Positions 1 to 64,000 of a DNA stretch of 64,000 nt are shown piece after piece. The DNA is taken from positions 2,356,001 to 2,420,000 of the forward strand of contig CM074808.1 of NCBI GenBank assembly GCA_037447605.1. Reading direction: 5' to 3'. The first letter of the stretch is position 1. Every line of letters begins with the position of its first letter. The notes beneath the pieces were generated by a model. That model was not told where the DNA came from. It searched no databases and saw only the letters and a list, made by a program, of their open reading frames with translations. The translations under genes and the position numbers were made by a program. Source of the stretch: Zygnema circumcarinatum SAG 698-1b (lineage: Eukaryota; Plantae; Zygnematophyceae).

Positions 1-141
1 ACCGCTGCAAGGCGGCACATCAAGCAGCTATGTCTCAGAGGCTGATTTTTGTAGCGCTAGCGACTTGGAAAATTTATAGAATCTACATATGCTGTTGCAA
101 AAATCTTACACAACAGAGTGGGAAAAAAATGAACTAATGAC

Positions 142-498
142 CTTTCAACATGGTTCTTGATGAAATCAACGTGCATCACACGGTAGCGGGGTACAAATAA
201 GGCCGGCAACTTGTTGTTTGCGATGTCCCGGAGGATAATCAGAGCAGCTTCTGCAAGACACGTCACAAACTTCAAGCTGATAGTTTATGGAAATCCAAGC
301 AGCAGAAGTCATTTTGACGTTTCTGGAGAATAAGCAAGCCGTAATTTCAAGTAGTACTAATAATAGCTAAAGTGCTCCAACCCCATTCTGGGGGGTCGCA
401 TTGGTGGCTGCACCTTCAATCATGCGCAGAATACCGCCTTCAGCAGCGTGACGGGTTCCTTCCTGCAGCAGCTGCGATGTCTGCACGCCCTCCGCCAT
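142..498 (-). CDS. 5' exons of a possible SPO11-1-like (topoisomerase VI subunit A family) gene; continues toward or beyond the window start
   Basis: Exon 414-498 (ATG, phase-1 GT donor) splices in frame to an exon from 250 down to ~142 (TTGCAG acceptor), giving MAEGVQTSQLLQEGTRHAAEGGILRMIE-EAALIILRDIANNKLPALFVPRYR. From memory this resembles the plant SPO11-1 N-terminus (LLQRIK...VVDLAEGRSPKISINQFR). No catalytic motif lies in the window and the next exon could not be resolved. Confidence 0.4.
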
Positions 499-844
499 GC
501 CGTTGTCAAGCTTCAAGTTGCAAGTTCCTGCAAGAGCGAGCAAGAGGTACCACCGGTTCGTCCCGCGGTACGCTGCCTGCAACGGTGCGGCGGACACTCG
601 ATACTGCAACTAGGGACGCCAGTAATACATTTGATGGACGGTTGGACCATCCTCCCCTTCCTCGAAGCTTCGCGTCCCTTCGGCATCGCGCTCGCCTCAC
701 CAGCGCCCGTGTTGGGCGTCCCTACGCTCGCCGCCGGACATTTGTACGGTCGTAACTTATGTGTGTTCGCGCGGCCTACCGCCGCGCGCCACGTGGTCAA
801 TCCCGACTTCCCGTGTTCCCCACTAGGGGGTCTCAGACTTAAAC

Positions 845-882
845 AAAACTTGGTAATCGTACAGCTTGGTAATTGGTAATCG
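845..882 (+). repeat. 38-bp subterminal direct repeat, left copy (identical copy at 9873-9910)
   Basis: AAAACTTGGTAATCGTACAGCTTGGTAATTGGTAATCG occurs at 845-882 and 9873-9910 in the same orientation. Further TTGGT(A/C)AT-like motifs occur at ~895-1075 and ~9755-9785. Confidence 0.9.
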
Positions 883-1860
883 GGGATAGAGAAATTGGTA
901 ATAATGATTACTTTGCCGAACCTGTGCCGAACCAAATGCAAGTCAACGCTGGTAATCGTACAAGTCCGAAATTGGTCATGGGCGCCCCAATACTTGGTAA
1001 TCGTACAGCCTATCACCAGAAACTTATCACCACCCAAAACGGTGGTTTTCGGTCTCCGCGAAAGGAAATGGTAATGAAACGGGCGTCACCATGACGTCCA
1101 CACCCCGGCCTGACATCCCCCTCCCCGCCCGCCGCCACCTACCGCCTCCTCCTCCCCTGCGTGCCGCCCGCCATGGCCCGAGCGTCCCTCTTGCTCCCGC
1201 GTGCCAGCCGCTAGCGCTCCTCCAAAACCGACCGGCGCGGTATCCCACCTCTCTCCCGCTTTCCCTCTCTTTCCCAACCCTCCCATTTTTTCGTAGTTTT
1301 GTTCTTCCCATCCTTACCTTATCCTTATTTTCTCATACTTTGTTGGAAAGAACTCTTCTGCAATACACGAATGAGGATGTTGCGTGGCCTTGCCTCACCT
1401 TGGTGTCCTTTCCTTCTCGGTGTGCTTCGCTGCCTCTGCTGCCCTTTGCCATGAAGAATGCATCGCTCTCGTCTGTCTTGGTTTGCGAAAGGCGGGACAT
1501 TCTCTTGTTTGAGCCAATTTTAGAGCAGTTAATTACTCACCGTCACATTGTGTCCTGACTATTGCTCCAGATGAGGAGATGCCACCTCACCTCACCTCTG
1601 CAGCAACCTGTTGTACCTCATGCCATTGCTTTTCCGACAACTGTTTTCACATCTGGAGTTCATACACATGAACTCCAGATGTTAGAGAAAGAGAACGTGG
1701 ACCCATCGACGTTGCTTGCTTTCACGCAAGCCACAACAAAAATTGTCCCCATTCAAAATGAGGTAACACTTTTCTCCCTCTTCTCTCTTTCTGTCTTTCC
1801 CTCCCGGAGTTCTCTCCTGCAATATCCACTCTCTAACTTCTTCACCACTCTACCTCTCTC

Positions 1861-3395
1861 CTTTCTTTCCCTCTCCCTCTCCCTCTCCCTCTCCCTCTCC
1901 CTCTCCCTCTCCCTCTCCCTCTCCCTCTCCCTCTCCCTCTCCCTCTCCCTCTCCCTCTCCTCTCCCTGCTCCCTCTCCCTTTCTCCCTCTCTCCCTCTCC
2001 CTCTCCCTCTCCCTCTCCCTCTCCCTCTCCCTCTCCCTCTCCCTCTCCCTCTCCTCTCCCTCTCCTCTCCCTCTCCCTCTCCCTCTCCCTCTCTCCCTCT
2101 CCCTCTCCCTCTCCCTCTCCCTCTCCCTCTCCCTCCTCTCCCTCCCCTCGCCTCCATCTCCCATCTCCCCTTTGTCTCCCACTTACCAATGCCTCTCCCT
2201 CTCCATTTCCCACTGCCTCACCCTCTCCCTATCCCTCTCTTCTTCCCTCTACCTCTTCCTCTCCATTTCCCACTGCCTCTCCCTCTCCCTATCCCACTCC
2301 CTCACCCTCTCCCTCCCCCTCCGCTCTCCATCTCCCTCTCCCCCTTTGTCGCCCACTACCAATGCCTCTCCCTCTCCATTTCCCACTCCCTCCCCCTCTC
2401 CCTATCCCTCTCTTCTTCCCACTACCTCTTCCTCTCCATTTCCCACTGCCTCACCCTCTCCTTATCCCTCTCTTCTTCCCTCTACCTCTTCCTGTAGCGA
2501 AACGCTATACATGTGTTGTATGGCCTAGTACTTGCATCCGCGGTTGCCTTTTAATGGTAAAGCACTGGTGTGGGTACCGGGAGGTCTTGTGTTCAAACCC
2601 TGCTGAGGTCGGGTTTGTTACATTGGTATCAGAGCCAGTGCCCGGTATTTGTAATCCACCCTAAAAACACCGTGATCTCTGAGCATGGTACGGAACCCGT
2701 TCCTTAGTGGCTTTGAGGGGCTAGGCCGTAGTCCGTGTGTTGAAGGAGCTTGGCAATTTCTTTACCGTTAAAACCGCGAGTCTTGTTCGAGGCGACTGAT
2801 TTTAGGTAGGGGAGAATGTAAGCGAAAGCGCTACTCACATTGTGTTGTATGGCCTGAATGCTGCGTCAGCGGTTGCGCTTTTTAATGGTAAAACAACTTG
2901 GTGTGGAGTGCAGGGAGATGCTTGTGTTGAAACACTTTAGGTTGGCGGAGTTTATTCCAGCTTCTCTCCATTTCCCATTTACTCTCCCTCTCCCTATCAG
3001 CTGCCTCTCTCTCTCCCGTCTCAGCGCCTCTCCCTGCTCCTCTCCGTCTCAGTACAGTACTGCGCCTACTCCCTATCCTCTACTTCCGCTGCCTCTTCTC
3101 TCCGTCTCTACTTGCCTGCACTTCTCCTATCCTACTCTTAGCACCACTACCTCTTCCCTCTTACGTTTCCATTTGCCTCTCCTTCTCCACTATCCTCCTC
3201 CTACTCCATTTGCCTCTCCTACTCCATGCTACATTTTACTCTCCCTGCTCTTTTATCCTCTCCCCTGCTCAGCTTTGGTATCCTTTCTCTTTTATCCCTC
3301 TCCGCTTCTCCCTGCTCGAGCACACTTTCTCCACCGGTTCTGTCTTACTTTTCTCTACTCTCCCACTTTCTCCTTTTCTCTCCCGTATTTTTTTA
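1861..3395 (+). repeat. Pyrimidine-rich (CTCTCC)n and derived minisatellite, interrupted by the TRIM
   Basis: CTCTCC hexamers at 1861-2130 grade into longer units containing CTCCATTTCCCACTGCCTC. The low-complexity tract resumes at 2961-3395. Confidence 0.9.
2493..2959 (+). mobile_element. TRIM (miniature non-autonomous LTR retrotransposon)
   Basis: LTR1 is 2493-2622 (TGTA...TACA). The PBS TGGTATCAGAGCCA at 2624-2637 is complementary to the plant initiator tRNA-Met 3' end. There is a ~180-bp non-coding interior, a PPT AGGTAGGGGAGAA at 2804-2816, and a diverged LTR2 at 2817-~2959. The TSD is approximate (CTTCC / CTTCT). Confidence 0.8.
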
Positions 3396-3544
3396 CCTAC
3401 TGATGTAGCGGGTCAATGATGGGTTGGCATAGCATCTTTGCCACTTAATGACAATGCGTGTGGGAGTATCACGCCCAGTCGCTGGGGCCAGCGTTGACTA
3501 AAGAGGACATAGAGCAGCATTATAACTTTGGTTGAGCGTGAAGA

Positions 3545-6936
<3,392 letters not shown>

Positions 6937-7635
6937 ATGTCTTCTGAGTTCATCTCTAGTGACCATTTTGAGTCCCTTTTTCTTAAAAGCCAAAAAAAAA
7001 GGCTGCTTGTAGTGTGTTGTTTGTCATTAGTGAAATTGAGTAGACCTTCCAAGTTTTGTACTGCTTTCTATAGCGTGTAAGATGCACATCAAAGTAATGG
7101 ATTGTGTATACATTATGAATGTTATTATAGGTGGCATTGTGGATGGAGTATGGTGTTAAGATGCTTTGTTCTCAAGGTAGCTTCAAGCCTTAAAAACTCG
7201 TGGTTGCTGTAACGCCTATTGAGAACAAGAAGAGCATAAAAGACGACCGAGTGAGAAGGAGGGCGACGGAGGGACAGGAATACTAAAAACCCTAAAAACA
7301 AAAAGAGGATGACCATGTTCCTCAAGTAAACGCGTTTGTTCACAAAGTAAGTCTTAACAGTTCCTAATGAATGAATAATCTGAATAACTTCTTCCTCTTT
7401 CGCCCTTGTTCCTCTCCACGTCTCTTTTTTCCATACTCCTTTTTCTTGCCACCCCCATTTTATCCTCGTCTCCCTCCTCTCCTTCCTAATTTCCCTATTC
7501 CACCTATGCATGCATTATGAATACTCGAACATCGCGTTTCTTTCATCAACGACGTGGCGCAACTCCCAATTCGTACCCCAATCCACACGTCTACTTCGGC
7601 ACCTGCGTTTGGAAACACCTCTTATTTGTTGTCTA

Positions 7636-8460
7636 GGGAGAGGGAGCGGGAGAGAGAGAGGTAGTGAGAGTGGGAGATGGAGAGGGATAAAGAGAGGGAG
7701 AGGGAGAGGCAGTGGGATAAGAAGAGGCAGTGGGAGAGGGAGAAGGTAAGAGAGAGGAGGCAGTATGGGTGTTAGGTGGAGAGGGAGAGACAGTGGGAGG
7801 GGGGGAGGGATAAAGAGAGGGAGAGGGATAAAGAGAGGGAGAGGCAGTGGGAGATGGAGAGGGAAAGGGAGAAGCAATGGAAGATGGAGAGGGAAGCAAT
7901 GGGAGATGGAGATGGAAGGGTAAGAGAGGGAGAGGAGGGAGATGGAGAGGGGTGTTAGGGGGAGTGGGAGAGGGAGTGGGAGGGGGGGAGGAGGGAAAGG
8001 CAGTGGGAGATGGAGAGGGATAAAGAGAGGGAGATGCAGTGGGAGATGGAGAGGGAAAGGGAGAAGCAATGGGAGATGGAGAGGGAAAGGCAGTGGGAGA
8101 TGGAGATGGATAAAGAGAGGGAGATGCAGTGGGAGATGGAGAGGGAAAGGGAGAAGCAATGGGAGATGGAGAAGGAAAGGGAAAGGCAGTGGGAGTGGGA
8201 GAGGGAGAGGCAGTGGGAGAGGGAGAGGGAAAGATAGTGGGAGAAGGAGAGGGATAAAGAGAGGGAGAGGCAGTTGGAGCTGGTGAGGGAAAGGGAGAGG
8301 CAGTGGGAGTGGGAGAGGGAGAGGCAGTAGGAGAAGGGAGAGGGAAAAGGAGTAAGAGCGGTAGTCAGCGAGAGTGAGGGAGTCGGGGGGAGAGAAAAAG
8401 AAAGAGAGGGAGAAAAAACAAGAGAGAAAACAAAAGATAGAGAGAAAGAACTAGGAGGGA
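7636..8460 (+). repeat. Purine-rich minisatellite (GAGGCAGTGGGAGATGGAGAGGG-type units)
   Basis: Repeated GGGAGAGGCAGTGGGAGATGGAGAGGGA(T/A)AA units; reverse-complement related to the 2170-2490 units. Confidence 0.9.
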
Positions 8461-8493
8461 AAAAATAGAAAACTCACCAAGCAAACGAGGACA

Positions 8494-9708
8494 CTATCCA
8501 TCAGTGATAGGAAGCCGACCGTTGTTGTTATTCGTTTCCAAGCATACTCTCTTGATGCTTTCACGAAATTGTTGTGCCGACCCTCTTTCTGCCCACTCTT
8601 TGTCTGGCAATGTAAACGTGTTACTTGTCTCCCCATCATCTTCTCCCTCTTCCCATTCGTCTCTCAAATCAGCAAGCATGTTGTGTAAGATAACACATGC
8701 TTCTACTCTCTCTATAACAGGTAGTAATTCTTTTTTCTTTCGAACTTGTTGTGGTAGCAATTTTAAAGATGCGAATCTACTCTTAATAATCCCTATTGTG
8801 TGCTCATTTCGCACCCTAACTTTTGCAATACAGTAGTTAAATTCTGTATTTTCTCGAAAGATAGTGTGGGGATGCTTATATGGAACTAACATCCTTGTAG
8901 TTAACTTATAGCCTGCATCCCCTATAAGATACTGTCCTCTTGAGAAAAACTTTTCAGGCTGTTGACTTATAGCCATAGTACTAAAGACATAAGAATCTGC
9001 ACATGAACCAGCGTAACCAACTTGAAACCCTATGATACGCTTATCCATATCACAAATAACTTGCATGTTAAGTGAGTATCGACATTTTCTGTCGGAATAA
9101 ACTTCCCCATCTTCCCCTGGCCGTTGTGATAAAGGTAAAACTGTCCCATCTATAAACCCAACACAGCCTGGAAATCCTTCTTTTTCTAAAGTCTTTGATA
9201 TTTCTTGTCTTCTGCAAGCATTTGGCCACACAACCCATTCTTTTGAAAGAGATCTAAGTGCCTTTACAACTCGCTTTGTGAACAAAAATGTAGTCCCTTC
9301 TCCAATCCCAAACAATCGGGCTATCTCCCCGTGACTTGCCCCATTCCCGTTATGTCCTAATCTATATAATGCTATAGCTACTTGATAATGTACAGCAGTT
9401 TGAGGACACCTACTACCATTTTTAAAAACTTTATCTTTTTCAACTAATTTTACAAGTTGTGCAAATGCAGTTGTACTGGTACGAAAGGTTTGCCGAAAGC
9501 TACTTTCGTCCATATATAAACTATGGTAAAGTAAGTACTGAGAACTCTTCTTCAAGTTTAGACGGTCATGAAGATACCGTGTACCTTCAATATTCTTGTA
9601 CAATCCAAACAAAAATTGTATCTCTCTTACTTCCTTTGAAGACTGCATGTTGTTCCTGTCTTTCTTGCAAAAAGCGTAGACTATCAAGCCCATCAGTATT
9701 CTGAGCAT
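8494..9708 (-). CDS. PIF/Harbinger DDE transposase (DDE_Tnp_4 type), 404 aa, intronless, open frame
   Basis: HTH-like region (VAIALYRLG...IARLFGIGEGT) and catalytic motifs GFIDGT, CDMDKRI, GYAGSCADSYVF, LIGDAGY, RVRNEHTIGIIKSRF and CVILHNM. Confidence 0.95.
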   Translation of the reverse strand: MLRILMGLIVYAFCKKDRNNMQSSKEVREIQFLFGLYKNIEGTRYLHDRLNLKKSSQYLLYHSLYMDESSFRQTFRTSTTAFAQLVKLVEKDKVFKNGSRCPQTAVHYQVAIALYRLGHNGNGASHGEIARLFGIGEGTTFLFTKRVVKALRSLSKEWVVWPNACRRQEISKTLEKEGFPGCVGFIDGTVLPLSQRPGEDGEVYSDRKCRYSLNMQVICDMDKRIIGFQVGYAGSCADSYVFSTMAISQQPEKFFSRGQYLIGDAGYKLTTRMLVPYKHPHTIFRENTEFNYCIAKVRVRNEHTIGIIKSRFASLKLLPQQVRKKKELLPVIERVEACVILHNMLADLRDEWEEGEDDGETSNTFTLPDKEWAERGSAQQFRESIKRVCLETNNNNGRLPITDG

Positions 9709-9719
9709 GTGGTCTTTAT

Positions 9720-9729
9720 NNNNNNNNNN
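9720..9729. other. Assembly gap (10 N)
   Basis: N run. Confidence 1.
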
Positions 9730-10697
9730 TTTGAGACCCCCCCGCGCAGGCGAAGTTGGTCATCGCGCCTTTGGAAATTGGTCATACCGGCAAATGCGGA
9801 GTGGTGATAAAGTCACGTCGCGTCACGATCACGGTTACGTTCGGGGGGCGCGAGACTGGTGAAGTTGACTCGAAAACTTGGTAATCGTACAGCTTGGTAA
9901 TTGGTAATCGTTTTTTAAGTCTGAGACCCCCTACTACGTAGAGAATAAGGACGACAATGCTAGCGGCCTGTTCAGACCGCGACCAAATCACCTGAGGACC
10001 ATTGTTCACCATGTTAGTGCACATTAGTTAGTGGTATATAGTTCATGGGAGCATGTTCTTGTTTAAGAGTCTATATGGCAGGCTAGTCTAGGGTCGGTCT
10101 AGAGGGCTGCACATTGGAGGAGCGCGTGGCGCATTCTGATTGGTCGCAGAATGGGCGTGGAGCGACGTATTTTGTTGTTCACTGGTGCTTGCATGCTTGT
10201 ATTCTGTATGCACAATGTAGAGTATAGGATGCAGAGTGCACTCCCTACATCCTGCATTGTGCACTCTTGCAATTCACAGCTTGCTTTCAAAAGCAAAAGT
10301 GAATCATTGAATGCAAAATGCCAGAAGGCCTTTCCATTTGAATTGTGAATTCTTCATGCAAAAGTGCAAAATGCGGAATGCAGGGCATTGGGCATGTTGC
10401 ATTGAAACCGTGCGGCGGATGCAGATGGCGGCCAAGTCCCTGAAACCACCCGGGAGCGGGCTGGCGGGGGCGCTCCTCTTGCCCCTTCGCGGCCGAGAGC
10501 CACGGGACTTCGCCGTTCATATGCCCATCCTTTTGTCCGTACCACACGGACGTCACCCCGCGTCATGAAAGAAGCTTCCGCGCAAGTGCGGACTCCCCGC
10601 GGCCGGGCGGCCGGGCGGCAGGGCGGCCCCCGCCTCCACCTTCTCCACCTCCTCTTTCAGCAGACAGAGCGCGGGGCAAGCACAGAGGGAGGGCGCC

Positions 10698-13600
10698 ATG
10701 AGGCTCTTCGACTACGTGAGGGGCGCCAAGGGGCGCAGCGGGTTCGGGTCCGGCAGCACAGCCGAGGACGTCACTGCGGGAATCGACCTTTCTGGGAAGT
10801 ACGCCGTCGTCACTGGTGCGTTCGTCTGTCTGTGCATGCAGCTGGCAGCCATGGAATTATGCTCCCTGCTACTGTGAACCTTCTGCCGAGATCGCCTTCA
10901 CTAAGGGAGTAGTTGCGTCATGTTTCTTTCGAACGGGTCTTTAGCTGGCAGCAGCGGGACGACATGAGGCTTTCGTAAATGCGAGAGCTACAGCAAACGT
11001 GAAACACTTACTACTCGAAAAATGCAACAACGTCTCTAGAATTGTAAAGACGTTGCGATTCAAAAGTCAATAGCTACTTCAAGTTTTTTAGGAGGAAAGT
11101 AGTTCCGGCATCACACTCAGCACGATTCATGCTGTACTCAGTCGTACATGCAAACGATTATAGGACTGTTGTACTGCTCACATACGCGATCAGGCGACGA
11201 GTCCGAAAAAAAATTGAGATTCATTTTGCTGGGCCGTTCGGTTTAATCTGACACCTATTGTTAAATCGGGTCAAGTTATTAAGAGGCTCGTGCGTGGCCT
11301 AGTGATACTTCACTTCCCACTGCAGTGATACGAGTGTTCCTCGGGCAGTATACCTCACTATCGCCGCAGTTCCAATCGTGTAAAAACAACAAGGCGGCTC
11401 CTCTTTTGAATAGTCGTGCTAAAAAATGCGAGCTAGCAATAACCCTAGAATCGATCATTAGGGTTCCATTCTCATTCTGGCTCAGGGACGGGTTTTCAGG
11501 GTCCGGTTCGGGGCTGGGCAGGGAGACAGCGAGGGTGTTGGCCCTGCGGGGCGCTCACGTGGTGGTGGCTGTGCGCTCTCTCAAGAGCGGCGAAGAAACT
11601 GCGCGGATAATCCGCTTGTCCCTGCCAAATGCCGAGGTAACCAGCCGCAAAGCTGTTGAATGCGCGTTTCACATGCGAGCTTCACTCAGTTTCCTTTTCC
11701 TTCTGCAGCCCTTTTTCTGTCCGAGCCTTCTCCTTGGTCCTAGATCCTTCTCCCTGCTCACAGTTTCATCTCCTACGCCCATCCTCTCCTCGCCTTCTCT
11801 GCCTCTCCTCTCCTCTCCTCTCCTCTCCCTGCCAATAGGGCGAGCTGTAGCAGGGCCTCCTCGCCTCCTCACTACCTCTGTGGGGGGGGCCTTTGAGGCC
11901 ATCAGGTGGCGGTGATGGAGGTGGACCTGAGCTCCCTTGCGAGTGTTCGGTCCTTCGCGGAAGCGTACCGCGCTGAGAAATGGCCGCTTCACATTCTCAT
12001 GTGAGGACTCGGCAGGGGGCCTGATGCTGCTGCCTCTGCAATGGGTCTGTTTTGTACAGGTTGTTAAGTGAATTACATGGTGGGCTCTGACAGCAACAAT
12101 GCAGGAATTATGGCATGTCCGTTCACACTAAGTGCTGACGGGCACGAGCTGCAGTTCGCAACCAACCATCTCGGTACTCTCTCATCATACATTGCAGTAA
12201 AGTTCAATGGCTTGCATTGTACCCAGACACGGGCTTGATGTTTGCTGGAAAAAAGCGAAGATAAAGAACATTGAGGAAGAAAAGGCTTCACATGTAGTGT
12301 AAAGTGCGCCTCACAGTAGACTCAGAATTAGCAGACTGGGGAAGGAGCAGGAATCTTGAGCTTTAACGTATGGTTTTTTGAAATCACAACAAACTTTTTT
12401 CGCGGCATGCGCGGAATGCAAATCAGGGCATTTTTTGCTGGTGAATGAGCTCCTGCCGCTGCTCAAGCAGTCGGCCAATGCTTCCAATTCGGAGAGCCGC
12501 ATCGTCAATGTGGCGTCAATGGCGCACGAATTCGCCAAGAAAGGAGTGGGAGTGGACTTCGAGAAGATGAACAGCCAACAATCGTACGCCTTCAGACCTA
12601 CTATCCTCATCCCTCATCCCTCAGGTAGCGTGCTTGGGGGAGCTTCTGTATCTCTCTTTCGAGTTGGCATGTGAGGACGGTGCATGACGGAGGGGCAAGC
12701 AGGTACAAGCCATTGCAAGCATACGGGCAGTCGAAGTTGGCGAACATCCTCCATGCTAAAGAGCTCGCCGCACGACTGAAGGTGCGATCGAATCAACTGA
12801 ATCCCCGCTGCGCTTTCTCTGACAGAGGCTTCCAATCCGATTTTTCTCTTTTTTTTTCTCTTATCTTTTCTTTTTCTCTTATTTTTCTCTTTTTTCTTTT
12901 ATGTCGCATGTCAAGGAAGCCTTCCATATTTGAGAACTAACTGTAAAGTTATGATTTTAAATCCACTCCAGTATGGGGCAGCACCTGCATGCCCGACTGT
13001 GGCCTCTTTTCACAGGAAGTGTGGGTGTGGGGAGAGACACAGGCGGACGGCGTGACAAATGTCACAGCTAACGCCCTCTGCCCGGGCGCCATTGCCACCA
13101 GCCTGCAGCGCCACGTGGCCCCCGCGCTGTTCATAGGTGCGCGGCCAGCAGCATCTTGCCACGTGTTCTGACTGCATCCATCTTGCAGGCGGCGGCGCTT
13201 TAGACAGTGATGCTGTGGCGGAGCGATGGCCAGTCAACATGTGTAAAAAAATGCATGTAGAGAGGGATATCGCGATGTCGAGCAGGTTGCTCAGGGCGAA
13301 TGATGCATGCATTACGTCTGTCAAGCAGATGTTCGAGTCGATGTGATATTGATGGATTCGAGGCCTTGCTGTTGGATTGCAGATACTGCCACGCTTCTCT
13401 TTCGGCCCCTAGTCAAATCGATCCCGCAAGTGAGTGGTAGCTAGGCTTAGAGCCAGTTCTATGGCGTTTCGCATGGACTGGAGGTGGCTCTGTTTCCCGG
13501 GGTGCAACATTCCTTTGCTATTGTTTGTAGGACGTAGGGTCTATCCTGGCTCCTTGTTCACCACTGTTCTTACGTCTGACGGCCCTTCTACTGGTGAGCA

Positions 13601-13763
13601 GGGTGCTGCCACCTCCTGCTTTATCGCCTCTAGCCCAAGTTTGGAGGGCGTCTCCGGGAAGTACTTCTTTGACTGCAACGAGGGGGAGCCCAAGACTCCT
13701 GAAGCGAGGGACATGGACCTGGGGAGGAGGCTGTGGGAGTACTCGGAGAAGGCGGTGATGTGA
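10698..13763 (+). CDS. Short-chain dehydrogenase/reductase, Tic32/retinol-dehydrogenase-like, ~9 exons
   Basis: Spliced: [46 protein letters not shown] (TGxxxGxG split across the 10815/11500 junction), [10 protein letters not shown]...[24 protein letters not shown] (YxxxK), [16 protein letters not shown]|GAAT...GKYFFDCN...[10 protein letters not shown]. All junctions are GT-AG. Confidence 0.92.
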
Positions 13764-15023
13764 TCCACAGTTATACATCGCTTGGGAGGGACTGACTGCT
13801 TTTCCAGTGGCTTTCGAAAGGCCGGACCGTTTGTCTGGAGAGAATTTGGCAAAAGAAAGGCGACCTCCACTGTGGATGGAGCGAGATGGGGTCTGAAGCT
13901 GCTAGCGTCCACGCTGGACTTGTGTTATGTTGTGTGGAAGGATTCGGCTGCACGCGGTTAAATGGATAACGGCTCCGTGCGTACATGAACAGTCGTTCTC
14001 AGTGGGAAAAGCAGATAAGTTGTAATGGGAGGCAGAGGATGAGAAAATTTGACGGAAGTATTTTTTGTCTTACAAGTTGAGGGAATAGTAATAATAGATT
14101 GAAATTGAGTTAGATGGAAAAAACCTAATGAAGCAAAATTGGGTAGATTTTCTGGACACATTGATGCAAGACAAGGTGCAGACTCGCAGTCAACAAGCCC
14201 GCATCGAGCTGGAAAATGCATCGATGAGAAAGCTGGAGGGCGGTCAGTTCCACAAAGCAAACTGCACTGCTGTCAGATAATCCAGGAGCCAGCAATGTTC
14301 GCCACATTCAACGCTACATTGTTAATAATTTATGTTAATAAATCTCAAGCACAGTGTTTCCACCGAAAAACAACTGAACAGGATTCGGATCAATGGAAGT
14401 CTGTAGATATGATACCGCGACAAAAGAAACCTGCAACCTGAATACCTGAGAGTACCAGTTAATTAACAATACCACAACCAATTTACAGAGAGTTGGCTTT
14501 CCTCAACCAAGTCCGCTACTTCGCCTGCTGCCCCCGCTTTCCTCGTTTCAACTCTCTCAAGAGATCAACGGTCTAATTCGAGAACTGAAGAACGGGGCTT
14601 GCACAAGCGGTGCCTATCTCATTTACTTCACTAGAAGTTTGACCGGTTAGAATCTCCGATCAAAGCTTGGTCACCCTGACAAATACGCTGGAATGCCTTC
14701 AGAGTTGACTTCAATTATAACTAAAAGGACGAATAAAGAGCCCTGATTCACTATACGAGAATCCGATTTATTGGTTGACCACTAGTATACAACAAACCCC
14801 ATGCGTCCTGGAGGACAACTGCCTGCCTGGCCATTCCCTCAATCAACCACTGCCGTGGGCAAGAACAGGAAAGGACAAGGAACTTGCAGTTCCTAATCAA
14901 CATCCTGTTGGGCCGTCCACATCCTTAGTAATCTCCACGAGCAAGGAGCACTAATACCCCAAACGTTCAAAAGGCATAGGTCATTGATCCTTTTTATTAT
15001 GCACAGCGTTATTACCTGACCTT

Positions 15024-17896
15024 TCAAAAGCAGAAACATCCTCCATGCACAGGAATGTTGTCAATTGGCACCATCCCCGACCCTTTGCGGATGTCCACTG
15101 CCTCAAGCGATGCTGTTACTTCGCCCATGCTCGGCCGGTTGGCGGGCTGCCCGTCCCAACACCTGCGCATGATTTCAGCCAAAGGCTTCGGACAGATGCC
15201 CGGAATGACAGGTCGCATGCCCTGCACCAACAGCTCGCCAAATGGGGACCAACTGGTAAGTCGCAAGATAAATTTCCCCTCACTGCCCATAAGTTCTTTC
15301 ATCAACCCTACTTAACATAAGCTAGGTGAGATTCCCTCAAAAAAATGTGCAACTCCATTCCTCACATGCTCCATGTCCATCTGAGAGTGGCTCACCTGGT
15401 TCACCACGGAGGCCATTTCCTTCAAGTTCAGATTTGGGAAGGGCATATCGCAAACGTATATTTCCCAAAGGCAGATGCCAAAGCTGTACACGTCCGCCTT
15501 ATGGTTATAAGGCCGCCCGTCCAGCACCTGCGCTTCGACACATTGGCAGAAAATGAGTGCAGAAATCTCCATTCCATATCAACCTAACTTAAAGGGATTC
15601 CTGACAAAGGTGAAATGCTAACCCAAACTCTGCAGCAGCTCTGTCGGCACTGTGTCATAATGTGGCCTTATCAAAGTAACACATAGACCGCACCGCAAAA
15701 GGATGGGAGAAGAAAGCCCATGAAACATGTCAAATGAGCTGTGACTATTCCCTAGAAGAAACACTGGCTTCCATTCCATTAATCCTGACACATGCAAAAT
15801 AGTAAAACTTAATACGAGAACACATTCCAACACTTTTTCTTCCGGTTTTCAAAACTGTCTTACTGCTGGAAGGGGGCAGAGCAATTTCTTCAAAGGAAGA
15901 CCAGGTGTGCATTAACCATATCTAGCATAACTATCTCTGTCTTTGGGTTCCTTAAATTATGTCTTTCAAACGAATAATTTTCTGCTTTATCATCAAGCCT
16001 GCAATAGGCAAACTGATACCTCCGGTGCCATATAGCCGAGCGTTCCAGTTCGCCCTGTCATGTCTTTCGGATCTGCGGCTTCAGTGCGGGCGACTCCAAA
16101 GTCGCTGATCTTCACAGCGCCCTTTTTGGTCATGAGCATGTTTTCCGTCTTGGTATCTCTGTGCACCACTCGCTTCGAGTGCAAGTACTCCAGCCTGAAA
16201 CCTCTACCCAGTTCTAAATTAGTATAAGTCGTCCTAAAATCTAGTAAGAGTATCAAGTCTGACTGTGCTGTTGGCCGTTTGCTTTACACTGGCATTAAGT
16301 GACTTTGGACATGCCTGTTTTCCGCATACATACACTTTCTGTCAGCTGCATCCATCATGGATGAGCGAAAATTGTACTGCTCAAAACAACAAGACACAAA
16401 TCCATGACACTACCTGCATTTTGAAAAAGTTCAACATGGCTATTCTCCATATGAAACGAAACAATAGTCAACAAAACTCAAGCAATACTTGAGTTATTAA
16501 AACTAATCTAGTGCACCATCCTTTAGATACAAAACCCTACGAGGCATTGACAACGAGTCTAACATCGCCTAGTCTTTATTATTATCCTGTGTCCCTTTTC
16601 TGTATCAACAGCAATCCTGCACTAAGTTAGCATCATAAATATTTTATCACATAACAGAGAAAGAATATTTTTCTGGCAGAGGTTTCGCTGGTAGAGGAAT
16701 TGCTAGTACCCACCCGCGAGAGATGTCAAGGGCAAGCCGGATGACAGTCTTTAAGGGCAGCTTTTTTTTGTGGTGTGCGATCAGAAAATCTTTGAGTGTG
16801 CCACCCGACATGTATTCCACTACTACGCAACAAATATTACCACCGACCATGATCTCCCCCTTGTTCCCCGCGACTAGAGATGGAATGAGAAAGCCATCAT
16901 CGTCACCTAAACTTGCTCCAATGAACTGCATACGCAACCAAGGACGAAAAATCAGAGAAGACAGTGCGCTGCTTTGAAATTGATAAATAGGATAAACGTC
17001 TTCGTATATCTTCGGAAATGAATCAGATTTCAAGAAGGCCAGCATATGAGTTACCTGGGTAACATTTGGATGGTCCAATTGACTCCAAACAGTCACCTCC
17101 TGTTTGAAAGCAGCCCGCACCGCAGACAATTGTGCTCGCACAGCAGTACTGTCCTCTCCCCAGTGAAGCAGCTTCACTGATCCGACACGGCCCAACAAGA
17201 AATTATCAGCAATGAATCTCCCTTTACCCTTATGAGCAATTACTGCACCACCTTCAGCGCTCCATTTGCTCGAAACAACTGAACAAGAACTTAAATCTGG
17301 GCCCCCTTCCGAGGCAACAATGTCAAGCACGGACACGAGCAGGCCGAAAAGGAAATCAATAAAGGAAAACAAACTCTGGGCCGTGATTTTTTTAAATATG
17401 ATACTTGCTTGCTGCTACGGTCTCCACTTCTTGTCGCTATGCCCTCTCAACATAACTCGAAAGACGAAGCAGCAGTTGAAAACCTCATGCAAACTTCGCG
17501 TGCTAAAGAACCGTAATCACCTGCCACATCGCGACCATTGTATGTCCCGCGATGAACCGTGCCGAAAGTTCCACGTCCAATGACCTCTTTCATAACCAGC
17601 TTCGCTACGTCTATCTCCCAGGGCTCCGGCTCGGCAGCTCCTTTTGACGGCCCTCTTGGTTCACGGTTTAAGCTCTGGACCTTCTCGAGTTCAGAATCCA
17701 GCTCGGCAATGTTCACCAAATCCGCTCGAACACCAATCCATGACTCCTCGCCCTTTTGAGCCGTTTTCTCCGCCGAAATCACCTTGAGATGGCTCACAGA
17801 TTTCGCTCCGATGAGCAAATCAGGATCAATTCTGCTGAGGCTCTCTGACTTAGGCATCCTAAGCCCAGTGACGCTGCCATTACGTGCCGCGGCCAT
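15024..17896 (-). CDS. Raf-like (group C, CBC/ATMRK1-like) Ser/Thr/Tyr protein kinase, multi-exon
   Basis: WEIDVAKL...VIGRGTFGTVHRGTYNGRDVA|VKLLHWGED...AAFKQEVTVWSQLDHPNVT, CCVVVEYMSGGTLK, HRDTKTENML...DFGVARTEA...TGTLGYMAPE, KADVYSFGICLWEIY, C-terminal GGCFCF*. Confidence 0.92.
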
Positions 17897-18321
17897 CCCT
17901 TGCCTGATCGAGCTTCTACTTACGACGAACTCATGAGGCAGCTCAGCAAATATTTCCCGCCTTCAAGCATGCGTCGAATTGGCTACACATTGGAATGCTG
18001 TGAGCGAATTGGTCGAGCCTGCGCGCACGGACCCATGCTGCCAGAATCCGGCAACCATGGAAACTCCGCGCACACAGTCTGCTGAGCCCCAGAGCCGCTG
18101 CGGCCCGTGCCTGCAGGCAAGGCGGCTTTGCCAAGTGTTGGCGCTGAAATCATGTCTTCCGCCCTCCCTCGCCTCCCCCCGCCCTGCCCTGCCCTGCTCT
18201 GCCCTCCCCCTCCTCGCCCCTCCTCCGCCCTGCGCGCGGGCAGGCAGGCAGACAGACAAGAGGCCTGCCGCCCTCCCTGTCCTTTCTCCCTCCAGCGGCA
18301 CTGGCCTCCTGCGCGCCCGCG

Positions 18322-18400
18322 CCGTACAGCTGCAACATCGTCCGTCTTCCCATCCACTCGGCTGTCCGTACGGTACGGCCTTCCGAAAAGCGTACAGCGC
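18322..18400. promoter_or_regulatory. GTAC/CCGTAC cluster upstream of the kinase
   Basis: CCGTAC at 18322, CCGTACGGTACGG at 18366-18378, CGTAC at ~18391. Confidence 0.5.
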
Positions 18401-20201
18401 AGCCGTAAACGGGCAGTCGCGAAAGGTTTTGGGCTGCCCGATATAGGGGCACATACATGGCCGCCCGGGCCGGATCTTGACAGTCAGGCCCGGGCAGTGC
18501 CGACAAAATTTGTTAACGCGTGCTCGCTGGCCAGCGCTGGCTGGCGGGCCCGACACGTGCGAGGGAGCTCCAGCAGTGGGCACGCGCCGGCCCCTCGCGC
18601 CTCGCTTGGCCACGTGGGCGATCGAGGTCCGGGCCGTGGCCAGACGCGCGCGACGTGCGACTGCTGACTTTGGCGACAACGCGGCAGCATGGGCTGCTTG
18701 GCATGGCATGGCATGGCATGGCACGGGGTCGTGGCAACCTGGGGGGTGGCGCGTCATCGCCATGTCATGTCATGTGATGTGGCGACTGGCGGGGACTTGT
18801 ACTATGTCAAGTAATGACGAGACTTCGTTTCGCGGTTGGCAATGTCGGCAATGTGATGTGGCGGGGACTTGTACTGCATGGCCGGTGCATATTGCTATGT
18901 TGGCATTGAAACTGACGAGGAATTCTCATTGGTCTCGCAATGGCGATGCCATCAAATGTACATGGGCATCAGGACATGTACAACCAATGTGGATCTTCCA
19001 AAATTCACATTCACCTATAGAAAAAAAAAAAAGGGCTACGGGTCAGCTTTATTCTAATTACTTGTGAATTATTTATTCATCTAAGAGTTTTACTCACCTA
19101 TGGCAGTGTACGCAGTAGAGTCTTTTGCACCTGGCGATGGGGCGGCAATTGAAGGGACGATTTCTTGGTCGGGAGATATTACTTGCGTTGCGTGTGTTAT
19201 TCGGACAATTACTATCTTTGTTTTGCAGCCTCTCTGCAGCAACAACGATCTGACGCTGACGTGTTCATTTTACTGGACGCCACATGTCGACGTGACATTG
19301 GTTAAAATACAATGCCTCCATCTTTGACTGCCTCCCTTTGAAAGTAACAAACGCGTACTTGACCCCTAAGTAGAGCACCAGGACATCCTCGTGGTTTGAT
19401 GTACAAGTGAAGCCACCGGTTGCTTCGCGCCTAAGTAAAGCCCCCCGCTATGCCAAGGGCCCAGGGGCGGATCCAGGATTGTAATTGGGGGGCGGCCTGA
19501 GATCCAAGATTTTCGTTTGAAGGGCTGACCAATGAGTTGGGCAAAAAAAAAAAAAATCGAGTGTACTTCTGCTATTCAACTTTCGCAAAAAATCGCGATC
19601 TAGTTTTCGAACTTATATTGGTAGTTGGAATATTTCTGTACTTGTGTTTCTAACTTTGTAATTCATTCAGCCATCCTCATACCATATAGGCCTTAGCATA
19701 CGACCGAACTGGGCTAGCCTAATACAACGGCCCAGTCCCGACGTAATTGCCATTCACGCTCTTAAGCACAGCCTGTTCTACAAGAGAGGACATATAAATC
19801 GTGAGTAAAACTTGCAGTAGCTAAATCTCAACATTCATAACCTGCGAAAGAATAGAACAACTCGACATGCGGTCGACAAAAAGCGATGGATACCTTGTTA
19901 GCTCTTACCGCGGTATATTTTGGCGACTCCACTAATTGCAGTGATGGTTGAGACCGATCGATGACGCTCGCTCGGCGAAGTGCGCTGCACGCAAAGGAGC
20001 GTTTCCGTACTGCGCTGGACCGTACGTGGCCGCCCGGATCCATGCTCAACACAGTTCAGCCCGCCGTCTAACTGCGAGACGTCATCGCAACAGAGAGCGC
20101 GAGAGTGCGGGAGTGCGCGGACTGCTGGAGGGAGGCAGCGGCCGGCTCGCGGCTCCCTTGCTCCCACCTCCGCCTCCGCCTCCGCCTCCGCCTCGACGTC
20201 A

Positions 20202-23200
20202 ATGGGGTCGGCGGGAGAGGTAGCGCAGCTGGCGGCGACGGGACAGACCGTGGTGGTGAAGGAGAGCACGACCCCCGAGACGCCCTCCCTGCAGAGGACG
20301 GTGGTGCTTGTGCTCGACTTTGGCTCGCAGTACACTCAGCTCATTGCTCGCAGAGTGCGAGAGCTCGGGGTGTACTCTGTCAGCCTTCCTGCGGGCGTCC
20401 CGCTGGAGAGAATCCAGGCGCTTCATCCGAGCATAGTCATTCTCTCAGGGGGGCCGAATTCTGTGCACGAGGAGGGTTCGCCAAGCCTACCGGATGGCTT
20501 CTTGCAATACACTAAAGAGAAAGGGATATGTGTGCTCGGAATCTGCTATGGCATGCAGTTGTTGGTCCAGGTAGGCGGTGGCGAGGTCAAGCGAGCGTCG
20601 GCTCAGGAGTACGGAAGGATGAAGATGAAGGTGGTTAAAGGCACGCAACTGTATAGCGAAGACAGCCAGGAAGAGCAGGTGGTTTGGATGAGTCACGGAG
20701 ACGAGGCTGTGAGACTTCCCGAGGGCTTTAGGGTCGTCGCCACCAGCGAACAAGGCACAGTGGTGGCCATTGAGAACCCTGCAGAGCACTTGTATGGACT
20801 GCAATACCACCCAGAGGTGGGATGGCCGCGCTTGATACTGCTCTGGGTTCAAAGGAACAATTTTTTTGCGCCTTTATCTCTTGTCGAGTAACAACTCTGG
20901 ACCTCAAGTTTCTTACCTTTCCTGTTTCTGCCTTTAGACGAAACTCCTTGCTGTTCCTTGCGCAGCTTAAAGCATCTCCCCAGAACGACCCTGCCTATCT
21001 CTGCCCCTTGAGGCCTAAAATCTCGCGAAACATGAGCAACAGGTTAGAATATCAGGACACTGTCCGTTCGTGGCCTTATTGGTGTTACACACTGGATGCA
21101 GGTGACACACTCTCATTTAGGAATGGAGACGTTACAGCGTTTTATATTTGACATCGGTAAAGCAACAGCAGACTGGAAGATGGAGGACGTGTTAGAGGAA
21201 GCTATTGAGCTGGTGAAATCTACAGTAGGCCCAGACAGTCATTCGATATGCGCACTCTCAGGTGGTGTCGATTCCACAGTTGCAGCCACGCTGGTCCATC
21301 GTGCCATTGGCGATCGGTTGCACTGCGTGTTTGTAGACAACGGCCTCCTCAGGCATGGAACATCTTGCACCTTTTTTAGCGATCCTCCAGCCATTGCTTA
21401 CAGTCAACTTGTTATTAAGAAAATCTATTAGGGCAATGCCTCACTCCATTGAATTCTTTTGTAGGATTGCGAACATGGCAAGGTGCTTGTATGGTAAGGT
21501 CCTTTCATTAAAAAATAGTTGCAATCCTTGGAGAGTTGAAAGTTGATGTATCTGTAACTAATTGGAATTATAGTCTTGATTGTTTTGCCGATTCATCAGC
21601 GAATGATTGTCTTATTGTGAACATTGGTAAATTTATACGTCATATAATAGTTCTAGTGGCAGTTTATGTTTATGTAAACGATAAGCGCGCCTCACTTGTG
21701 AAAAGATGCAATGGATATCATCAAAAGAGTACATAACATTCCTTGTAGCTTATAGAGTTTGGTTTGGGAACTCATGATAGGATGCTTAAAGACAGTATGG
21801 CTTAATATTGTCAAAGACTGCAATTGTGCAGAGGTACAAACGAGGTTTTCGCAAGTACATTGTTTGGCATAAATGGTCTTAGCCTGACAGTCTGTAACTT
21901 CGGGGATAAGCATACTGACTGTCCATTCGTTTATGTATTCATGGAAGTGGCGCATCAGTAGATCCAGTTTTGTTGTGCTGTTGATCATGAGACTACACAT
22001 TTGCAGCAATTATATTGAGATCTGTCTCTTCTGTTTTATTGCCCCACAGGTACAAAGAGAGAGAGCGTGTGATGGATATGTTTGAAAAGGAGCTCCATCT
22101 GCCAGTGACCTGCATTGATGCCAGCGAGCGCTTCCTTAGTAAGCTAAAAGGCGTGACTGACCCAGAACGGAAGCGTAAAATTATTGGCGGGGAATTTATT
22201 GGCGTGTTCGACGACTTCGCATCAGAATTGGAGGCAAAGTTGGGAAAGCGACCAGACTTTCTAGTTCAGGGAACACTCTATCCCGACGTGATTGAGTCCT
22301 GCCCTCCTCCAGGGTCTGGGAACAAACATTCACATACGATAAAAAGTCATCACAATGTTGGAGGGCTTCCGAAGGACATGAAGCTGGGATTAGTTGAACC
22401 ACTTAAATGGCTGTTTAAGGATGAGGTGAGTTGCCACAATGCCTTTTTTTCAGCCTGCTTTTGGCAGATGGAATTATCCGCTGATAGGAAGAGGATGGGA
22501 ACTTACGGCTACTCTGGAATTTGCATAGGTGTTGATTTGTCTGAAGTTTGAAAATTGTTGAACCTGGGAACCGTTACAACTTTGTTCCCATTCACCCCTT
22601 TCTACTGTTTTCTGATTCGTACGCTAAAGAATGCTGATACTAGATCCGACCATCCGCCGTAAAATATCCTATGCAGGCGTGACTATGTTGTGAGCCCCAG
22701 GAAAGGTGATGCTGATGACTTTTGTAGAATACCAGATTGCTTGTCTGACTGATTTTATTTGTGCACAGGTGCGGAAAATCGGCGCGCTGCTGAATGTGCC
22801 ATCTGGTTTTTTGAAGAGGCATCCTTTCCCTGGCCCGGGGTTAGCAGTTCGAGTGCTGGGGGATGTATGCGCTGATGGAGCCCTTGACATCCTTCGACAG
22901 GTAAGTTTACAGGCTTGCCTCCTTTGTAACATTAGGTTGAGATGTCAACATTGCAATGGACTCACAGAGACGCAGAGGCTGCAGACTCTGAGTTTAAATC
23001 TACGGACGGGTGAGGATTAAGGGCGATCATGCCATGTGTACTGGAAAGAGTCAATGATACTGGTATTTTGATTTTTTCATTGGGCATCTCTCTGTCGTCG
23101 CCTGGTCAGTTTATTTCCCAAGTCCACTTAGCGGACATCCCTTCTGTTGCAGACCCTTTCTTTACCAACTATAGTACCGGTTAACGAAATGTTGATGGCC

Positions 23201-23893
23201 TCTTTGTTCGCGCATCTCCCCTGCCTTTTGGGCACTATAGTTTTGTCCTTACTGCTCTCCCTCGCAGCTTATACGCGAACGTTATTTGATAATGTGCAGG
23301 TTGATGAGATCTTCATTAATGCCATCAAGGAGGCGGGCCTGTATGATAGCATCTGGCAGGCATTCGCTGTGTTTTTGCCTGTACGGTCAGTAGGGGTACA
23401 GGGAGATCGACGGACACACTCGCACGTTGTGGCCCTCCGAGCCATCACCAGCCAGGATGGGATGACAGCGGATTGGTGCGTGGCAACTGCCTTCACTCCC
23501 TGCTGTGCTTCTCGGTCTGCCAGCTGATGCTTGCTAGGTTGAGCTGATTGGTGAGATCGAAAAGAGAGGTCGAGGGGTTCTACAACAGCTGCTTGACAAG
23601 TTCGAGGTTGAAGTTAAGGGAAATGACGGTGCTGTTTCATTATCATGGCAAGGAGGCCTTGTGGGAAGCAATGCCTTGTTTGGGTCATCTAGTGTTTCGG
23701 CTGCTAGAGTCGTCGACTGTTGGAAGCAGTGAATTGGACGCTGACAGCCGTACTTCGCAAACTGTGCAGGTTTCAATTCGAGCCGCGGTTTTTGGGTGAT
23801 GTTGCTGCGAAAATCTGTAACAGTGTTAGCGGTGTCAACCGAGTAGTGTATGATATCACATCGAAGCCTCCAGCCACCGTGGAGTGGGAATGA
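20202..23893 (+). CDS. guaA: GMP synthase (glutamine-hydrolysing), 6 exons
   Basis: [25 protein letters not shown] (catalytic Cys), GLQYHPE|[45 protein letters not shown], and C-terminal [18 protein letters not shown]. Approximate exons: 20202-20816, ~21100-21352, 22050-22425, ~22770-22900, ~23300-23477, ~23771-23893. Confidence 0.97.
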
Positions 23894-24347
23894 TGCCCCC
23901 CCTGCTGCTCCATGCTACGCCATGAGAAAAAGAAAAAGTTGTCAATAAATGTTACTTGTCCCATGTTATTTGCAATAAGCTCCATTGGAGACACAAAACC
24001 CTTCCGAGTTTGGATCTAGGATGCTGTCAGATTCCTTTCATGTTTCCTCATCATAGCCAGCGTGCCCTGATTCGACTATTGATGGTCATCTCCCTTGCTT
24101 GAGACACGAATGTAGCTAGGAACTTCCGCGTCAACGGAGGAAGGAACCACGAACTTGACTCTGTGTGGCTACGAGGTGATGCCATTCTCCTTCTTACACC
24201 CCTTTTTTCACTTTTTTTGTCAACTACCCTCGGTGAGCACGTCCTTTGTACAGTGTGCGCAGCCTACGCATGCCTAACAAGGTCGTCATGGCCATGTGAG
24301 CGCGAACTATCGAATAGGTCAATCAATCATCACGACCCATGATGAAC

Positions 24348-24518
<171 letters not shown>

Positions 24519-24605
24519 GAGGACGTCAAACTCTGCAAGTACGCGCCCACCCGACTCTCGAGGAATTCGGGTTTGAACGCTTTTGGCCGAACGGGCGCAA
24601 ACAAG

Positions 24606-24801
24606 GTACGAAGGGGTGCCGTACGTCTGTACGGACTGCAATGCTCGAAGCCTAGTACAGTACTGAGGGGGCGCCGGGCGGGCGCGCAACCGTACGGACA
24701 GCCCTTCAAACAGAGACGTACCGTACAATTTCGTGACAGTACAGTACTTGGCCGTACGCTCTTGGGAGGAGAGGGAGAGCGCCGGAGGCCTGCTAACCCT
24801 A
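24606..24801 (+). promoter_or_regulatory. Promoter of the TMEM115-like gene: 11 GTAC cores plus telobox-like AACCCTA
   Basis: Eleven GTAC in 24606-24757; AACCCTAG at 24795; ATG at 24957. Confidence 0.6.
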
Positions 24802-24956
24802 GATCTCCCTCTCCCTCGGAGCCATGGTTATGGCGCTGCACTGAGGGGCGTTGGAAAGGGGGCGCTGCTCCTGTCTAGGCGCTGGTAGGGGCTGGGAGGA
24901 GGGTCGCGGAGGGTAAAAGTTTGAGGAAAATCGTAGAGGTCGGGGGTTAAGGCGAG

Positions 24957-27387
24957 ATGGCGACTGGATCGTCATCGGTGAGTTGGCCACGCTTGCGTAT
25001 CTGAGGTATCATTGGGAGCGGTCCAGAGTCGAGGAGGATTCTTTGCTGTAGACAAACTTTCATTTTTTCCACTGGCTCCGCTGCACTTGTTAAGCATATT
25101 TGCAACCGGACGTCCGCCGCCTACATTACAGATGCTAGTTATTCAAATGCATTGCAGCTGAACATGCAGGGTTTCGTTTTGTTGGCGTTCAGGTCGGTGG
25201 ATTGTTTACGGGATTCACAAGGCTTTCAAAGGCGCTGGCCTTTGTGCTGTGTGTTGGCTACCTGATCGTCACTCTGGTTCCTGCGGCACTCAACTATTTG
25301 GCTCTGGTTCCGGGAAAGTAAGACCTTGAAACCCTTTGAAAGATCAAAATGCAGCATGTAGCCCTCAGTTGGATACAAAGGCTATTTTTGGATGGTATTC
25401 TTTCATTATTTCGCAGTTTGATAATTGCTTTCACTCGCAACTGCTCCTAGGGGTGGCTTCAGCGGTGAGCAGGCCTTGACCCCGGTGGTACTGACTTTGT
25501 ACTCTCATGCTTGAGCTGCAGAACTATCCCGTTTGCTTGGAATTTAGTTTCTGCGGGGTATGTCGAGAAGTCCTTAATCAGTGTGAGTTTAGAGTACCTC
25601 TCTTCAGCTATGATTATTACAGAAGCAATCTGCTTGTTGTGGACGGAAAGAGACCTCCGGAAGAGAGAAGCAGACTTTTTCAATTCTTGTATCCTGTCGC
25701 TTGTTCCGAGTTATGTGCCACCATTGTGAGAATCCTGAATTTAACTTACTGTAGTGTGGTTCTGCAGCTTATTGTCAACTCTTTGGCGTTGCTCTTTCTT
25801 GGGAAGTCCCTAGAGCCGGTATGGGGCTCGAAGGAGTTCTTCTGGTTTATTGTGGTCGTAAACACATGGACCTCCATTTGTACTTTCGTCCTCATGATTG
25901 TTCTCTACTACAGCACATTGAGTGAGCGGTTCCTGTAAGTATTCGTGATGCATGGCAGCTTGCAGTTTTTTTTGTCAAGTCTCTTTGCATAAGATATTTG
26001 TTGCGTCTGACTGGTCCTGCGTGGTGCTATGTTATTGGAATGGGAAGCATATTTTTTTCTTGATAGTGAATGAGTTGCTCAATATCATCTAGTCCTATCC
26101 GCCTTCCTCGATTTCGCTTCTCTCTGAGGGAGGTCTTATCTATTCTAGCCGTGATCTTGGTCATCCAGGTATGCTCCGGGTGCAGCGATCTGCGGCTTTC
26201 ACGGAGTCGTGGCTGGTTTTCTTGTTGGAATCAAGCAGCTTATGCCCGACCAGGAAATCACTGCACTATTCATTCTCAAATTCCGAGCCAAGGTATCTCT
26301 GTTTTCAACTTCGTCTATTGTCTAATTAAGGATAAGGAGTCCCACAGGCAATGCCAACCGGCGAAGCGGGTAGTGTTCTCCGTAGATATTTGTGGGACGT
26401 TCTGGATGATTGAGGGTTGGTCTTTGGGCTTTTGTGGAACGCAGTGGTTGCCATCCCTATTTGTGCTTTTCTCTTCAGTTTTATTCACCGCCGTTGGTGA
26501 CCCCGTCCAATATCTACCATTCATTATCTTCGGAACCTACATCAGCTGGATATATCTCCGATTTTACCAAAGAAAATCGGAGGCAAACTTGAAAGGGGAT
26601 CCTAGTGAGGAGTTTGCCTTCACCACTTTCTTTCCAGAATTCTTGAGGTAATGTTCAATTTGAAATGGCCTTCGCAGCGCACTTGCATTCCGATGAAGTT
26701 AGACATTTTTCGGTCTGACCATGGAAAGCTTGAAGAACTCACTGTAACCGTTCTGTTGATTTGTTTTTTTGTTTGTTGTTCTCTTTTCCTCCATTATGAA
26801 AATCCTAAGCGACTGTGGTGATATGTCCATCTATATGCTTGCTGGATGCTTGCCTTTGCTGGCTTTGGTTGTATTGCAGTCTTGAGATCGGAAATATAGA
26901 GTCCTTCTAGCAGTCACAATGGAGTGCCTTACAAAAAAATTACTCTTTTTGTCAGGCCCATTGTTGGAACTATTGCCACAATTGTTGGGCGGCTTTTCTG
27001 TGGACGGAGGCCCGCAGTGGACAACGCCAATGACCAAGCCTTCATTGTCGCTGGAAAGCCACTACCTGGTTCAGACCCTATTGACGCTACGCGCCGAAGG
27101 TAGGATAAAGCCCTAAAATTTCTTTTTAGTTGCATGCTTTAAGTTTTATGTTTTTTCTGCCGATTTTTCTGTTTTGATCATTTCAGGTTGCAGATGCTGG
27201 ATGCAGGAGACAGGCCTGTAACCTGAATTTATGTCGATTTCCTAACAGTTTTCTAATATTTTGCAGAGAACGCGGTGCACGAGCGTTGGAGGAGCGGCTG
27301 GCAAAAGCATCTTCTGATGTTCCCCAAGATGTGGCAGCTGCGTCAAGTAGCGATGCGGTTCCTAAGGCGGCTGATGAGCAAGTGTAG
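24957..27387 (+). CDS. Rhomboid-like protein 19 / TMEM115 (DUF1751) membrane protein, multi-exon
   Basis: MATGSSS|VGGLFTGFTRLSKALAFVL...YLALVPGK, PFAWNLVSAGYVE, LLFLGKSLEPVWGSKEF, WLPSL...FGTYISWIYLRFYQ...GDPSEEFAFTTFFPEFLR, LPGSDPIDATRRR|ERGARALEERL...EQV*. Confidence 0.88.
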
Positions 27388-27781
27388 GCATGCTGAAGGG
27401 TTTGTGTTCTGGTCATTCGTCCCGTCTACTGCCCGCCATCTCCTTGCCATCTTATGGTTTATGTAAAGCAAAAAGTTTTGACTTAGGTCTGTCTTTCTGC
27501 AGCTCTTGCGCGGTTGTAATCTTGTCGTTCCTTAATCCCTGCGTCACTGTTTTCCGCTCTTGGTGGAAGCTCGTTCATTTGCAGCAGGACGACTATGGGC
27601 TGTCTGGGGTGCATGCAAAGTGTCAGAAAGCCTGCAGATTCAGATCTCTCTCAGGCTTTGTATGGAGAATATAATCGCTGAAGTGTGCGCGGCCTCATGG
27701 ACCATGGTGCCTGAGAATCAACATGAAGTGCATGACAAATACAGACATCAGGAACAGAGGAGTCATGAAAGCTATATTGAG

Positions 27782-27892
27782 GTGACGCAAAACTTAGTCG
27801 AATCAAAGTGACGCAGAACTTAGTCGAATCAAAGTGACGCAGGATATTATCGAATTGAGGTGATGCCGAACTTAGTCGTATTGATGTGACGT
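27782..27892 (+). repeat. 26-bp tandem minisatellite, ~4 copies
   Basis: GTGACGCAGAACTTAGTCGAATCAAA-like units start at 27782, 27808, 27834, 27860 and (partial) 27886. Confidence 0.85.
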
Positions 27893-28273
27893 ATTGCTGT
27901 AATTGTCTGTAGAGAACGTTCCATCCTTGAGCGATTACATTTGCTAGATGGTCTGATGGTTAGCAGATTGGACGATATTTTGTGGATTGAACATTGTCGT
28001 CACAAAGTGCAACCGAGAACGAGAAACATGACCACACAAAAACAGAAATCCATTCTAATCACTGGTCGACCCTCGTTATTTTTGTAATGAGTGAAATCAC
28101 ATACTCCAGCTTTAAAAAAGAAAAGCATCCCCATTCTAAAGAATCAGTGAAGAAACCGAAAACCCTATTGACAGCGACTGATTCTGCATAATCTAAGATA
28201 ATCTACGATGTAATTATGATGTAATTTCAGGAACAAGACATGCTTGATTTAAAGAAGACCCAGACGGCAAACC

Positions 28274-28343
28274 ACTAGCGACAAATCAGCCACATCAGAG
28301 ACTCTGAGAGCCTTTTCTGATGTAGCGTCACAAGTTCGCTAGC
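28274..28343 (-). promoter_or_regulatory. Eukaryotic SECIS element (GUGA core, type II-like apex) in the SELENOK 3' UTR
   Basis: Minus strand: helix I GCUAGCGA/UCGCUAGU; core 5'-GUGAC...UGAU-3'; 11-bp helix II GCUACAUCAGA/UCUGAUGUGGC; unpaired AAA followed by a mini-stem GGCUC/GAGUC. It lies ~115 nt downstream of the in-frame UGA. Confidence 0.9.
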
Positions 28344-28448
28344 CTCGTGCTCGCCATCATAAAACCGATCGCCGGCTGAGAAATGTGACCGCGGCACCTG
28401 CCACTTCAGCTGCTCCGCCAGAAGGCGAAGCAGTGAGAAGCAGATGCC

Positions 28449-29666
28449 CTACCGACCTCACGATCCACCTGGAGCAGTCGCACCTGCCAATGACACGCAT
28501 CGCAATAAGAGTCGTGAGACACATTCATTATCAGAAACACGGGCCTGAAGTGAGGCTGACCAAACTTCCAGTTGAAGTGTTTTAAATGACGACAATGAAG
28601 AGACACGTGCAGAACTCGTGATGAATAAGAGACCATGATAGAGATGTGATCCCATGGCGGAAGAGTCAATTGTCAGTCAAACGAGGCAAAAGGGCTGCGA
28701 TGGTTTCTACTTACAATGATCAATTCCTCTAACGTTGCTCATACCACTCAATCCACGTCTGGCACTACCCCCACCACCACCGCCACCCCTCCCGCCACCG
28801 GGCCCACCGGGACCTCCTCCACCTCCACCACCACCTCCATTGTAACCGCCCCACTTCCCGGTACCTCCTCCACCCTTACCCTTTGACTTCTTGACGGAAG
28901 CATCGGGCTGCAAAGACAAAGAAACATCAGCTTATCAGATGGCAAAAGTCTAGAGACTTCTGCCACAAAAGGTTGCATCCTGAAGGGGAGAAGAAAAAAT
29001 CCACAAGGAAACTGCATGCAAGGTTTGCCATTCTAAAAATACTTCCGGGACTTCTTCATCCACCAGGGCGTGTCCCCTTGTCACAGTTCCACTTTGACAT
29101 CCATCAGAAGTAACTCACAAAACAGAAAGACCCTTGATTTCCAGGGGGAGTTTACCCAAAGCAATGAATTCGAACATTCAAGAATTTATTCTCCAGAAAC
29201 GTCCATGAAAGCATGTCTGCTTCCTCAGGAATCACACTGACTTTCAGTTTTGGACAAGTAACGAAATATGCTCACCTGAACAAGTGTAGAAAAAAAGACG
29301 CCGATAAGATTCAACACCGCCCAAAAGAATTCTGAGATAATACTCAACCTCCAGGGCGACCGCTTATTCACGATTTCACCTGCAGCATCCCACACCTCAC
29401 CACATCACCGAACTTCATCACCTCCTTCATCACCTCTTTCGATTTCCCTGTACCAGTCCAATCTTTCGCTCCATCCTAATCAGCGAAATCTCTCACAGAA
29501 TCCTTGCCGGAAGAACCCTTTAATGCTTGCCAAGTACACAAGTAACAATTTGCTGCTCCAAATCCCTCAGTGTGCCACATCGCCACGAGAAGCGTCCCTC
29601 TACACATCATCTAAAAGACCTCATATGCTCTGCAGGTCGTGGCGTACCTCCTACGATGTACGCCAT
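28449..29666 (-). CDS. SELENOK: Selenoprotein K (SelK/SelG family), 116 aa, Sec (UGA) at 28458-28460
   Basis: Exons 29648-29666, 29276-29379, 28715-28907 and 28449-28483 (all GT-AG, 351 nt in total) give MAYIVGGEIVNKRSPWRLSIISEFFWAVLNLIGVFFSTLVQPDASVKKSKGK...GGPGG...SNVRGIDHCATAPGGS-U-GR*. This shows the SelK signature: N-terminal xRSPWR motif, one TM helix, a Gly-rich tail and a terminal UGR, plus a downstream SECIS. Confidence 0.93.
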
Positions 29667-29789
29667 GGTCTCCCTCCACCTCCCTCCCCGCCTCCCCCAG
29701 CGCCCTCCCCCCTGCCCTCTCCTCGCCGCTCCAGCGCCAATTGGCACCTGCCGGCCGCCTTCCTCGCCTTCTCGAACTCGACCAGCAAC

Positions 29790-29900
29790 GACCGTACGAT
29801 ATTCGTACGAGCTGCCGTACTGTATCGTATGGTAAAGTACACGCCTGTAGCGTAACGGAGCTGCGTTCGACGGATCCGCGTCCGTTCAGTTGTACTTGCC
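29790..29900. promoter_or_regulatory. GTAC cluster upstream of SELENOK
   Basis: Five GTAC (CCGTACG, TCGTACG, CCGTACT, AAGTACA, TTGTACT) within ~110 bp, 130-230 nt upstream of the ATG. Confidence 0.5.
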
Positions 29901-30918
29901 ATACTCCTATGCAGTGTCACGGACCGGCCTGATCCAGGAGTGGCCGACGGAAAATGCGAGAAGGCGGCGCCAGGTGTTGGCGGCCCACGGAACAGCACAC
30001 CAGCCAGCAAGGCGCACTCGGAAGCGCCGCATAATGCCGCCGATTGTCATTTGTTGACCTATCATAAGGCTCCACGTAGTTAGTCAGGCCTCTCAGTGGG
30101 CAGTTGGCCAATCAGGGGCTGTCACTGCTAAGGCTCAAGATCTATTGTCAGTGTTAAGTAGATGGGATGTCAGTGATGCTTGTTTGTCTTTTAGTGCTGG
30201 GCTTAGTATTTGTATTTGCTGTGTGGTTTGTTGTCTTGTTCTTCTTTTCTGCCTCTTCAGCTCCAGCAACAGATGCTAAGTATGAGAGAGAGAGAGAGAG
30301 TTCCATTGCATAGAGAGAAAGAGAAAGAGTCTTCTTGCTGATAGCATTTAGACATCCCATTCAGCCCAGCCAGACAAAGATTTCAGTGAGAAGATACTTT
30401 CATTGTAATGACAATCCCCAGCCAACCGCATTTGGCTGGGGTGACTTTCCAAAATACAACCTTTATCTAAGTTGAGTCCTGTTTTCCCTTTGTTGTCACT
30501 ATGCCAAGCTACCATCTTGTGAAATCCTGCCTTATGCTCGTAGCCCAATGACCAATGATAACTAGAAGCCTAGCTAAGAGACTAGCGGGAGGCGGGGAAG
30601 AGAACCCCCAAGGAAGGGAATAATAACTGGCATCGAGGTCGGCCCGTAGGTGGGAACATCGCCGGGGATCCCTCGTCTTCATTGCGGCGTACCTCACGAA
30701 TCCAGGATCACGGCTCATCTTTGCTGAGACCAGCGGCACCAACTGACCACGCCCGTTAGTTTATTACCGGACGTAGCGGGTGGCCGTCTGACACCTGGCC
30801 CAGCACCGGTGATCTTCTCTTAACCCCACTTATCTTGGTATCAGAGCTGAAGGTTTTGCAGATCCACGTACCTTGATACGTGAGGCTGCCGATCCTGTGA
30901 CCCGTGTCACAGCCGCCA

Positions 30919-33900
30919 TGGATGAAGAGCTGCAACAAGAGGGACAAGCAGATCTCCATGAGTATTCAGATGAAGACTTGGGACCTCAAGAAGAACCGGC
31001 GATCGGAAATCCAAGAACGGATTCAGATTCAGAGGAAGAAGCAGTCAGAGAGAGACTAAAGATGGGCATCACCGAAGAGAACCCTTATCCCAGTTTGGCT
31101 TACCTTGAGCAGATCGAGTCGATTGAAGAGCTGCAGCGACTCCACCTAGGCAGTGATGGCCATAAACTTCGCTGGCGATATGCACGCAGGATGATCAAGC
31201 TTGCAGCCTGCCCAGTTGCTGTAACGGCCGCAGATGCCGTGAAGAGAGGAGTTCCGCTCAACCTGAGATCCCCCGCGGGCCCACCGTGAGACAAACCCAG
31301 GATCTCGCCGGATAACTACCTACCAGAGTCCCTTCCGCTAATGTGCCACCGCACGCAAATTCCCCACAGCCAGAGCAAGGGATTCCTCAAAGACACCCCC
31401 TCACCTCCGGGCGCTCACAACTTACCTGATCCGCGCAGCCCCCAAGCGAAGCCGCTTCGTGGGCAAGGGCAGACGACGCACCCTCCAGCTGCATCAACCA
31501 GAAGCACACACGAGTCGACCGAAGTTTCCCAAAGAAGATGGAAGAGAGGATTACCAAACTGACAAGAATGATTCCCTAAAAGAGTGAGGTGAGGATACCA
31601 CGCATCATCACAAGAGGCTTCACCGCAAGCAAGCAAGAAGACGGCTACGTGGCCGAGATACTCGAGGAAAAGGCAAACAAGTGGGGCAGACTCGGGCGAG
31701 GACCGCTGGGATCAAGTTGGGCCCTTGAGCTGGAAGGGTAGGCAGCCGCTAACTGAAGTTGTCCCCAACCGCATTGGCATGGATGTCGCCAAAGAACCTC
31801 GACAAGGATACATTCAAGCAAGCTTTCGCATAACGCTGGATTTCGTGATCCGGACACCGTGGTAATCGGATTTCGCTACATAGAATGCTACGCTGATGAA
31901 CGGCCGCTTGAATTGATCGAGCGTTTTGTGCGCGATGGCAAATACTATCGCAGAACTTGCCCCACTCTTTCCGGTTCTCCAGTTGGTTCCACAAGGCCAT
32001 CGGGCCGAAGGGATCTCCACCTTGACCGTGAGCTGCAGCGACAACCCACCAGCATGCCCGTGCCTTGTTAGAAAAGGGCAAAGCGTAATTCAAGGATCAA
32101 GAGAGAGGCAACCGACATGTACCTACCACATTACATGAACGCTGGCTGCATCCACTTTGCATAAAGATCACTTACCGCCAGCTCCTCAAGACACAAAATC
32201 GCAGCTGTATGATCCCTATGCTGGCATCTTTGTGAACAAGCCGCCTTTTCTCTCCGCATCCCCTCGCCAAGACGCCCGTCAGCTCCCTCGTGGTGCGCCT
32301 CTCGCCATAGCCAGCACGACCAAAGCTTCTCCCCTTCTTCTCCCCTCATACCCTCATGATCCCGCATATCCCATTGAGTCGGGCGGTGAATCCCCACATA
32401 CCGTGATGTTTCTTCGGCCCGTGATATCGGCCTCCTTATTCCGACGCACACCAAGAGAGAGAGGCCGCCAGGCCGACCGCTACCACGGGATGACGAGGCG
32501 TGGGGTCTCCGTGAGGGCGCCTGCCTAGCCCGCCGCGTCTCAATCATAACTGCTGCTGGGCAAGTAGCACTCATGGACCTGCACCTTTCTTCTGCTGTGA
32601 TCACTGACATGATGCCCGTGTGTGCATGCGAGACTCTCAAGTGAGACAGTTCGGGGAAAGAGGCGCCAGTTGCGGGAGCTCACCTCGCGAGATCACTCCC
32701 ATGTGATATGCTCCCACCAATTCTTTCACACCACCGAACTCCTCGCCTCGCCCGCCACCACCTCCTTTCACCCGCTACACCATCCCCGCAACGCCCCGCC
32801 ATCCACCGCACTCCCATGGACTCTCCTTCCCCGACAAACGACGGTGCCGAGCCCGATCCGCCGCTCGCTTCACGCGATCGCCTAGATTGCCGCCGGTGCC
32901 GCTGCATTGCAACCGGGCTTGGTCCAATCCCCTTATCACTTCTCGGCAGGGCGCCAAGCCCGGATACCGAGATTGTAAATGCCTTGGCGCAGTTCCCCGC
33001 CAACCAAAGTGATCCTCATTCACATCCCTTGCCATTCCTCCCTGCCAATGCCAACGGCGCCAACTCCTCTGGCACGGCTCCACCGGTCGCCACCCCTGTC
33101 CGGAGAACTTCAGTCCTCCCTCCTTCCACGGGTCATCCATTGGGATCCATGCCTGAGGAGGAAACCGACGATCTCAATGAGAGCCGATAAATGGGCGCAG
33201 CCTGTGAGCCACAAAGACTGCATAAGAAATGTGCATCGCCGATTCTCCCATCGCCTCGGCAGCCCGCTTTACCCCCAAGCACCATCGTCGCACCACCCCC
33301 GACATTAGACGGCCTATCCTCGGACAACGCATTGCTCATCGCCTCATGGGAGACAGGCTAAGATCGCATTACCGCTACGCTGGGATGCAGCCGGGTACCG
33401 TGTGCCGCAGCCGTAGTTCTGCCGGGCCGACAGCAGGCCACCTCGCTGCCTCACGTTCCTATGGCACCTCCTCCGACATCCTCACGTCGATATCCACCAC
33501 ATGGCCACGCACCTCCCTCCTCCGACCCAGCCTCGCTTCCTCCCCGCCTTCCTCCCTCGCCAGATTCGCATCCTCCTCCCATCCCAACACCTAACGCGGC
33601 ACTATTGTCACCGTATGGCTAAACGTCATCCCAACAAAGCTTCATGATTCCATACTGTGAGCTATGCCACGCTCCGCCTGGGGCCGCACGAAGGCCGCAG
33701 GGGTTGCTGGACAAGACATCTGGAGCCCAACTCTCATATGTGGGGTTGAGGGAGTTTACATGAAGGATTGGGCACGCCTCAAGGATCATCACCTTTGGCT
33801 AGGATGGTGGGGAGCCACGGTGAATGCGTGTCATCACGGCTCGCCGAAAGCACTATTCTATCCTCACCGGGCCTCAGATTGGCCTTGGCCATGGCGGGGA

Positions 33901-36262
33901 GCACAAATCGATTTTAAGTACATGTCAACAAGACTATCTCGGCCGGGCGGGATGACCGCTTCCTTCCCTTATCATCTCTCAGTCCCTTGCCACTTCCTCG
34001 CCACTTCTTCCCCCTAAACGCCAGCCACGGGCGCAAGTCTCCTACCCAAAGATCACCATGTACCATGCGGTCGGCAGCCCCCATTCTTCCTATGGATCGG
34101 CAAATTCTGATACCGATGACGAGACTCCCCCTCCTGCTCCTCCGAGTCTAGCTCTCTGTGCACCGACGGAAGAACTTTTGCCGCCGGTGATAGCTAGACC
34201 CAGCTTTCCCCCCCACGAGACCATTAGTGATGAGGAGTGGCTAGAAATAGAGGGTCGATGCGACAGTCAGCCCCCTGCACTGGACAAGCATTCATACTAC
34301 GCTTAAGTGTCGCTACCGAATCATCTTAGTTTCGCATCTACATTCACTCACATTGGCAAGACTCCACCTGAGCAGAGCACTACATCGATACGGGATGCAC
34401 CTCCCTTCGCTATGACCATGACCCCTACCGCCTACCAAGAAAGCCGGCGTCGGTAACTTACGTATCGATGAGAACGTACGCCGCTTATTGAAATCCCGAG
34501 AAGGGCCTGGGCCAGCCCGCCGCTTCGCCTCTGAAAGCCGGATGGCACACCCCGCCTCAGGGAGACCATCGGAAACTAAATGCCATAACGGCGGGATCCC
34601 TATACATTACCGATGTGGACCTCCGATTCTCCACGGGCGCGCTCTCCCCGGCGACCTAAGTGGTTCTCGCACTTGACATGCAAATCCTCTCGCGTATCCC
34701 CGCGACAGCGCCGACGCTGCGAAGACTGGCTGCATGCCCACGCGCTACTGCGGCAAGTTGGACGGTGCTTCCTTTGGGTCAAGAATCTACCAGACTACCG
34801 CCTCGCCAACTGGTGTTCGCCCCCGCTGTGCCTTCGCTAACCTTACGTGGATGATGCTTCCCTCCACAGCAAGGACTGGTCCTCCCACCTGCAACACATT
34901 GACCAAGTCCTTCAACAGCTCATCAGTGCGCGTCTGAAGATTGCACCCAAGAAGTGCAAATGGGGCCACCAGGAGATCACTCATCTCGGGCACCGCCTCG
35001 GCATCAATGGCCTGAAACCATCACTCGACAAAATTGAAGCGATTGACCTTATGCCCATTCCACAGAATCTCACTCAGCTCAAGTCTTTCTTGGGACTCAC
35101 CTCTTTCTATCGCCGGTTCATTAAGGGCTATGCCCTTATCGCGCGTCCCCTACATGCCTTGGAGAAACACGGAGTCCACTACGAATGGAGCCGAGCGCAG
35201 GAGCTGGCCTTCCAGGCGCTCAAGAGTGCCCTCCTTCAGGCTCCTTGTCTGCATCAATTCGACCCCACCCTGCCCACCATTATTGACGCTGACTAGAGTC
35301 AGACAGGCTTCGGGGCAGTGGCCAGTCAAGCATTCTCGGATGGGGAACACCCAGTCAGTTATGCTAGCAGGGTTTGTTCAGAAACCGAGACCAAATACAG
35401 CCCTACTGAGGGTGAGGCCGCGGCTATCCTCTAGGCACTCGAGAAGTTCAAGCTCTTCACGGCCTACCAGCCCGTTATCATCCGGACTGACCACATGCCC
35501 CTCACCTGGCTGCACATCATGGCTACCCTACGCCCTAAGTTTGCACGATGGGTGATGAAGTTGGAGGAGTATAATGTACTTAAGGTCACTCACCGTCCCG
35601 GCCGTAGTCACGGCAATGCTGACGGCCTCAGTCGCAATCCTTCGGCTCCCCTCCTCTGTCACGATCCGGCCGTTCCTGAACCCATCCCTCCACCCACCCT
35701 CTTGAACCCTGAGCATCTTCCCATTGAGATTTTCATTGCAGATCAAGACTTACATGATGTCATATTCGCGGATGGGCTGATCGATATTCCGGCCACGGCC
35801 ACCACCCTCCATCGCTGGCAGGACCCTGACTTCACCCACGGCCACCCCCATGCAGATCCGTGGGAAATCCTCATGGATGACGATGGCGAAGCTCCCTTTC
35901 TTCCTCCCCATTTCCCCAACGCCAATGACGTCCATTCAGACTCCTCCCTTCTGCGCTACGTCATGACCCGCACATTGCCCCCTTTTCTCACGGACACCGA
36001 GAGGGCTCGGCTGCTCCGCCGCTCTCGGAATTTCTCTGTTGATGATGAAGGACAGATTCTCTACCTCCCCTCTGGTCTTCCTGTTCCTTTCCCCAACGAA
36101 CGCATGGAAATTCTGGACGTCGCCCACGCTGCCCAGCCTGGCGGCTTCCACCTTGGCCAGAAGAAGATGGTGGCCCTGCTTCAGGAGCGCTACTATTGGC
36201 CTGGCCTCCATGGCGCGGTGAGCCGCTACATCGAAACCTGCACCCGCTGCCAACGCGGCAAG
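30919..36262 (+). pseudogene. gag-pol of the Gypsy element, with frameshifts and stops
   Basis: Short ORF fragments; the cleanest are 34847-35296 (RT thumb) and 35495-36262 (RNase H end to integrase Zn finger). TAG stops interrupt RNase H. Confidence 0.85.
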
Positions 36263-36272
36263 NNNNNNNNNN
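36263..36272. other. Assembly gap (10 N)
   Basis: N run ending in the LTR (GA)n tract. Confidence 1.
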
Positions 36273-37059
36273 GAGAGAGAGAGAGAGTTCCATTGCATAG
36301 AGAGAAAGAGAAAGAGTCTTCTTGCTGATAGCATTTAGACATCCCATTCAGCCCAGCCAGACAAAGATTTCAGTGAGAAGATACTTTCATTGTAATGACA
36401 ATCCCCAGCCAACCGCTGGCTGGGGTGACTTTCCAAAATACAACCTTTATCTAAGTTGAGTCCTGTTTTCCCTTTGTTGTCACTATGCCAAGCTACCATC
36501 TTGTGAAATCCTGCCTTATGCTCCGCCCAATGACCAATGATAACTAGAAGCCTAGCTAAGAGACTAGCCGAGGAGAGGGCAGGGGAAGAGAGCCCCCAAG
36601 GAAGGGCTCTTTGCGCATCGGGTCCAGCCGCCGGTGGGAACATCTTCAGGATCCCTACGTCTTCCGCTGCGCGTACCTCTGAATCCCCCGGATCCTGGCT
36701 CTATGCTGCAGGCAGACCCACAGCACCAACCCAACCCTTCATTAGTTTCAGCACGGACGCGCGGGTGGCCGTACAGCACCTGCAACTAGCTCAGCAGTCT
36801 TCTCTTAACCCCACTTATCTTGTGCTACACGCCCGACTTTTCAACCCTAAAATCATCCCGTACTGTACATATTTCGTCCGTACCATGCCGTACCGAACCG
36901 CAGCCAGCGGCTCGTGGCTCCGGACGGTTCGGCGCGCCCCGCCAATGAGCGACAGCCACGTGGTGGCAAGAGGCGCAAAAGGTGGAGGCGCCCTTTTAGC
37001 GCTGCGTCGAAGCGCGGGCTTCTCCGTCTCTCTGTCTGTGGGAGGGAGGGGAGGGGGCC

Positions 37060-40000
37060 ATGGCGGGGCAGGGCGGCTTGGCGCTGGCATTGGTACGGGC
37101 AGGCTGTGGAGCGCGGCCTGCTGCGCTGCTTGGATCACTCGCCGCAAAGTGTCCCCCGCGTCGGAGACCTCTGGAACTCTCGTCCATCTTTGGAGGCGGA
37201 GCGAGTCTCGTTGGAAGGGCCAAGACGTTTCAGGAGCCATGGCTTACTCGGATTCAGAGTCTTATGCAAGGTAGGCTCGAAAATTTGGTTATAAATTGCA
37301 GCTTGTGCTTCCAGTAGTAGTAGCGAATGGTATTCAGTGAACCGTATAGTTGCAGCGTTACTGAGGGCTCCTAAGTTATGGCACGCTTTCATCATTTCTT
37401 GATCAGCCTTTAACAATCCTAAATGAATAGGCACATACTAATTTTCGGAATTTAGTGCAGGATGATAGCATTAAGACTATTTTCGCAATTTGGTCATATC
37501 ATAGTGCCAATTCCACGTTTTTTTCGTCTAGTTTCTACTTTTATCGTTGAAAATTGGTGTAAGAAGAATGGCTATGCTTCTTTGAATTCTCGTAATTGGT
37601 GAATGCACGTCCTGACTTGGTCAGGCACTGTGATTCGGGGGATTGTCGAAGAATGTTCCATATATCAGCATTATGAACCAATCACAATGATGTAACCTAG
37701 GTGATTTAGCGGCAATGTCGTAGCAGGATATGGGAGCAATTGAGTTAATATCTAGCCAGCAGAGAGAAATTTGGAAGACTTTGCACGAGAATACATCATG
37801 CAGAATGCAGCAAAAAGTCTGCCAGCTGAATGCATTGTCCCATGAAACGTTTGTCAATTAGTGACAATAGTGTCAGTTGTAGACATTTGTTTGCACGCTG
37901 CAATGCACAAGGCGTTACTATGGATGCTCATTTATAAAGTAAACTTCTGGCTCATCAAGACACTTCATGGGCCTGTAATCTTTTTGTGGTTCAGCCACGA
38001 TAATTAGGAACTCGCGCTGTTCGTCACACGTAACCAGTCGATGATATGCTGTAATTCTCCAGGGCACGCTGAGTGAACGAATACATGGATGAGGAAGTTG
38101 AATCAGTGTCAAGATGCGTGATTGAAGAAGCCAGTTCGTGGATGCTTAAGGTAGTATAGTGAATCCTTAATTAATGATGTTTATAAGGAGATGTGGCTCT
38201 TGCAGGGTGCATTGCAGCACTCCCCACGCAAAACAAAGAGCAATTGCTGAAGGGCGTGTCGAAGGATCATATCCTTCTCGCTTCTCGAGTGCTGGACCAG
38301 GTTGCGTTCAGACCTCAGCGACTGCAGAATGGATCATCCTTGACATGTACGCAGTTGTCCCTAGAGCTGTCTGCCGTTTGATTTCTGTACATATATGACA
38401 ATTATATAATTACAATACATTATAACAATAATTTATACAATTGTTATTATTATTCGGTGAGTTTTTTTAGCAATTTATGTAATGTTATAAATTATCACGA
38501 TGTACTTCAATTTGTATCAATTACAATTGATTACAGCGAGCAGATGCGTGTGTTTCAAGACACACGTGTATATTTGAACTACCTCGATTGACCGAGCTTT
38601 GGTCTTGAGAATTGAAACCATACAGCTGTTTTTAGTGACAAGAGCACTCGTCAATCTGTACCTGGGAAAATTCCATTGGAGCTGACTCAGTTTGAACGCT
38701 TTGTGCTGATTGCAGGCAGTAAACGCCGCAAGCCAGTGGAGTGTGCAGCACACGGACTTCCTAACGCCCCCTGCGAGGGGGGACGTGCTCATGGTGTTGA
38801 ATCGGCTGACCGAGGTCGGAGCTGTTGTGTCAGGGGGATATGCCGAGGTCAGGACGCACCCTCCTCCCTCTCGTCAATCGTATTCACTGAATTTGTTGTC
38901 ATCTAGAGGACAACTGAAAGTCGTCGGTCGGTATGCTGCCGTATGGTCTGTGTTCCGAGTGTTTTTTTTTTGCTGACTAGTTCTAAGCGTACTTGTCTAC
39001 TCCGGTGAGCAGAAAAGATAGAGCATGCTGATACGTGATCACAATGTGGCTGAAAGCAGGCTGAGCGATGCCGTCTTTCAGTTGGAAATTTAGAGGCTTT
39101 GGAACTCCTTTCTCAAGAGGCCGGAGAGGGTTATCCCGGCGCTGTTGCGGCCATCAAGTGAGTTTCCATTTCTGTTACTCAGTACCTGCATGCCCTTTGT
39201 AAGTGTGATGAGGGTCTAGGTTGTTTAACCAGAAGAACACTTGGGTGCATCAATGCAGAATTGCAGGCAACTTTGCGTTTGATTCTGCAGCCCATGGCGA
39301 CTTTCTGGGAGCCGTGCTAGGCACTGGAATCAAGCGAGAGAAAGTTGGCGACATCATTGTGCAGGTCAGTATGCAAACGTTGGTATTCGTCATCCTACTC
39401 TTTGTGTTTGTGATTGTTTTTTCATTATCCTCAGCGGAGGCAGGAGGATTGGGGTGATCCCTGGGTTTCACCAGACAATGTCAGCCTCAGTATTCATGTT
39501 TTTCTTGTCCTGTGTACGCCTTGTGCCCACCTTCTGATAGAAGCAGCGAGAATTCAGTTGGAAGGGTTCAGCGGGATGTAGTACAATTCAGGAGCACCGC
39601 TACCAGTAGCACTTTGTAACATCGTTCTGGAGATTGAAATTGTGATGGTTCATTTTGCATCTTGCGTGAGCAGAGCAGAAGAACTAGAGTGCCCTTGCTT
39701 ACTGAATGTGCTCAGTCCCAAACGCAATTTTTAAAGGATAATCGTGCGAAACACAAGTGGTGGTAAGCAAGAAGATGCCCCAGAGTGCACGTTTGTTGAT
39801 GTTATTTGTTCGTTCAGAACACATGTGATGTTTTTAACTACATGCCGTGAAATGCAAACTGTTTTCTAGCATGTGGAGGTAGAATTGAACTAGGGCGCTC
39901 TCAGCGTAGTGGCAAAGGGACTATACAAGGTATTCAATATTGTGCAGTTATTAGTATTGTGCACCCTTCCCTTGAGTGGCAACGGCGAAGTTCGGACACA

Positions 40001-42088
40001 TTGGAATGCTGCTGAAACCTCTTTCGCTTGCTCATGGTGAAGTGGAGCATGCATTGACATAGAGCTCGGAAATGCTTGAGATAACTTCTTGAAGTTAACA
40101 TGGCTGGTTTAATTCCTGATGAACAGGGTGACAGGGGAGCACAAGTTATATTGGTTCCTGAGTTGGTGGAGTTTCTTATGACTTCCCTTACTCAGGTATG
40201 GCAGCAGCTGCTATATGCACTCCTGAGTTTGAGTTTTTCCAGCACATTAGGATAATGCCCTCGGATTTGTGTGTGCCTCTCAACCTGTGAAGGTTCCTAG
40301 TATTGAGCAGCAGCCCGTTACTAACTACATATGAGACAAGAGGCTTGATTTGTCTGGCAACAAGCAATCTAATGCTGAATGTGATGTTGTGCCTGTGATT
40401 AACTTCAGTTGCAAAGAGAAAAGAGACAGAAAGAAATGAAAACCACACTCTGTATCTAGGCACCAAAACAGGAGATTAAAAATACACACGTTGCTACTTT
40501 CCGTCGATCGGAAGGTGGCGAGGGTAATACCTGCTGTCTGAAGACGAACAAAAGATAGGTGGAGGATCTTTGTCGGAGTGGTCCGTTTCCTTTGCGGTCG
40601 CTATATGCATGATCGCAGCCCGGGTTTGCCTTCGTTGACCGGATAACATGTGCAAATACACTGTAACGGGCGGACGAGTGGTTTTTGAAGCAATGGCGTG
40701 CATGCGTTGTTGTGGCGATCAGGTACGGAGTGTGCCAGTCGCTTTGGAGCAAATACCTTTGAGCGATATCGAAGTGATGCAGCAGAGGTCAGTTGTCTGC
40801 CTTGGGGAATGATTTGCAAGAGCTTAACACTAGCAGCGTACAGCATATTTTTCACCTGCTGATTGGAACTGACCTTACTTCTTGGAGTGATTATCAGACG
40901 TTTACGATGTTTTGCTCTCATATTAGCAATATATCTCATATTATTCTCTCATCTCTCGTCTCTCTTGTATTAGCCATTTCAGCACAATGTGAAGGCCAGT
41001 ATAGAAGGCCACTTGACAATAGTGCGGGAAAGGAATCGGAGTGGTTAATTAATTGCTTAGATATGAAGGCTTCCGGATCCACCTAGTGCATCTGGAACAA
41101 TAAACTGATGAAAAACATGCTAACTTTGCAGAGTCTCTGTTTTGACGAGCGTGGAATCCTCACTACGGGTAGACTCTCTTGCAAGTGCTGGTTTCAAAAT
41201 GTCAAGAACGAAGCTGGCTGACCTCATCAGGCAAGGACAATCTCTATTCGATTCAACTGTCTGAGTTTCAACGAGAGCACGTTTTTGGAGATCTTAAGGG
41301 GCCATTGGATCTGCTCATTGGATTACCTTGCGGAGCTTCTCTAATTGAATTGCTTTGCCCTCTTGACACTCGAGTGATTCATTACTCAGCCACAGTGTAC
41401 TTTGGTGGCACCGCTGCTGGAAGGTCCCAATCTTGGCGGACAATGTATTCACCGGCTGCTTCTTCTCTTTTTTCTGACTTGATGCAGATTTAGGATTTAT
41501 AGGCCACCTACATGACATTATGAGATAGTGCTGTATCCTACATCCTAAATGAAAGATTATCATTTATCAGAGAGAGATTAGCGGGGACTGAGTTTGACAT
41601 TCTAGAGCTCCCTGACTCTTTATTTATTGTGCGGATGCAGTGGTGGAGATGTTCGAGTGAATTGGAAGGAGATTTCAAAGAATGGGGTCATACTTAGGAC
41701 TGGCGACGTGGTGTCTGTTCGGGGCAAGGGTCGACTGGAGGTGGGCAGCTTTTCACTGTCACAATGGATGGCTCTTGGTTGAAAGTTGACCTCCTTTCTG
41801 GCGAGCTGCCAGAATCAGGCCAGCCCCTCTTTTGAAGGCAGAAATGCGCACCCATGTAGGTTTGAAAGATTTCACTGATGATAAGCGTGAGATTGACCCG
41901 CAAAACTGTAGCTCCGGGGAATTCTCTGTTCAATGTATGCACTACCTTATGGACCAATGAGTTTCAATCGCACTACATGGATTGATGTGCACCCTGTTCG
42001 GATTGCCCGTCTGTCTCCCCTGCAGATTGGTGACATCTCGCTGACAAAAAAGGGACGTTATGCGGTTGAGCTTAAACGCTATACTTAG
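37060..42088 (+). CDS. YlmH/Sll1252-like S4-domain RNA-binding protein with putative organellar transit peptide, ~10 exons
   Basis: Spliced: LLASRVLDQ|AVNAASQWSVQHTDFLTPP...SGGYAE|AERCRLSVG, IAGNFAFDSAAHGDFLGAVLGTGIKREKVGDIIVQ|GDRGAQVILVPEL, SLRVDSLASAGFKMSRTKLADLI|SGGDVRVNW...GDVVSVRGKGRLE|IGDISLTKKGRYAVELKRYT*. Confidence 0.9.
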
Positions 42089-43600
42089 GTTCGCCATTCA
42101 TCTGTTTCGCGGCCGCCTTTTTTGGTCTGTACATGTTCGCATGATGGCTTGGCTTGTGCAGGTGTATGCTGTCGCTCTAAGAAAGCGTGTTAGAAACGGA
42201 AATGCTCCAGCAAGAAATTTCAGATATGCCATGTTTAATTTAAAATAGGGAAGGGCTAGAAGAATAGACGGATGTTGTTCATTAGTCTTACAATTGCTTC
42301 TTGCAGGTATGAGAAATAGAGCCATGTCTAGTTACCTTTGCCAAAATGTACTCTGCTTTTCGGTTTTTTCAAGCTAATGCCAATTTGTAGGCTGCAACTG
42401 AGGCAGTTGATTTCGGAGACCTTGTCACATGACCTATGATAAGTTTGCCAACGAGTCATAATATTTTCATTGTAGCCTTTCGTGGCTATCCTAATAAAGC
42501 ACTAGCTACCTTATTGAAGCCAGCTCCAATGCCGTTTCTCACCACTCCAGTACATGCGCTTGGGTTTTGTTTTTGGGTGAAGGGTGTAGTTACCGATTTC
42601 TGACATGACGGTTTTTACTTGTCTTTTTGGGATTGATAGAGTTTGCCTCAATGTCCTGCTGCTGTGGGTCGAGTTGCACTCCGTGACCACATGACGAAGC
42701 AGAAGAACAGGAAATGCCTATTTCCGCATCGGCAATGGCGCAGATTGTGACATTTTGGTCTCTACATGATTCATTTGCTTCTCCTTATGGTCTGCACAGG
42801 TCGAACAAATATCTGCCAAAAGTTACAACAAAAGTTGACCATTCGTTGCGATCCAATCGCTTGACCTGTGAATGGCTAATCCATCCCTTCCGCTGGAGAC
42901 AAAGCCTCTTTCTGCCTCGCAGTCTCTCCAGAATGCCATTCCTAAGGTAGAGGGAAAGTCCCTCTGAACTACGGGCTGGGAACTGCAGCTCATTTTCGTG
43001 GAGCACTTAGCATTCAACAGCCGCCTCCACTGAAACAAGCTGGCACTTCGGCATGGCCCGTTCACATTTGCGACGATGCACCCAATACCTTTACCGTGTG
43101 GACGGCGGCGTGATAAGTCAGCCGTGGAGGACACCTAAGGAGAAGAGATGTGGCATTGATCTCACGATGGCGATGCCATCAAATGAACCGTGGCGAACAG
43201 GAATTCTTCGATATGTTCTGGAATCCATTAATTGCCACAAGCACACACTTCTCCAATTCTACGGTTACAGCCGCTGAAACTTGCAAGAGAGGTCGCCCCC
43301 AGACTGCTCAGGACGTGTCGAGCCGTCTTCTGCAGAGGATCCCTTTTTGCGGAGAAACAAAACGTCTGCTCTCCCGAGCTCTGACGCAGAACTCGTCGGG
43401 GATTCATGTGCGCCATGGCGCCCTGCGTCTGGAGACGTGACTCGTGGTGGGTGCTCGCGGCTGCACACAGCTGCGGGTGCTCCCTCCCGTGCTCGCCCGC
43501 GCCGCCATGGACAGCCACGGCCGCCCCGCCCCGCTCAAAGCGTCCTGCGGCGGACGCTCGAACGTCCTCAGCGTCGCGGAGGGCCTTCAGTTCCGGGACT

Positions 43601-43826
43601 ACCGTACGGCGTTCACTTACAGTAACGGATTTGCGGTACTGTACTGTAAATGGATACTCCACCGTACGGTCGAGCACATCTGCACTTTGTGTACGGGATC
43701 CGTACGCTCCAGCGTCCGCCGCACCGCTGTACTTTTTGGCCGTTCCGAGGAAGGGAGGGTTCATGCCCGCCGTGGACATTCGCGTGGCTTTTTGAACAGG
43801 GGCGCGGGGGCGTGTGAGCAACCCTA
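43601..43826 (+). promoter_or_regulatory. SF3B3 promoter: 7 GTAC cores plus telobox-like AACCCTAA
   Basis: Seven GTAC in ~43602-43733; AACCCTAA at 43820. Confidence 0.55.
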
Positions 43827-44046
43827 AAATGGGGAAGAGGACACAGGGCGGGAGGGCAGCCCCCGGGAATTAGGTCTAATCTGCTACGGTAGTCCTGTCG
43901 TTTGAAAGCAGAGCAAATTCTGCGAATTTCAACAGGCTTTGTGATTTGCGTGAAATCTCTGGCTGCTGCGCCCGTCGCTGTCATTCCTTTTCCTAATCTG
44001 CGATTTCTTTTTCAAGTCTTTCGAGCCGAATTGGAGTTTAGCCAAC

Positions 44047-47000
44047 ATGTATCTGTATAACTTGACTCTTCAAAAACCCACTGGAATCGCTTGCGCCATC
44101 TATGGCAGCTTCATGGGCAACCCTAATCCGAAGGAACAGGAGATCGTGGTGGGACGGGGAAAGGTTTTGGAGCTTCTTAGAGTTGATGCTAATGGGAAGC
44201 TGCAAACGCTTCACTCTGTGGAGGTTTTTGGTGTCATCCGCTCTCTTGTACAGTTTCGCTTAACCGGTTCACAAAAGGACTTCATTATAGTAGGCTCCGA
44301 TTCTGGAAGGATTGTTATTCTGGAGTACAACGTTGAAAGGAACCATTTTGACAAAGTTCACCAAGAAACGTTTGGCAAATCCGGTTGCAGAAGGATTGTG
44401 CCGGGACAGCATCTTGCGGTAGATCCCAAGGGCCGTGCCTGTATGATTGGAGCATGTGAAAAGCAGAAGCTGGTTTACGTTCTCAACAGAGACAACGCTG
44501 CGCGCCTCACAATCTCGTCTCCCTTAGAAGCTCACAAGTCGCATACCATAGTGTTTTCTCTAGTTGGGGTCGACTGTGGTTTTGACAACCCTATTTTTGC
44601 TGCGATAGAACTCGATTACTCGGAAGCCGATCAAGACAGCTCGGGACAAGCTGCAGCGGAGGTTGAGAAGCAGCTCACGTACTACGAGCTTGATTTAGGG
44701 TTGAATCACGTGGTGCGCAAGTGGGCCGAGCCCATAGATAATGGCGCCAATCTACTAGTGCAAGTACCTGGTGGTGCTGATGGACCAAGTGGTGTATTGA
44801 TTTGTGCTGAGAATTTTGTCATCTACAAACATCAAGGCCATCCGGATGTCCGTGCCCTCATTCCTCGCAGGTTTGATTTGCCTGCTGCTCGAGGTGTTTT
44901 GATTGTCACAACTGCGACACATAGGTCCAAGAATGGTTTTTTCTTTTTACTGCAAACGGAGTACGGGGACATTTTCAAGGTGACATTGGATTACAAAAAG
45001 GAGACAGACCAGGTGAATGAGCTGAAATTGAGTTACTTCGACACTATACCAGTCGCATCAGCACTTTGTGTGCTGAAGATGGGATTGCTGCTTGCAGCTT
45101 CAGAATTTGGGAATCATAGCCTGTACAGGTTTACTGGTCTTGGTGAGGATTCGGAAGTGGAATCATCGTCATCAATGTTGGAGGAAACAGAGGAAGGCTA
45201 TCGACCGATTTTCTTTTACCCTCGGAAGCTTCGCAATCTCATGCCCATAGACGAAGTGGAGTCTCTAATGCCCATAGTTGATATGAAGATCGCCAATCTG
45301 TTCGAGGAGGAAACACCCCAGATATTTGCTTTATGTGGCAAAGGCTCACGGTCTTCTCTGCGTATCCTTAAACCTGGGCTTGCAGTTCAGGAGATGGCTG
45401 TCTCACCCCTTCCTGGTGTGCCAAATGCGGTGTGGACTGTCAAAAAGAAAGTAACGGACGAGTTTGATCAGTACATTGTTGTGTCCTTTGTCAATGCCAC
45501 ACTGGTGCTCTCTATCGGAGAAACCGTCGAAGAAGTTAGTGATAGTGGGTTTTTAGACACTACATCTTCTCTGGCTGCTTCCCTTTTGGGTGAAGACTCT
45601 CTTATGCAGGTTCACCCAGGAGGCATTCGGCACATTAGGGCAGATGGCCGTATTAACGAATGGAAGACGCCCGGCAAAAAGAGTATAGTTAAGGTAGGTT
45701 GCAATAGGTTACAAGTGGTGATAGGGCTAAGCGGAGGCGAATTAATCTACTTTGAGATGGACATCACAGGGCAGCTTACAGAGATTGAGAAGAAGGAAAT
45801 GTCAGGGGATGTAGCTTGTCTGGACATTGCCCCTGTTCCAGAAGGACGACAGCGGTCGCGGTTTTTGGCAGTGGGCTCTTATGACAGCACTATTCGAGTG
45901 CTCTCCTTGGACCCAGATGACTGCATGCAGATTTTGAGTGTACAAGCAGTTTCATCACCTCCAGAGTCATTGCTTTTGCTAGAGGTCGTGGCTTCCTTGG
46001 GAGGTGAAGATGGAGCGGACAGGCCCGCCAGTGTTTTCCTCAACGCTGGCTTGCAAAATGGTGTGCTCCTGCGAACAGAGGTAGATATGGTGACAGGACA
46101 ACTGTCTGATACTAGGACAAGGTTCTTAGGTTTAAGGGCACCAAAGCTTTTTGCATGTAACATTCGTGAGAAAAGAGCTATGCTGTGCCTATCCAGTAGG
46201 CCGTGGCTTGGTTACACACTGCAAGGGCACTTTCACCTTACCCCCTTGTCATATGAAACTCTGGAATATGCGGCTTCATTTTCATCTGATCAGTGCCCCG
46301 AAGGTGTTGTGGCTGTTGCTGGAGAGAATTTGAGGGTTTTCACAATTGAGCGATTAGGAGAGAGCTTCAACCAGACCGTAGTTCCCTTGCGCTACACTCC
46401 TAGGAAATTCATTCTTCATCCTCAGTACAAGACACTCGTGATTTTGGAAGGTCATCAGGGTGCATTCACTGCAGAAGAGCTTGCTGCTCACCGTGCAGAA
46501 GCTCTTGAGAAAACTGGAGCTCCAGATGGAATGAAAGTGGAATCCGACAGGATGGAGAACGGAGGGGGGGATGATGAAGAAGAAGAGGAGGGAGATCCTC
46601 TTCCTATGGAGCAGTATGGTTACCCAAAGCAGACCCCAGATAAGTGGGCTTCCTGCATTCGAGTGTTAGAACCAAAGGATCAGGCAACTACATGTCTGTT
46701 GGAACTTCAAGATTCAGAAGCAGCAATTAGCCTATGCACCGTTAATTTCCATGGCAGGACAGATGGTGGTGCTCTGGTGGCAGTTGGGACGGCAAAGTCT
46801 CTTCAGTTTTGGCCTAAGAGAGAGGCAGCAGGAGGCTTCATTCACGTGTACAAAATGGTTGCAGATGGGAAGGAATTGGAGCTCGTACACAAGACACCTT
46901 TAGACGGTGTTCCAACTGCGTTGTGCGCATTTCAGGGCCGTCTGCTAGTTGGGATTGGACCTGTCTTACGAATTTACGATCTTGGGAAAAGGAAACTCCT

Positions 47001-48511
47001 TCGGAAGTGCGAAAATAAGAACTTTCCTAATACTATTTCGTCTATACACACATATGGAGATCGAATTTATGTGGGAGATATTCAAGAGGTGAGTCTCATT
47101 GGATTTGGTGTTCTTTGCATTTAACACGGAATAGGCAAGTTAGGTGTGGCATGTGTCGTGAATACGAGATGGGATTTTGCAGTGAGTTATACATGCCGTG
47201 AGTCATGCGCATAGGTAGTTTGGAAATCATGACGTTGATAAAACTAGCTGCGATCAGTTCTGATTAGTTTACTTGAAAAAGAGAATGATTGATAAGCATC
47301 GATTATCTGAAGTCACTACTGTAGACGCACTGTAGTTCGTCACGGAGGTGTCTCGGACGAAAAGGAACTCTGAAGGGTTTGCTACCCACAATTGCTCAAG
47401 TGTCTTAAGGACAAGTTATAATCTGTTTTTGGTCGCCTGATCCGGTGGCTTGCTGCAAGTCTCATGTTTGTCCTCCTGAGTCGACCAACGAAAACTGAGT
47501 TGTTCAGATGCAAAGGGGGGTTTTCCGATTCATGTTGTAGCAGTTTGAGCATGGTCTATAGCCAGTCAATACTGTGAGCAGGGAAGTATGCGAAAGCTTC
47601 GTTGATTCTGACCGTTCATGTGAAACTTCTTTGTGTGTAGTCGTTCCATTATGTGAAATACCGACGAGATGAGAACCAGCTGTACATATTTGCTGATGAT
47701 GTGAGCCCGCGATGGCTGACCTGTGCGCTACATGTAGACTTCGATACCATGGGTGGTGGAGATAAGTTTGGAAATATCTACTTCGTTCGCTTGCCAGCAG
47801 ATTTGTCTGAAGAAATTGAAGACGACCCGACAGGCGGCAGAATAAAGTGGGAGTCGGGCAAACTGAATGGAGCACCAAATAAAGTGGAGGAGGCAATTCA
47901 ATTCCACGTGGGGGATGTTGTCACCACCATGCAAAAGGCTTCCCTTATTCCCGGTGGTGGAGAATGTGTCATTTACGGCACTGTAATGGGCAGCATCGGC
48001 GCGCTCATGCCCTTCCTTTCTAGAGAAGATGTCGATTTTTTCTCGCATCTGGAGATGCACATCCGACAAGAGCATCCACCCCTTTGTGGACGTGATCATA
48101 TGGCCTACCGCTCTTCATATTTTCCTGTCAAGGTGAGCTGACGCTGCTTTCTTCTGCGTTTGGTGATAGCGGGGGGAGGCAGGGAGGAGGGGGGGCGAGG
48201 GAGGGAGGGAACCTTCACTTCCTGTCCCTAGCCTAAACATGGTTACATGTTCTGAATACGACTTTGATGTCCATATCTGACCTTGAATGGTTGCTCAGCA
48301 ATGACAAGCATGGGGTGGAGTTGTAGAAAGCCTTTCAATCTTGCATAACCTCCGGGATATGTCTCTTGTACAGGACGTGATTGACGGTGACCTTTGCGAG
48401 CAGTTCCCGTCGCTTCCAATGGACATGCAGCGCAAAATTGCGGATGAACTTGACAGAACGCCGGGCGAGATTTTGAAGAAGCTAGAAGATATCCGGAACC
48501 GTATTCTGTAG
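44047..48511 (+). CDS. SF3B3: Splicing factor 3B subunit 3 (SAP130/Rse1), 3 coding exons, ~1223 aa
   Basis: MYLYNLTLQ...GSDSGRIVILEY...ETFGKSGCRRIVPGQHLAVDPKGRA... Exons 44047-47088, 47641-48132 and 48374-48511; ends DVIDGDLCEQF...ILKKLEDIRNRIL*. Confidence 0.98.
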
Positions 48512-50207
48512 TAGGTGTAGCACTTGAGGGTAGTGGCGGGTAGATAGACAGCAGCAAGTCCTCGCAGTGTAGTGAGGGGTCGGGTGGCCGTTCCAGCCAA
48601 ATTTTGATTTCGTAGTCCGATGTTCTGAGAAATTGAGTGGTCTGACGAGTCGACCAAGACCCATAGCCTGTAAAAGATTTAGCCTTCAACGCGGTCTGCA
48701 GTACTGCAATAATTTCAACAGTTCGGGCAATGCAAGGCTTGGGCACCATGCCATTTGATCACAATCTGAAGAATGTCTCGAATGATTTTTTTTTTTGGCT
48801 GTGCGGAACAGAAGAAACGACTGACGGTGCTCATGGCCATGTCATATCCTTACTGATCGGCCCTTCAACAGAAGGAACCGTGTTGACTGTAAGGCAGTGC
48901 GGGCACTTGCTGGTGAAGTGAATGCGGTTTCTGAGAAAATACCCGCTGCGGTAATGGCCGATGATGTCTGATCTTCCCCATGCGCTGCTCTTCCTCCCTC
49001 CCTCCCTCCCTCCCTCCCTCCCTCCCTCCCCCCCCGCCAGTTCAAGCATCATCGATCACATCATCGCGTCAAGGCGCTGCTGCGCCGCGAACTGGACGCG
49101 TCACTGAGGAGCTCAGGCGTCATCCAGTGGCAGGTCGCCACGTGTACAAAGTGTGCACGTGGCGAGTCCCCATTGGACAAGGGGCCGTCCCTGCCATTTG
49201 TCCCCTCGGCGAGTCCCGTCCGTACGATCATTCCGCGATCCGTCGACTCAGATCTCACAATCTCGCCCCTGTGTCCGTACGAGATGTTGTACGGATCCCC
49301 TCCCTCCCCAGCGCGCCTGCCTCATGGCCAGTTCCGGGCCCGGGCCCCTCCCCAGTCCGGCGAACGCGACGGCGCGCGCACAACGACGGCGGGCGGCGCC
49401 GTGTGAATGGGGGCCTCCCCGCACGTGTGAACGGGGCGCTGAGGGAGAGGGGCGGAGGGAGCCAGTTCGGGCGGGCGAGCGGGCGGAGTACTGGTTCCGC
49501 GCGAAGGGGGCCGCCATGGCGGGCGGAGGGGGCGGGCCCTGTTCGGGCGGCGGAGGAGGGCTGTGGCGGAGAGGGCGCGCTTATCCGCCACGCGGCCATC
49601 AATGAAGCTCCGCCACGAACTCCTTCTGACCGGGCCGGGGCGGGCCTTTTTGTGGCAGAGCCGCCTGGAGCCGGGCAGGGCAGGGGAGGGGAGGGGCAGG
49701 GCAGGGCAGGGTAGGGCAGGTCGCACAAAGGAACCCTAATTTTTCACTGGCAGGGTCTGGCCGAGAGCTGCACAAGGGTGTAGGCGGACTGTGGAAGGCT
49801 TGCATGGCGGGAAGAGGAACAGGAATAGCTAGGTGGGGATGTCTGTGAGATGGTTGAGGCGGAGGCAAGAGATTGTTAGCTTGTATACGAAGAAGAAGCA
49901 GAGGTAGGTTACAAGCAAGGAGGACGGCGAGAGCCTGAAACGCTCGTTTCATTCTGCTGTACTGCTCTATTAGCGTAGAAAGACTAAGAGCGCTGCTTTG
50001 CTCTTGTGGGCTATATGAGTCGTGTAGGGTGAGTGTGGAACTCGATAGTTTTGTAACAGTAGTGGTCGGTAGGATGATCCATGAAGGCGATGAGGCGATT
50101 TAAGCCTGCTCAGCGCTCCCAGCAAACATGGGTATGGCCTGCTATTGTCACGAGGCGTTGCGCATTCACACAGACGATTCTTGAAGGAAGGGACAATTTA
50201 GGAAATA

Positions 50208-53200
50208 ATGGTTAAAATAGGAGGGGCGACACTTGAAGAGGTCTCACCTTATTTTCATTTGCCGATTGAAGCGGCTGCAAAGGAGCTTGGAGTGTGCTCT
50301 AGTGCCTTGAAAAGGCGCTGCAGGCGCCTCGGCATCAAACGATGGCCATTCCGCAAGGTAATGTTATTTTCCGATCCACAAATATGTTACTTATGACCCG
50401 AAAACCTGACAAACGATTGAACCTTTTTATAGTAAGCAACATGCCATTTAGGCTGGTGAATTCTGGAGTTATATCTTTCTCTCGTTTGGAGCGTTTTCGT
50501 GATAAGAGCACAATCGAGTACAGTAAAATGTTACAGCGAAACAGAGATTATGTACTTAAACGTAAAGGGTAACATCTGGGACTGTTCAGAGGTGCTTCAG
50601 AAGTACTTTTGCGGATGCTTCAAGCTTGCTCTTTCTTTGGCCATATTGGATGCAAGAATATGATGCTTTTTGTGAAATTGTCAAATATGACACACCTTTC
50701 TCCTTCTCGTTGAAAATTTTACCGACAGCAGATAAGGAGTAACTGTTGGCTACAGTATGACATTCTTATGGAGAAAGGTCCTTTTCGATCAGAAAATGGT
50801 CCTGGTAGCCCTAGAGGTAGCAAACCTAGCGGACGAGCACACCCTGGTGAAGGATTCTGTTGAGGAGCCATTTTGCATGGTCGGCTTAAGCACTTCTTTG
50901 CCTTGGCTGCATATTCTTTGAATTGCGGTTGGTTTTCTATCCTGACGGAAGTTTTAAAGCACCTCTAGCAGCGGTTAAGCTTCATTTCTGTAGACAGCTC
51001 AGGTGATTATATTGAAGCTTTCGGTTGAAAGCTGCATAAGCCATCAAATGGAGTCATGCCTATCGTAGAAAATCGACTGTCTTGCTCTCCTCCTGAAGTG
51101 CAAATGGGCAATAGTGCAGCTGGAAACGGCTTTTTGAGTAAATAAATTTTTGTCTGTCAATTAAGGTCCTAGGAGACTGTTACCTTGCCTCTCTGAAGGA
51201 CAGAGGCTTGAGTGCCAGGTGAGGAGGTGCGGGGCGACAATGCAAAGCGTAGTTTTCTACAAGCATGTTGAATGGGCAGTAAATGGTTTGTGACATCTAA
51301 AAATCCTACAGGAAACCTTAGTCTGCTTTGAGAGGGTTTGATGGTAGCACGTTACGTGTGCTGGAAGCTGCAATGTTTTTTTCAAATCCTGTTATGTCAA
51401 CGTGCAGTGCTGATCCAGCCGGCAGGGTTTACCTATCGAGTAATTGCATGACAGGAACTCAATGCCATTACGGGCAAGTTGTATCATGATGGTTCAGATG
51501 CGCATTGGCCTTTGAAACAGTGGCCCTCCTATTGCAAACATTTCGATGGTCCTCCATAGAATCGTCATACTTCAAGTGAGGCCGAGTCTCAAATGTTTCA
51601 AAGTTGTCAATGACTCCGCAGGTGCGCAGCATGAGCATGTCCATGGCTCGCAACATGGAGGACCTTTGCGGGGCCGGCGCCGCAGGAGTAATGCCCTCAT
51701 TTCTGCAGCCACAGGCAGCCACGCGTTTGGCTGCACAGGTGGCGGCAACAAGTCTGGTGCAGAGGAAAAATCGCAATCCAAGGCCTCCTACCCTTCAGCT
51801 TCCTCAGTCCAGCCAGTGCGCATCACCTGATCAGATAGGAGAGGCGCCTCCAAGTAGCAGTGTTCTCAAGGGGTTGTCCATAAGTCCTCCTATCCAAGGT
51901 CTGTACCGCTCACAAAATGAAATTTGCCCTTATTGTGCACCATCCGTCCTTCACATCACTTGTGTCATGATACACTTGTGTTTGTTGAATTAAATTTCCT
52001 TTTTGCTTATCATTAGTGATTCGGTATTTGATCTTGAACCCATCTACTTCAAACAGTGATCGTCAGGCCATATTACGCAGTCCTGAAAGCTGTAGTCGCT
52101 TGCTCCTTAACTTGAGTAGTCCACTTCGTTTTGTGAATACCAATCAGACTGTTCATTTTCATTAGTTGCAGACCTGTAGCTATGGCACTCACAACCAAAA
52201 TGGTCTCTTGTCTTGTTCCTTGTCGGAGTGTCAGTTCCACCAGGTGATTTTAGTGACCAGACTCCATGTGTACTTGCGGAGGTCCAAGGCAGCCATCACG
52301 AGAGCATTGTGTGGGAGACTCAGAGCGTGAAGGCGGAGGAGTTTGATTTCTGCTCGCAGGCAGCCCCCCCACATGTGCAGCCAAAACCACGAGGAGTCAG
52401 GCCAAGCGCGCCTCTCCAACATCTCACCTGCCCGCCTCCTTTTCAGGCTGTCTCTGCTTTGTCTTCCCTTGATGTCACTCTCATAGATATACCGAGCTTC
52501 TTTTCTCCAGCGGCGGGCAGGCTTCTTTCTGGAAGGCCGAAAACACCTCAATCTCGCTCTCTTACTATTTTATCACCTCTTCCCAACTCTTTTCAAAACG
52601 CTTCGAATTCTATGAACTCAGTGATCCACCAATTTAACTCTGGACTTGCCGGTACAGCGTACAGTCCACGGGTTTTCCTCAGCCCACGCGTCTTTGGAGA
52701 AGAAATTTTCAGCCGAAACTCGTATGTTGGGACGAGAGGCCGTGAGGAGGCTGTGGGCGACTCGCTCATGTCACCTCAGACTCAGAGCATGCTTCGAGGA
52801 TTTGGCCTCCTGGATACTCCCACCACACAAGGGCACGACTACCGCCACTCTCATCACACAGCTGGAGGGTGGCAGGAGGCGATGGACAACGCATCGTGGG
52901 GGGCTTCAGTTGCTTTAGAACTGAATGCACATGCACCTCAACTGTCACCTTCCTCTCGCGACCTGTTGGCACTCATCAGTGCAAGCCCTCTTTCCTCTCC
53001 TCCACACTTATTTAGCTTGGAGCCTGACAATGAGGACCAGCATCCTGTCCAATCCTTCACAGAGCTACTCACCATGGAGGTGAGGCCCATCACAGTTGCA
53101 TCTCGTGCTCACTTTCTTTATCAGCCTTGTTTCTTGATGCGTGGTTGGTTGGGCTGGAAATCACCTACTTCAGTTGTAGAAAGCAGGCCTCGTCAGCAGC

Positions 53201-53659
53201 AGATACGGTGTTGGAGCATTCGCAGGCTGCAGAAGTCTGTGGATTGAAGTCTTGTGACTTGTATTCTTGCAGGTGGACATGCATCCAGCAGCAAATCAGC
53301 CGTCGTCCTCCCTCTTGCAGCACCCCACTTCCCCGCTTGAACCTCAAAGTCCCTTCTCATGGCTCAAAATTTCTGCAGCCAACGAATTCAAAGAAGAGGA
53401 TCCTTTCGAGAGTGTTCTCCTCAGCCCCGGATCGTGGCAGTGGCAGGCACAGACCCAAGAGGCGGAGTCTGAGCTTCTTGACCCCTCCCAGAGGAGCCTG
53501 TTTCTATGGCCGCCTGGAAGCCCCTTGGGTCTCCATGTGAACATCAGGCCCATGAGGCAACAGAATGATGGCACTGTCGTCGAAGGCGGCTCCTCGGGCC
53601 CTCCCCTCCCCTCCTCCTCCTCCTGTACATTAACCCCTCATTGGATCGGAAGGGTTTGA
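50208..53659 (+). CDS. RWP-RK domain transcription factor (RKD-type; N-terminal domain, long low-complexity tail), 4 exons
   Basis: Exon 1 (50208-50357): [43 protein letters not shown], spliced to VRSM... (51622-~51898), ~52244-53079 and ~53273-53659 with matching phases. The start codon is uncertain. Confidence 0.85.
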
Positions 53660-54621
53660 AGGCAGCCGAGACAGGGCGGGGCAGGCGCTGGAGATATTGG
53701 GAGGGACAAATGCAACGGTTTTGCTAAAGTGGGTGAAGTCTTCTTCACCCGGTAGATGCCGCAAGGCCTGGGCACGTGGGACTGGGAATAACGCAGCTAA
53801 TAAGAGGATTGTGCTACAAGTCATTGCACAAGCACTCTAGAAGTAGAAAAGGAAAAAGCAGAGAGGACCGATCGTACATTCATTTTTTTGCGCAAGCAAA
53901 TGCATTCTTTTATTATTTCATTGTCGAGGTCTAGGTTTCAGTTTAGCGATTTTTTTTTCTGTGTATATTAAACCGTGTTTGTAGTTCCATAAGTTCTCTT
54001 TAGGAAGCCCTTAACGTTTTGTTGAGATCGGTGGGTTTGAGAGCTGGATTAGAATTTTCAGGAACGCGTGTGAGTTGCCGCAAGGCCCCAAGTTCGTAGT
54101 GAGCGCTAGTTGACCAGACCGGTCAAATAGGACGGCTGTGAACTCTGCTGTCAACTGGGAGCTTTTTTAAGCGTACAGATATATTTTACGAGATCTCCCA
54201 GGTAGCGGCTGCAATCACCATAGTCTTAAAAAAGCACACTGTTTTACATAACGAACCAAAGAAAAATACAGAAAAATGTTCCTCTCTTGGTCAACCAGTC
54301 GCCCACGCTTCACTTCTGCATCGCATGTCAGGGTCGAAACTTGATTGAGAAAAAAAAAAAAAACCCGGTGTACTTGTTTGACCCGAATCACGGAAAGCCG
54401 GGCTGTTTTTGGCTCGGGTCTTGACATTTCCCAAGGTAAAACGAGTGAAAACCTTCCATGTTTTCACAGTGCAAGTCAATAGCATTACCACGCCACTCTA
54501 GCACCATACATCAGTACGAGCACGTGTCAAGATACGTCTCAGTTAAGCCGTCCGCCCATCAGTACACTGAGGCTATATGTCAAATGCCATCGTGGACTGA
54601 CTGCCGCACGGAAGCAGCACA

Positions 54622-57600
54622 TCAGCTCTGATACGCAGTCACACGCGGGGCGTTGAGAGTCGCGGGGAGACGGCGGAAGCAGAGGAAGGTGAGCAGCGTG
54701 CCGAGGGCCGCCGCCAGCCATGCTCCAAACTGATGCAGGGGAAACTCCGCCCGGGTGGACATCGACCAGAGGAGGCCCCCAACGGCTGGGGCCACACCTC
54801 GGCAGAAGAAGGTGGTGCTCTGACCCAGCCCTGTCACCGTCCCCAAAGTCTCGGGTGTCGCCGCATTGCAGCTGAGGACCATGATGGATGTGAAGACAGT
54901 CGTTAGGATGATGCCCTTTGCCAGCGTGCAGAAAACAAGGAGAGTCCACTCAAGGAGGGGCAGATGTACGAGTAAGGAGGTGATGGGGATGATCAGAAAT
55001 AGAATTGTGAAGGCAAAGGTAGCCCATTGCGCGCATTTGAGGACTCCCAGCCGCCGTGCGACGAGTGGATACAGAAGTAAAGTATAGACAATTGTTGTGA
55101 GACCACCCAGGCCAAGTAGAATGCCCAACGACGACGAGTCCAACTGCAAGCCGCCCACGGATTTTGGGGCAGCTGCAAATATTGGGAAAAGCTCCTCTGC
55201 AATACGCAACAGAATGCGGACAGCGTTAATGATAGTCGACAGTCATCTTTGTTGACAATGGACTAAGCGCAAAGTAGCTCCGTAACCAAGTTTCGTTGCT
55301 TTTTGTTCTTGCCATACTGTGTTTTAAAAGGCAAAGCAGAATTTACATCCCACAAAACACAATTTCCAAGTTCAACGCGACCCTTCGTACTGAGACACGT
55401 ACCTCCCATACTAAAGACAAAGCCAAAGAGGCCGTAGAGTAACGTCACCAGCTGGACCACTCGGTCTTGCAGGACCTCCCAAATACCCTTCAGTCCCTTT
55501 CTCAACCAATCTGAACGATTAGAGGCAGGCTTCGCGCTCCCAAATGGGTTCCTTTCATCAAATTCCCCGTCGTCATCATCGTCTATGGAGTATTTGGGCC
55601 TAATAATTTGCACTTTCCCAATACCCTCCTCGATCCAATGCTTCTCCACCACAGGAAACTCAGTATATCCCTTTCCAATCGACTGGTAGTCATTGATTCC
55701 ATCCATTTCAACTTCATCCGTTGAGGCTACTTGAGAATAAGTCGCTTGTACTTCGGAACTGGTTTCAGAAAGTAGACACGAGCAAAAGACACCCACGGCA
55801 GAGATTACTGCAGACGCTGCCAAGGGAGGAAAGAAAGGATAGTCTTTGAGAAAGGCAGGGCATTCTTGGAAAATGTGATGCCGACAGGGGTCTGCCAGGA
55901 AACCTCCAAGGAGGGATCCAATTACCGCGCCAACGCCCCAACTCACACTAAGAACAGCAAAGCCCTTTGAGATGTTCGTTCTGCATCGCCACCCAAAAGC
56001 AATCGCCAGCCTCGTCAACACTCCCAAGTTTATGCCTAAATCTTCAATCATCCCGAGTGTAGCCTCAGTGTAGATGTTCCTTTCGACTCGAACAGCGAAA
56101 GAATAACCGAGTCCTTGCAGGACTCAAATCACATTCAAACCCATCACATGCTCTACTACGTGTGTGCTACATCCTCCCACAAACCGCCAAACGCTCACAC
56201 CCCCTCTTTATCCAACACATTGCCCAGCCCCCAGGCGGGTTGGAGGGCAAGACCTGTCGCATGCCCCTGCGAGCATGGCCTTGGTGACGAGCAGAGTGCA
56301 GTTGAGGAGGCCCGCGAGCAGGCGCACAGCGCAGGCCGCCCAGAAGGTGCCGCAGAGGCCGAGGAGGACGGACGTCACGCCTGTCACCACATTGCCAAAT
56401 ATCATCCAGATCTGCCCAGAGGACGGACCCACATCAGATTTGACCTTCCCTCAGGAACACATCTCATCCAGTAAGGAATTCTTTTCGTTTTTTCTTTTTT
56501 TTTTTTTTAATAAGAATGTAAGAATCGTTGGCTTGCCGTGTCTTGGCGTTCAGCGGATTTCTTAAGAATTCTCTGGGAGGCCACTATCCTTTGTGGACTA
56601 CGCCCAGGTCCAACATCTCTGACTGATCAACTTTTGAAAAAACGTGCTTTGTACGAAACAACGTCCTCCAGCAGAAATTGGCAACGTTTGAAACGTTATC
56701 GCCGACGGACGCTCTCATTCCGCGAGAGAGGAGTCATGCATTGAACCGGAGAGCCGGAGAGTTTCCCAAATGTGATTTGAAAATGCATGAAAAATTCGTG
56801 GCATCATTTAGCTGGTGGAGCTTCCCTTCACTCTGCGTTCTTCACTCTTCTCTTCCCTCCCTCCCTCCCTCCCTCCCTCCCTCCCTCCACAAAAGGACAA
56901 AGCGTGTGCGCTAACCTTGCGGCCCGTGGCGTCGGACACAACCCCCCACGCGAAGGATGTGCAGAACTGCCCCAACGGGTACAGGCCGGCCTGGCCAGGG
57001 GCACACCTCACGCATACGTCAGCAAGAAGCAGACCGCATACGTCAGCAAACCCAAGCCGACCGAGTTCAACTCCCAGGACTGTTGGAATGAGCGAAGGAA
57101 AGGGCTTCAGGCACAGCTGAACAGAAAGTGGAGTTCAGGGGGAGTTTAACAGCTGGTAAAGTGACAGTACCAAGATTCCTGCATAACGGCCGATTTCTTT
57201 TGGATCTGTGATTCCATAATATGGAATAAGGAACACCAACTGCACCACAAGCATTTGGAGACAACATAAAGTAAAAGGGGGCGCACATGAAATGCGGCGA
57301 CTGAATTAGCTTGACAACAGCCATAGTGTTCACAGGGAGCTGAAAGAAAGGACAGGAGACTGAAATGACAGCTGAGCCTCGAAAAAGGTGAGTTAATCAA
57401 TAAAACAAAATTTCACACATTCACACTTCCCTAAGATTGCCCTTACGGAAAAATTAGCATGTGATGATATTCCTTCGTTATGGAAGGAAAGAGATACCAT
57501 CGTAACATGTTTGGAAGCAGCAATGGAAGCGTATCATCTTAGACAGCTGCTTCTTATTTGACATTACGATGGATCCCTTCAAGATAGCAACGGTAAGCCT

Positions 57601-58493
57601 AAAATATACGCACAATAGGGTGAAGAATAGTCAATTGCACTGCCTGCCCTGTATGCGCAATGCTGCATCCATGCGCAGAAAAGCAAAGGTGAAGCTCAGC
57701 CGCAAACTTCTGAGCTGTAGGTGAGCTGTAGGTTCACTGAATGACAGGACTTAGAGCCAGGACTGCAAAGAAAGTGCAGCAAGCAGCACAATGCCGACTT
57801 CCTGGGTTGCGAAGTTGCCTGCTTACGCAAGAAGAGTGAGCTCCCGCCTGCAATCCCAACATTCACCACTTAGTGAGCGCACGGTAGCGGCATAGGGGAT
57901 GGCGCCTAAGGAAAAAAGAAAAAAATACGAGAAAGAAATAAGTGAGACAGCAGCTCGGCGATCACAAACTTCAGGTGAATTCCAAGAGTCTCCGGCGTGA
58001 ATGAGAAGATGAAAAATAAGCAGAGGAAACGAAGCAAGAAACACACGTGAAGGAACGGAAGCACGAGAACAAGGAGCAGCCAAGGGTATCGCTGAGAGCG
58101 CAGAATAAGGCGTACAAAGGAGGGTAAGGAGGCGCAGAGATAAGGAAAATGGCGAAGAGAACCATTAAGGAGAAAGGAATAAAAACATAGGACGAAAGAG
58201 GAGAAAATCACAATAAATGCCGGGACCAACCGATCGTATACGGCGAATTAAGTTTCAAAATTTCCACTTTCACTAATTGCTGCAAAATGCCGTCCCAACC
58301 AGTTTTTACAAAAGTAAACGCCAGCAATGCACTTACAGGGGCAGTGGAGTACTCTTCTCCGTTCGGCTGTCTGTTTCCATTCCTCCCTGCTGCTCCTCCT
58401 CCGACCCCCCACTCGTCCACAAGTCACAGGCGAGCCCGTACGCCTCCTGCAGCCATGGCATGGCGAGGAGCAGGCCTCTCTCCTTGCAGCCAT
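54622..58493 (-). CDS. MFS transporter, ZIFL/ZIF1-like (12-TM type), multi-exon
   Basis: N-terminal SPCHGC, IGRYAGIL, MFS motif A WGVVSDATGRK, RLLAGLLNCTLLVTKAMLAG, WGVGAVIGSLLGGFLADP...YPFFPP, GTVTGLGQSTTFFCRGVAPAVGG. Confidence 0.88.
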
Positions 58494-58549
58494 GGACGCC
58501 GCACGTGCGAGCAGTTCGCTGTCGAACAGTTCCGTAAGCTGTCGCAGTC

Positions 58550-58701
58550 CGTGCCGTACAACCTCGGGATCCACTTTCGGTCATGTCTCTGCCGTGCTAT
58601 TTTGGACTCACCTATATCGATACGATATAATACAATACAATACGATACGGTACAATGTTACCAGGCCACAAGCGACAAGCCCTAATGACCGTACGGTACG
58701 G
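58550..58701. promoter_or_regulatory. Bidirectional promoter (ZIFL-like/orphan) with CCGTAC motifs and (ATACR)n pentamers
   Basis: CCGTAC at ~58554, ATACAATACAATACGATACGGTAC at ~58627-58654, CCGTACGGTACGG at 58689-58701. Confidence 0.5.
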
Positions 58702-58993
58702 CTTTCTGCAGCCGCTTCTGATTGGCTGAGCCTCTCTGGCCGTGTGACGGCCTCTCGGGCCAACAGTTACTCGCCGCGTGGCATCTGCCGCCGTGGCAAA
58801 CCGCGCGCACGTCTCCACGTGGCGGGTACGTGCGCGGCCAGGTGTTGTCGCACCTGTGGCTGGACACGCAGGCGAATCTGTCTGGGAGGCAGCGCGGGAG
58901 AGGGAGAGGGAGGGGCGGCCATGGCGGGGGGGGAGTAGCTGCTGACCAAGGGGGGGAGGAGGATACAGGGGAAGGTTTGGGCTGCTCTTGGCC

Positions 58994-59584
58994 ATGTCGA
59001 TGGTACGGGCGTTCAACAAGTCTCTCACTACGGTGCTGGAGACATGGCTGGTGGTCGCCTTTGCGCCAGGCATCATGTTTGTCTGCGGAGCAGTTGCAAT
59101 CGCAGGGCTGCTGATACCCGACTCATGGATGGACGAGCGCGCACATGAGCGGATAAACGGTTACCTCAGACGAGGAGATGTGAGTGCACGTGGGAAGCTT
59201 AGCGATGATGGGTCGCGGGAGGCTGAGGAGAGTGGGGGCCACACTCAAGCGGCTGGTCAGTCCGAGTCTGCAGACAGAGGTAGTCTGGTGGAGGCGTCTG
59301 TGGTGCCGCCGTCAGTGGATTCTTCTCAGGGAGGAAATGAGGCTGGGAAGACGCTTACGGTTGAGAAAATCAAGGAATCTGCGGAGATGCATGTTTGCCC
59401 ATGGTGTGGTTCAAAGTATGGAAGGGATAAAGGATGCGAGTGTGGAGCGATTCCGCCGCAAGAAAGTTTGCCTCTGAAGACGCCCAATAAGAGTGAACAG
59501 CCAGCTTCAGGAGGTGGGAGCCTTTTCACAATGCTTTATTTTGTTGACAATTCTCGAGGCGTCGGTACTGTGGAAACGCATTAA
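58994..59584 (+). CDS. Hypothetical membrane protein with an N-terminal hydrophobic helix and a CPWC-x9-CEC motif; may splice on to 60638 (see findings)
   Basis: Open frame of ~196 aa from the ATG at 58994, downstream of a GC/GTAC-rich promoter; hydrophobic segment WLVVAFAPGIMFVCGAVAIAGLLIP. No family recognised. Confidence 0.55.
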   Translation: MSMVRAFNKSLTTVLETWLVVAFAPGIMFVCGAVAIAGLLIPDSWMDERAHERINGYLRRGDVSARGKLSDDGSREAEESGGHTQAAGQSESADRGSLVEASVVPPSVDSSQGGNEAGKTLTVEKIKESAEMHVCPWCGSKYGRDKGCECGAIPPQESLPLKTPNKSEQPASGGGSLFTMLYFVDNSRGVGTVETH

Positions 59585-61242
59585 TCAGAAACCATAAGTT
59601 GTACCAAAAACCGTATTTCTGTAGAAAAAAATGGTATTCAAATTTCCGTGCACTTTCCATTTGAGCTTTGAGCGGACATTTCATGTTTTGTTACTTTTTC
59701 AATGGAAGCTAGTTCAATATTCGAGGCCTTCTTTTTCCATGTTACTATTTTTATTTTCCAATTCAAGATTTTCCTGACAGCTTTGATGTGGACGGAGGCA
59801 CCTACTGATGTAATTCTCGCCTGTCCAAATTGAGAAGTAGGAGACCTGGTCGTACATGAAGGAATAGAACGGTTTAACTTTTTTATGCCGCTGATGGCTG
59901 TTCTACTGTTTTGCATGGTTATATCCTGCGTTGTTTGACCTACCGAACGAATTTTTAGTCTGTCGCAAAACCCTCCTGGCGGACATTTTTGAGTTTCTCA
60001 GATCGAAACAATTGTAATGTGTGTGAAGATTGATGTCGATCCTTGTAGCATCGTCTTAAATTTTTGAGGCGTGGGCTCTCCGTTACAAATTTCATTCTTT
60101 CAGTTCTGCTAGATACTAATGCAGTTTTCCTCTTGGCTTGTTTGTCTACAGGGAATGAGGAGAAGAACAGGTTCCTTCGCTTCTTTGATATGTTTGGTGC
60201 CAATTTCAAACGGGGATGAATTGTGAAAGATCGCAAAGACGAAGCTAAAGTGCACGTGATATTTCAGAGAAAGTGAGATCCAGAAGTAAGTTCGAGAACC
60301 AGTTTGGGCTCTGACGCGTCTGTACTCTACTGTCAAAACATAGCAGCCACTTATTTGTGTAAATGAAGCAGGGTATGTTGGTCAGGGTATGGCCTTGATA
60401 CTGAGTTGGAGGTCGTTTGTATCATATGCTGAACCCTTGTCATCTCGGCAGTTTGGCTAATTTGCAAACAAAGGTTTGCAGTTCCCGTGTCTCAAGGAAG
60501 TCCTGTCAGTAGGAGTCTTGCAGACAATGTATGATTTGCCATGGTCCTCCATTGGCCGTGAATGGGGATCTCAAGGAACTTTCTGGAACTGGCGGGTCAG
60601 TTTACGTTATTGAAGCACCGACAAGGAGTATTCTGTAAAGCGCAGTCTCATTTGTGCGGTCGAACGGGAGGCGTTAACCCTGTGGTAGAGCCTCTGCCGT
60701 GTATCGTGGCAAGCAACCAGCAGCCTTCCCTTGCTAATCCCTCTGCCTGTTGTACTCACTCTCACAGAGGGGCTAAATAAAGCAACTTTCACATACATCA
60801 CAGCCATGAAACCTCCCAAACAGCTTTCCTCGAAATATTCGCATGGAACAGAGCATTTAGCATAGTCCGCTACAGACGTTTTACCAGCAAAAACGACAGA
60901 CGGTATATTCAGACAATCCACGGTTGAACTTTGGAGTGAAATCCACTTGCTGCGTTCTGGTGCGTATGTTACAGCCAAGAAACATCTGCCCCTCTCCTTA
61001 AGACGGGGGACAGACAAGAAGCTTGCAACCTTTGACTCAAGCCCTTCCAGCAGTTTTCAGGGCGTTAGTGGCGAAATCACCCGGAACTGCAGGAAGGCCA
61101 CTCATGCGAAGCAGAGACTTTCCAGAAATGTGGCCAAAAAGCAGCTTGTTTGAAAAAAACCTCTTCGAAGACACCATTGTCATCTGCGTAAGGAAAGGAA
61201 TCATTTGCACACGGCGCTCTTGAATTAAGCACCAACCCCTGC

Positions 61243-62231
61243 CTATTTTGAAACAATGTTCTTCGCATGGGGCTGAACTATTGGCTTCGCCTTTGCAGCA
61301 CCGGCCACGACTGCCACCTGGGAATCCTGCACCCACCAGTCTATTACCTCTGAAGGCTGGACTACATGCTTGCATGCTTTGCTGTGGGGCTCTATCAGTC
61401 CCTGCCACCTGTTGAATCGGGCTATGTCCGTATCTACGTCTACTCCTCCGGACCTCGGAACCTCACTTCTATGTATCTGAAGAGCGGTGACTTTTCGGGG
61501 ATCAACGGCATACTTCCGATAGCCATAGTAATCCAAACACATCTGCCATCTCGGGAATTCGTCTTTGTTTACACAATAGATATCTGGCCAATGGTAAACC
61601 ATTCTCTCCACAGCCCACAAATCCTCCCCTGGGAGGCATTTCTCCAAAGACCACCATTGGCTCCCGAATGAGACATAGGGTTGCCCGCCATGACCATCCA
61701 GAACCGTTGACAGACTTGCTCCTGACTCTGAATTGAAGTATTCATTGAAGTCCATAAATACGTTCCATTTTGCAGTGAATCGTGAGCGGTACGCGCAGTC
61801 ATTCAACAGCATGACCATGCCAAAAGCCCATGAGTTGTAGTTGCCTATTTTCCGCGTCTCGACCACCTCCAGCATGCCCTTCTGGGAATACGCCTCTAAC
61901 AAAGCCATGGCTTCTTCATCAATCCCTCCCGCATCATACATAAAGAAGTAATTGACGCCTTGATGCACGTGGTACTCCATCCATTCACGAAGTCTCGTTA
62001 CATCAACACCAGTGGCTATGGGTGGGGAGCAGTAAGCCACATTATACTTGAAAGGGGGCTTTGGCTCTGCGCTGGGAAATGTCCCTGAGTCTTCCACATA
62101 TACCAGTATATCCTCCCCGTCAATGTTCATTGTCAGTTCGCCCCCAAGATCATGCTCTGTACTCTCCTCGAGAGTGCAAACAATTACAATTGACTCATAT
62201 TTCAGATTATGGTGCTCTCCCGGGTAGAATG
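61243..62231 (-). CDS. Glycosyltransferase family 92 (GALS galactan-synthase-like), last coding exon; 5' exons unresolved
   Basis: KYNVAYCSPP...RLREWMEYH...YDAGG...LNDCAYRSRFTAKW..DFNEY...RKYAVDPRKV..IH follows the plant GALS catalytic domain. TTGGCAG acceptor at 62232. Confidence 0.82.
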
Positions 62232-64000
62232 CTGCCAAGCAAAAGAAAAAGAAAACACCAGTCTGAAAACCAGGTCAGACGTTCCAGTGGACAGTGAATA
62301 AAACATGCTAGAAATGTCATTAGCTGAGACCATCAAAATCCCAATATAAAGTAACCACGTGTTCAGATGAGAACTATTTTGCAGTGAAAAACATTCAAAC
62401 AGCACAGAAAAGGCCACTGCAACTGCACAACTTCAAGAATCTGAAAAACAATCCTTTAACAAGTACAATCTGGTCCAAGTTGACTGATGATGGAAGGATT
62501 TTAAATTCCAAAATGGCAGACTCAATCTCCGTGAAAGACTACAGTTGAAAATGACGAAAACCATCCGCCTCTCATAACAGCAGATGATGCTGGACGCTTC
62601 ACCACTCCTTCGATCATACCACTGCTGTGCATCTAACTTCAATCGAATCAATAAGCAGCAAGGAACTACTGACAGATAACAATCGTTACAATCGTTGCTC
62701 GTAATTGTTGAGTTCTTAGACAAGCACCTACTGGAAATAGCGATTTTCAACACCAATTTGAAAGCTTTGAAAAATCTCGTTCAACTTATTCATGTCCGGT
62801 TCCTGGAGGTAGTTCTACAACCATGTCACGAACCTCTGAATGCCTATTACCATTCCTGTGAACCAACTTGCCTGGCTGCTGTCCCAGATTCAAACATAGA
62901 CTGAGCATACAAAGACAGCAGCTTCCGATCCTCAAAGCCGATGCTCAAACACCTATCAAATCAGTATCCCCAAACTCAAAATCTTGAAACAAAGAAACTC
63001 GCACAATTGCTGTCTGCTTCTGAAAGAAGCCCAGCAAAATTCCAACGTGACCATGACCACATCTGAATAATCGGCACAGCACAACTTGCACTCCGGCAAT
63101 ACCAGACATCTTGACGCTGGCCCAGTGTAACCAACACAACATGGACGTGTTCAGGCTTTCCTTACATTGCTTCTACAAGCCACAGAGAAAGGCTTGAACA
63201 CCTAGATTCAGAATTTTCTCACTCCACATGAAACCATTCATTCACTTTACATGCGCCTTAAACAATTGACATCTCCGCCAATGAGTAGTGTCAATTTCTA
63301 CAGTAGTCACACCTTATAATCCATCATAGAGGGAGAAAAATCAGATCAACATTACAGAACCAAAATGAGTTACGCAAGCTAGCTAGATGTAAAGCCACTA
63401 ATCAACGCAATGAGCTGCCCCAGAACAAGATACCTCGCACATGTAGGAGTGAGCTTTTCCTCATGTCCTCTAAAGGCAGGATAAGGGATATTTTTCTGCC
63501 AGCGTCATTAGATAAAGGAAGGTCGTTATTGCATTTTCCATCAGAACTGGTAGCTATTGACTTCAACCACACGATATCAGCTATAACTTAACCGACAGGT
63601 ACTGAGGAAAGCCCCTCTTGTTATCAATAATGCACCACACTTCAGACATTTGGCCCGGAAGGTTGTCCAAAGATCTTTTGGCTATGTTCGAATCTGGGCG
63701 AAGACATGAAGGGAAACCGGATTATTGCCCGTATTGGAATCAGTCATCCACTTGGACAACCCAATGTGGCCCACATCCTAAAAGACTGGGGCTAGTGCCG
63801 AATAAGTATACAACGAACAATGATTCAATTCTCTAACCACTAAATAACTTGTTTAAAACTTAAGAAAAGACAAAACAAAGATCCTAACGGGAAAGAAGAG
63901 AAAATTATCTCAGCTACGTATACTTCTTCAGTCAAAAATAATTGCCTGAAAGATTGGTCAATTACCTGGCAGTTTTCAGACCATTTAAACACTCCTGTAA

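Follow-up and report, generated by a model that had tools for sequence, protein, structure and literature searches.

The locus examined here raises the question of whether a hairpin on the minus strand, at positions 28274–28343 of the window (the whole 64-kb stretch of DNA that was analysed), is a SECIS element, and whether a UGA codon upstream of it is read as selenocysteine (Sec). We consider it very probable (about 0.93) that the hairpin is the working SECIS element of selenoprotein K mRNA in this alga. This reading is supported by the anatomy of the hairpin, by a full-length, sub-threshold match to the Rfam model SECIS_1 and by a position in the 3′ UTR of a selenoprotein K gene that Pfam confirms. 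It is supported as well by contigs in which splicing is seen upstream and which continue across the hairpin, by equivalent elements in other algae and by the absence of such an element in homologues of the Cys type.

The selenoprotein K gene and its UGA codon

Upstream of the hairpin, on the same (minus) strand, we identified a gene of four exons. The coding part of exon 1 (29648–29666; MAYIVG-) begins with an ATG at 29666, and contigs from two of the transcript assemblies (X2 and X3) reach 29671–29675. Exon 2 (29276–29379; RSPWRLSII...FFW) encodes the transmembrane part of the protein. Exon 3 (28715–28907), recognized by its translation and by contig joints at both ends, encodes a glycine-rich segment that ends in ...GMSNVRGIDH. 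The coding part of exon 4 (28449–28483), for which a third assembly (X1) provides a splice joint (28481>28713), closes with a UAG stop at 28451–28449. The exons were searched one by one, each separately. Exon 2 alone matched the Pfam family SelK_SelG (PF10961) with an E-value of 1.2e-11 and a score of 45.5 bits, compared with a cut-off of 23.3. Word-index protein searches with the open reading frames that enclose exon 3 and exon 2, the frames being extended into the intron flanks, returned no match.

The last exon reads ...APGGS-UGA-G-R-UAG (translation GGS*GR*), with the UGA (28458–28460, minus strand) as the third-from-last codon, which is the Sec position of this family. The hairpin is located on the same strand as the SelK_SelG gene and past this in-frame UGA, as is the case for SECIS elements in 3′ UTRs. 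In the original prediction, the hairpin had been taken as independent support for a Sec call, and our results agree: it confirms the UGA of selenoprotein K as a Sec codon, which means that the selenoprotein K gene model should not be truncated.

Anatomy and folding of the hairpin

At 70 nt, the hairpin is assigned to form 2 of the SECIS elements on the combined basis of sequence, fold, Rfam SECIS_1 and a pattern descriptor. Helix I (28343–28336 with 28281–28274) consists of 8 bp, the outermost of which is a G-U pair, and lies below an internal loop made up of ACUU followed by G28331 on the 5′ side and of UUG, 3′ of the UGAU core, on the other. The 5′ core G-UGA-C (28327–28331), which aligns to AUGAc of the SECIS_1 consensus, contains the quartet strand U-G-A-C (28330–28327), and its tandem G-A partner, the 3′ core UGAU (28285–28288), aligns to CUGAU of the same consensus. 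UGAC (the 5′ UGAN) accordingly faces UGAU (the 3′ NGAN) between the two helices, and the non-Watson-Crick G-A pairs of this quartet are expected to form. Helix II (28326–28316 with 28299–28289) has 11 bp, including one U-G, and carries at its top an unpaired AAA (28315–28313). These As stand 12 nt past the core UGA, a spacing identical to that of the Rfam consensus, and fall in the range of 10–13 nt past the quartet that is characteristic of the unpaired AA or AAA. Above them, a mini-stem of 5 bp (28312–28308 with 28304–28300) with a UCA loop provides the feature that defines form 2. The A that is conserved before the quartet is replaced by G at 28331.

Both SECIS helices and the mini-stem were recovered by RNAfold, with a minimum free energy of −34.5 kcal/mol (z −4.0) that was equalled by 1 of 200 shuffles. 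When 28365–28250 was folded (−48.9 kcal/mol), helix I was prolonged downwards by 11 further pairs, so that the whole hairpin spans 28263–28358; the same extension was present in a fold of 231 nt. Every part of the anatomy described in the original prediction proved correct by sequence and by RNAfold. The spacing from the UGA, put there at about 115 nt, was measured as 114 nt from the Sec UGA to the first base of helix I and as 130 nt to the core UGA. A minimum spacing of approximately 50–110 nt has been reported for the function of eukaryotic SECIS elements, and the 114 nt found here exceeds it.

Rfam matches and chance expectation

Comparison with the Infernal model of SECIS elements, one of the checks suggested at the outset, succeeded in part. 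In an E-value search of 28100–28600, SECIS_1 (RF00031) aligned end to end (all model positions, 1–64) to 28341–28276, and the conserved U-UGACG, AAA and CUGAU agreed with the SECIS_1 consensus and kept its spacing, but the score of 24 bits remained below the gathering score of 35. The E-value of this alignment was 0.026 for 501 nt searched against 4227 families, which by division amounts to approximately 6e-6 for SECIS_1 alone, the family expected at this place. At gathering thresholds, Rfam gave no match in the 64-kb window, and an E-value search of the whole window did not report SECIS_1, which was lost to the search filters. Likewise, Rfam searches of the orthologue loci described below reported none of the orthologue SECIS elements, and the Rfam model is therefore insensitive for algal SECIS elements.

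Elsewhere in the window, at 4139–4531 on both strands, a cluster of weak Rfam matches (mir-297, mir-3149 and mir-1277), all far below threshold, lies within a 2-kb stretch of extreme strand skew (GC skew −0.83, AT skew −0.64). These matches look like a simple or low-complexity repeat, not RNA genes.

A score under the gathering threshold, in a region that is rich in stable hairpins and has a second one 45 nt upstream, is also what might be seen if a hairpin of another kind, such as a microRNA precursor or an inverted repeat of a mobile element, resembled a SECIS element by chance. A Lobanov-type descriptor was run on the two strands of the window (128 kb). It called for NUGA, 9–13 nt of helix II in which no more than one mismatch was allowed, AA, GA, and 6 bp or more of helix I, and it recognized one site only, the SECIS element at 28274–28343; in 60 dinucleotide shuffles of the window the mean was 0.1 sites. 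This expectation of 0.1 per 128 kb corresponds to about 1e-3 for the 1 kb past the selenoprotein K stop on the right strand, which argues against coincidence. Two further observations do the same. The window holds no additional copy or similar element: a search with a covariance model built from this one sequence detected no second SECIS-like site in it, the best unrelated score being 13.5 bits. In addition, the model built from the window element retrieves the matching elements of orthologues. A chance resemblance is thus exceedingly improbable, and the hairpin is best regarded as a genuine SECIS element.

Orthologous genes and their elements

An exhaustive protein search with the 34-residue exon-2 peptide identified 62 family members. 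A metagenome scan with a single protein gave no match, and a scan with an alignment of 6 rows gave 16 loci. Algal members of the family end at GG directly before the UGA, and all of the Sec-type loci that were checked have the arrangement GG-UGA-(1–2 codons)-stop. Exon 2 has its nearest relatives in Cys-type proteins from Sphagnum (a moss) and from seed plants, which end in ...CGSCC(A)G; a closest affinity to Cys-type plant proteins fits an alga of the streptophyte type.

Among the orthologue loci, the strict descriptor recognized an element at L003 alone, and a fold-based scan gave more. Since the orthologue elements had gone unreported by Rfam, the covariance model R1 was built from the window element only and used, with filters off, to search 76 kb (both strands, 20 loci). 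Its top six matches are all on the coding strand, 47–400 nt past the selenoprotein K UGA. The highest-scoring of these, at L003 (23.6 bits), shares with the window element a helix II of 11 bp and the AAA after it; next come the elements of L001 from [Myrmecia] bisecta (16.7 bits) and of the closely related loci L026 (16.1 bits) and L020 (15.4 bits). The two lowest-scoring matches are those at L002 (11.2 bits), without a clear AA, and at L013 (10.7 bits), which looks like form 1 and has no mini-stem. The expectation that the window element would furnish a lineage-specific SECIS model is borne out in that R1 retrieves the elements of algal orthologues, but as a one-sequence model it is only weakly useful, its background in the window reaching 13.5 bits as compared with 10.7–11.2 bits for L013 and L002, both of them plausible orthologue elements. 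The metagenome contig that carries the selenoprotein K gene of L013 also contains, at 2238–2281 on the minus strand, a match to the histone 3′ UTR stem-loop, whose 21.3 bits fall short of the gathering score of 34.

A MAFFT alignment of the elements (A3) was inconsistent with the structure and was dropped, and the Infernal alignment from the one-sequence model was used instead. Covariation in the orthologous UTRs, which the original prediction had proposed as a check, is evident in this alignment of seven elements: 22 of the 24 pairs show double changes relative to the window, in an alignment that was fitted to the R1 structure, and so is biased towards pairing, and that includes distant orthologues only. 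Compensatory changes occur in both helices. Standard pairs make up 92% of the cells, a share that drops to 57% when the columns are shuffled and that none of 1000 shuffles reached, and the UGA, the GA and the As are invariant.

When R1 was applied to homologues of the Cys type (L029 and L030 of Sphagnum, and L011), it found nothing after the stop, and its best score anywhere in these loci was 9.1 bits. These three, as well as the proteins P0003 of Sphagnum and P0013 of Malus, end in ...NVRGIDHS..CGSCC(A)G, with Cys for Sec and no SECIS element. The Cys forms of Sphagnum, Malus and L011 represent a clean Sec-to-Cys replacement beside the algal Sec form.

Land plants have lost selenocysteine, and the lineage of this alga is close to them. 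The hairpin could accordingly be a relic that was functional in an ancestor, with the UGA now terminating a protein that ends in ...GGS. The nearest exon-2 relatives, Cys-type proteins of a moss and of seed plants that do without Sec, would be in line with such a loss, as would the small size reported for the selenoproteomes of streptophyte algae (PMC6627142). However, all of the diagnostic bases and both helices of the hairpin are intact and are accompanied by the extra basal stem of 11 bp, and the two codons and the stop that follow the UGA retain the pattern of the family. Moreover, the lineages that gave up Sec changed to Cys and lost the hairpin. A relic is for these reasons very unlikely, and we favour a SECIS element that is still in use.

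Transcript evidence

Five Logan-assembled runs from two studies, of unrecorded library type, cover the stretch. The joint 28907>29276 is present in the contigs of X1, X2 and X3, and the joint between exons 3 and 4 in those of X1 only. The skipped ends at these joints are CT..AC, that is, GT..AG on the minus strand, and the X1–X3 assemblies, which come from both studies, therefore contain spliced RNA of the selenoprotein K gene. Run X6 had no contig on this gene. Contigs that start at 28483 (X1) or 28742 (X2 and X3) cross the hairpin and reach beyond 27500. The concern that the transcript might end before 28343 is eased by this continuity through the hairpin, but not removed by it, as the strand, depth, poly(A) and 3′ end of a transcript are unreadable in contigs. 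The hairpin-spanning contig runs on into a convergent gene on the plus strand, at its 3′ end, and is therefore not proof of a single transcript.

The convergent gene, at about 26800–27400, appears to end near 27385. One contig of X1, 1688 nt in length, extends without a break from selenoprotein K exon 4 through the SECIS element to the end of this gene; the 3′ ends of the two genes may overlap, or read-through may occur. Intron 3 (28484–28714) is removed in the X1 contig. The contigs of X2 and X3 are continuous from exon 4 through intron 3 to exon 3, which means that either a form retaining this intron or else unspliced RNA or DNA is present as well.

Predicted recoding and a second stem-loop

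By analogy with the established pathway, a kink-turn would arise from the tandem G-A pairs in the UGAC/UGAU quartet. SECIS-binding protein 2 (SBP2) would bind this kink-turn and recruit eEFSec and the accompanying Sec-tRNA(Sec) to a ribosome that has paused at the UGA. The UGA at 28460–28458 would then be decoded as selenocysteine, and translation would stop two codons on, at the UAG. The Sec machinery is kept by all streptophyte algal lineages (PMC6627142), and its retention in streptophyte algae is well known (PMC6627142, PMC7539508).

A separate structure, which we refer to as the proximal stem-loop, is found between the UGA and the SECIS element (28393–28448, minus strand). It comprises 56 nt and 24 bp, folds at −40 kcal/mol when taken alone, and begins at the first base past the stop, 9 nt past the Sec UGA. 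In a context of 83 nt (28462–28380) the energy is −45.1 kcal/mol (z −5.5), and no hairpin within 350 nt to either side is as stable. The chlorophyte [Myrmecia] bisecta, a distantly related green alga, has a hairpin of 54 nt in the same place (L001, 3415–3468), and the base of the stem, GGCAUYUGCU...GCARGUGCC, is common to the two, including one compensating double change from C-G to U-A. At 8 of 11 Sec-type loci, a small sample in which GC-rich loci are uninformative, a hairpin starts no more than one base from where the stop codon ends. A post-stop hairpin stands out in energy in the window and at L001, L005 and L028, the best one starting 3–5 nt past the stop in L005 and L028. No post-stop hairpin was found in the two Cys-type transcripts examined.

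In mammals, a proximal stem-loop (PSL) has been predicted at this place in mRNAs whose Sec is C-terminal (SelS, SelK, SelO and TR1; Cockman et al. 2019, PMC6844570). The algal stem-loop, which starts directly past the stop of a gene with Sec two codons earlier, is comparable to the mammalian PSL and to the SRE of selenoprotein N. It is, however, much larger than the PSL of human SelK (24 bp versus 8 bp), whose deletion was without effect (PMC6844570). Judging from sequence comparison, selenoprotein K mRNAs might possess in the hairpin at 28448–28393 a second recoding element of ancient origin, a suggestion that we make tentatively and with more doubt than conviction. If it were correct, the proximal stem-loop would delay the ribosome while the UGA occupies the A site, and so favour Sec-tRNA over release factor.

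Comparison with known SECIS elements

The element described here is an ordinary one of a well-known kind: SECIS elements, their G variant and the use of Sec by streptophyte algae have all been published. It shares with RF00031 SECIS_1, and with the NUGA_AA_GA pattern of SECISearch, a helix I, an internal loop, the UGAN/NGAN quartet, the AAA bulge and an apical mini-stem. Also as in SECIS_1, 12 nt separate the core UGA from the As, and the site is in the 3′ UTR more than 100 nt past the UGA. It differs from SECIS_1 in having G for A, in its sub-threshold score and in the 11 pairs added to helix I. The six SECIS elements of other algal selenoprotein K genes resemble it in gene, in side of the UGA and in architecture, with compensatory changes in the pairs; in contrast to the GUGA of the window element, all six have AUGA, and they lie between 47 and about 400 nt past the UGA.

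The G before the quartet had been described in the original prediction as part of a rarer core. This is accurate for animals and in relation to the six orthologue elements, among which the window element alone has G, but not for Ostreococcus, where G is the norm, or for Chlamydomonas and a sponge, where it is common (PMC2375036, PMC3473315). In Ostreococcus, all but one of the SECIS elements of each species have G before the quartet, together with a long paired mini-stem (PMC2375036), and GUGA_AA has been described as common, indeed as the main pattern, in a sponge as well as in Chlamydomonas and Ostreococcus (PMC3473315). Because it has been published for Ostreococcus and Chlamydomonas, the G core is not new for the green lineage. 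It is a variant that SECIS elements tolerate and that the NUGA search pattern allows, one typical of green algae and to be expected there, not an oddity.

Compared by their published description, the SECIS elements of Ostreococcus tauri, O. lucimarinus and Chlamydomonas reinhardtii have a paired mini-stem and, immediately 5′ of the quartet, a G that is unpaired, as does the element in the window. The mini-stem is short here (5 bp), in contrast to the "long mini-stem" that has been stressed for Ostreococcus, and the host, unlike Ostreococcus and Chlamydomonas, is an alga of the streptophyte type. The G-type core is thus not confined to chlorophytes, and the locus adds a well-documented SECIS element from the algae whose lineage stands nearest to land plants, at the stage immediately preceding the switch from Sec to Cys and the loss of the element in plants.

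What the first reader, a model, noticed from the sequence alone, without database searches (positions are those of the whole stretch)
28449..29666. Hidden UGA-recoded selenoprotein K in a plant-type genome
Four small exons, missed by the ORF track, splice to a 116-aa SelK ending GGS-TGA-GR-TAG, the same U-G-R-stop terminus as animal SELENOK, with a SECIS downstream. Established: land plants lack the Sec machinery and keep only Cys-type SelK homologues, while some green algae use Sec. The neighbours here are strongly plant-type (GALS-like GT92, ZIFL, Raf-C kinase). The window therefore points to a working Sec-recoding system in a streptophyte relatively close to land plants (inference). Standard annotation would truncate the protein at the UGA.
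Basis: partly seen in the sequence, partly recalled or inferred. Interest (0 to 1): 0.9.

Follow-up and report, generated by a model that had tools for sequence, protein, structure and literature searches.

The report
Selenocysteine selenoprotein K gene, streptophyte alga
This is a real, expressed four-exon gene for selenoprotein K whose third-from-last codon, UGA, very probably encodes selenocysteine, in a green alga close to land plants; it is a sound gene-model catch, but such algae are already known to use selenocysteine.

Summary
On the minus strand, four GT..AG-bounded exons (29666-29648, 29379-29276, 28907-28715, 28483-28449) give a 116-codon SelK reading frame ending GGS-UGA-GR-TAG.

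- **Family:** exon 2 alone hits Pfam SelK_SelG (48 bits).
- **Expression:** contigs from four studies show introns 2 and 3 spliced. They carry the TGA and 3' UTR without a single difference.
- **SECIS:** a form-2 hairpin (GUGA core, AAAA loop) lies 129 nt after the UGA. It scores below Rfam's threshold (24 vs 35 bits). It is one of only two hits of a strict descriptor in 128 kb.
- **Relatives:** six other algal or environmental SelK loci all "stop" at TGA, then run 1-2 codons (GR, GS or R) to a second stop.
- **Orthology:** the nearest full-length relatives are bryophyte Cys-type SelK. The Sphagnum gene shares the intron positions and phases that could be read. Anchored on the last intron, U lines up with the first Cys of the plant "GSCC" end.

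Not shown: splicing of intron 1 (no joint in the contigs; supported by homology only), the Sec machinery (outside this window), and Sec in the protein.

The scan has already reported several selenoproteins elsewhere in this genome. Published work documents the Sec machinery in all streptophyte algal classes. This is a new member of a known kind.

The parts
29648..29666 (-). Exon 1: ATG plus 6 1/3 codons (M-A-Y-I-V-G and the first base of Gly7)
   Evidence: The N-terminus M-x-Y-I..G matches all 14 aligned homologues. The phase-1 split of the Gly7 codon matches the acceptor of the Sphagnum gene. No RNA joint was seen.
29380..29647 (-). Intron 1 (268 nt, GT..AG); splicing inferred, not shown
   Evidence: Contigs of 3 runs run colinear through it. 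Unspliced, the exon 2 frame has a stop and no ATG upstream, and the 29666 ATG ends after 19 codons.
29276..29379 (-). Exon 2: conserved SelK core with the transmembrane stretch (residues 18-36)
   Evidence: Pfam PF10961 SelK_SelG, 48 bits, E 1.9e-12. 68 relatives found in 1.84 billion representatives. Hydropathy 1.92 over residues 18-36.
28908..29275 (-). Intron 2 (368 nt), phase 0
   Evidence: Joint 28907>29276 in 4 runs of 4 studies. Same position and phase as in Sphagnum.
28715..28907 (-). Exon 3: Gly-rich tail up to ...MSNVRGIDH
   Evidence: The tail from residue 42 to the end is 47% Gly. The motif SNVRG(I/V)DH is shared with bryophyte SelK.
28484..28714 (-). Intron 3 (231 nt), phase 1; splits the Cys105 codon
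   Evidence: Joint in 4 runs, CT..AC on the + strand at cut +2. Same position, phase and GTAAGT donor as in Sphagnum.
28449..28483 (-). Exon 4 coding part: (C)ATAPGGS-UGA-GR-TAG
   Evidence: Contigs of 4 runs are identical here.
28458..28460 (-). In-frame UGA, codon 114 of 116: predicted selenocysteine
   Evidence: Homologous loci all have TGA followed by 1-2 codons and a second stop. It aligns with Cys of land-plant SelK.
28393..28448 (-). Strong hairpin starting at the first base after the TAG stop, 10 nt after the UGA; candidate recoding-helper, function unproven
   Evidence: -45.1 kcal/mol, z -5.0, 0 of 200 shuffles fold as well. A comparable hairpin is in L006 (z -5.6), a weak one in L001, and none in L003, L004 or L007.
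28276..28341 (-). Form-2 SECIS element: GUGA core 28331-28328, AAAA 28316-28313, 3' GA 28287-28286, apical mini-stem
   Evidence: Rfam SECIS_1 24 bits, E 0.047 in a 900-nt search, full-length match. Fold -38 kcal/mol, z -4.4. One of 2 strict-descriptor hits in 128 kb.

Best explanation
The locus is the single-copy-looking SelK (SELENOK) orthologue of a streptophyte alga. It encodes a small membrane protein with three parts:
- a short N-terminus;
- one transmembrane helix (about residues 18-36);
- a Gly-rich disordered tail whose third-from-last residue is selenocysteine.

Proposed mechanism (inferred from how eukaryotic Sec decoding is known to work):
- The ribosome reaches UGA114 in the last exon. 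That position keeps the mRNA clear of nonsense-mediated decay.
- The form-2 SECIS in the 3' UTR, 129 nt downstream, recruits SBP2 and EFSec carrying Sec-tRNA(Sec).
- Sec is inserted, and translation ends two codons later at TAG.
- The hairpin that begins right after the TAG may slow the ribosome or hinder release-factor action at the UGA. This is speculative.

Shown here: the gene structure, splicing of introns 2 and 3, the intact TGA, family membership, the SECIS-like fold, and the Sec/Cys correspondence with land-plant orthologues.

Inferred: splicing of intron 1, actual Sec insertion, the cellular role (by analogy with animal SELENOK, an ER membrane protein acting in ERAD and protein palmitoylation), and any role of the post-stop hairpin.
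For: - Gene model and terminus.
- Pfam SelK_SelG on exon 2, 48 bits.
- Spliced joints for introns 2 and 3 in 4 runs of 4 studies, at depths far above the intron-retaining contigs, with zero differences over exon 4, the UGA and the SECIS.
- SECIS: Rfam full-length match, stable fold, and a strict descriptor giving 2 hits in 128 kb against 0.15 in shuffles. The GUGA_AA pattern is usual in green-algal SECIS (PMC3473315).
- Six homologous SelK loci from other algae or environmental samples all show TGA, then GR, GS or R, then a stop. SECIS-like elements are present in L001, L003 and L004.
- Nearest full-length relatives are bryophyte Cys-SelK.
- The intron positions and phases that could be read in the Sphagnum gene match. 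An ungapped comparison from the last intron places U opposite the first Cys of GS-CC.
- Scan notes report other selenoprotein genes and SBP2, SepSecS and EFSec genes elsewhere in this genome (not checked here).
- Literature: Sec machinery is present in all streptophyte algal classes (PMC6627142).
Against: - The Rfam SECIS_1 score (24 bits) is below the gathering score (35). The hit is absent from the whole-window searches.
- No joint for intron 1 appears in any of 4 runs. Contigs run straight through it at 2-4 times the depth of the other introns.
- No tRNA-Sec or machinery gene lies in this window.
- No zygnematophyte orthologue was found, so conservation of the U-G-R end and of the SECIS among close relatives is untested.
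- No protein-level evidence exists.
Confidence: 0.85

Rival explanations
1. The UGA is a genuine stop. The alga makes a 113-residue SelK ending ...APGGS without Sec or Cys at the active position, and the SECIS-like hairpin is a relic or chance structure.
For: - The SECIS is below Rfam's threshold.
- Sec insertion is not shown.
- Machinery was not tested in this window.
Against: - TGA rather than TAA or TAG is used in all 7 loci. It is always followed by 1-2 sense codons and a second stop.
- The hairpin has every SECIS core feature and is almost unique in 128 kb.
- The position matches a conserved Cys in land plants.
Confidence: 0.07
2. The 5' end of the model is wrong. Intron 1 is not removed, or another first exon is used, so the product differs at its N-terminus or the mRNA is mostly non-productive.
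For: - No intron 1 joint in 4 runs.
- Colinear contigs from 29276 to 29763.
- Intron 1 depth is 2-4 times that of introns 2 and 3.
Against: - Without the splice, exon 2 has no in-frame ATG.
- M-A-Y-I-x-G matches the family N-terminus, and exon 2 starts at family position 7-8.
- The Sphagnum gene has its acceptor at the same phase-1 Gly7 position.
- A spliced 5' end of about 30-50 nt would form a short dead-end branch that contig builders tend to clip (inference). The tool itself states that contigs show presence, not absence.
Confidence: 0.1
3. The functional product comes from the intron-3-retaining transcript. That transcript ends ...IDH-C-K-stop, a Cys-near-terminal SelK that needs no recoding.
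For: - Reading through the donor gives Cys-Lys-stop.
- Intron-retaining contigs exist in all 4 runs.
Against: - Their depth is only about 2-16% of the spliced joint (7.9-44 against 242-481).
- The isoform lacks the conserved G-S-(U/C) end.
- The intron and its GTAAGT donor are conserved with Sphagnum, where the exon beyond it is coding.
Confidence: 0.03

Closest known systems
Animal SELENOK (human selenoprotein K)
   Same: - Pfam SelK_SelG core.
- Short N-terminus M-x-Y-I, one transmembrane helix, and a Gly/Pro-rich tail.
- Sec third from the end in a G-G-x-U-G-R-stop terminus.
- SECIS in the 3' UTR.

The human terminus is quoted from my own knowledge. Animal-like truncated forms such as P0205 ending ...PPPMAGGG are.
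   Different: - The tail here is longer and far richer in Gly (47%).
- The SECIS core is GUGA, not AUGA.
- A strong hairpin directly follows the stop codon.
- Function in algae is untested.
Green-algal Sec-type SelK (loci L001 and L003-L007; Chlamydomonas SelK from the literature)
   Same: - UGA followed by GR, GS or R and a second stop.
- SECIS-like elements in the 3' UTR.
- GUGA_AA SECIS cores are common in green algae (PMC3473315).
   Different: - Those proteins end C-GGGG-U. This one ends APGGS-U and has its nearest Cys nine residues upstream of U.
- Its sequence is closer to bryophyte SelK than to these algal forms.
Land-plant Cys-type SelK homologues (for example Sphagnum fallax BDL97_13G031300, Marchantia, Riccia; 'like AT4G08230')
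   Same: - Highest similarity over the whole length.
- The motif SNVRG(I/V)DH.
- Identical intron positions and phases wherever they could be read: the intron 1 acceptor, intron 2 and intron 3.
   Different: - Land plants end CGSCC(G/AG) with ordinary Cys codons, and land plants are reported to lack the Sec machinery (PMC6627142).
- Here the first Cys of CC is replaced by UGA/Sec, and a SECIS is present.

Membership tests
SelK/SelG family (Pfam PF10961) | Significant match to the family profile | tested here: met
   Exon 2 alone: 48 bits against a cut-off of 23.3, E 1.9e-12.
SelK/SelG family (Pfam PF10961) | Short N-terminus followed by one hydrophobic transmembrane stretch, then a Gly/Pro-rich tail | tested here: met
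   Residues 18-36 have mean hydropathy 1.92. The tail is 47% Gly. It aligns with 14 homologues.
SelK/SelG family (Pfam PF10961) | Sec or Cys 1-3 residues from the C-terminus | tested here: met
   UGA is codon 114 of 116. It aligns with U of the algal forms and with Cys of the land-plant forms.
Eukaryotic SECIS element (Rfam RF00031) | Score at or above the curated gathering threshold | tested here: not met
   24 bits against 35. E 0.047 in a 900-nt search. Not listed in the whole-window searches. The SelK SECIS of L001 scores about the same, 24.9 bits.
Eukaryotic SECIS element (Rfam RF00031) | Core quartet (A/G)UGA...GA, helix 2 of about 11-12 pairs, unpaired AA about 11 nt after the core, helix 1 below an internal loop, located in the 3' UTR | tested here: met
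   GUGA at 28331-28328, then 11 nt, then AAAA. The 3' side reads CUGAU. Helix 2 has 12 pairs and helix 1 has 8 pairs. The core lies 129 nt after the UGA.
Eukaryotic SECIS element (Rfam RF00031) | Binds SBP2 and supports UGA recoding | not testable with these tools
   Needs a binding or reporter assay.
Sec-decoding organism | tRNA-Sec, EFSec, SBP2, SecS, PSTK and SPS2 present in the genome | not testable with these tools
   No tRNA in this window. The rest of the genome cannot be reached. Scan notes list SBP2, SepSecS and EFSec genes elsewhere, unchecked.
Expressed, spliced gene | RNA-derived joints at the predicted splice sites | tested here: inconclusive
   Introns 2 and 3 are met in 4 runs of 4 studies. 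Intron 1 is not seen.

The most novel reading that the evidence does not exclude
This would be the Sec-type SelK most directly comparable with the land-plant gene. The two share the intron positions and phases that could be read, and their last exons differ in length by one codon, with Sec opposite the first Cys of the embryophyte GS-CC end. That would pin the Sec-to-Cys swap of one gene to the origin of land plants.

If the genome is a desmid (Closterium-like, as other scan notes say), it also helps answer an open question in Liang et al. 2019. Their Closterium lunula transcriptome showed no machinery and no selenoprotein.

In addition, the very stable hairpin that starts at the first base after the true stop may be a recoding helper for a UGA that sits only two codons from the stop. 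It recurs in one distant SelK locus and is noted beside another selenoprotein gene of this genome.
Probability: 0.3. Interest if true: 0.45.

Novelty: new member of a known kind. Interest (0 to 1): 0.3.

Why it matters
- **Annotation:** standard pipelines will end this protein at ...APGGS and lose the redox residue. All six relatives I fetched were truncated in just this way.
- **Evolution:** the gene gives a clean, intron-anchored Sec/Cys pair between a streptophyte alga and bryophytes. That is useful for dating and describing the loss of selenocysteine at the water-to-land transition.
- **Limits:** it does not change the picture. Sec use by streptophyte algae is published, and this scan has already confirmed several selenoproteins in the same genome.

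Tried and rejected
- **Rfam at gathering thresholds** on the whole window: nothing. The whole-window E-value search did not list the SECIS and listed no other SECIS_1 match either.
- **ARAGORN:** no tRNA in the window.
- **Zygnematophyte orthologues:** two database searches (Sphagnum SelK as query; a profile including the window's exon pieces) returned land plants, chlorophytes, oomycetes and unnamed contigs. Nothing was close to this gene.
- **Metagenome scan** returned only Sphagnum loci. Earlier attempts failed as too short or too gappy.
- **Proteins P0050 and P0017**, possible streptophyte-algal forms, are not on record as genes.
- **Covariance model from the algal SelK SECIS elements:** dropped, because MAFFT did not align the three hairpins structurally.
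- **Full 113/116-residue protein as a query:** not used. It has no reference, and the tools take no read-through protein, so exon pieces and homologue ids were used instead.
- **Genus:** could not be verified. The best named SF3B3 hits are bryophytes at 80%.
- **Second SECIS-descriptor hit at 35073-35022 (-):** lies in a retroelement region, antisense to an ORF that overlaps its integrase ORF. Judged to be chance.

Full report
**Observation**

The feature is on the minus strand. I located the exon ends exactly and spliced them.

| Part | Coordinates |
|---|---|
| Exon 1 | 29666-29648 |
| Exon 2 | 29379-29276 |
| Exon 3 | 28907-28715 |
| Exon 4 (coding part) | 28483-28449 |
| UGA, codon 114 | 28460-28458 |
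| TAG stop | 28451-28449 |

- The four exons total 351 nt, that is 116 codons plus TAG.
- All three introns are GT..AG, with good donors (GTACGC, GTGAGC, GTAAGT) and CAG acceptors.
- The ATG sits in a GACCATGG context.
- The product ends ...GIDH-C-ATAPGGS-U-GR.

**Family**

- Exon 2 alone (35 residues) scores 48 bits against Pfam SelK_SelG, cut-off 23.3.
- In an exhaustive search of 1.84 billion representatives it finds 68 relatives. In most full-length ones the match starts at residue 7 or 8, which leaves room for exactly the six-residue exon 1.
- Many of these relatives end in ...GG...GGGG or ...GGS. That is the signature of SelK proteins truncated at the Sec codon by gene callers.
- The protein has one hydrophobic stretch (residues 18-36) and a tail that is 47% Gly.

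**Expression and sequence accuracy**

Contigs of four runs from four different studies of one organism were laid on 27500-30200.

- All four show the joints 28483>28715 and 28907>29276, which on the minus strand are GT..AG.
- Joint depths are 242-481 and 64-196. The intron-retaining contigs have depths of 8-51.
- Such joints can only come from spliced RNA.
- The contig covering exon 4, the UGA, the post-stop hairpin and the SECIS is identical to the window in all four runs. The TGA is therefore not an assembly error.

Intron 1 is the weak point.

- No joint is reported for it.
- Contigs of three runs run colinear from exon 2 through intron 1 and exon 1. They reach 29675-29763 and have 2-4 times the depth of the other introns.
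- Unspliced, the exon 2 frame has a stop and no ATG upstream, and the 29666 ATG would end after 19 codons. A SelK product therefore needs this splice.
- Exon 1 supplies M-A-Y-I-V-G, which matches the M-x-Y-(I/V) start of all 14 aligned homologues.
- In the Sphagnum gene, exon 2 begins at the same phase-1 position inside the Gly7 codon.
- My inference is that the spliced 5' end, about 30-50 nt, is a short dead-end branch that the contig builder clipped. Contigs show presence, not absence. This step remains unproven.

**The SECIS**

- A local Rfam search gives a full-length SECIS_1 match at 28341-28276 (-). It scores 24 bits, E 0.047, below the gathering score of 35.
- It is absent from the whole-window searches, which list no other SECIS_1 match either.
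- The anatomy is complete:
  - an 8-bp lower helix and an internal loop;
  - U-GUGA on the 5' side and C-UGA-U on the 3' side;
  - a 12-pair upper helix;
  - AAAA starting 11 nt after the core, and an apical mini-stem (form 2).
- The fold is -38 kcal/mol with z -4.4.
- I wrote a strict descriptor requiring (A/G)UGA, AA at the right distance, at least 9 helix-2 pairs, a 3' GA and at least 6 helix-1 pairs.
  - It hits twice in both strands of the 64-kb window.
  - Block-shuffled controls give 0.15 hits.
  - One hit is this element, 129 nt after the UGA.
  - The other lies in a retroelement region, antisense to an ORF that overlaps the integrase ORF.
- A GUGA core is usual, not odd, in green algae (PMC3473315).
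- The SelK SECIS of a distant algal transcript (L001) gets nearly the same sub-threshold Rfam score, 24.9 bits. The Rfam model simply fits algal elements poorly.

**Comparative evidence for recoding**

- I fetched DNA for six homologous SelK loci, from Logan transcript contigs and JGI environmental contigs.
- In all six the called stop is TGA. It is followed by GR, GS or R and then a second stop.
- Seven of seven loci use TGA at this spot with a 1-2 codon tail. That is not what ordinary termination would give.
- SECIS-like hairpins are found downstream in L001, L003 and L004. I did not find them in L006 or L007.

**Relation to land plants**

- By pairwise score, the nearest full-length relatives are bryophyte SelK proteins: Riccia, Sphagnum and Marchantia.
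- Every land-plant hit whose C-terminus I read ends in CGSCC(G/AG) with ordinary Cys codons.
- Genomic Sphagnum loci from bog metagenomes show three matches to the window gene:
  - intron 2 at the same phase-0 position, after ...TL(F/V)(S/Q);
  - intron 3 at the same phase-1 position, right after ...GIDH, with the same T|GTAAGT donor;
  - the acceptor of intron 1 at the same phase-1 Gly7 position.
- Counted from the last intron without gaps, the last exons read C-A-T-A-P-G-G-S-U-G-R here and S-A-V-P-P-C-G-S-C-C-A-G in Sphagnum.
- Sec therefore lies opposite the first Cys of the plant CC pair.
- An SF3B3 exon in the same window is 80% identical to bryophyte orthologues. The contig is therefore streptophyte, not a contaminant.
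- The genus could not be verified. Other notes of this scan call the genome Closterium-like.

**Mechanism**

The most likely mechanism is standard eukaryotic Sec decoding (confidence 0.85).

- The SECIS recruits SBP2 and EFSec carrying Sec-tRNA(Sec) to the UGA.
- The UGA lies in the last exon, so the mRNA is not a target of nonsense-mediated decay.
- Translation ends two codons later.

A second element deserves mention. A very stable hairpin (28448-28393, -45 kcal/mol, z -5.0) starts at the first base after the TAG, 10 nt after the UGA.

- A comparable hairpin follows the stop in L006 (z -5.6).
- L001 has a weak one, and L003, L004 and L007 have none.
- A scan note reports a hairpin in the same position beside this genome's thioredoxin reductase gene.
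- It may act like the recoding-helper stem-loops described next to some animal Sec codons (my own knowledge). This is speculative.

**What is known**

- Liang et al. [quoted passage not shown]
- A 2026 review says the same for tRNA-Sec (PMC13578239).
- One gap remains.
  - For Desmidiales, that study had only transcriptomes with 0-2 selenoproteins.
  - Closterium lunula showed none, and no machinery.
  - The authors left open whether desmids keep the system.
  - I found no later paper in the held library that addresses this.
  - If this genome is a desmid, this gene and the other selenoprotein genes noted by the scan fill that gap.

**Machinery**

- No tRNA is found in the window, and the rest of the genome is out of reach.
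- Scan notes list SBP2, SepSecS and EFSec genes on other pieces of the same genome, unchecked.
- Follow-up agents in this scan also reported GPX, SelT, TR, SelU and SelH selenoprotein genes there; I did not check these either.
- I treat all of these as leads only.

**Verdict**

This is a genuine, expressed Sec-type SelK gene and a good annotation catch. It is a tidy Sec/Cys comparison with land plants, but a new member of a known kind. Interest is 0.3.

Noticed in passing
window 28393-28448 (-): A very stable hairpin (-45 kcal/mol, z -5.0) begins at the first base after the SelK TAG stop, 10 nt after the UGA. A similar one follows the stop in the distant SelK locus L006. L001 has a weak one, and three others have none. 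It may be a recoding helper.
   Followed up: partly
window 35022-35073 (-): This is the only other hit of my strict SECIS descriptor in the window. It lies in a retroelement region, antisense to an ORF that overlaps the integrase ORF, and is probably chance.
   Followed up: partly
window 29846-29898: A 53-nt segment about 180 nt upstream of the SelK ATG. Contigs of all four runs join it to several different unrelated flanks (loose ends at 29844-29846 and 29898). It is single copy in the window, so it is likely a short repeat present elsewhere in the genome or transcriptome.
   Followed up: partly
window 28484-28714 (-): Retention of intron 3 would end the protein ...IDH-C-K-stop, a Cys-near-terminal form. 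Retained contigs exist in all four runs at about 2-16% of the spliced depth.
   Followed up: partly
window 25507-26651 (+): A DUF1751 (TMEM115-like) membrane-protein gene is convergent with SelK. The RNA contig that carries SelK exon 4 runs on for 1.4-2.2 kb, so the two 3' ends probably overlap or abut.
   Followed up: no
window 4000-6000: Extreme strand asymmetry (GC skew -0.83, AT skew -0.64), with long ORFs in several frames on both strands and palindromic miRNA-like Rfam matches at 4361-4449. This looks like a low-complexity or repeat block.
   Followed up: no
window 8494-9708 (-): An intact 404-residue ORF with a Harbinger-type DDE_Tnp_4 transposase domain.
   Followed up: no
window 44047-47124 (+): A single uninterrupted 1025-codon exon of SF3B3 (spliceosome-associated protein 130), 80% identical to bryophyte orthologues.
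   Followed up: partly
L010 1640-1850 (Sphagnum SelK, bog metagenome): The land-plant Cys-type SelK gene ends ...CCAG with TGA as its ordinary stop. Its last intron has the same T|GTAAGT donor as the algal gene.
   Followed up: partly
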